A stretch of DNA of 26,529 nt from an uncultured Ruminococcus sp. GTDB taxonomy: Bacteria; Bacillota; Clostridia; Oscillospirales; CAG-272. The notes below the pieces were generated by a model, which did no database searches, was not told where the DNA came from, and saw only the letters and a list, made by a program, of their open reading frames with translations. The DNA lies in the NCBI GenBank assembly GCA_902796505.1, contig CADBPA010000182.1, positions 1 through 26,529 on the forward strand. Direction: 5' to 3'. The position numbers and the translations under genes are program-made. Of the stretch, positions 1 through 26,529 are shown one piece after another. How positions within the stretch are numbered: the first letter of the stretch is position 1; every line of letters starts with the position of its first letter.

Positions 1-558
1 ACCTACGCGACCTGGTGGATCCGTCAGGCGATCACCCGCGCGATCGCAGATCAGGCGCGCACCATCCGTATCCCGGTCCATATGGTGGAAACGATACATA
101 AGGTTTCGCGCACGGCGCGCCAGCTTCTTCAGGAGCTCGGCCGCGAGCCTACCACCGACGAGATCGCAAAGAGCCTCGGAATGACTCCCGAAAAGGTCCG
201 CGAGATCATGAAGATCGCGCAGGATCCCGTCTCTCTCGAAACGCCGATCGGCGAGGAAGAGGACAGCCATCTCGGCGATTTTGTGGAGGACAACGAATCT
301 CCCGCGCCGTCCGACAGCGCGTCCTACGCCCTTCTGCGCGAGCATCTTGCCAACGTTCTACACACGCTTTCGCCGCGAGAAGAGCAGGTGATCCGCCTGC
401 GCTTCGGTCTGGACGACGGCCGTCCGAGAACGCTTGAGGAGGTCGGAAAGCAGTTTGACATCACGCGCGAGCGCATCCGTCAGATCGAAGCCAAAGCCCT
501 TCGGAAACTCCGTCATCCGTCGAGATCCAAAACGCTCAAGGAGTATCTGTCCAACTGA
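1..558 (+). CDS. rpoD: RNA polymerase primary sigma factor SigA/RpoD, 3' part (5'-truncated by the window edge)
   Basis: Frame 1 is open from base 1: [32 protein letters not shown] (regions 2.4/3.0) and [34 protein letters not shown] (region 4.2 HTH); TGA at 556-558. Confidence 0.98.
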
Positions 559-616
559 CGGGCAATCTGCACAAAAAGAGCGCGAAATTTTGTGCGACTC
601 TGCGGTCCGTCCGCTC

Positions 617-645
617 TTGACATTTGCGTACGATTGTTGTAAAAT
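617..645 (+). promoter_or_regulatory. Sigma-A promoter for the lipoprotein-SGNH pair
   Basis: TTGACA (617-622), 17-bp spacer, TAAAAT (640-645); 31 bp upstream of the ATG at 677. Confidence 0.85.
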
Positions 646-676
646 AAAAACAGATAAAATATTTAAGAGGTTCAGC

Positions 677-2005
677 ATGAAGAAAATTATTGCTTTGCTC
701 CTTTGCTTGTTCTGCGCGGTGACGGTTCTTGCCTCCTGCGAGGAGGAGATCGGAGCTTATCGCGATCAGTACGATTATGAAGAAGAAGTCATCGACGACG
801 TTGCCGTTCATATCTACGTCCCCTGCGAGGCGGGAACGTCGGAGAACGCCATCAGCACCGTCAGCGGAAGAATCGCCACCGAATGTGCGGAGAGTTTTAC
901 CGCGACGGTGACCATGCACTATTTTGATTCTTCCGAGTATCAGCAGAAGGTGCTCGCGGCGACGGCGGCAAACAAGGCTGCCGCGGATGAGATGACGCGG
1001 AAGCTGACCGAGAAAAACCGCGCGATCGTCCTGAAAGAGGATGAACTCACAAAACTGGACGCCCGCAATGAAACGCGCGCTCAGGAAATCAAAAACGAGA
1101 TCGCGGAGCTGAAAAAGCAGCCGATCTCCTATTCGGTCGATCTCGTCCTCATCAACAGCGCCGAAATGATGAACGCGCTGAAAGAGAGCGGAATGCTTTC
1201 GGATCTGACGCCGTTTCTTTCGCAGAACGCGTACGGCCGGCTGAATACCAAGATCACCAAAGCACTTCTTGACGCCTCGATGATCGACGGCAAGTATTTC
1301 GCCATCCCGAACAATCACATCCTGACCGGTGGCTATCAACTGCTTGTGATCGACAAAGCGATCGCCCGCGACGAGCTTTCCTACAGCCCGCGCGAGTTGA
1401 AAGCGCTTCGCAGCATGGACGAGGCGGTCCAACTGATGGGCGAGAGCAACGCGCAGCGGTGCGCCAAGGAACTTGCGAATATGCGGTATGAAGATATTGC
1501 AAGGCTCGAAGAGGAAGGGAATTACGTCAATATCATCGCCACGCCGTCGGTGGACGCGGAGGAAGCCTTCCTTTCGGCTTTCGCCGTTGCCAACGCCGTC
1601 GACGATACCGAGACGGTGGGCGCAGTTTCCGTCTCCGCAGACCGCGCGATGCAGATCATCTACGCGCTGAACACCGACGAGAAGCTGCACAATCTCTTCC
1701 TGTACGGATTTGAATCGGCAAACTACAAGGTCGCCTCTGTCGAAAACGGAAAAACCGTGATCACCCGCGCGGGGATCAACGACGCCGACCTCTATATCAT
1801 CGACCTGCTTTACGCCGGCGACCAATATCTCTCCTATTACATTGCCGACGGTGATTTCGTCTCCGCTTCCGTCAGAGTCTGGAACGCCGAGGCGGAAGCC
1901 AACGGCATTCAGCACAACAAGTCCACCGACGATCCGATCCTGCCGCCGGAACCCATTACCGAAGATCCGACGGAAGAACCGAGTGGGGAACCGAGTAATC
2001 CTTAA
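677..2005 (+). CDS. Lipoprotein resembling carbohydrate ABC solute-binding proteins (LplA-like), 442 aa
   Basis: Start reassigned to ATG 677 (AAGAGG SD, promoter upstream). Signal peptide II MKKIIALLLCLFCAVTVLAS-C with lipobox LASC. SBP-like segments VDLVLI...GMLSDLTPFL and MIDGKYFAIPNN. Pro/Glu/Thr-rich C-terminal tail. The family call is by motif recall. Confidence 0.7.
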   Translation: MKKIIALLLCLFCAVTVLASCEEEIGAYRDQYDYEEEVIDDVAVHIYVPCEAGTSENAISTVSGRIATECAESFTATVTMHYFDSSEYQQKVLAATAANKAAADEMTRKLTEKNRAIVLKEDELTKLDARNETRAQEIKNEIAELKKQPISYSVDLVLINSAEMMNALKESGMLSDLTPFLSQNAYGRLNTKITKALLDASMIDGKYFAIPNNHILTGGYQLLVIDKAIARDELSYSPRELKALRSMDEAVQLMGESNAQRCAKELANMRYEDIARLEEEGNYVNIIATPSVDAEEAFLSAFAVANAVDDTETVGAVSVSADRAMQIIYALNTDEKLHNLFLYGFESANYKVASVENGKTVITRAGINDADLYIIDLLYAGDQYLSYYIADGDFVSASVRVWNAEAEANGIQHNKSTDDPILPPEPITEDPTEEPSGEPSNP

Positions 2006-2032
2006 ATAGTGATTTTCTGAAGGGAACAGACC

Positions 2033-2683
2033 ATGGAACTGATCGGTAAAAAAATCGCATTTCTCGGAGACAGCATCACGCAAGGCTGCGGCTGCTCCAC
2101 GTTTGAAAACGGATTTGTCGGCGTTTTCGGCAGAAAGACCGGCGCCGAAGCGCAGAATTACGGCATCGGAGGCACGCGCATCGCAAGAAAGCATCGCCGC
2201 AGCGCCGATCCGATCTGGGATCAATGCTTTCTCGATCGCGTCGAAACCATGGACCGGGACGCCGACTGCGTGGTCGTATTCGGCGGAACGAACGACTTCG
2301 GACACGGAGACGGCGGCATCGGCGTATTTGAGGACCGCGATGAATTCACCTTCTACGGTGCGCTTCACAGCCTGATCAACCGTTTGATCTACCGTTATCC
2401 CGATAAGAAGATCGTTTTTATGACGCCGCTCCATCGCACAAGCGAGAATATAACGACCAATGAGATCGGACTTCCGCGCGTGAAGCTCGTGGAATACGTC
2501 AGGGCGATCCGGGAGGTCTGCGAGTACTATTCGATCCCGGTGATCGACCTTTACGCCGAATCCGGCCTTCAGCCGGCGGTCGAGATCCTCAAACGGCTCT
2601 ATATGCCGGATGGACTGCATCCGAACGACGCCGGCGCACAGAAGCTTGCCGCCGTCGTGGAAACCGGGCTTCGCCGTCTTTGA
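2033..2683 (+). CDS. SGNH/GDSL-family hydrolase (esterase), no signal peptide
   Basis: Block I FLGDSITQG, block II YGIGG, block III GGTND, block V DGLHPN; AAGGGA SD upstream. Confidence 0.93.
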   Translation: MELIGKKIAFLGDSITQGCGCSTFENGFVGVFGRKTGAEAQNYGIGGTRIARKHRRSADPIWDQCFLDRVETMDRDADCVVVFGGTNDFGHGDGGIGVFEDRDEFTFYGALHSLINRLIYRYPDKKIVFMTPLHRTSENITTNEIGLPRVKLVEYVRAIREVCEYYSIPVIDLYAESGLQPAVEILKRLYMPDGLHPNDAGAQKLAAVVETGLRRL

Positions 2684-2690
2684 TCCGATC

Positions 2691-2725
2691 CGGGGAGTTG
2701 CTTTTCGCGGCTCCCCGATCCTTTT
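2691..2725 (+). terminator. Probable intrinsic terminator after the SGNH gene
   Basis: CGGGGAG (2691-2697) / CTCCCCG (2711-2717) stem followed by ATCCTTTT. Confidence 0.6.
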
Positions 2726-2801
2726 GCCCTGCCCGACGCGGCCCGGATCGCGTCCGGCGCACTTTTTTCAGAATTTATTTTAAATATTTTTCAAAAAGGG
2801 C

Positions 2802-2830
2802 TTGACAAATACAACATTTTGTGATATGAT
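2802..2830 (+). promoter_or_regulatory. Strong sigma-A promoter of the tRNA pair
   Basis: TTGACA (2802-2807), 17 bp, extended -10 TGa-TATGAT (2825-2830), AT-rich UP-like tract at about 2763-2797. Confidence 0.9.
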
Positions 2831-2852
2831 ATAAAGGCTCTGAGAGATAGAT

Positions 2853-2926
<74 letters not shown>

Positions 2927-2929
2927 CGT

Positions 2930-3006
2930 GCGCTGCTAGCTCAGTTGGATAGAGTGCCTGGCTACGAACCAGTAGGTCGAGGGTTCGAGTCCCCCGCAGC
3001 GCGCCA
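2930..3006 (+). tRNA. tRNA-Arg (anticodon ACG)
   Basis: Acceptor GCGCTGC/GCAGCGC, D loop with GG and A20, anticodon loop CTACGAA, T loop TTCGAGT, G73, encoded CCA; 77 nt, 3 nt after tRNA-Gly. Confidence 0.95.
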
Positions 3007-3042
3007 AAAGGCATATTTGGCTTAGCCGAATATGTCTTTTTT
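3006..3042 (+). terminator. Intrinsic terminator after the tRNAs
   Basis: AAAAGGCATATTTGG-cttag-CCGAATATGTCTTTT hairpin (with G-U pairs) ending in a T run. Confidence 0.85.
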
Positions 3043-3070
3043 CATTATAAAATATCGAAAGGAGAAGCGT

Positions 3071-3925
3071 ATGGAGATGGATCTTTGCAATCTATCGGTG
3101 ATCCGGTCGCTGATGGCGGAAGAGGGGATCGCCTTCCGCAAGGAATTCGGGCAGAACTTCCTGATCAATCCGAAGGTCCCGCAGCGCATTGCCGAAAACT
3201 GCACCGACGAGGCGGATTCCATGATTCTGGAGATCGGCCCCGGAATCGGATGCCTGACGAAAGAATTGGCGATCCGATACGCGAAAGTCGTCGCCGTGGA
3301 GATCGATCGCGGTCTGATCCCGATCCTCGCCAAAACGCTCGCCGATCATCCGAACGTGACCGTGCTGAATCAGGACGTCATGAAAGTCGATCTACCGCGG
3401 CTGGTGCAGGAATATGCCGGCGGAAAGCCGGTCAGCGTTTGCGCCAATCTGCCGTACTATATCACGACGCCGATTTTGATGTACCTTCTGGAGTCCGGCG
3501 TTCGCTTCTCATCGATCACCGTGATGGTGCAGAATGAAGTCGCGGACAGGCTCTGCGCCGCGGCGGGAGACGCCGATTACGGACAGATCACCGCGATGAT
3601 CGGCTATTACGGACGGGTAAAAAGGCTTTTTCGCGTCACGGCGGGATCTTTTACCCCTGCGCCGAAAGTGGACAGCGCGGTGGTAAGGATCGATCTTTAT
3701 GAAGAATCCCCCTTTACCGTTCGCGATTTCGCTTTTTTTCAGAATATCGTCCGCGGCGCTTTTGAGATGCGCAGAAAAACGCTGGTCAACGCGCTTTCCT
3801 CGAAACTCTCTTTGCCGAAAGACCGTATCGCGGCGGCGCTTGCCGAACTCGGCTTTTCCGAAACCGTCCGCGGCGAAAAGCTTTCCACGAAAGATTTCGT
3901 CGATCTCTCTGGTCTCCTTTTATGA
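3071..3925 (+). CDS. rsmA: 16S rRNA (adenine-1518/1519-N6) dimethyltransferase RsmA/KsgA
   Basis: KEFGQNFL, ILEIGPGIG SAM-binding motif, VEIDR, ANLPYYITTPI, PAPKVDSAVV, RRKTLVN. Start at ATG 3071 after a GAAAGGAG SD. Confidence 0.97.
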   Translation: MEMDLCNLSVIRSLMAEEGIAFRKEFGQNFLINPKVPQRIAENCTDEADSMILEIGPGIGCLTKELAIRYAKVVAVEIDRGLIPILAKTLADHPNVTVLNQDVMKVDLPRLVQEYAGGKPVSVCANLPYYITTPILMYLLESGVRFSSITVMVQNEVADRLCAAAGDADYGQITAMIGYYGRVKRLFRVTAGSFTPAPKVDSAVVRIDLYEESPFTVRDFAFFQNIVRGAFEMRRKTLVNALSSKLSLPKDRIAAALAELGFSETVRGEKLSTKDFVDLSGLLL

Positions 3926-3957
3926 GAAAATCCGTTGCCTTTCGGCAACGGATTTTC
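3926..3957. terminator. Bidirectional terminator between convergent rsmA and glpK
   Basis: Perfect 14-bp stem GAAAATCCGTTGCC / GGCAACGGATTTTC with a 4-nt loop. Confidence 0.9.
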
Positions 3958-3958
3958 G

Positions 3959-5452
3959 TTAGTTTTCTTTCCAGACGAGCGCGCGTTCCACCGCACGCCG
4001 CCATTCTTTGATATGCTGATCCCGCCACTCGTCGGTTTGTCCGGGCGTGAAGAGCCGTTCGATCGCGCGATTTTCGCGGATCTGATCCACGCTGTCGTAT
4101 GCTCCGACGGCGAGTCCGCAGAGATACGCCGCGCCGAGCGCCGTCGTTTCCACGCAGGCCGGGCGTTCGATCGGAATGCCGAGGATGTCCGATTGAAAGC
4201 TGAGAAGGAGATTGTTGGCGCTTGCGCCGCCGTCCACTTTGAGCTGACGGACGCAGATCCCGGTCGTGTTTTCCATCAGGCGGATCACATCCGCCGTCTG
4301 ATAGGCGAGCGATTCGAGCGTTGCGCGGACGATATGATATTTCGTCGTGGCGCGGGTGATGCCGATGATGATGCCGCGCGCATACGGATCCCACCAGGGA
4401 GCGCCGAGCCCCTGGAAAGCGGGAACGACCATCACGCCGCCCGAATCCGGGACTTTGGAGGCGTAATATTCGCTGTCCGCCGCAGAATCGATCACACGAA
4501 GCCCGTCGCGCAGCCATTGGATCGCCGCGCCGCAGGTAAAGACCGATCCTTCCAGCGCGTAGTAGGTCTTGCCTCCGAGCCCCCATGCGACCGTTGTGAT
4601 CAGGCCGTTGGTGGTCATATAAGGCTTTTCTCCGGTATTCATCAGAAGGAACGCGCCGGTGCCGTAGGTATTTTTCAGCTCGCCTTCCGAAAAACAGCAT
4701 TGCCCGAACAAAGCAGCCTGCTGGTCACCCGCTACGCCGCCGATCGGCAGCTGTGCGCCGAGAATATTGCGATCGGTATAGCCGAAAATGCCGGAGGAGG
4801 GAAGAACTTCGGGGAGCATCGACCTCGGAATACGGAAGAAGGAGATCAGCTCGTCGTCCCAGCTCAGCGTGTGGATATTGAAGAGCATGGTACGCGAAGC
4901 GTTGGAAACGTCGGTCGCGTGAACGCGGCCTCCGGTCAGATTCCAGATGAGCCAGCTGTCTACCGTTCCGAAAGCCAGCTCGCCTTTTTCCGCGCGCTCC
5001 TGCGCTCCTTCCACGTGATCGAGGATCCAGCGGATCTTGGTCGCGGAGAAATACGGGTCGATCAGCAGACCGGTCTTTTCCTTGATCGTCTCCTCCATGC
5101 CGTCGTGGACCAGCTGTTCGCAGTATTTCGCCGTTCTGCGGCATTGCCAGACGATCGCGTTATAGATCGGTTGTCCGGTTTTTTTATCCCAGACGATCGT
5201 CGTTTCGCGCTGGTTGGTGATACCGATCCCGTAGACCTCGTCCCAGCTTCCGCCGATTCGCAGAAGCGCTTCCGCGGCGACCGCGATCTGTGTGGACCAG
5301 ATGGTCATCGGATCGTGTTCGACCCAGCCTTCCTGAGGGAAAATCTGCGCGAATTCCCGCTGACCGACGCTCGCGATCTTTCCGCTTTTATCAAAGAGGA
5401 TACAACGGGAACTTGTCGTTCCCTGGTCAAGAGCCATGATGTATTTTTTCAT
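3959..5452 (-). CDS. glpK: Glycerol kinase
   Basis: [85 protein letters not shown]. Confidence 0.98.
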
Positions 5453-5470
5453 TGATTTTTCCTTTCAGGC

Positions 5471-5501
5471 AAAAAAATCCGGGCAGAATTCGCCCGGATT
5501 T
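5471..5501 (-). terminator. Intrinsic terminator after khpA (minus strand)
   Basis: 10-bp stem AAATCCGGGC/GCCCGGATTT (5475-5501); on the minus strand the 3' arm runs into a T7 tract (A7 at 5471-5477). Confidence 0.85.
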
Positions 5502-5506
5502 CTTTG

Positions 5507-5740
5507 TTATTTGATTTCGACGGTCACGCGCTTACCGCAGGTATTGGCAGCAGCCTTCATCACCTGGCGAATCGCTTTCGCAATTCTTCCGTGATGCCCG
5601 ATCACCATACCGGTATCGGATTCCGCAACGGTAAGAGTCAATTCAATATCGTCGCCTTCCACGTTTTCTTCCACGTGAACGGCATCGGGAGTATCAACGA
5701 TCGCGCGCGCAATATCCGTAAGTAATTTTTTGAAATCCAT
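5507..5740 (-). CDS. khpA: KH-domain RNA-binding protein KhpA (YlqC/UPF0109)
   Basis: 77 aa with the KH GxxG loop GMVIGHHGRIAKAIR and the IARAIVDTPDAV N-terminus; conserved position after rpsP. Confidence 0.93.
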   Translation of the reverse strand: MDFKKLLTDIARAIVDTPDAVHVEENVEGDDIELTLTVAESDTGMVIGHHGRIAKAIRQVMKAAANTCGKRVTVEIK

Positions 5741-5795
5741 GCGACGTTTTTCTCCGCGGTCGACCGCGGAGTTTTTTACTCCTTATCGATCTGAA

Positions 5796-6041
5796 TTACT
5801 GGATGATCTCGGACTTTTTCAGAAGAGATCTGACGGTTTCGGTCGGCTGAGCGCCGCACTTGATCCACTTCTGAGCCTTCTCGGCGTCGATATTGATGAC
5901 GGCCGGCTCTTTCATCGGATCATAGTAACCGATCTCCTCGATGAATTTTCCGTCGCGCGAGGTTCTCTCGTCCGCAACGACGACGCGATAGAAGGGAACC
6001 TTCTTCGAGCCGAGTCTCTTGAGTCTGATTTTTACTGCCAT
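5796..6041 (-). CDS. rpsP: 30S ribosomal protein S16
   Basis: [42 protein letters not shown]...GAQPTETV; GGAGG SD. Confidence 0.99.
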
Positions 6042-6092
6042 TTTTGTTTTCCTCCAAAATGATTTTTTTATATTTTCAGCAGAAATAAAAAC

Positions 6093-7430
6093 TTACATAG
6101 GCGGCAATTTCATGCCGGCAAGGCGGCGTTTTCCGCCGGGACCGGAGAACTGCTTCATCATTTTCTTCATCTGATCGAATTGCTTGAGAAGCTTGTTCAC
6201 GTCCTCGACCTTCGTTCCCGATCCGAGCGCGATGCGCTTGCGGCGGGATCCGTTGATGACTTCGGGGTGCAGGCGTTCGTCCGGCGTCATAGACAGAATG
6301 ATCGCTTCGGTTCGGTCCATCTGTTTTTCGTCCACCTTGGCGTCTTTAAGCCCTTTGTTGGTCGCGGCGCCGGGAAGCATACCGAGGATCTGATCGAGAT
6401 TGCCCATCTTCTTGAGCTGGCGCATCTGCGCGAGGAAGTCTTCGAGAGAGAAGGTCTGCTGGCGGATCTTCTTTTCCAGCTCCGCGGCGTTTTTCTGATC
6501 GAACGCAGCCTCGGCTTTTTCGATCAGCGAAAGCACGTCTCCCATACCGAGGATGCGGGACGCCATACGGTCGGGATGGAAAAGCTCCAGTGCGTCCATT
6601 TTCTCGCCGGTACCGATGAATTTGATCGGTTTGCCGGTGATATACTTGACCGAGAGCGCAGCGCCTCCGCGCGTGTCGCCGTCGATCTTGGTCAGAACGA
6701 CGCCGGTGATGTCGAGCAGGTCGTTGAAGGATTTTGCGACGTTGACCGCGTCCTGACCGGTCATTGCGTCCACGACGAGCAGGATCTCGTCGGGGTGAAC
6801 GGTCTCCTTAATGGTTTTCAGCTCCGCCATCAGTTTCTCGTCGATATGCAGGCGGCCGGCGGTATCGATGATCACAAAGTCAAGCCCCTGCTTTTTCGCG
6901 TGTTCGATCCCGGCTTTCGCGATCTCGATCGGGGAAATTTTCGTTCCCATATCGAAAACCGGAACGCCGACCGACTCGCCCACGATCTTCAGCTGATCGA
7001 CGGCTGCCGGACGGTAGACGTCGCACGCGACGAGCAGCGGCCGCTTGCCTTTGCTCTTGTACATCGCGGCGATCTTGCCCGAATGCGTGGTTTTTCCCGC
7101 GCCCTGCAGACCGACCATCATCACGACCGTCGGCGGATTCGGGGCAATATTGATCTTCGGGGATTCCGAGCCCATCAGGCGAATGAGTTCTTCATTGACG
7201 ATCTTGACGATCTGCTGCGCCGGGAGAAGGCTTTCGAGAACCTCCTGACCGACCGCGCGCTCGGTGACCGATTTGGTAAATTCCTTGACGACTTTGAAGT
7301 TGACGTCGGCTTCCAGGAGGGCGAGTTTGACCTCGCGCATTCCTTCTTTGACGTCGGCTTCGGTCAGTTTTCCTTTGCTGCGAAAGCGCTTAAAGGCGTT
7401 CGCGAGTTTTTCCGTAAGACTTTGAAACAT
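6093..7430 (-). CDS. ffh: Signal recognition particle protein Ffh
   Basis: GLQGAGKTT, DVYRPAA, DTAGRL, TKIDGDTRGGAALS, FHPDRMASRILGMGD, Met-rich M domain. Confidence 0.99.
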   Translation of the reverse strand: MFQSLTEKLANAFKRFRSKGKLTEADVKEGMREVKLALLEADVNFKVVKEFTKSVTERAVGQEVLESLLPAQQIVKIVNEELIRLMGSESPKINIAPNPPTVVMMVGLQGAGKTTHSGKIAAMYKSKGKRPLLVACDVYRPAAVDQLKIVGESVGVPVFDMGTKISPIEIAKAGIEHAKKQGLDFVIIDTAGRLHIDEKLMAELKTIKETVHPDEILLVVDAMTGQDAVNVAKSFNDLLDITGVVLTKIDGDTRGGAALSVKYITGKPIKFIGTGEKMDALELFHPDRMASRILGMGDVLSLIEKAEAAFDQKNAAELEKKIRQQTFSLEDFLAQMRQLKKMGNLDQILGMLPGAATNKGLKDAKVDEKQMDRTEAIILSMTPDERLHPEVINGSRRKRIALGSGTKVEDVNKLLKQFDQMKKMMKQFSGPGGKRRLAGMKLPPM

Positions 7431-7433
7431 AAT

Positions 7434-7793
7434 TTACAACGCCTTTGCCAAAATATTTTCGATGGCGGACGAGAGCATCTTCGCTTGTTCGCGCGATTCC
7501 TCGTCCTGCCGCCCGGCGAGCCAGCGCTCGACCGCGCGCAAAACGTCCGCCTGCTCCTTGATGGCAGAGAAGTCCTCGGCAAGATGCAGGCGCTCCTCCA
7601 GAAAGAGAAGCTGTTCTTCGGCTTTTTTGATGATATGGCGGACGCCCTGCCGGGAGATCTTTTCGCCGTCCGCGATCTCCGCGAGCGAAAGATCGTCCTC
7701 ATAGTAGGCGAGCATGACCGAGCGCGTTCGCTCGTCCAGCACGTTGCCGTAAAAATCAAGAAGATAGGCGATCCGCAGATTCTTTTCGAACAT
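7434..7793 (-). CDS. ylxM: YlxM / UPF0122 HTH protein (SRP-associated)
   Basis: Start reassigned to ATG 7793 (MFEKNLRIAYLLDFYG). Motifs YYEDDLSLAEIA and ISRQGVRHIIKKAEEQL. Immediately upstream of ffh. Confidence 0.93.
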   Translation of the reverse strand: MFEKNLRIAYLLDFYGNVLDERTRSVMLAYYEDDLSLAEIADGEKISRQGVRHIIKKAEEQLLFLEERLHLAEDFSAIKEQADVLRAVERWLAGRQDEESREQAKMLSSAIENILAKAL

Positions 7794-7836
7794 GATCTTC
7801 ACCGTCCGGAAAAGGTGTAAAACATTTTGCTTTACA

Positions 7837-7865
7837 AGTATAACACATCCTTCGCCGTTTGTCAA
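7837..7865 (-). promoter_or_regulatory. Sigma-A promoter of the ylxM-ffh-rpsP-khpA operon
   Basis: Minus strand: TTGACA (7865-7860), 17 bp, extended -10 TGt-TATACT (7842-7837). Confidence 0.88.
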
Positions 7866-7977
7866 GTCTTTTTTTAAAAAAATATTGCGCGGATCTTCTG
7901 CGGCGTCCCAAAAGGACTTCCGGGAGAGATTTATTTAAATTATTGCGCGCAAAAAGAAGCATTTCAACCGGAAAGAC

Positions 7978-8006
7978 TTGACAAGAAGGATCCGATATGA
8001 TAAAAT
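7978..8006 (+). promoter_or_regulatory. Sigma-A promoter of the glycogen operon
   Basis: TTGACA (7978-7983), 17 bp, extended -10 TGa-TAAAAT (8001-8006). Confidence 0.88.
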
Positions 8007-8045
8007 ATGAAGAGAAATGAAATACTAACGACGAGGAGGAGCGCT

Positions 8046-9953
8046 GTGAGCAACGACGGCGGAATGGCGGCGTATCTGTTCCATCAGGGAACGAACACCT
8101 ACGCATACGAATATCTCGGCGCGTCCCGCGTCCGGAGCGGAGAAGGATACGACTACGTCTTCCGCACCTGGGCGCCGAACGCCGACGAGGTATCCCTTGT
8201 CTCGGATTTTACCGGATGGGATTCTCCCGTGCGGATGGAGAGGGTGACCGAGCGCGGCGTTTATGAACTCATCTTTCATTCGGAGCGGGATCTCGACGGC
8301 TCGGCGTACAAATATCTGATCCGCCGGGGCGGCAGAAGCCTCTACAAAGGCGATCCCTATGCGCGCTATTGCCGGACGGGACTTGACGGCGCGTCGATCC
8401 TTTTCACCTCGACCTATCGCTTTTCGGACGAGAGCTGGTATCCTGCGCGCAGAAAGGCGATCCTCGGCGAAAACGGCAGATTCTGCCCTTCGCCGATCAG
8501 CATTTACGAAGTGCACGCGGCGAGCTTTGCGCGGCGCGAGGACGGCGGATTCCTCTCCTATCGGGAGCTTTGCGATCTGCTTCTTCCATACGTCAAGAGT
8601 ATGGGATTCACGCACGTGGAATTTCTCCCTCTCGCGGAATACCCCTATGACGGCTCCTGGGGCTATCAGGTCTGCGGCTTTTATGCGCCGACTTCTCGCT
8701 TCGGCGATCCGGATGGGCTTCGCTATCTTGTCGATACCTTCCATCGAAACGGCGTCGGAGTGATCCTCGACTGGGTGCCGGCGCATTTCCCGAAAGACGA
8801 ATGGGGGCTTTACGAATTCGACGGCGCGCCGCTTTACGAATACCAGGGGAAAGACCGGCAGGAATCCCGTTCCTGGGGAACGCGCTTCTTCGACCTCGGC
8901 AGGGAGGAGGTACAGTCCTTCCTGATTTCAAACGCCCTGTATTTCTTCCGGGAATTTCACGTGGACGGTCTGCGCGTGGACGCCGTCGCCTCGATGCTCT
9001 ATCTCGATTACGACAGAGAACCGGACGAGTGGATCCCCAACGCGAACGGAACGAATATCAATCTGGAAGCCGTCGCTTTCTTCCGCAAGCTGAACACGGC
9101 GGTCTTCGCCGAGAATCCCGACGCGCTGATGATCGCGGAAGAATCCACGAGTTTCTCCTCCATCACAAAGCCGGTGCACGAAGGCGGCCTCGGTTTCAAT
9201 TTCAAGTGGAATATGGGATTTGCCAACGACCTTTTCGACTACGTCGCGACCGATCCGTATTTCCGCGCCGGAAAGCACTCCGCGCTGAATTTTCCGCTGA
9301 TGTACGCTTTCACGGAAAACTATATTCTTCCGATCTCGCACGACGAGGTCGTTCACGGAAAGAAATCGCTGATCGACAAGTGCTGCGGCGGCTATGAAGA
9401 GAAGTTTTCGACCGCCCGCGCGCTGCTCCTGCTTCAGATGACCTACCCAGGCAAGAAAATGATCTTTATGGGATGCGAGTTCGCGCAGTTCCGGGAATGG
9501 GACTTCGAGCATTCGCTCGAATGGTTCATGCTCGACTATCCGGCGCACCGCGCCTTCCGGGAATACGTCGCGTCGCTTCTGCGGCTGTATCTGGAACGCC
9601 CGGAGCTTTATGAACTGGATTTTACGCCCGACGGATTTGAATGGATCCTGCCGGACGAGAGCGAAAAGAATCTCGTCGCCTATCGCAGAAAGAGCATTTC
9701 CGGGAAGGCGCTGACGGTCGTCGTCAGCTTTTCCGGGACCGAGCAGACCGTCCGGATCCCCTGCACGAAAGACGGACTGTCGCCGCTGTTCGTTTCGGTC
9801 GAGACCGGGGCGCTCGCGGACGGGGCGATCCGCATCGGGCGCATACGAAACCGCTACTACGCAAATATTACCGTTCCGCCTCTTTCCGGGATGATCCTGA
9901 CCGAAGAGGCAAATCAAACGATCGTAATAAAGGAGAACGAAAATGTATTGTAA
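8046..9953 (+). CDS. glgB: 1,4-alpha-glucan branching enzyme (GH13)
   Basis: [21 protein letters not shown], catalytic [11 protein letters not shown] and [18 protein letters not shown]. Start set at GTG 8046 after GAGGAGGA, because ATG 8007 abuts the -10 box. Confidence 0.97.
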
Positions 9954-11103
9954 AAAAGAATGCATCGCAATGCTTCTTGCGGGCGGACAGGGGTCAAGGC
10001 TTTACGACCTGACCAAAATGACCGCGAAGCCCGCGGTATCTTTCGGAGGAAAATATAAGATCATTGATTTCCCGCTTTCCAACTGCATCAATTCCGGAAT
10101 CGATACCGTCGGTGTTCTGACGCAATATCAGCCGCTTGCTCTGAACGAATATATGGGCAACGGCGCGACCTGGGATCTCGACCGCACGCGCGGCGGCCTT
10201 TCGGTCCTTCCTCCGTATCAGGGCAACCAGAAATCCGACTGGTACAAAGGCACGGCGAACGCCATCTATCAGAACATCAACTTCATTCGCCAATATAATC
10301 CGGATTACGTGCTGATCCTGTCGGGCGACCATATCTACCGCATGGACTATTCCAAAATGCTCGAACAGCACAAGGCGACCGGCGCCGCCTGCACGATCGC
10401 TACGATCACCGTGCCGATCGAAGAGGCGTCCCGCTTCGGCATCTGCAACACGGGAGCCGACAACTCGATCTATGAATTTGAAGAAAAGCCGAAGAAGCCG
10501 AAGAACAATCAGGCTTCCATGGGCATCTATATTTTCTCGACGCCGAAGCTCATCGAGTATCTCGAGCGCGACGAAGCGCGGGAGAATTCCTCGAACGACT
10601 TCGGGAAAGACGTGATCCCGGATCTGCTCGCGAGCGGCGAAAAACTCTTCGCCTACCGTTTCAGCGGATACTGGAAAGACGTCGGGACGATTTCTTCGCT
10701 CTGGGAATCGAATATGGACCTGATCGGAGAAAATCCGACGCTCTCGCTTTCCGACCGCTCTTTCCGCGTCTATTCGCGCAACACCGCGCGCGCCCCGCAG
10801 TATCTCGGCAAGACCTCCAAAACCGTCAATTCGCTGATCTCGGAAGGCTGCCGCATCTACGGCGAGGTCGAAAACTCGATCCTTTCGGGCGGCGTCGTCG
10901 TCGAAGAGGGCGCCGAGGTGCGCGACTCGGTCATCATGGAGGACGTCGTGATCCGCAAGGGCGCGAAGATCTATACCTCCATCGTGGACTCGGATACGAT
11001 CGTGGAAGCCGGCGCGACCGTCGGCCACAAGGGAGCAGACAAAAATGACATCACGGTGATCGGCAAGGGAAGCGTCATCCGCCCCGCCGATCCGATCGGA
11101 TAA
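9943..11103 (+). CDS. glgC: Glucose-1-phosphate adenylyltransferase, catalytic subunit
   Basis: [50 protein letters not shown]; overlaps glgB by 11 nt. Confidence 0.97.
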
Positions 11104-11115
11104 GGAGGAGCAACC

Positions 11116-12246
11116 ATGGCAACCAATGCAGCCGGAATCATTTTTTCCAACCTCAACGACAACACCCTCTCGCGTATGACCGCCGAGCGCACCGTCGCCG
11201 CGATCCCCTTCGCCTGCCGCTATCGGCTGGTGGACTTCTGCCTCTCGAATCTCGTCAACGCGGACATCTCGAATATCAGCATCATCGCCAATTACAACTA
11301 CCGCGCGCTCGCCGAGCATATCGGAAGCGGTAAAGACTGGGATCTGGCGAGAAGAAATGGCGGCGTGCGCCTGATCTCCCCCTACAGCACCGCGCGCAGC
11401 GGCGCGGCGCGGCTCTATTCCACCCATATGGAAGCGCTGAAAAATATGCGCGAATATATCCGCGATCTCGGCGAGGAATACGTCATCATCATGGATTCGG
11501 ACAACGTTCTGAACATCGATCTGCACGAAGTGCTGAATCTGCACAAGAAGACCGACGCGAACATCACGATGGTGACGATGCCGGTCGGCAAAGATTTCTC
11601 GTCGAAGCATCCGCGCCTGATGATCTCCTCGGTCGCAGGGAAGGTGACCGACATCGCGCTCAGTTCGACCTATAAGGCGACGCATCCCGAAGTCTCTCTG
11701 ACGATCTGGGTGATGCGCACCGACTATCTGCTCGGTCTGATCGACGAGGCGGACGCTTACAACCTCGACAGCCTGACCAATATGCTGATCAAGAATTTCC
11801 GGCATATGAACATCCGTTCCTATTGCTATACCGGTTACGTCGCGTCGGTTTCGAGCTTCCTCGACTATTATCGCTGCTCGATCGAGCTTACGACAAACGA
11901 AAAGGCGCGCGAATCGCTTCTCTGGAAGGAGAGCGCACCGATCTTTACGCGCGTACATAACTCCGCTCCGACCGTCTATTCGGCGAACGCAAAGGTCTCC
12001 GACTCGATGATCGCCGACGACTGCGTGATCGAGGGAGAAGTCATCAACTCGGTGCTGTTCCGCGGCGTCAAGGTCGGTCGGGGCGCGGTGATCCGCGATT
12101 CGGTCCTCTTTGCCGGAACGACCGTCGGGAAGAACGCGTCGCTGACCTCGATCGTTACCGATGAGGACGTTGTGGTCTCGGACGGAACGTCTCTCGCCGG
12201 CAACCTCAATATGCCGTTCTACATCCAGCGCGGAAGAAAGGTCTGA
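11116..12246 (+). CDS. glgD: Glucose-1-phosphate adenylyltransferase accessory subunit GlgD
   Basis: GlgC paralog lacking catalytic motifs: PFACRYRLVDFCLSN, HIGSGKDWDLARR, C-terminal beta-helix repeats. Follows glgC with a TAAGGAGG SD. Confidence 0.93.
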   Translation: MATNAAGIIFSNLNDNTLSRMTAERTVAAIPFACRYRLVDFCLSNLVNADISNISIIANYNYRALAEHIGSGKDWDLARRNGGVRLISPYSTARSGAARLYSTHMEALKNMREYIRDLGEEYVIIMDSDNVLNIDLHEVLNLHKKTDANITMVTMPVGKDFSSKHPRLMISSVAGKVTDIALSSTYKATHPEVSLTIWVMRTDYLLGLIDEADAYNLDSLTNMLIKNFRHMNIRSYCYTGYVASVSSFLDYYRCSIELTTNEKARESLLWKESAPIFTRVHNSAPTVYSANAKVSDSMIADDCVIEGEVINSVLFRGVKVGRGAVIRDSVLFAGTTVGKNASLTSIVTDEDVVVSDGTSLAGNLNMPFYIQRGRKV

Positions 12247-12252
12247 TCGACA

Positions 12253-13683
12253 ATGAAAATTCTTTTTGTCACCTCCGAGGCGGAGCCTTACGCCGCGTCG
12301 GGCGGTCTCGGCGACGTGATGGGCGCGCTTCCGCACGCGATCCGGGAAAGCGATCCTTCGGCTGAGGTTTCGGTGATCCTGCCGCTTTACGCAAAGATGA
12401 AGGAGGAATATCGCGCCAAAATGGAGAAGGTCGCCGATATTTCCTTCTCTCTCTCCTGGAGAAAGACGGGAGCGTCGATCTTCCGCATCAGCGACCGGCA
12501 GGTCGATTACTATTTCGTCGAGCATCACGGCTATTTTGACCGCCCGAATCTCTACGGAGAATACGACGACGCGGAGCGCTTTGCCTTTTTCTCGCAGGCG
12601 GTCGTGGAATTCATGCGGCAGACGGACTTCGTCCCGGATATCCTGCACGCCAACGACTGGCAGGCAGCCCTCGCCGTCATCTATCTGAAAACCGCCTACG
12701 CAAAGGAAAAACGCTTTGCGAATCTGCGGACGGTCTATACCGTTCATAATATCGAATATCAGGGAAAATTCGACGGATTTTTGCTCGGCGACGTTTTCGG
12801 GCTTCACGAAGAACATCGCTCGGTACTCGAATACGACGGATGCCTGAATCTCATGAAAGGCGCGCTGACCGTTTCGGACTTCATCACCACCGTCAGCCCG
12901 CATTACGCCGAAGAACTGACCGACGATTTCTTCGCCTACGGCCTCGCTCCGGTCATCGCCGGAGTCCGTACAAAGACCGAAGGGGTGATCAACGGCATCG
13001 ATTACGGCAGATTTTCTCCCGAAACCGGGGGAGATATCCCGTTTTCCTACGGCAAAAGCGATCTGACGCGCGGCAAGGCGAAAAATAAAGCGGCGCTGCA
13101 GAAGCTGCTCGGACTCCCCGAACGCCCCGGCGTTCCGCTCTGCGTGATGATCACGCGGCTTGCCGGGCAGAAGGGGATCGATCTCGTCGCCTCCGCGACC
13201 GAAGAGATCCTCGCCAAGGACCTGCAATTCGTCGTTCTCGGAACGGGAGACGCGCATTACGAAGAATTTCTCCGCGCGGCAGAGACTGCGCATCCCGACA
13301 AAATGCGCGCGCTGATCCGCTTTGACCGGGCGCTCTCCAAGCAGATGTACGCCGCGGCGGATATCTTCCTGATGCCGTCCAAGACCGAACCCTGCGGACT
13401 TGCCCAGATGATCGCCTGCTCCTACGGCACGGTACCGGTGGTGCGCGCGGTCGGAGGGCTTTCCGACACGATCGTCCCGTACGGCGAGCCGGGAGCAAAC
13501 GGATTCCGCTTCGACCGTTACGACGCAAGGGAACTTTTCGACGCGCTCTCCCGCGCAACAGATCTCTATCGGGACGTCAAAAAATGGCGCAAACTGCGTG
13601 CGGCGGCAAAGGCATCTGATTTCAGTTGGAACAAGTCTGCCGAAAAATATCTTCAAATTTACAATAATATCAAAGAATGGTAA
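12253..13683 (+). CDS. glgA: Glycogen synthase (GT5)
   Basis: SGGLGDV, LHANDWQ, TVHNIEYQG, NGID, TRLAGQKG, MPSKTEPCGLAQM, VGGLSDT. Confidence 0.97.
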   Translation: MKILFVTSEAEPYAASGGLGDVMGALPHAIRESDPSAEVSVILPLYAKMKEEYRAKMEKVADISFSLSWRKTGASIFRISDRQVDYYFVEHHGYFDRPNLYGEYDDAERFAFFSQAVVEFMRQTDFVPDILHANDWQAALAVIYLKTAYAKEKRFANLRTVYTVHNIEYQGKFDGFLLGDVFGLHEEHRSVLEYDGCLNLMKGALTVSDFITTVSPHYAEELTDDFFAYGLAPVIAGVRTKTEGVINGIDYGRFSPETGGDIPFSYGKSDLTRGKAKNKAALQKLLGLPERPGVPLCVMITRLAGQKGIDLVASATEEILAKDLQFVVLGTGDAHYEEFLRAAETAHPDKMRALIRFDRALSKQMYAAADIFLMPSKTEPCGLAQMIACSYGTVPVVRAVGGLSDTIVPYGEPGANGFRFDRYDARELFDALSRATDLYRDVKKWRKLRAAAKASDFSWNKSAEKYLQIYNNIKEW

Positions 13684-13721
13684 ACTGCGGAGGAACTCCG
13701 CAGCAGAGGAAAAAACGATTC

Positions 13722-16190
13722 ATGGCAAATATCAAAAGCGAACTTCTCAAAGGTGACCGCAAACAGATCTCGGAAAAGGAACTGCGTGCCTCCATCGAAG
13801 CAAAACTCTACGCTCACGGAGCGAGCGATCTCTCGAAACTGACCGACGAGCAGATCTATCAGGCGACGGTCTACGCCTTAAAAGACATTCTTCTTGCCGA
13901 CAGAGCCGATTTCAAGCGGCGCACGAAAGCGGTCGGCGCAAAGAAAGTCTGCTATATCTGTATAGAATTTCTGGTCGGCAGATCGCTGCGCAACGTGGCG
14001 AACAACATCGGCGTTTACGATGCGCTCTGCAGGATCTACTCCTCGCTCGGAACGAGTTTTGAAAAGGTCTATTCCTGCGAGCCGGATCCCGGACTCGGCA
14101 ACGGCGGCCTCGGGCGGCTTGCCGCCTGCTTTATGGACTCGCTCTCGGCGCTCGATTATTCGGCCGGCGGCTACTCGCTGCTCTACGAAAACGGTCTGTT
14201 CCGCCAGAGGATCATCGACGGCGAGCAGGTCGAGCTTTCGGACGAATGGCTGACCGGGGGTGGGCATTGGCTCGTTCCGCGCCCCGAAAAGAGCATCACC
14301 GTCCGCTTCGGCGGCAGATACGAAGAGGTCTGGACCGACGGGAAACTCAATATCGTCTATCACGACTGCGACGAGGTCAAGGCCGTTCCGTACGATCTTC
14401 TCGTCCCCGGCACGACCACGAACGCGACGAATACCATCCGCCTCTGGAGAGCGCGGCAGGCACACAGTTCGATTTTTGATTATACCTCGCAAAGCTCTTA
14501 CGTGCAGAAGGTGAACGAATCGGATATCGCGGAGAGCATCACGAAGCAGCTCTATCCCCCCGATCATCACGACGAGGGAAAACTGCTCCGCCTCACGCAG
14601 CAGTATCTGCTCGTTTCCGCCTCGCTGCAAAGTATCATCACCGATTATTTTGCCGAACACGGCTCTCTCGCCGGGTTTGAAGAAAAGATTGCGATCCATA
14701 TCAACGATACGCATCCCGCCCTTTGCATTCCCGAACTGATGCGTATTCTGATGGACGTCTATTCCTACAGCTGGGAGGACGCATGGTCGGTCGTCGTCAA
14801 GAGCGTATCCTATACCAACCACACGGTGCTTCCCGAAGCGCTTGAATGCTGGCGGCTGGACCTTTTCTCGATGAAACTGCCGCGCATTTTTGCGATCGTC
14901 AACGAGATCAACCGCCGCTTTACCGCCGATCTCTGGAATCTTTATCCCGGCGACTGGGACAGGATCTCCCGGATGTCGATCGTCGCGTACAATCAAGTGC
15001 GCATGGCGAACCTTTCGGTCGTCGGATCGCACACGGTCAACGGCGTTTCCAAGCTCCACAGCGATATTCTGACGAAAACCATCTTCCACGATTTCTATAA
15101 AATGACGCCGTGGAAGTTCACCAACGTGACCAACGGCGTCGTGCATCGGCGCTGGCTCTGCTCGGCGAACCCCCGGCTCTGCTCGCTTCTCGACGAGCTG
15201 ATCGGGAAGGACTACCGCGAAAACGCCGACAGACTTTCGGATCTTGAGCAATATGCGGAGGATCCGTCCGTTCTTGCCCGCCTCGGCGAGATCAAATCGG
15301 CAAACAAAGAGGATTTCGCGCATTACGTTTTCGCGCGCACCGGGCGGAGGATCGATCCGTCTTCCGTCTACGACGTGCAGATCAAGCGGATGCACGAATA
15401 TAAGAGGCAGCTGCTGAACGTTCTGAAAATTCTCGATCTTTCCTGCCGCCTGCACGAGGATCCTCACGCCGATATTCCGCCCCAGACCTTCCTCTTCGGA
15501 TGCAAGGCCGCTCCGGGCTACGCGATGGCGAAAAAACTCATCAAGCTGATCTGGTTCCTCTCGGAGGAGCTCGAACGCGATCCGGTCACGAAAGACCGGC
15601 TGAAAGTCGTCTTTCTCGAAGAATACAACGTCTCGCTTGCCGAGAAGATCATTCCGGCGGCGGACATTTCGGAGCAGATCTCGCTCGCCGGAAAGGAAGC
15701 GAGCGGCACCGGCTGTATGAAACTTATGATGAACGGAGCGGTCACCCTCGGAACGCTCGACGGCGCGAACGTCGAGATCCTCGACGCGGTGGGAGCCGAG
15801 AACATCTATATCTTCGGCCTCAACACGCCGGAGGTGGAGGAGCTTTGGCGCAACGGATACGTCTCGCGCGATTTCTATCACCGCTCCGAGCGCCTGCGCC
15901 GGGCGGTCGATCGCCTCAATGCGCCGATCGGCGGCCAGAATTTCTCGCAGATCGCCGATTATCTCATCGGCGGCAACGGCATCGCCGATCCCTTCATGTG
16001 CCTGACCGATTTTGATTCCTACGTTCATACCCACGAACGCCTTCTTGCCGATCGCCAAGATCCCATGCTGCGCAACCGTATCTCGCTTTATAATATCGCG
16101 CGCAGCGGCAGATTCGCCTCGGATAACAGTATCCGGCATTACGCGGACGAGATCTGGCATATCAAGCCGGTCCGCGAGGGCAAGGGATGA
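13722..16190 (+). CDS. glgP: Glycogen/maltodextrin phosphorylase (GT35)
   Basis: LGNGGLGRLAACF, INDTHP, YTNHT, KRMHEYKRQLLN, EASGTGCMK with the PLP lysine. Start set at ATG 13722 (AGAGGA SD). Confidence 0.97.
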   Translation: MANIKSELLKGDRKQISEKELRASIEAKLYAHGASDLSKLTDEQIYQATVYALKDILLADRADFKRRTKAVGAKKVCYICIEFLVGRSLRNVANNIGVYDALCRIYSSLGTSFEKVYSCEPDPGLGNGGLGRLAACFMDSLSALDYSAGGYSLLYENGLFRQRIIDGEQVELSDEWLTGGGHWLVPRPEKSITVRFGGRYEEVWTDGKLNIVYHDCDEVKAVPYDLLVPGTTTNATNTIRLWRARQAHSSIFDYTSQSSYVQKVNESDIAESITKQLYPPDHHDEGKLLRLTQQYLLVSASLQSIITDYFAEHGSLAGFEEKIAIHINDTHPALCIPELMRILMDVYSYSWEDAWSVVVKSVSYTNHTVLPEALECWRLDLFSMKLPRIFAIVNEINRRFTADLWNLYPGDWDRISRMSIVAYNQVRMANLSVVGSHTVNGVSKLHSDILTKTIFHDFYKMTPWKFTNVTNGVVHRRWLCSANPRLCSLLDELIGKDYRENADRLSDLEQYAEDPSVLARLGEIKSANKEDFAHYVFARTGRRIDPSSVYDVQIKRMHEYKRQLLNVLKILDLSCRLHEDPHADIPPQTFLFGCKAAPGYAMAKKLIKLIWFLSEELERDPVTKDRLKVVFLEEYNVSLAEKIIPAADISEQISLAGKEASGTGCMKLMMNGAVTLGTLDGANVEILDAVGAENIYIFGLNTPEVEELWRNGYVSRDFYHRSERLRRAVDRLNAPIGGQNFSQIADYLIGGNGIADPFMCLTDFDSYVHTHERLLADRQDPMLRNRISLYNIARSGRFASDNSIRHYADEIWHIKPVREGKG

Positions 16191-18094
16191 CGACGCAGAG
16201 CGGGCCGTTCCGCCACCCGGTCGGCGCTCCGCCGCACGCGGCAAGTTTGTTGTTTTCCCACGACGGATTTGAAAACCGCTCCGGCGCCTTTCTTTCGGGC
16301 GAGCGCAAAGAGATCCTTCTTCTGATCCCGCGCGCCGCCGGCTGCACCTTGGCGTCCGCCGTTCTGCTTTCGGAGAGCGGCGAGCGCGTCGCGCTTCTGA
16401 AAGGGGATTTTTCCGGCATTTCGTCGGGAAGAGACCGTTACCGCTTTCGCATCCCGGAGGAATGGGACAAACCGTCGCTTCTGTTTCTGATTTTTATGCT
16501 GGACACGGCGTTCGGAAAGAAATCGCTTACCGGGAACGCCTTTCACGCGCCGATCGGCTCGCGCGATACCCCCGGCCGCTTTCAGATCTCCATCAGCGAT
16601 CAGGCGCAGCCGGGTTGCCCGAAAAAGCCGGAGATCCTCTATCATATCTTTGTCGACCGCTTTGCAAAAAGCGGAAAAAGCCCCCAAAAACCGGGGCCGC
16701 GGTGGGACGAAGAGATCCCCGAATATCCGCCGTACCCCGGCGCGCCGCTGCGCAACGATTTCTTTTACGGCGGCGACCTTTACGGGATCGCCGAAAAACT
16801 CGACCGGCTTTCCTCGCTCGGCGTCAGCCTGATCTATCTCTCGCCGATTTTTGAAAGCCCCTCCAATCACAAATACGACACCGCCGATTACGAGAAGATC
16901 GACGAAGGCTTCGGCGGAGAGGACGCCCTCCGGGAGTTGATCGCCGCGGCGAAGGCGCGCGGAATGCGGATCATCCTCGACGGCGTTTTCAACCACACCG
17001 GCGCCGACAGCCGCTATTTTGATCGCTACGGCCGTTACGAAGAGCCGGGCGCGTATCAATCGAAGAACTCGCGCTATTTCTCCTGGTATGATTTTCAGCA
17101 TTATCCCGATCGCTACGCCTGCTGGTGGAACATCGAGATCCTGCCGCGTATCCGCACCGGCTGCGTCGATTTTGAAAATTATATCGCCGGCGAGGGCGGC
17201 GTGATCGACCGCTACACGAAAATGGGCATCGGAGGCATGCGCCTCGACGTGGTGGATGAACTGCGCGATTCCTTTATCCGCCGCATCCGTCAGGCGCTCT
17301 TGCGCGACGGCGAGGAGCGGCTGCTCTTCGGCGAGGTCTGGGAGGACGGATCGAACAAGATCGCATACGGAGAGCGGAAGCGCTACTATCTCGGAGGAGA
17401 ACTCGACGGCGTGATGAATTATCCGCTCCGCCGCGGCATCCTCTCCTATCTGCGCGACGGCGAGACCGACGCGCTTCTCACGGCGCTTGAAGATATACAG
17501 GCAAACGCGCCGAAGCCGATCCGCGACCGGCAGATGAATCTGCTCGGCACGCACGACACCGAGCGGGTGCTGACCGCGCTTGCCGGGGAACTTCCCGACG
17601 GAAAGAGCGCGGACGAACGCTGCGCCGCGCGCATGAGTGACGAGGAGTACCGAACAGGGAAGAGAATGCTCTGCGCCGCCTTTACCCTGCTTGCCACGCT
17701 GCCGGGCATCCCGGCGATCTATTACGGCGACGAGGCGGGGATGCAGGGCTACGCCGATCCCTTCAACCGCCGCACCTATCCGTGGGGAAAAGAGGACGAA
17801 GAGATTCTTTCGCATTACGAAACCGTCGGGCGCATCCGCCGCTCGCACTCCGTATACGGCGACGGGCGATTCCGTCTTCTGTTCTGTGACCGGGATCTTT
17901 TGATCTTTACAAGAGAGAATGAAAACGATACGCTCCTGACGGCGCTCAACCGCTCGAAAAAAAAGCGCGAACTCCGGCTCTCCTCACCCGGACGGGATCT
18001 GTTTTCCGGCAGGCGAGCCAAGCGGCATTTGCTTTCTCCGATGAGCGCGATCCTTCTGCGCGTTCATCCAAACGACGATTTACAAATTCAATAA
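16187..18094 (+). CDS. Cytoplasmic GH13 hydrolase (neopullulanase/cyclomaltodextrinase/amylopullulanase-like)
   Basis: GGDLYGIAEKLD, SNHKYDT, LDGVFNHTG, catalytic GMRLDVVDE / GEVWED / LGTHDT, IYYGDEAG, DPFNRRTYPWG. ATGA overlap with glgP; no signal peptide. Confidence 0.92.
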   Translation: MTTQSGPFRHPVGAPPHAASLLFSHDGFENRSGAFLSGERKEILLLIPRAAGCTLASAVLLSESGERVALLKGDFSGISSGRDRYRFRIPEEWDKPSLLFLIFMLDTAFGKKSLTGNAFHAPIGSRDTPGRFQISISDQAQPGCPKKPEILYHIFVDRFAKSGKSPQKPGPRWDEEIPEYPPYPGAPLRNDFFYGGDLYGIAEKLDRLSSLGVSLIYLSPIFESPSNHKYDTADYEKIDEGFGGEDALRELIAAAKARGMRIILDGVFNHTGADSRYFDRYGRYEEPGAYQSKNSRYFSWYDFQHYPDRYACWWNIEILPRIRTGCVDFENYIAGEGGVIDRYTKMGIGGMRLDVVDELRDSFIRRIRQALLRDGEERLLFGEVWEDGSNKIAYGERKRYYLGGELDGVMNYPLRRGILSYLRDGETDALLTALEDIQANAPKPIRDRQMNLLGTHDTERVLTALAGELPDGKSADERCAARMSDEEYRTGKRMLCAAFTLLATLPGIPAIYYGDEAGMQGYADPFNRRTYPWGKEDEEILSHYETVGRIRRSHSVYGDGRFRLLFCDRDLLIFTRENENDTLLTALNRSKKKRELRLSSPGRDLFSGRRAKRHLLSPMSAILLRVHPNDDLQIQ

Positions 18095-18117
18095 AAGACA
18101 GATAAAAAGAGGCAGAA

Positions 18118-18618
18118 ATGACGTTTACACTGATCGGAATGCCCGGATGCGGCAAAAGCTGCATGGGGCGGAATCTCGCCGGACGGCTGAAAATGAAAAA
18201 CATCGACGGCGATCGACTCATCGAGCGCGAAATGAAAATGCCCCTGCACGAGATCATCGAGCGATACGGGATGGAGGAATTCAAACGCATCGAAGAGCGG
18301 ATCCTGCTCTCGATCGAGGGCGATCGGAAGATCATCTCTCCGGGCGGCAGCGCGGTCTATTACGACAGCGTGATGCAGCATTTCCGCTCGCTCGGCAGGA
18401 TCGTTTATCTTTACGTCGGCCCGGATCAGCTGAAACTGCGCCTCGGCGATTTCTCGAAGCGCGGCATCGTTCTTGCCCCCGGACAGACGATCGAGGACCT
18501 TTTCCGCGAGCGGACGGCGCTCTACAACAAATACGCCGATATTGTGATCGACTGTGACGGAACCGATTATCTGCGCTATCAGCAAAGGCTGATCCGCGCG
18601 CTGAAATACTGTGAATGA
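18118..18618 (+). CDS. aroK: Shikimate kinase (AroK-like)
   Basis: Walker A GMPGCGKS, IDGD, FKRIEE, SPGGSAVY, ERTALY; 166 aa. Confidence 0.85.
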   Translation: MTFTLIGMPGCGKSCMGRNLAGRLKMKNIDGDRLIEREMKMPLHEIIERYGMEEFKRIEERILLSIEGDRKIISPGGSAVYYDSVMQHFRSLGRIVYLYVGPDQLKLRLGDFSKRGIVLAPGQTIEDLFRERTALYNKYADIVIDCDGTDYLRYQQRLIRALKYCE

Positions 18619-18631
18619 CTTCTGCCGAAAG

Positions 18632-18668
18632 GAAAACCGACCGCCTCTTTCCGAAGCGATCGGTTTTC
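18632..18668. terminator. Probable terminator between convergent aroK and ybaK
   Basis: GAAAACCGA (18632-18640) / TCGGTTTTC (18660-18668), plus a CGC/GCG inner stem after one mismatch. Confidence 0.6.
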
Positions 18669-18685
18669 GACTTTAAATATGGATC

Positions 18686-19186
18686 TTATTCCTCTTCGCC
18701 GGTCTTTGCCGTAACGTCGGCGTAGGAGAAGCGGATCGCCTTTTCGACGTCGGCGAGGACGACCTCCACCTGATAGCCGATCCGCCCGGCGCTGAAATAG
18801 ACTATTCCGCCGTCCGAGACCGAAGAATCGAAGGTGGTGCGGAAGAATTTCTTCATGCCGATCGGACTGCATCCGCCGTGGACGTACCCGGTCAAGGGAA
18901 GAAGCTCCTTCGCGTGGATCATCTCGACGGATTTCTCCCCGACGGCGCGCGCGGCGGCTTTCAGATCGAGTTCCCGGTTGACCGGGATGACAAAGACGTA
19001 ATGCTCGCCGGATCTGCCGACGGTGACGAGCGTTTTCAGGCATCGGTCGGGATCCTCGCCGAAGATCGCCGCGATCTGCTCGCCGCTGGTGGAGCCGGAG
19101 ACGCGGTCGATATGCGGCACGTAGGAGATCTTTTTCTGCTCCAGAACGCGCATCACGTTGGTTTTTTCATCGCTTTTCTGCGCCAT
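18686..19186 (-). CDS. ybaK: Cys-tRNA(Pro) deacylase YbaK/EbsC
   Basis: KTNVMRVLEQKKI, LKTLV, LDLKAAA, LTGYVHGGCSPIGMKK, FSAGRIG. Confidence 0.95.
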   Translation of the reverse strand: MAQKSDEKTNVMRVLEQKKISYVPHIDRVSGSTSGEQIAAIFGEDPDRCLKTLVTVGRSGEHYVFVIPVNRELDLKAAARAVGEKSVEMIHAKELLPLTGYVHGGCSPIGMKKFFRTTFDSSVSDGGIVYFSAGRIGYQVEVVLADVEKAIRFSYADVTAKTGEEE

Positions 19187-19187
19187 T

Positions 19188-20279
19188 TTATTCGTCGCCC
19201 TCCTTGTCCTCCGCGTCGTCGGAAAGCGGCGGCAGACCGTTTTTTGCCCGGATGGCGTTGACGCGCTCGCGCTCGGTCACGTCGTCGGTCATCACGGCTT
19301 CTTCCTCCTCGTCACGGCCGGGCGCCTCTTCGGGATGTTCTTTATAATAAGGATCGATGATCAGTTCTTTGATCTTGAAATAGGAGGCGTAAACCTTCAT
19401 ATACGCCATAAGAGCGAACAGAACGGCGAGCGGCAGACCGACGGCGAGCGGCAGAAGAATACCGCCCGAACCGAAGGTGAACATCATCTCAAGCAGGACG
19501 AGGACAACGATGCCGAGTACCGCGAGGATATTGCGCTTGAAGCCTGCCAGAGCGAAAATGACCGAATTTTTCAGGATCTTGAAAACCGACATTTTGAAGG
19601 TCACCATCTGCACGTAAATATAGAAGCGCATCACAAAGTAGAAGACCAGCACGATCACGCTGCCCCAGAAGAGAAGCGAGGTAAAGAAACGCGACGTCCC
19701 GGAAACGAGCAGATAGATATCCGCGCCAAGCAGCGCGAGGATCCCCATATCCAGAGCGCCGAAGGGAAGCGCCTGCTTCCAGTTGCGCTTGACGGCGTAC
19801 CAGAAATCCGACCAGACGAACACCGGCTCGCCGGAGGCGATGTTGCGAAGGATATACGCCGTCCCGACGTTGACGCATCCGAAGGTCAGCAGCGAGAGCG
19901 CCGAAAGGCCGTAAAAGACGTAATTGATCGCGGTCGGCGCAAGCGACTGCACCGGCGTTGCCTGAATGCCGAGCAGGGCGAGCTTATACGGCGTCATCGC
20001 GCCTTCGGCGGCAAAGATGCCGGCGGTATTCTGAAACAGATCGGAGGACGGAAGAAAATATGGGATCTTGAATACGCCCGACAGATTCATGATCAGGAAA
20101 AACAGCGGAAAATTTCCGAGAACCATGAAAATATTGACCGAGACGATCTTTCCGAAATTATCTTTCAGCGTGATCCAGAAACGTTTCAGCCCCGGTTCCA
20201 TCTGCGAGGCGGATTTGCTGACGCCTTTGCCGACGCGTTGACTGTCAAACAATCTGAATTTTTTATTTTTGGGTTTCAA
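19188..20279 (-). CDS. DUF624/YesL-like integral membrane protein
   Basis: Start reassigned to TTG 20279 after a GAGGTGA SD. GKGVSK N-terminal motif, WSDFWYAVKRNWKQAL, FYIYVQMVTFKMSVFKILKNSVIFAL, several hydrophobic helices, acidic tail. Confidence 0.8.
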   Translation of the reverse strand: MKPKNKKFRLFDSQRVGKGVSKSASQMEPGLKRFWITLKDNFGKIVSVNIFMVLGNFPLFFLIMNLSGVFKIPYFLPSSDLFQNTAGIFAAEGAMTPYKLALLGIQATPVQSLAPTAINYVFYGLSALSLLTFGCVNVGTAYILRNIASGEPVFVWSDFWYAVKRNWKQALPFGALDMGILALLGADIYLLVSGTSRFFTSLLFWGSVIVLVFYFVMRFYIYVQMVTFKMSVFKILKNSVIFALAGFKRNILAVLGIVVLVLLEMMFTFGSGGILLPLAVGLPLAVLFALMAYMKVYASYFKIKELIIDPYYKEHPEEAPGRDEEEEAVMTDDVTERERVNAIRAKNGLPPLSDDAEDKEGDE

Positions 20280-20310
20280 ACGATTCACCTCAAACTCTTT
20301 TGTTGCTTCT

Positions 20311-20339
20311 ATTTTACCATATCGCGCGGGATAATGCAA
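20311..20339 (-). promoter_or_regulatory. Sigma-A promoter of DUF624-ybaK
   Basis: Minus strand: TTGCAT (20339-20334), 17 bp, extended -10 TGg-TAAAAT (20316-20311). Confidence 0.78.
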
Positions 20340-20389
20340 GCGTGCGGAGAAAAAAATAAGCGTCGATCCTTGATTTTTTCGGAAAAAAG

Positions 20390-20418
20390 ATGACAAAGGC
20401 GAAAAAGTATGCTATAAT
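20390..20418 (+). promoter_or_regulatory. Sigma-A promoter of the GNAT gene
   Basis: ATGACA (20390-20395), 17 bp, extended -10 TGc-TATAAT (20413-20418). Confidence 0.82.
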
Positions 20419-20446
20419 AAAACAGTTTTGCGGAAAGGAGAGCCAT

Positions 20447-21004
20447 ATGACCGAAGACGATCTTCGTATATTCCGCGCCATGCCGCCCCTTCTGACCGAA
20501 CGGCTTGCCCTGCGGCGCATCCTGCCGTCCGATCTTACGGACGTATATGAATACGCGAGCAACCCCGAAACCTCACGCTATCTTCTCTGGGATCCGCATC
20601 CGGATCTTGCGTACACGCGCGCGTATCTTCGCCGCGTGGAGCATTGCTATCGGAACGGCAGCTTTTACGATTTTGCCGTGACGATCCGCGAAAGCGGAAA
20701 GATGATCGGCACCTGCGGCTTTTCCTCCTTTGATCTTCCGAACAACGCAGGCGAGATCGGTTACGTCCTCAACCCGGCGTTTCATCGGCTGGGCTACGGC
20801 AGCGAGGCGACCGCACGCGTGATCGCGTTCGGATTTGAGACGCTCCGTCTGCATCGCATTTACGCGCGGTATTTCCCGGAAAACGCCGCCAGCCGCGCGC
20901 TCGCCGAAAAATGCGGAATGACCTACGAGGGGTGCGCAAAGGGCGCGATCCTCTATCAAGGGCGTTACCGCGATCTCGCCTTCAGCGCGATCACACGCGA
21001 TTAA
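20447..21004 (+). CDS. GNAT acetyltransferase, RimJ/RimL family
   Basis: LLTERLALRRI, MIGTCGF, GEIGYVLNPAFHRLGYGSEA, ENAASRALAEKCGMTYEG. Start at ATG 20447 after GAAAGGAG. Confidence 0.9.
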   Translation: MTEDDLRIFRAMPPLLTERLALRRILPSDLTDVYEYASNPETSRYLLWDPHPDLAYTRAYLRRVEHCYRNGSFYDFAVTIRESGKMIGTCGFSSFDLPNNAGEIGYVLNPAFHRLGYGSEATARVIAFGFETLRLHRIYARYFPENAASRALAEKCGMTYEGCAKGAILYQGRYRDLAFSAITRD

Positions 21005-21029
21005 AACACGCCCGGAATACAAAAAACGC

Positions 21030-21059
21030 TCATATTTTCCCATCGCCTCCGGTATAATG
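21030..21059 (+). promoter_or_regulatory. Internal promoter of the dacF-like gene, sigma-F/G-like
   Basis: TCATA (21030-21034), 15 bp, CGGTATAATG (21050-21059), against the B. subtilis sigma-F consensus GYATA-N15-GGnnAnAHTR (one mismatch in each box). It also contains TATAAT, but with no sigma-A -35. Confidence 0.5.
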
Positions 21060-21085
21060 AAGCAAAACAAACCGGAGGTTTTTCT

Positions 21086-22270
21086 ATGAAAAAAACGATT
21101 GCGCTTGTTCTTACGCTCCTGATGATTTTCGGCGTCGGAATGCCGATTTATGCGGAAGGAGAACAAAAAAGCGAAGCAGAAAAGAGCGAATCTGCCGAAC
21201 AACCCTTTACGGTCGACGCGCGCTCCGCCGTCCTGATGGAGGCGGAAACCGGAAAGATCCTCTTTTCGCAGAACGAAAACGCCGCCTATTCGCCGGCGTC
21301 CGTCACGAAAATCATGACGCTGCTTCTGACGATGGAAGCGCTGGACGGGGGAAAATTCGATCTTGCGACGATGGTCCCGGTTTCGGCGTACGCCGCTTCG
21401 ATGGGCGGCAGTCAGGTCTTTCTCGAAGAGGGAGAATCGCTCTCGGTCGAGGATATGCTCAAATGTACGGTGATCGCCAGCGCAAACGACGCGGCGGTCG
21501 CGCTTGCCGAATTCGTTTCGGGAAGCGAGGAAGGTTTTGTCGCCGATATGAACCGCCGCGCCGCCGAACTCGGCATGAAGGATTCGCATTTTGAGAATGC
21601 GACCGGGCTCGACGATACGACCGAAAATCACGTCACCTCGGCAATGGATATCGCCCTGATGTCCCGCGCGCTTCTTTCGCATCCGAAGATCACCGAATAC
21701 GCCTCCATCTGGCAGGACACGATCCGCGACGGTGAATTTACCCTGACGAACACCAACCGCCTCGTTCGCTTTTACAGCGGCTGCAACGGCCTGAAAACCG
21801 GATCGACCGACCGCGCCGGATTCTGCATGAGCGCCGCCGCCAAGCGCGACGGGATGCAGCTGATCGCGGTCGTGATGGGCGCGCAGACGCGGGATGAACG
21901 CAACGCGATCGCAAAAAAACTGCTCGATTACGGTTTCTCGAAATATTCGCTTTATGAAACCCCGGAGGAATTTCTCGAATACCTCCCGGTCACCGGCGGA
22001 AAAGCGAGCCGCACCGCTCTGGTCGCAAAGCCTTTTACGGCGCTCGTCAGCAGAGGCGAGGCGGCAGGCGTGGAGAAGCGGTATTCGATCCCCGAATCGG
22101 TCGCGGCGCCGGTCAGAGCAGGGCAGGCGGTCGGAAAGATCGAATTTTACTCCGGGGAGAAAAAGATCGGCGAATGCGAGGTCTGCGCGAAGGACGGCGT
22201 GGATCGGATCGACTTTGCCGAGGTCGTCTTCCGCCTCATCGGCGTGATCCTCGGAAAAAATGCCGAATAA
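21086..22270 (+). CDS. dacF: D-alanyl-D-alanine carboxypeptidase, peptidase S11 (DacF-like)
   Basis: Signal peptide, SxxK (SPASVTK), SxN (ASAND), KTG motif, TNTNRLVRFY, C-terminal amphipathic helix. DacF versus other S11 paralogs is judged by resemblance only. Confidence 0.8.
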   Translation: MKKTIALVLTLLMIFGVGMPIYAEGEQKSEAEKSESAEQPFTVDARSAVLMEAETGKILFSQNENAAYSPASVTKIMTLLLTMEALDGGKFDLATMVPVSAYAASMGGSQVFLEEGESLSVEDMLKCTVIASANDAAVALAEFVSGSEEGFVADMNRRAAELGMKDSHFENATGLDDTTENHVTSAMDIALMSRALLSHPKITEYASIWQDTIRDGEFTLTNTNRLVRFYSGCNGLKTGSTDRAGFCMSAAAKRDGMQLIAVVMGAQTRDERNAIAKKLLDYGFSKYSLYETPEEFLEYLPVTGGKASRTALVAKPFTALVSRGEAAGVEKRYSIPESVAAPVRAGQAVGKIEFYSGEKKIGECEVCAKDGVDRIDFAEVVFRLIGVILGKNAE

Positions 22271-22295
22271 AATCCGAAGAAAATCAGATAGATAC

Positions 22296-22324
22296 TTGCA
22301 ATACGCAGAAAAATCGTGTATAAT
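22296..22324 (+). promoter_or_regulatory. Sigma-A promoter of pgi
   Basis: TTGCAA (22296-22301), 17 bp, TATAAT (22319-22324). Confidence 0.85.
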
Positions 22325-22357
22325 AGTATAAAATTAAATCTTTTAAGAGGTTCTTTT

Positions 22358-23701
22358 ATGAGCATCAGACTGGACACCAGATTTACCGAACGATTCATCA
22401 GCGGGGAAGAGATCGCCGCGATCCGCCCGGAAGCCGAAGCCGCTTTCCAAACGCTCGCCGCTCGCACCGGAGCGGGTGCCGACTATCTCGGATGGATCGA
22501 TCTTCCCGAAAACTATGACAAAGAGGAATTTGCCCGCATCAAAGCCGCGGCGCAGAAGATCCGCAAGAACAGCGAGATCCTGATCGTCATCGGCATCGGC
22601 GGCTCTTATCTCGGCGCGAGAGCGGCGATCGAATTCGTCAAGAGTCCGCTTTACAACAATCTGAAAAAGGATACCCCGGACATCTATTTTGCCGGCAATA
22701 ATATCTCTCCCACCGCGCTGACCGAGATCATCTCGATCTGCGAGGGGCGCGATTTCTCGGTCAACGTCATTTCCAAGTCCGGAACGACAACCGAGCCCGC
22801 CATCGCCTTCCGCGTGTTCAAACAGATGCTGATCGACCGTTACGGCGTCGAGGGCGCGAAAGAGCGCATCTTCGTCACGACCGACCGCGCGAAGGGGACG
22901 CTCAAGAAATTCTCGGATGAGGCCGGATACGAAACCTTCGTCGTTCCCGACGACGTCGGAGGAAGATATTCGGTGCTGACCGCCGTCGGTCTGCTTCCGA
23001 TCGCCTGCGCCGGGATCGATATCGACGCCATGATGCAGGGCGCAAACGACGCAAGAAAGACCTATACTTCGCCGGATCCTTCCGAAAACGACGCGGTCCT
23101 GTACGCCTCGCTGCGCAATATTCTGCTCCGCAAGGGCAAATGCTGCGAGATCCTCGTCGGTTATGAGCCGTATATGCTGATGCTCAACGAATGGTGGAAA
23201 CAGCTTTACGGCGAAAGCGAAGGGAAGAACAACAAGGGCATTCTCCCCGATTCGGTCGTTTTCTCGACCGATCTGCATTCGCTCGGCCAGTACATTCAGG
23301 AGGGGCAGAGGACGATCTTTGAGACGGTCGTTTCGGTCAAAGATCCCGGCGCGCGCTTCGTCATCCCCGACGATCCCGCAAATGTGGACGGCCTGAACTT
23401 CATTGCCGGCCGCGAGCTGGATTACGTGAACAAGACCGCGATGCTCGCCACGCTGATCGCCCACAACGACGGCGGCGTTCCGAATATCCGTATCGAGCTT
23501 GACGACAGAACCGCCTACTCCTTCGGCTATCTCGTTTACTTCTTTGAGCTTGCCTGCGCGGTTTCCGGCTATATTCTCGGCGTCAATCCCTTCGATCAGC
23601 CGGGCGTCGAGGCATACAAGAAGAATATGTTCGCGCTCCTCGGCAAGCCGGGATACGAAGAATCGGGCGAAAAACTCCGCGCAAGGATCGAAAAAGCGTG
23701 A
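22358..23701 (+). CDS. pgi: Glucose-6-phosphate isomerase
   Basis: [61 protein letters not shown]. Start at ATG 22358 (AAGAGG SD). Confidence 0.98.
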
Positions 23702-23743
23702 TTTTACCGCGATTTTACCGCGATTTTATCGCGGTTTTACCGC
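23700..23743 (+). repeat. Tandem repeat, 4 x 11 bp (GATTTTACCGC)
   Basis: GATTTTACCGC / GATTTTACCGC / GATTTTATCGC / GGTTTTACCGC, starting inside the pgi stop codon. Confidence 0.95.
23717..23738 (+). terminator. Probable pgi terminator embedded in the tandem repeat
   Basis: ACCGCGAT-TTT-ATCGCGGT perfect 8-bp stem; the closing T continues as TTTT (23735-23738). Confidence 0.55.
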
Positions 23744-23801
23744 TATACAAATCAAACAAAAATTTTTTACGTACATTTTCACCGAAAGACGAAAAAAACA
23801 C

Positions 23802-23830
23802 TTGCTTTTTTTCGCGGAATGGTGTAAAAT
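23802..23830 (+). promoter_or_regulatory. Sigma-A promoter of the small P-loop gene
   Basis: TTGCTT (23802-23807), 17 bp, TAAAAT (23825-23830). Confidence 0.7.
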
Positions 23831-23862
23831 ATAGACAGAGAAAAAAACAGGAGGTCAAACCC

Positions 23863-24264
23863 ATGATTCAATTATTGATCGGCGCGAAAGGCTCCGGCAA
23901 AACCAAAAGTCTGATTGAGCTCGTCAACTCCGCCGCGGAAACCTCGAACGGTGCGGTCGTCTGCATCGAGAAGGGCGATAAATTGAAACTCGATATTACA
24001 TACAAGGCTCGCCTTGTGGATACCGATCAGTACGGCATCGACAACGCCGAGGCGCTCTACGGCTTTATCACCGGCATCCTCGCGTCCAACAGCGACATTA
24101 CCGATCTGTTCGTCGATTCCGCGCTCAAGATCTGCAAGGGCGACGTTGCGGCATTCGACGCGATTCTCGATCGCCTTGCCGCCGTTTCGGCAGACGCCCG
24201 TATCGTGATGACCGCTTCGATCCCCGTGGAAGAAGCGACCGAGACCATCAAAAAATACGTCTGA
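23863..24264 (+). CDS. Small P-loop NTPase-like protein of unknown function (133 aa)
   Basis: CAGGAGGT SD, Walker A GAKGSGKT at residues 7-14, Walker-B-like DLFVD, normal codon usage. Confidence 0.85.
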   Translation: MIQLLIGAKGSGKTKSLIELVNSAAETSNGAVVCIEKGDKLKLDITYKARLVDTDQYGIDNAEALYGFITGILASNSDITDLFVDSALKICKGDVAAFDAILDRLAAVSADARIVMTASIPVEEATETIKKYV

Positions 24265-24276
24265 TCCCGGACGGGA

Positions 24277-24315
24277 AAAAGGATCGCAGAGAACTTCCGC
24301 GATCCTTTTCTTTTT
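24277..24315 (+). terminator. Intrinsic terminator after the small P-loop gene
   Basis: AAAAGGATCGC / GCGATCCTTTT 11-bp stem, then CTTTTT. Confidence 0.85.
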
Positions 24316-24321
24316 GCTTAT

Positions 24322-24348
24322 CACCGATCCCGATGCGTCGCATAAAAT
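24322..24348 (+). promoter_or_regulatory. Candidate mother-cell (sigma-K or sigma-E-type) promoter
   Basis: -10 CATAAAAT (24341-24348) fits CATAnnnT; CACC/AC lies 15-16 bp upstream, as in sigma-K -35 boxes; no sigma-A TTGACA nearby. Confidence 0.45.
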
Positions 24349-24405
24349 GTTACCGAGGCCGACTGCCTCGTATCTCATCTGATGCATCAACAAGGGAGAA
24401 GTGCA

Positions 24406-25257
24406 ATGCAAGAACAAAGAAACAATCAGCTCCCCTTCCAGGGAGAGGGGAGAGGAAACGTCATTATCGACACCGATCGCGTGATGGACTGCTGCCGCGA
24501 CCGGGACTGCTTCGAGAATGCGCGCGTCTATCTTTCGCCCGCCGGGCAGGATGCGCTCTCGAACGCGACCAACGTCCGTATCCGTTCGGTCAAGATCCTC
24601 TGGGCGTACGTCGGGCTGGATGAAGTTCCGTTCAACCGCGGATTCTACCAGGTCACCGTTCGCTATTATATCGACGTCGAGTGCGAGATCTGCCTCGGCC
24701 TGAATCGCAGTCAGATCACCCACGGTCTCTCGATCCTCGAAAAGGACGTGATCCTTTACGGCGGCGAGGGGAGCGTTCAGAGCTTCTCGTCCGATCCGAT
24801 GAACGATTACTGCAACATCGGAAACTTCGACACGGTCGGCAGCAACGATCCGACCGCCGTCGTCGAATCCGCCGCGCCGATCGTCCTCGGCTCGAAGGTC
24901 AAGGAATGCGGCTGCCCGACGCCAAATAACGAGCTCGTCGAGATCCCCGATCGCGTGAAAGGGCTGATGGACGCCGATCCGATCATCCTTACCGACGGCG
25001 TGCGCCTCTACGTCTCTTTCGGCATCTTCTCGGTCATCCGCATTCAGCGCCCGGCGCAGCTCGTCGTTCAGGCGGCGGATTACAGCGTACCGGAGAAGGA
25101 ATGCGTCGCCGCGCAGAACGACGACAATCCCTGCCAGCTCTTCCGCACGATGCCGTTCCCGGTCGGCGAATTCCGCGCTACCGAACACGGCGAACAGAAT
25201 CGCCCGATTCGCGGCGGCGGTGGATGCGGCTGCGGCGGCAACAGAAACGGCAACTGA
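24406..25257 (+). CDS. Cysteine-rich hypothetical protein, putative spore coat/exosporium component (283 aa)
   Basis: AAGGGAG SD before ATG 24406; 12 Cys, including DCCRDRDC, CGC and a terminal GGGGCGCGG; no signal peptide; flanked by terminators. Function is inferred. Confidence 0.6.
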   Translation: MQEQRNNQLPFQGEGRGNVIIDTDRVMDCCRDRDCFENARVYLSPAGQDALSNATNVRIRSVKILWAYVGLDEVPFNRGFYQVTVRYYIDVECEICLGLNRSQITHGLSILEKDVILYGGEGSVQSFSSDPMNDYCNIGNFDTVGSNDPTAVVESAAPIVLGSKVKECGCPTPNNELVEIPDRVKGLMDADPIILTDGVRLYVSFGIFSVIRIQRPAQLVVQAADYSVPEKECVAAQNDDNPCQLFRTMPFPVGEFRATEHGEQNRPIRGGGGCGCGGNRNGN

Positions 25258-25271
25258 ATCACCCCATAAAG

Positions 25272-25301
25272 AAAGATGCCTCGTTACGGGGCATCTTTTT
25301 T
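25272..25301. terminator. Bidirectional terminator between convergent genes
   Basis: AAAGATGCCTCG-tta-CGGGGCATCTTT hairpin (one G-U pair), T run on the plus side and A-rich flank on the other. Confidence 0.85.
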
Positions 25302-25319
25302 CTATCCCGGAAAACCGGA

Positions 25320-26102
25320 TCATTCTTTTTTAAAATTCTGCCGCATGATCTCATAGCCGAACATCGTGACGGCGGAAGCGGCGGACAGAGAGGCTCCGAA
25401 GTCGCGCGCATAGGGGATGCGGACGCGAAGATCGCAGAGGTCGAGCAGTTCGCGCGAGATCCCGCGCCGCTCGCCGCCGGCGATCAGAAGAAGAGGCTTT
25501 TTCAGTTCGGTCGCACCGAGCAGATCGTCGGTGCGCTCATCGGCGCAAAGAATGCGATACCCCCTTGCGCGGAAAAGTTTTGCCGCCGCGGTCGGCTCGG
25601 CGGTGTAGGCGGGGAGCAGCTCGGACGCACCGGCGGAACTGCGGCAAACGACGCCGGCGGCGCTGAACCAGTTACGCCCCGGAAGGATCACGCCGTCCAC
25701 GCCGCAGGCATAAAGCGAGCGGAGCGCGTAACCGAAGTTGTAGGGATCTTCGATCCCTTGGATCAAAGCAAAGAAACCGTTTTCGGGAAGGGAAGTCGTA
25801 TCCTCAAGCGTCGGGATGGTGCGCTTTCCCGCGATCGCGATCAGACCGCCGTTTGACGTTCCGAGCGTCAGTTTTTCGATTTCCTCAGCGCCGCATTCTC
25901 GCAAAGAAAATCTGTATTTTTGCGAAACTGCCCTTAAATATCCGATCTCTTTTATATTTTTTTGTTTTTTCGCTTCGTCATAAAGAACGCTTTCGATCCT
26001 TCTGTCGGAGATGCCGCGGTCGATGGCGGCGATCAGCGCCCGGATCGAAGTCATTCCTTCGAAGACGGTGGAATTCTGAAATTTGATTTCTTCTTTTTGC
26101 AT
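25320..26102 (-). CDS. SpoU/TrmH-family (RlmB-like) RNA 2'-O-methyltransferase
   Basis: IEDPYNFGYALRS (motif 1), AGGERRGIS (motif 2), RIPY...SLSAASA (motif 3), RlmB-like N-terminal domain (FEGMTSIRALI, GTSNGGLIA). Start set at ATG 26102. Confidence 0.88.
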   Translation of the reverse strand: MQKEEIKFQNSTVFEGMTSIRALIAAIDRGISDRRIESVLYDEAKKQKNIKEIGYLRAVSQKYRFSLRECGAEEIEKLTLGTSNGGLIAIAGKRTIPTLEDTTSLPENGFFALIQGIEDPYNFGYALRSLYACGVDGVILPGRNWFSAAGVVCRSSAGASELLPAYTAEPTAAAKLFRARGYRILCADERTDDLLGATELKKPLLLIAGGERRGISRELLDLCDLRVRIPYARDFGASLSAASAVTMFGYEIMRQNFKKE

Positions 26103-26127
26103 TTTCGGAAGATGCCTTTCATATAGT
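26099..26127 (+). promoter_or_regulatory. Sigma-E-type promoter of spoIIID
   Basis: GCATTTT (26099-26105), 14 bp, CATATAGT (26120-26127), against the sigma-E pattern (T/G)CATATT-N14-CATAnAnT. spoIIID is sigma-E-dependent in B. subtilis and C. difficile. Confidence 0.7.
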
Positions 26128-26187
26128 GTAATAACCGAAAAGAGATCGGCGGCAAAGCGGATCACGAAACGGGAAGGAGAAGCGAAC

Positions 26188-26451
26188 GTGAAGAAGATTT
26201 ATCGTGAGCGGTGCGAGGAGATCGCGGGATACGTTCTGGAAAACGGGGCGACCGTCCGATCCGCCGCTCAATACTTCGGGATCAGCAAAAGCACGGTACA
26301 TAAAGATCTCACCGAGAAGCTCGAACGTCTGAATTTCGGGCTTTACGAGGAAGTCAAGAAAGTTCTGGATAAAAACAAGGCGGAACGCCATCTGCGCGGC
26401 GGAGAAGCCACGCGGCGGAAATATCTTCGTCGAAAGGAGCATCCGGGCTGA
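26188..26451 (+). CDS. spoIIID: Stage III sporulation transcriptional regulator SpoIIID
   Basis: ATVRSAAQYFGISKSTVHKDLTEKL and NKAERHLRGGEATRRKY signatures; GTG start after GAAGGAG; 87 aa. Confidence 0.96.
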   Translation: MKKIYRERCEEIAGYVLENGATVRSAAQYFGISKSTVHKDLTEKLERLNFGLYEEVKKVLDKNKAERHLRGGEATRRKYLRRKEHPG

Positions 26452-26479
26452 TTGCGTATCACGTTCATCAACACATCAA

Positions 26480-26508
26480 ATTATAAAGGATTTTCATATT
26501 TTTTTCAA
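26480..26508 (-). promoter_or_regulatory. Sigma-A promoter firing antisense into spoIIID
   Basis: Minus strand: TTGAAA (26508-26503), 17 bp, TATAAT (26485-26480); AT-rich sequence upstream. Confidence 0.8.
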
Positions 26509-26529
26509 GTCCTTTCGCAAAAATTCAAG

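Follow-up and report, generated by a model that had tools for sequence, protein, structure and literature searches.

The leader of a dacF-like gene (dac) in the window (the whole analysed stretch of 26,529 nucleotides, with about 22 genes) carried a 35-base hairpin (21045–21079) together with a T-run (21079–21085), and this unit probably (at a rough probability of 60%) serves as an insulator of dac against read-through from the preceding, vegetatively expressed GNAT acetyltransferase gene. The features concerned were as follows:

20390–20418, plus strand: strong sigma-A-type promoter of the GNAT gene (ATGACA, 17 nt, TG-n-TATAAT; promoter scan, 11/12 matches plus the TG extension)
20447–21004, plus strand: GNAT acetyltransferase, 185 aa, RimJ/RimL-like (Pfam Acetyltransf_3, E 4.5e-33)
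21030–21036, plus strand: -35 of a sporulation-type promoter, TCATATT (TCATA at 21030–21034), the motif being conserved in orthologs
21045–21053, plus strand: 5' arm (anti-SD, GCCTCCGGT; RNAfold and repeat search)
21053–21058, plus strand: -10 TATAAT, in the hairpin loop (sequence read; covered by the cwlD covariance-model alignment)
21064–21066, plus strand: predicted transcription start of the internal promoter (from promoter geometry only)
21071–21079, plus strand: 3' arm (ACCGGAGGT), containing the Shine-Dalgarno (SD) GGAGG at 21074–21078 (RNAfold and repeat search)
21079–21085, plus strand: T-run TTTTTCT, between stem and ATG (sequence read)
21086–22270, plus strand: S11 D-alanyl-D-alanine carboxypeptidase, dacF-like, 394 aa, with signal peptide (Pfam Peptidase_S11, E 2.9e-72; PBP5_C)
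22296–22324, plus strand: sigma-A-type promoter of pgi (pgi ATG at 22358; promoter scan)

The GNAT gene and dac were co-directional, with 41 nt between the GNAT stop codon and the 5' arm. A preliminary description of this DNA had taken the GNAT gene to be sigma-A-driven, in line with the promoter scan; its promoter would be the source of transcription heading to dac, and read-through is plausible. The same description had stated that no terminator separated the two genes. A terminator scan of 21004–21045 found no other terminator-like site between GNAT and the hairpin, but the hairpin plus TTTTTCT was itself terminator-like, and its equivalents at cwlD and PBP genes (see below) looked like intrinsic terminators; the statement was not upheld in that form.

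Structure, statistics, recurrence, and arm covariation were computed here, and we infer the start position, the termination, and the translational effect. RNA from the GNAT promoter would carry both arms; the stem would form as the polymerase reaches the U-run, and some of the transcripts would stop a few nucleotides short of the ATG, although the size of the loop (17 nt) would make this a leaky intrinsic terminator. In the RNA that reads through, the SD would be buried in the 9-bp stem and translation would be poor. The gene's own promoter (TCATA, N18, TATAAT), whose spacer overlaps the 5' arm and whose -10 belongs to the loop, would start transcription near 21065, that is, 6 to 8 nt past the -10, within the loop and 3' of the 5' arm, as predicted from geometry only; RNA from about 21065 would lack the 5' arm, and would thus neither terminate nor mask the SD, and would be translated. 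With the 5' arm preceding the predicted start, only RNA initiated further upstream could mask the SD; in this core logic the anti-SD gate of the preliminary description was supported by the comparative evidence, the hairpin being terminator-like as well.

The repeat search gave a perfect 8-nt inverted repeat (CCTCCGGT at 21046–21053 and ACCGGAGG at 21071–21078) with 17 nt between the arms. Direct reading confirmed the originally described arms, CCTCCGG (21046–21052) complementary to CCGGAGG (21072–21078), with the -10 between them and 7 nt from the end of GGAGG to the ATG at 21086; the repeat extended these arms to 8 nt. RNAfold gave a 9-bp stem (21045–21053 with 21071–21079) and a 17-nt loop; the stem consisted of one G-U pair, seven G-C/C-G/U-A core pairs, and a U-A closing pair, six of the nine pairs being G-C, and was directly followed by UUUUUCU. 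The 5' arm was made up of the last bases of the promoter spacer plus the first base of the -10. As judged from its sequence, the stem with its T-run is an intrinsic-terminator-like unit; its 17-nt loop was outside the usual range of intrinsic terminators (typically 3 to 8 nt), and the consensus scan made no call at the site. The 56-nt segment 21040–21095 folded at -15.2 kcal/mol (z = -3.72; 0/200 shuffles as good), while the 46-nt RNA from 21065 on, at -5.4 kcal/mol (z +0.17), had no significant structure. The Rfam 15 covariance models gave no match to 20300–22400 at E <= 1.

The chance level of such a helix was estimated by counting the ORF starts at which the SD formed 8 or more uninterrupted Watson-Crick pairs with a stretch no further than 40 nt upstream: 12 of the 1205 SD-bearing ORF starts of this genome (1.0%) did so, as compared to 4.8 +/- 1.7 after dinucleotide shuffling of the upstream sequences (some 40% of the real count). 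As the window has about 22 genes, a single helix of this kind is only mildly unusual alone and is weak evidence, and the dac duplex measure alone was around the 11th percentile of control genes; the case for the dac hairpin thus takes its weight from conservation and recurrence, not from single-site statistics.

The layout at dac was composed of a sporulation-type -35, N18, and -10, a 5' arm in the spacer or -10, a 3' arm containing the SD, a T-run, and the ATG. Of the 12 strongest SD helices in the genome, two shared it: (i) that of a class A PBP gene (contig C5; arms ATCCTCCCC and GGGGAGGAT, 16-nt loop, fold z -5.2), located directly downstream of ecfT–truA, and (ii) that of a CwlD-like Amidase_3 gene (contig C43, cwlD; arms AGCCTCCGT and ACGGAGGCT, 18-nt loop, fold z -4.8), both families being assigned by Pfam. 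In both, the 5' arm abutted the -10 and a T-run lay 5' of the ATG. A further case of the element was found upstream of a lipoprotein gene (contig C15). When the whole genome (1.78 Mb) was searched with a covariance model built from cwlD leaders, the dac site (21024–21088) came out as the second-best match, at 37.0 bits (E 5.7e-5).

The comparison was also applied to orthologs in the genus (26 of cwlD, 28 of PBP, and 17 of dac). Most cwlD and PBP orthologs preserved the layout through compensatory changes, while an anti-SD hairpin was present in only about 5 to 7 of the 17 dac orthologs, over half of which had no convincing hairpin. RNAalifold found no structure in the MAFFT-aligned leaders of cwlD, PBP, or dac, in which the variable loops had put the 3' arms out of register; in its place, a cognate/non-cognate duplex test, pair counting on a specified structure, and the covariance model were used. 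Cognate 5'/3' duplexes were more stable than non-cognate ones in all three families (dac, -13.7 vs -9.6 kcal/mol; cwlD, -22.6 vs -13.3; PBP, -21.6 vs -11.4; permutation p <= 1e-4 for each), as against a mean difference of only -1.0 (sd 4.9) in 304 control genes. When 20 cwlD leaders were simply aligned with MAFFT, 78.8% of the cells paired within the structure specified by the analyst, compared to 39 to 54% with a slid partner; double changes occurred at 10 of the 16 pairs, and the covariation score was 0.333 against 0.224 +/- 0.019, a value reached by 0/500 shuffles. The SD itself varied jointly with the anti-SD (GGAGG, GGGGG, GAGAGG). Among dac orthologs, the flanks of SD and anti-SD changed together (CCGG, C-TG, CTTTG, TTTT), and the ortholog of L006 (about 56 to 59% protein identity) retained CCTCCGG/CCGGAGG and the T-run with the closing pair changed from U-A to A-U. 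Covariation of the two arms upstream of dac orthologs, suggested as a check in the preliminary description, was thus recovered in about 5 to 7 of the 17 and extended to most cwlD and PBP orthologs.

The GNAT gene was located upstream of dac in eight genomes, whose junctions fell into three kinds: (i) an anti-SD hairpin in three (L001, L006, and L012), (ii) no hairpin but a canonical terminator immediately ahead of the -35 in three (L015, L017, and L018), and (iii) neither in two (L004 and L100). Hairpin and canonical terminator were thus mutually exclusive in these eight genomes. In L002, the hairpin was present although the upstream gene was divergent.

Four other explanations were weighed. 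That the complementarity at dac is a functionless coincidence, a C-rich promoter spacer happening to match the SD, is distinctly unlikely. The yield of helices from shuffled segments, the majority of dac orthologs with no convincing hairpin, and the two GNAT–dac genomes with neither hairpin nor terminator speak for it, but an unconstrained spacer should have diverged in L006, which kept both arms and the T-run; the flank co-changes, the cognate test on dac, the match of a covariance model from a different gene family, and the mutual exclusion of hairpin and canonical terminator likewise argue for function. A purely translational gate, in which the SD is masked on read-through mRNA only and the T-run is an A/U-rich spacer with no termination, is rather unlikely. 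It would account for the strong hairpins of dac orthologs with no T-run (L010, with 16-bp arms and -17.5 kcal/mol, L012, and L009), for the atypical loop at which the scan made no call, and for the precedents of sigG and T4 (see below), which are translational; a T-run of at least 4 was found in only two dac orthologs (L001 and L006), L002 having 5 or more T dispersed over the spacer. However, SD–ATG spacers with at least 5 T were rare in this genome (3.8% of genes) yet enriched among SD-hairpin genes (Fisher p 0.0012) and present in 17 of 26 cwlD and 19 of 28 PBP orthologs (65 to 68%). Many sister hairpins were also indistinguishable from canonical terminators: the hairpins of cwlD and PBP orthologs had loops of 3 to 13 nt and T-runs like ordinary intrinsic terminators, many of the cwlD ones combining 13 to 20 bp with loops of 3 to 8 nt and A- and T-run flanks, and one sister hairpin scored on both strands. 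In L048, hairpin and T-run lay upstream of a second SD, the one actually used. These observations favor an insulator that would also terminate.

The two remaining explanations place the hairpin in another context. Transcription might start upstream of 21045, the hairpin then lying within the sporulation mRNA as a regulated attenuator or translational switch opened by a sporulation-specific factor, helicase, or sRNA; this is very improbable. The internal start is a geometry-based prediction, and in more distant PBP orthologs an SD-like GAGG is separated from the ATG by a GC hairpin with T-run that might act as a leader attenuator, but in all three families (dac, PBP, and cwlD) the conserved -35/N18/-10 set the -10 at or past the 5' arm, and neither an alternative anti-terminator fold, nor a ligand-type structure, nor an Rfam family match was seen. 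A DNA-level operator, with the inverted repeat binding a dimeric regulator that flanks the -10 and start, is scarcely credible: the repeat does bracket the -10, a typical repressor position, but the arm spacing varied from 3 to >40 nt, and the arm sequences differed freely across genes and species yet stayed complementary, which is the signature of a nucleic-acid helix; the operator was rejected on this ground. A bidirectional terminator at dac was likewise rejected: both neighbors were on the plus strand, and the minus-strand version had no U-run.

The internal promoter was conserved, and its sigma type was ambiguous. Virtually every one of the 17 dac orthologs and about 20 of the 26 cwlD orthologs had an xxATA element 18 nt upstream of TATAnT, and in both families the conserved -35/N18/-10 put the -10 either in the loop or within the 5' arm. 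With GCATR/GTATA, 14 to 15 nt, and GGnRAnAnTW as the sigma-F consensus, the dac site (TCATA, N15, CGGTATAATG) matched about 4 of the 7 specified -10 positions; its fit was 4/6 for sigma-G, 5/8 for sigma-E, and 6/6 for the sigma-A -10 (perfect TATAAT). A G 5' of the -10 was common among dac orthologs. The calibration on marker genes was partly successful: the sigG, spoIIR, and gpr promoters of this genome were clearly sigma-F-like (fit 6/7, clear GG), while the spoIVA promoter was ambiguous. The twin element at cwlD had a -10 identical to that of spoIIID, which is sigma-E-like, and spoIIID was also the best match of a PWM built from the ortholog promoters; the motif therefore cannot tell sigma-E from sigma-F or sigma-G, and the earlier assignment to sigma-F was not upheld. 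A regular expression for forespore promoters was unspecific, dnaK and spoVG being matched too. The genome encoded sporulation machinery (spo0A, spoIIAA–AB–sigF, sigG, spoIIR, gpr, and spoIIID); searches with TIGR02870 and PF00269 found no spoIID or alpha/beta SASP genes.

Canonical intrinsic terminators resemble the dac unit in having a GC-rich stem with an immediate U-run 3' of a stop codon, and the sister elements at cwlD and PBP are also like them in stem length, loop length, and A/T-tract flanks. The dac unit differs from them in its 17-nt loop and in that its stem holds the SD of the next gene and its loop or 5' arm the -10; a segment of about 60 nt would thus serve as terminator, promoter, and RBS. 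A broader reading, for which the odds appear balanced, is that in this genus of uncultured Clostridia from the ruminant gut, and probably across the order, genes for spore-wall enzymes (dacF-like carboxypeptidase, class A PBP, CwlD-like amidase, and some lipoproteins) systematically have their sporulation-specific promoters embedded in the terminator of the gene before them; the composite of about 60 nt would combine the roles of terminator, translational lock, promoter, and RBS, and would doubly insulate developmental genes from vegetative read-through. Both mother-cell and forespore sigma factors seem to be represented among these promoters. Producing spore-peptidoglycan remodelling enzymes during growth could plausibly do harm, and a compact genome can hardly afford to keep terminators, promoters, and ribosome-binding sites apart; one overlaid element would, if the reading is true, solve both problems in this lineage.

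Late promoters inside RBS-sequestering hairpins are found at the phage T4 genes e, soc, and 49. The same arrangement was described for I-TevI, I-TevII, I-TevIII, and segB of T4 and for mobE of Aeh1, in which local transcripts do not have the 5' part of the hairpin and early/middle read-through transcripts are SD-sequestered (PMC2988022); these cases differ from dac in that they concern phage temporal control by a T4 late promoter, not a cellular developmental programme, and have no U-run or terminator role. In B. subtilis, an RBS hairpin blocks translation of sigG from the spoIIGA–sigE read-through RNA (PMC5942855, citing Sun et al. 1991 and Masuda et al.). According to that source, sigG resembles the arrangement proposed for dac: it is a sporulation gene that follows a co-directional operon expressed earlier, its RBS hairpin forms only on read-through RNA, and its own forespore promoter starts inside the hairpin region, the resulting mRNA being unable to form the hairpin (PMC5942855). 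The sigG hairpin of >20 bp is described there as translational only, unlike the terminator-like 9-bp stem with U-run at dac; at dac, the 5' arm is the promoter spacer itself, and the design recurs at several unrelated spore-wall genes and is known from covariation, whereas sigG is known from experiment. The principle thus already had experimental precedents in phage T4 and Bacillus sigG, and here it was seen again, with compensating mutations, at several spore-wall genes in uncultured gut Clostridia. If the reading is true, the covarying arms of three gene families would count as comparative evidence for selection on transcript-specific SD masking in a cellular developmental programme, such masking being so far known from single cases (e.g., B. 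subtilis sigG and phage T4). It would also caution against equating an absent terminator between co-directional genes with co-expression, and would offer a natural template for compact insulator parts.

A single metatranscriptome (bovine gut) contained this DNA, with 5% of sampled words; it yielded one 209-nt contig inside dac and nothing across the junction. The preliminary name dacF was not upheld in that form: the product was an S11 enzyme with a PBP5 C-terminal domain and was distinct from a dacB-type paralog, but the gene was not beside spoIIAA–AB–sigF. In B. subtilis, dacF lies upstream of spoIIAA–spoIIAB–sigF; here, the spoIIA operon was on contig C161. The name would rest only on promoter type and on the dacB-type synteny of the second S11 paralog (contig C213, 36% identity), which was arranged in the order scpA–scpB–membrane protein–dac–rluB, the neighborhood of dacB in B. 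subtilis. The dac gene of the window was flanked by GNAT and pgi (NCBIfam PRK14097, E 1.8e-202); no terminator was seen from the dac stop to the pgi promoter, and the dac–pgi order was conserved across the genus.

The window displayed the gene order GNAT, dac, pgi, in which the 81-nt GNAT–dac gap contained a perfect inverted repeat, CCTCCGGT (21046-53) / ACCGGAGG (21071-78), with 17 nt between the arms:

20390-20418, + strand: near-consensus sigma-A promoter of the GNAT gene
20447-21004, + strand: GNAT acetyltransferase gene (Pfam Acetyltransf_3)
21086-22270, + strand: dac, S11 D-Ala-D-Ala carboxypeptidase gene (Peptidase_S11 plus PBP5_C)

RNAfold gave a 9-bp stem (21045-53 pairing with 21071-79) and, for the 56-nt segment around the hairpin, a folding energy of -15.2 kcal/mol (z -3.7; none of 200 shuffles equally stable), while RNA beginning at 21065 was unstructured; the preliminary description had inferred that only RNA with the left arm hides the RBS, and all of its coordinates proved correct on re-reading of the sequence. 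TATAAT (21053-58) opened the hairpin loop, with TCATA located 18 nt 5' of it, and GGAGG lay within the 3' arm, 7 nt 5' of the ATG and separated from it by TTTTTCT.

The element was interpreted, with moderate confidence, as a functional two-layer insulator. When transcription begins at the GNAT promoter, the stem and U-run would end a fraction of transcripts just 5' of the ATG, the 17-nt loop rendering this termination leaky, and the RNA reading through would hold the Shine-Dalgarno (SD) sequence in the 9-bp helix; transcripts of the internal promoter, with their predicted start inside the loop, would lack the 5' arm and thus be neither terminated nor masked. The logic proposed earlier, with read-through mRNA blocked and internal-promoter mRNA open, agreed with the hairpin, its recurrence, and its covariation (see below), the start site, the termination, and the translational effect being predicted; the accompanying statement that no terminator separated GNAT from dacF was imprecise, because the stem plus U-run was itself terminator-like.

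The chance level of such hairpins was estimated from 1205 SD-bearing ORF starts of the 1.78-Mb metagenome-assembled genome (57.7% GC). At 12 of them (1.0%, dac included) the SD could form an uninterrupted Watson-Crick helix of 8 bp or more with a segment at most 40 nt upstream, against 4.8 +/- 1.7 with dinucleotide-shuffled upstream parts; the genome-wide excess was therefore real, with a substantial chance component in any single case. Ranked against 304 control genes by duplex energy, the dac element came only at about the 11th percentile, and the dac hairpin by itself would be too little to support the interpretation. Spacers between SD and ATG that contained five or more T were rare in the genome (3.8%) and enriched at SD-hairpin genes (5/23 versus 40/1182, p 0.0012).

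Among the 12 strongest SD helices, two further genes, encoding a class A penicillin-binding protein (PBP) and a CwlD-like amidase, had exactly the layout of dac, and other contigs of the genome carried one more composite and two smaller look-alikes:

C5:3302-3364, + strand: composite of the PBP gene (Transgly plus Transpeptidase)
C43:4211-4275, - strand: composite of the cwlD-like gene (Amidase_3)
C15:2080-2177, - strand: composite of a lipoprotein gene (16-bp arms, T6, ATG)
C91: smaller look-alike before a 164-aa lipoprotein gene
C197: smaller look-alike before a 141-aa gene

Loci L037 and L038 counted among the carriers of this composite. Both the PBP and cwlD promoters consisted of xCATA, N18, and a -10-like hexamer, with the end of the spacer serving as 5' arm, and their hairpins (z -5.2 and -4.8, respectively) had loops of 16-18 nt, the SD in the 3' arm, and a T-run followed by ATG. 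The flanks of CCTCC differed between the three genes (GG, CC, and GT), and those of GGAGG differed complementarily. SD-complementary pyrimidine tracts were also seen in the spacers of several promoters of sigma-A type (TTGxxx and TATAAT spaced by 17 nt; contigs C233, C165, C253, C181, and C206), for example TTCTCCC/GGGAGAA 5' of a 294-aa gene on C233, and the masking design may thus extend beyond sporulation genes.

Among orthologs from the genus, whose proteins shared only 45-61% identity, the hairpin persisted while both of its sides changed sequence in almost every cwlD leader and in about 15 of the PBP leaders, the SD alternating among GGAGG, GGGGG, and GAGAGG in step with its partner. When the 5' segment of each leader was paired with its own 3' segment or that of another ortholog, cognate duplexes were the stronger for all three genes (permutation p <= 1e-4 each): (i) -22.6 versus -13.3 kcal/mol for cwlD; (ii) -21.6 versus -11.4 kcal/mol for PBP; and (iii) -13.7 versus -9.6 kcal/mol for dac; the cognate minus non-cognate difference of control genes was just -1.0 +/- 4.9. 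When 20 cwlD leaders were aligned with MAFFT, without optimisation, a helix of 16 pairs reached 78.8% pairing, compared with 39-54% once the partner was slid; because this helix had been picked as that alignment's best diagonal, the percentage is biased upward. Less affected by that choice were the double changes in 10 of the 16 pairs and a covariation score above all 500 shuffles. The cwlD -10 (mostly TATAGT) lay inside the 5' arm, and with stems of up to 13-20 bp, loops of 3-8 nt, and frequent A-run and T-run flanks, the cwlD hairpins resembled ordinary intrinsic terminators. T-rich spacers were present in 17/26 cwlD, 19/28 PBP, and 3/17 dac orthologs.

The promoter motif was found in essentially all 17 dac orthologs, and the anti-SD hairpin was clear in five (L001, the window's own locus, L002, L006, L010, and L012) and moderate in two (L009 and L016). 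In L006 the arms CCTCCGG/CCGGAGG were retained, as was the T-run, and the closing pair had changed from U-A to A-U; in the other hairpin-bearing orthologs, bases 5' of the SD core changed together with bases 3' of the anti-SD core. A covariance model built from cwlD leaders only, whose training set held this genome's own, dac-like cwlD leader, ranked the dac site (21024-21088; 37.0 bits, E 5.7e-5) second to cwlD in the genome, followed by the PBP site (18.8 bits), and also matched L006 (21 bits).

A GNAT ortholog preceded dac in eight genomes, which fell into three groups: (i) anti-SD hairpin without other terminator (L001, L006, and L012); (ii) conventional hairpin plus T-run ending at the -35, without anti-SD hairpin (L015 and L017, flagged by scan, and L018, read by eye); and (iii) neither (L004 and L100). 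The dac orthologs with a divergent upstream neighbour mostly had no hairpin, L002 being an exception; the PBP gene lay directly 3' of ecfT-truA, and the cwlD -35 came after the stop of an ORF read in the same direction. This pattern fits an element that handles RNA arriving from upstream. L010, L012, and L009 combined a strong hairpin with the lack of a T-run, which argues for selection on SD masking in its own right; the T-runs, together with the terminator-like sister elements, argue for termination as a component of the function wherever T-runs occur.

The genome encoded Spo0A, SpoIIAA-AB-SigF, SigG, SpoIIR, Gpr, SpoIIID, and spoIVA; alpha/beta-type SASP (PF00269) and SpoIID (TIGR02870) were not found, which at 94% completeness does not establish their absence. 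Its sigG, spoIIR, and gpr promoters displayed clear sigma-F-like GG-n-R-A-n-A-n-T motifs, and a sigma-E-like promoter preceded spoIIID in the window:

~26099-26127: sigma-E-like spoIIID promoter (GCATTTT, N14, CATATAGT)
26188-26451: spoIIID gene (TIGR02844, above curated cut-off)

The spoIIID -10 was common to most cwlD orthologs, and a position weight matrix derived from the promoters of dac and cwlD orthologs gave the spoIIID promoter as its top match. In Clostridioides difficile, cwlD is under sigma-E and dacF under sigma-G, and sigma-F and sigma-G sites differ mainly in a G upstream and an A downstream of the -10 (PMC3789822). The dac site (TCATA, N15, cGGTATAATG) had the upstream G and lacked the downstream A, fitted every consensus poorly overall, and had a -10 that was also a perfect sigma-A hexamer; the sequence thus supports the sporulation-type promoter of the preliminary description, with sigma-F, as specified there, only one possibility among several. 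At least two sporulation sigma factors appear to act through promoters with this hairpin design.

The name dacF was likewise imprecise, as dac did not adjoin the spoIIA operon. A second S11 paralog on contig C213 lay in the order scpA-scpB-membrane protein-dac-rluB, the dacB neighbourhood of B. subtilis; the window's gene was hence the non-dacB copy, for which 'dacF-like' is reasonable but unproven.

The principle is already established for B. subtilis sigG, whose hairpin requires spoIIG read-through RNA and is impossible in transcripts of the sigG promoter (PMC5942855), and for T4-type phages, in which an RBS-sequestering hairpin encloses a late promoter (PMC2988022). Compared to these, the dac-type element had a U-run overlay making a terminator-like unit, used the promoter spacer or the -10 itself as 5' arm, recurred at several spore-wall genes, and had covariation support throughout a genus. 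No Rfam family matching the dac element was found.

Downstream of dac, the interval 22271-22357 showed no terminator-like structure between the end of the gene and the pgi promoter (22296-22324; TTGCAA and TATAAT spaced by 17 nt); the dac-pgi order was kept throughout the genus and beyond, and the pgi SD-ATG spacer was T-rich as well (TTCTTTT), without a hairpin. The cwlD ortholog L048 harbored a perfect hairpin of 11 bp (TCTCCATATAG/CTATATGGAGA) with a T-run about 60 nt 5' of its GTG start, which was served by a second SD (GGAGG) 3' of the hairpin, the hairpin's own GGAG not being the SD in use. The PBP-leader hairpin at L072:1408-1483 scored 32.9 and 28.2 bits with the covariance model on the two strands because of the A-run and T-run on either side of its stem, giving it the look of a bidirectional terminator. 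Six distant PBP orthologs (L082, L086, L087, L089, L093, and L095) had a different leader in the ~70 nt before the ATG, composed of a small hairpin with a CATACT-type -10, an SD-like GAGG, a strong GC hairpin plus T-run, and the ATG; the GC hairpin directly 5' of the ATG placed the SD ~30-35 nt from the start codon, and this leader could be an attenuator or a hairpin joining SD to ATG.

Follow-up and report, generated by a model that had tools for sequence, protein, structure and literature searches.

Conservation of a sigma-A-type promoter antisense to spoIIID and a probable overlapping-transcription unit with a SpoU-family methylase gene in uncultured gut Clostridia

Excludons of the long overlapping 5' UTR type have been described for mogR and the flagellar export genes of Listeria (PMC7154746). 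Another described arrangement is the noncontiguous operon, as found for menE-menC-MW1733-ytkD-MW1731 in S. aureus (PMC7154746; atlas in PMC11034616). Moreover, SigB-dependent antisense transcription was reported to block competence in Bacillus (PMC11633097), and in C. difficile the trans-acting small RNA RCd1 lowers spoIIID (PMC8583004). Our literature search on spoIIID antisense transcription and on sporulation excludons returned this trans-acting RNA only and no cis-antisense promoter at spoIIID. The arrangement analysed here had been put forward as new for spoIIID in a first-pass annotation of the DNA, and the search found no cis-antisense layout described at this gene.

RNase III is the usual effector in excludons. 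In the B. subtilis type I toxin-antitoxin loci txpA/RatA and bsrG/SR4, 3'-overlapping convergent antisense pairs share a bidirectional terminator. SpoIIID itself times the mother-cell programme, and its amount must first rise and later fall. The known control of spoIIID comprises sigma-E, autoregulation and, in C. difficile, the trans-acting small RNA. A conserved promoter in cis-antisense orientation would be a further layer of control. Here we describe such a promoter beside the divergent gene pair of spoIIID and an RNA methylase. Its conservation, as judged from sequence comparison, is our main new result. The first-pass annotation had further proposed that the two genes may form a regulatory switch, in which growth-phase transcription would lock spoIIID off and sigma-E would reverse the lock.

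Gene pair, promoters and predicted leader

The window, that is the whole stretch of DNA analysed (26,529 nt), is an entire contig (G000:C182) of a metagenome-assembled genome (MAG) of 1.78 Mb with 57.7% GC and 277 contigs. Its right edge lies only 21 bp past the -35 of the minus-strand promoter, and the part of the locus downstream of spoIIID was not found in the MAG itself. Two independent ENA contigs of the same species, L032 and L033, extend the locus by 1,020 bp past the window end. Over 551 bp they overlap with the window and are identical to it except for three substitutions, all of them in the methylase gene. The locus comprises the following features:

25272-25298, strand not assigned: hairpin AAGATGCC..GGCATCTT between the methylase stop and a convergent Cys-rich gene
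26102-25320, minus strand: gene of a SpoU/TrmH-family RNA 2'-O-methyltransferase paralogue (the methylase), 260 aa, PF00588 with E 8.5e-22
26099-26127, plus strand: candidate sigma-E-type promoter of spoIIID, GCATTTT (26099-26105), N14, CATATAGT (26120-26127)
26188-26451, plus strand: spoIIID, 87 aa, GTG start, stop TGA at 26449-26451, Shine-Dalgarno sequence (SD) AAGGAG 7 nt upstream
26103-26473, minus strand: predicted untranslated leader of 371 nt, derived from the promoter position with a putative transcription start about 7 nt below the -10
26508-26480, minus strand: sigma-A-type promoter, -35 TTGAAA (26508-26503), 17-nt spacer, -10 TATAAT (26485-26480), 11/12 matches

The first-pass naming of the two genes as spoIIID and a SpoU-family methylase was borne out by profile matches. 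SpoIIID matched PF12116 (E 1e-35) and TIGR02844 (112.2 bits, cut-off 111.5), and the methylase matched PF00588 as listed. RlmB models match the methylase only under their cut-offs. The genome has six SpoU-domain matches, of which the methylase beside spoIIID is one and not the top-scoring. Its start codon at 26102 is backed by alignment of residue 1 in about 78 relatives. The two genes lie on opposite strands, the methylase on the minus and spoIIID on the plus strand, with 85 bp between their start codons. For comparison we used 79 loci with the divergent pair: one from this species, 77 from further species of its genus and one from a species of a neighbouring family. Roughly 158 genomes of the genus contain spoIIID. 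The methylase is divergent from spoIIID in all 79 of these genus-level loci and in 35 metagenome loci.

In B. subtilis the sigma-E consensus consists of a CATAcAnT-like -10 and a kmATAtt-like -35, about 14 nt apart. The element GCATTTT-N14-CATATAGT fits this pattern, and we regard it as a candidate sigma-E promoter of spoIIID. It was found just as annotated on first pass, on top of the methylase start: it overlaps the start codon (26100-26102) and the SD (26115-26120), where the methylase SD, GAAAGG, reads CCTTTC on the plus strand. Its -10 over the methylase SD is nearly invariant among relatives. CATAnnnT occurs upstream of spoIIID in 74 of the 79 loci, in 66 of them at a fixed distance of 17 nt after the methylase CAT, and the nearly invariant consensus cCtTTCATATatT is the sigma-E-type -10 and the methylase SD in one. 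Since the same bases encode the SD and the N-terminus of the methylase, part of this conservation has another cause. The genome also contains a full-length sigE candidate (312 bits, under the equivalog cut-off of 348.6) that adjoins a second sporulation-type sigma gene.

Downstream of spoIIID, the minus-strand promoter TTGAAA-N17-TATAAT that had been noted 28 bp past the stop codon was confirmed in all coordinates, in its spacer and in its score. Its -10 is separated from the spoIIID stop by 28 bases, and the DNA upstream of it is A-rich with two more CTTGAA words. By chance, 0.009 matches of at least 11/12 are expected on both strands of the 78 bp from 26452 to 26529. Genome-wide, 273 such matches were seen against 6.9 expected, and this organism therefore really uses near-consensus sigma-A promoters. 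These typically read CTTGACA-N17-TATAAT, and the site beside spoIIID has the same C before its -35.

Conservation of the antisense promoter

The relatives are uncultured Oscillospiraceae or 'Eubacteriales' MAGs from ruminant and other animal guts, with deer, yak and the rumen among the sources, and all known carriers of the promoter are uncultured animal-gut MAGs. Across the collected loci SpoIIID is 57-75% identical to that of the window. No closer relatives for fine-scale footprinting were found, the best identities being 72-75% for SpoIIID and 68% for the methylase, and only the same-species contigs L032 and L033 are near-identical.

Within 400 bp after the spoIIID stop, exact copies of TTGAAA-N17-TATAAT were found on the minus strand in 28 of the 79 loci and on the plus strand in none. 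With at least 11/12 matches the counts were 31 minus versus 3 plus, and with at least 10/12 matches 46 versus 19. A leave-one-out position weight matrix scored at least 10 bits on the minus strand in 40/77 loci and on the plus strand in 0/77; the copy in the window reached 21.2 bits, which is typical of the genus element. Similar results were obtained with independent metagenome contigs, where the antisense promoter was present in 7/35 and absent from the plus strand. Such a promoter was found in none of 11 genomes of other families, in which spoIIID has no methylase neighbour. Among relatives the -35 mostly starts 30-120 nt after the spoIIID stop. Conservation is confined to the two hexamers, the C before the -35 and the upstream A-tracts, and the spacer sequence varies. 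The element thus has the pattern of a sigma-A promoter as far as its sequence goes, with hexamers 16-18 nt apart that recur in orthologous positions.

In a tree of methylase and SpoIIID the window is sister to the 53 other rows of its clade. The element occurs in 36 of the 52 scored rows of this clade, the window counted, and in two rows of the other clade. The kin in these counts are not independent, and supported branches force only about five state changes. Four-fold third positions of spoIIID hold 0-0.3 bits, so that neutral sites are saturated, and the element is found on either side of the deepest split in the clade. Together, this points to purifying selection. The promoter is hence likely real and under selection. 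The first-pass annotation had named absence of the motif from close relatives with the same gene order as one finding that would speak against its model; we found the opposite, a promoter conserved in orientation and position across a deeply diverged genus.

Two further candidates in this region were set aside. A plus-strand promoter using the palindromic -10 would have a matching -35 in a single locus (L003), and Spo0A boxes that could control the antisense promoter were seen in only 3/40 loci.

Path of the minus-strand transcript and competing readings

For the methylase itself we could recognise no promoter. From its ATG to the spoIIID stop, the minus strand carries no sigma-A match of at least 9/12 in 62 of the 79 loci, and the matches in the others are scattered; extended -10 motifs for the methylase were found in only 8/79 loci. 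That the promoter scan is sensitive enough is indicated by a positive control: an extended -10 was seen in 23/25 loci for the conserved downstream neighbour of spoIIID. A hexamer that recurs 22 nt before the methylase ATG was rejected as a promoter because TAnnnT is present in only 26/79 loci, a -35 in none, and the essential A is missing in most species. Synonymous sites of spoIIID revealed no embedded two-box element, with values mildly raised at the codons S-K-S-T-V-H-K-D only. The intergenic region measures 50-95 bp in most loci and is filled by cCtTTCATATatT and the spoIIID 5' UTR. Accordingly, the earlier statement that no good sigma-A promoter lies between the start codons stood up, and the hexamer and extended -10 scans yielded no sigma-A-type or extended -10 alternative for the methylase, be it intergenic or within spoIIID. 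A weak, activator-dependent or alternative-sigma promoter may still be compatible with the missing consensus match.

The other clade, referred to as clade A, has a gene of the CpsB/CapC phosphatase family in place of the antisense promoter. This gene converges on spoIIID, and its stop codon lies between 20 nt inside and 11 nt beyond the spoIIID stop (-20 to +11). As the stops overlap, a terminator has no room, and minus-strand transcription must enter spoIIID in clade A. When 112 loci were pooled, 58 had the antisense promoter and 23 an abutting convergent ORF, while 28 (about a quarter) lacked both, with no promoter within 300 bp and no gene that abuts spoIIID; several genus loci of this last class carry orphan minus-strand promoters further out. 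An intergenic promoter of the methylase itself was present in four loci, two of which have the longest intergenic regions (230 and 259 bp) and lack the antisense promoter. This is the pattern expected if minus-strand transcription from beyond spoIIID expresses the methylase. On L032 no credible minus-strand gene was found within 1.1 kb beyond spoIIID.

In the species of the window the path to the methylase appears clear. A terminator scan of 26102-26508 revealed no terminator-like site on either strand, and the best hairpin near the spoIIID stop has no T tail. The first hairpin found past the promoter on the minus strand is that at 25272-25298, for which the fold of 25255-25330 (minus strand) shows a 9+2 bp stem followed by UCUUUAU. 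It likely marks the end of the minus-strand transcript, whose total predicted length would be about 1.2 kb. A candidate terminator of spoIIID in this species, a 10-bp hairpin followed by UUUUU (L032:631-662), lies about 160 nt past the spoIIID stop and beyond the antisense promoter. Since it is followed by T6 on the minus strand, it should shield the promoter from whatever lies further right.

The predicted leader is antisense to the spoIIID 3' end, the entire ORF, the 5' UTR and the sigma-E-type promoter. Its C/G ratio is 1.36, and the last 150 nt are C-rich and G-poor (C/G up to 2.6), a disadvantage should the cell have a Rho-like activity. In 41 genus genomes of at least 90% completeness, this MAG included, no Rho scored over the family cut-off, and we consequently do not count termination by Rho against a long leader, despite its C-rich end. 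The weak Rho matches are pairs of open frames of about 470-530 aa, probably ATPase subunits. RNase III is encoded (210 bits). A 107-codon ORF antisense to spoIIID (26442-26119) was also considered as a translated leader; it is not conserved, most relatives have stops in all antisense frames, and it is a shadow frame of a GC-rich gene. We found no tRNA, Rfam family or conserved small ORF in the interval from the promoter to spoIIID, and no known RNA gene or tRNA was found beyond the genes either.

We therefore consider a methylase mRNA of about 1.2 kb the most likely product in this species, given that its path has no terminator, no Rho was found and the methylase has no other promoter. The best reading, to which we assign a probability of about 0.45, is an excludon-type methylase mRNA running antisense through spoIIID. 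The sigma-A-type promoter past the spoIIID stop would fire on the minus strand, and the RNA would run through spoIIID to the methylase gene, with a leader of about 370 nt antisense to spoIIID and its sigma-E-type promoter and a body encoding the methylase. Head-on transcription could then lower spoIIID expression, as could cleavage of the duplex by RNase III. Conversely, sigma-E-driven transcription of spoIIID could lower methylase expression in the mother cell.

The claim of the first-pass annotation that no terminator lies between spoIIID and the promoter holds for this species but not for most relatives, and from these comes the strongest rival explanation. Between the promoter and spoIIID, most relatives that carry the promoter have the terminator hairpin of spoIIID, whose flanks are rich in T on either strand. 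These flanks hold on average 5.4 T per 10 nt on the minus strand versus 4.6 T on the plus strand, so that the antisense RNA of these relatives could stop after 30-80 nt, short of the methylase. According to this explanation, the promoter would make a short cis-antisense RNA or act as a transcription-interference element for spoIIID. The RNA would overlap only the spoIIID 3' end and terminator, would end in relatives at the bidirectional hairpin, and would act on mRNA stability, termination or head-on RNA polymerase traffic, while the methylase would be transcribed from an unrecognised promoter of its own and read-through in this species would be incidental. It would fit the position of the promoter, which is tied to the spoIIID stop and terminator (-10 only 1-90 nt off in relatives) and not to the methylase. 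The hairpin core ..AGGGAAG(TA)CCCT.. is likewise in its favour, as this 16-mer is unique in each of five genomes searched; in some species it overlaps the spoIIID stop codon. Moreover, with RCd1 of C. difficile (PMC8583004) there is already one case in which spoIIID is controlled at the RNA level. However, a short RNA leaves a universally conserved methylase without a recognisable promoter in those 62 loci and does not explain why clade A has exchanged the promoter for an abutting convergent gene. Furthermore, the path is free of a hairpin in this species and about eight relatives with a -10 at most 20 nt from the spoIIID stop, the only cases of this kind, and there the RNA cannot be short. 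We regard a purely short antisense RNA as the less likely of the two readings.

That the motif is no promoter at all is improbable. It would then be a DNA element with a structural role or one bound by a protein, or it would belong to the 3' UTR of spoIIID and work on the plus strand, and it would only resemble the hexamers in AT-rich DNA. In favour of this, it sits in a spacer of 21-30% GC where promoter-like words are commoner, it falls within the spoIIID transcription unit here because the likely terminator lies beyond it, and several relatives have a partly palindromic -10 region (ATTATATAAT). Against it, the conserved positions are exactly two hexamers at 17-nt spacing with the C and the A-tracts, like the 273 promoters of the genome, the spacer is free to vary, the strand asymmetry is 28 to 0, and the region holds no Rfam family, tRNA or conserved Spo0A boxes.

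The reading as a long methylase mRNA across spoIIID can be extended to the genus as a whole. In these Rho-less bacteria spoIIID might be deliberately nested antisense within the only transcription unit of the methylase, which would start at the dedicated sigma-A promoter in one clade and with the CpsB-like gene in the other, so that production of methylase and SpoIIID would be mutually exclusive. We consider this wider version rather unlikely on the present comparison. If it were true, the locus would represent a developmental excludon that links RNA modification to cell fate and shapes the timing of the SpoIIID pulse. The best reading would itself place the locus among the few overlapping-transcription units whose support comes from deep comparative conservation and not from a single transcriptome, and it suggests that long untranslated leaders in antisense orientation can be tolerated by Rho-less Clostridia.

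Comparison with known antisense systems

The type I toxin-antitoxin loci of B. subtilis resemble the situation in most relatives, where transcription from the promoter would run directly into the convergent gene's terminator and give a short RNA complementary to the 3' end. In contrast to txpA/RatA and bsrG/SR4, SpoIIID is a transcription factor and not a toxin, this species has no shared terminator, and the small RNA is only a predicted one. With SigB-dependent antisense transcription in Bacillus and with RCd1, the locus would have in common the restraint of a cell-fate regulator at the RNA level, and spoIIID is a target of RNA control in another Clostridium as well. RCd1, however, is a trans-acting RNA of unrelated sequence. 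The noncontiguous operon finds a parallel in clade A only, where the CpsB-like gene and the methylase gene lie on the same strand and flank spoIIID on the opposite strand without room for a terminator. In contrast, the species of the window has a promoter only and no minus-strand coding gene upstream within 1.1 kb, and it does not have this geometry.

The Listeria excludon differs from this locus in several respects. The methylase has no recognisable proximal promoter whereas mogR has one, and the distal promoter here is of the housekeeping type and does not depend on a stress sigma factor. No functional opposition is known between the methylase and SpoIIID. In addition, many relatives have a terminator-like hairpin inside the presumed leader, and the transcript here is a predicted one. 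On the other hand, both systems consist of two divergent genes with a distal promoter beyond the neighbour, the predicted leader is fully antisense to the neighbour, and RNase III is available. As in Listeria, a gene of a developmental programme is paired with a growth gene. By the geometry of its sequence the layout fits the definition of an excludon of the 'long 5' UTR overlapping' type, which makes the locus a candidate member. Because about half the members of a large genus of uncultured Clostridia from the gut have kept the layout, it probably represents a real overlapping-transcription ("excludon"-type) unit.

The SpoU-family methylase and factors acting on RNA

The genome of the window (G000) encodes six hits to the SpoU_methylase domain, two of which are located at:

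G000:C204:6242-6658, SpoU_methylase-domain hit
G000:C213:15085-15507, SpoU_methylase-domain hit

The copy divergent from spoIIID scored 79.6 bits, well below two of the others (147 and 118 bits), and therefore the methylase of the window is probably not the RlmB orthologue. In one relative, the Gut-1 RNA family (RF01706) matches L013:10-82 (+ strand), about 700 bp past the methylase 3' end on the side away from spoIIID; with 49 bits, this match lies just below the gathering score of 50. No Rho orthologue exceeded the TIGR00767 cut-off in any of 41 genomes, comprising G000 and 40 genomes of the genus, with a completeness of at least 90%. RNase III was found in G000.

The AT-rich spacer and the conserved gene downstream of spoIIID

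At the -35 of the antisense promoter and upstream of it, the word CTTGAA occurs three times in tandem with spacings of 10-21 nt, and only the first of the three has a -10 partner. Moreover, the non-coding spacer 3' of spoIIID has a GC content of 21-30%, compared with 30-55% in the surrounding coding DNA of the spoIIID-methylase stretch. Many MAG contigs, including the window, break inside this spacer, and the MAG of the window lacks both the spacer region beyond the break and the entire downstream gene. This gene, which lies 200-1000 bp after spoIIID in the genus, encodes a conserved protein (about 140 aa; MKMKLRVLT...PPAYPCDxERLVVIF) without a Pfam family. The sites are as follows, L032 being an ENA contig of the same species as the window:

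window 26503-26529 and L032:530-560, tandem CTTGAA words
downstream of the window end and in L003, L004, L006, L009, L011 and L018, AT-rich spacer
L015:1966-2388, + strand, gene of the ~140-aa protein, with orthologues
L032:1290-1320 and 763-775, sites connected with this gene or its promoter

The promoter of the gene has an extended -10, TGnTAnAAT, in 23 of 25 loci. In several species this element forms one arm of the palindrome AATTATACAAAAT-N-ATTTTGTATAATT, so that a mirror-image -10 also faces spoIIID.

Two further repeats were observed. In L035, the stretch separating the antisense promoter from spoIIID contains tandem copies of a ~45-nt unit (..tatctatccca.atctttaaaa..cttgaat.tattttta). 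In addition, a non-coding stretch with many GTAACA words (tgtaacagaag...gtaacatttgtaacatgtaacagaag) closes the ENA contig (L032:1400-1571).

The 3' end of spoIIID

The terminator hairpin of spoIIID is formed by a 16-mer, GGGTAGGGTACTTCCC, which is unique within each of five genomes. In some species its nucleotides lie within the spoIIID ORF (C-terminal ..GSTLP) and in others beyond an earlier in-frame stop; the 16-mer is therefore conserved at the nucleic-acid level. In clade A, the other clade of the genus, a gene of the CpsB/CapC family (PHP-type phosphatase) is convergent on spoIIID:

directly after or across the spoIIID stop in L049, L055, L069, L058 and L072, 16-mer GGGTAGGGTACTTCCC
clade A loci, e.g. 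L005, L010, L014, L044, L057, L064, L083 and L088-L090, convergent CpsB/CapC-family gene

The stop codons of the two convergent genes overlap (-20 to +11), which forces a mutual antisense overlap of their 3' ends.
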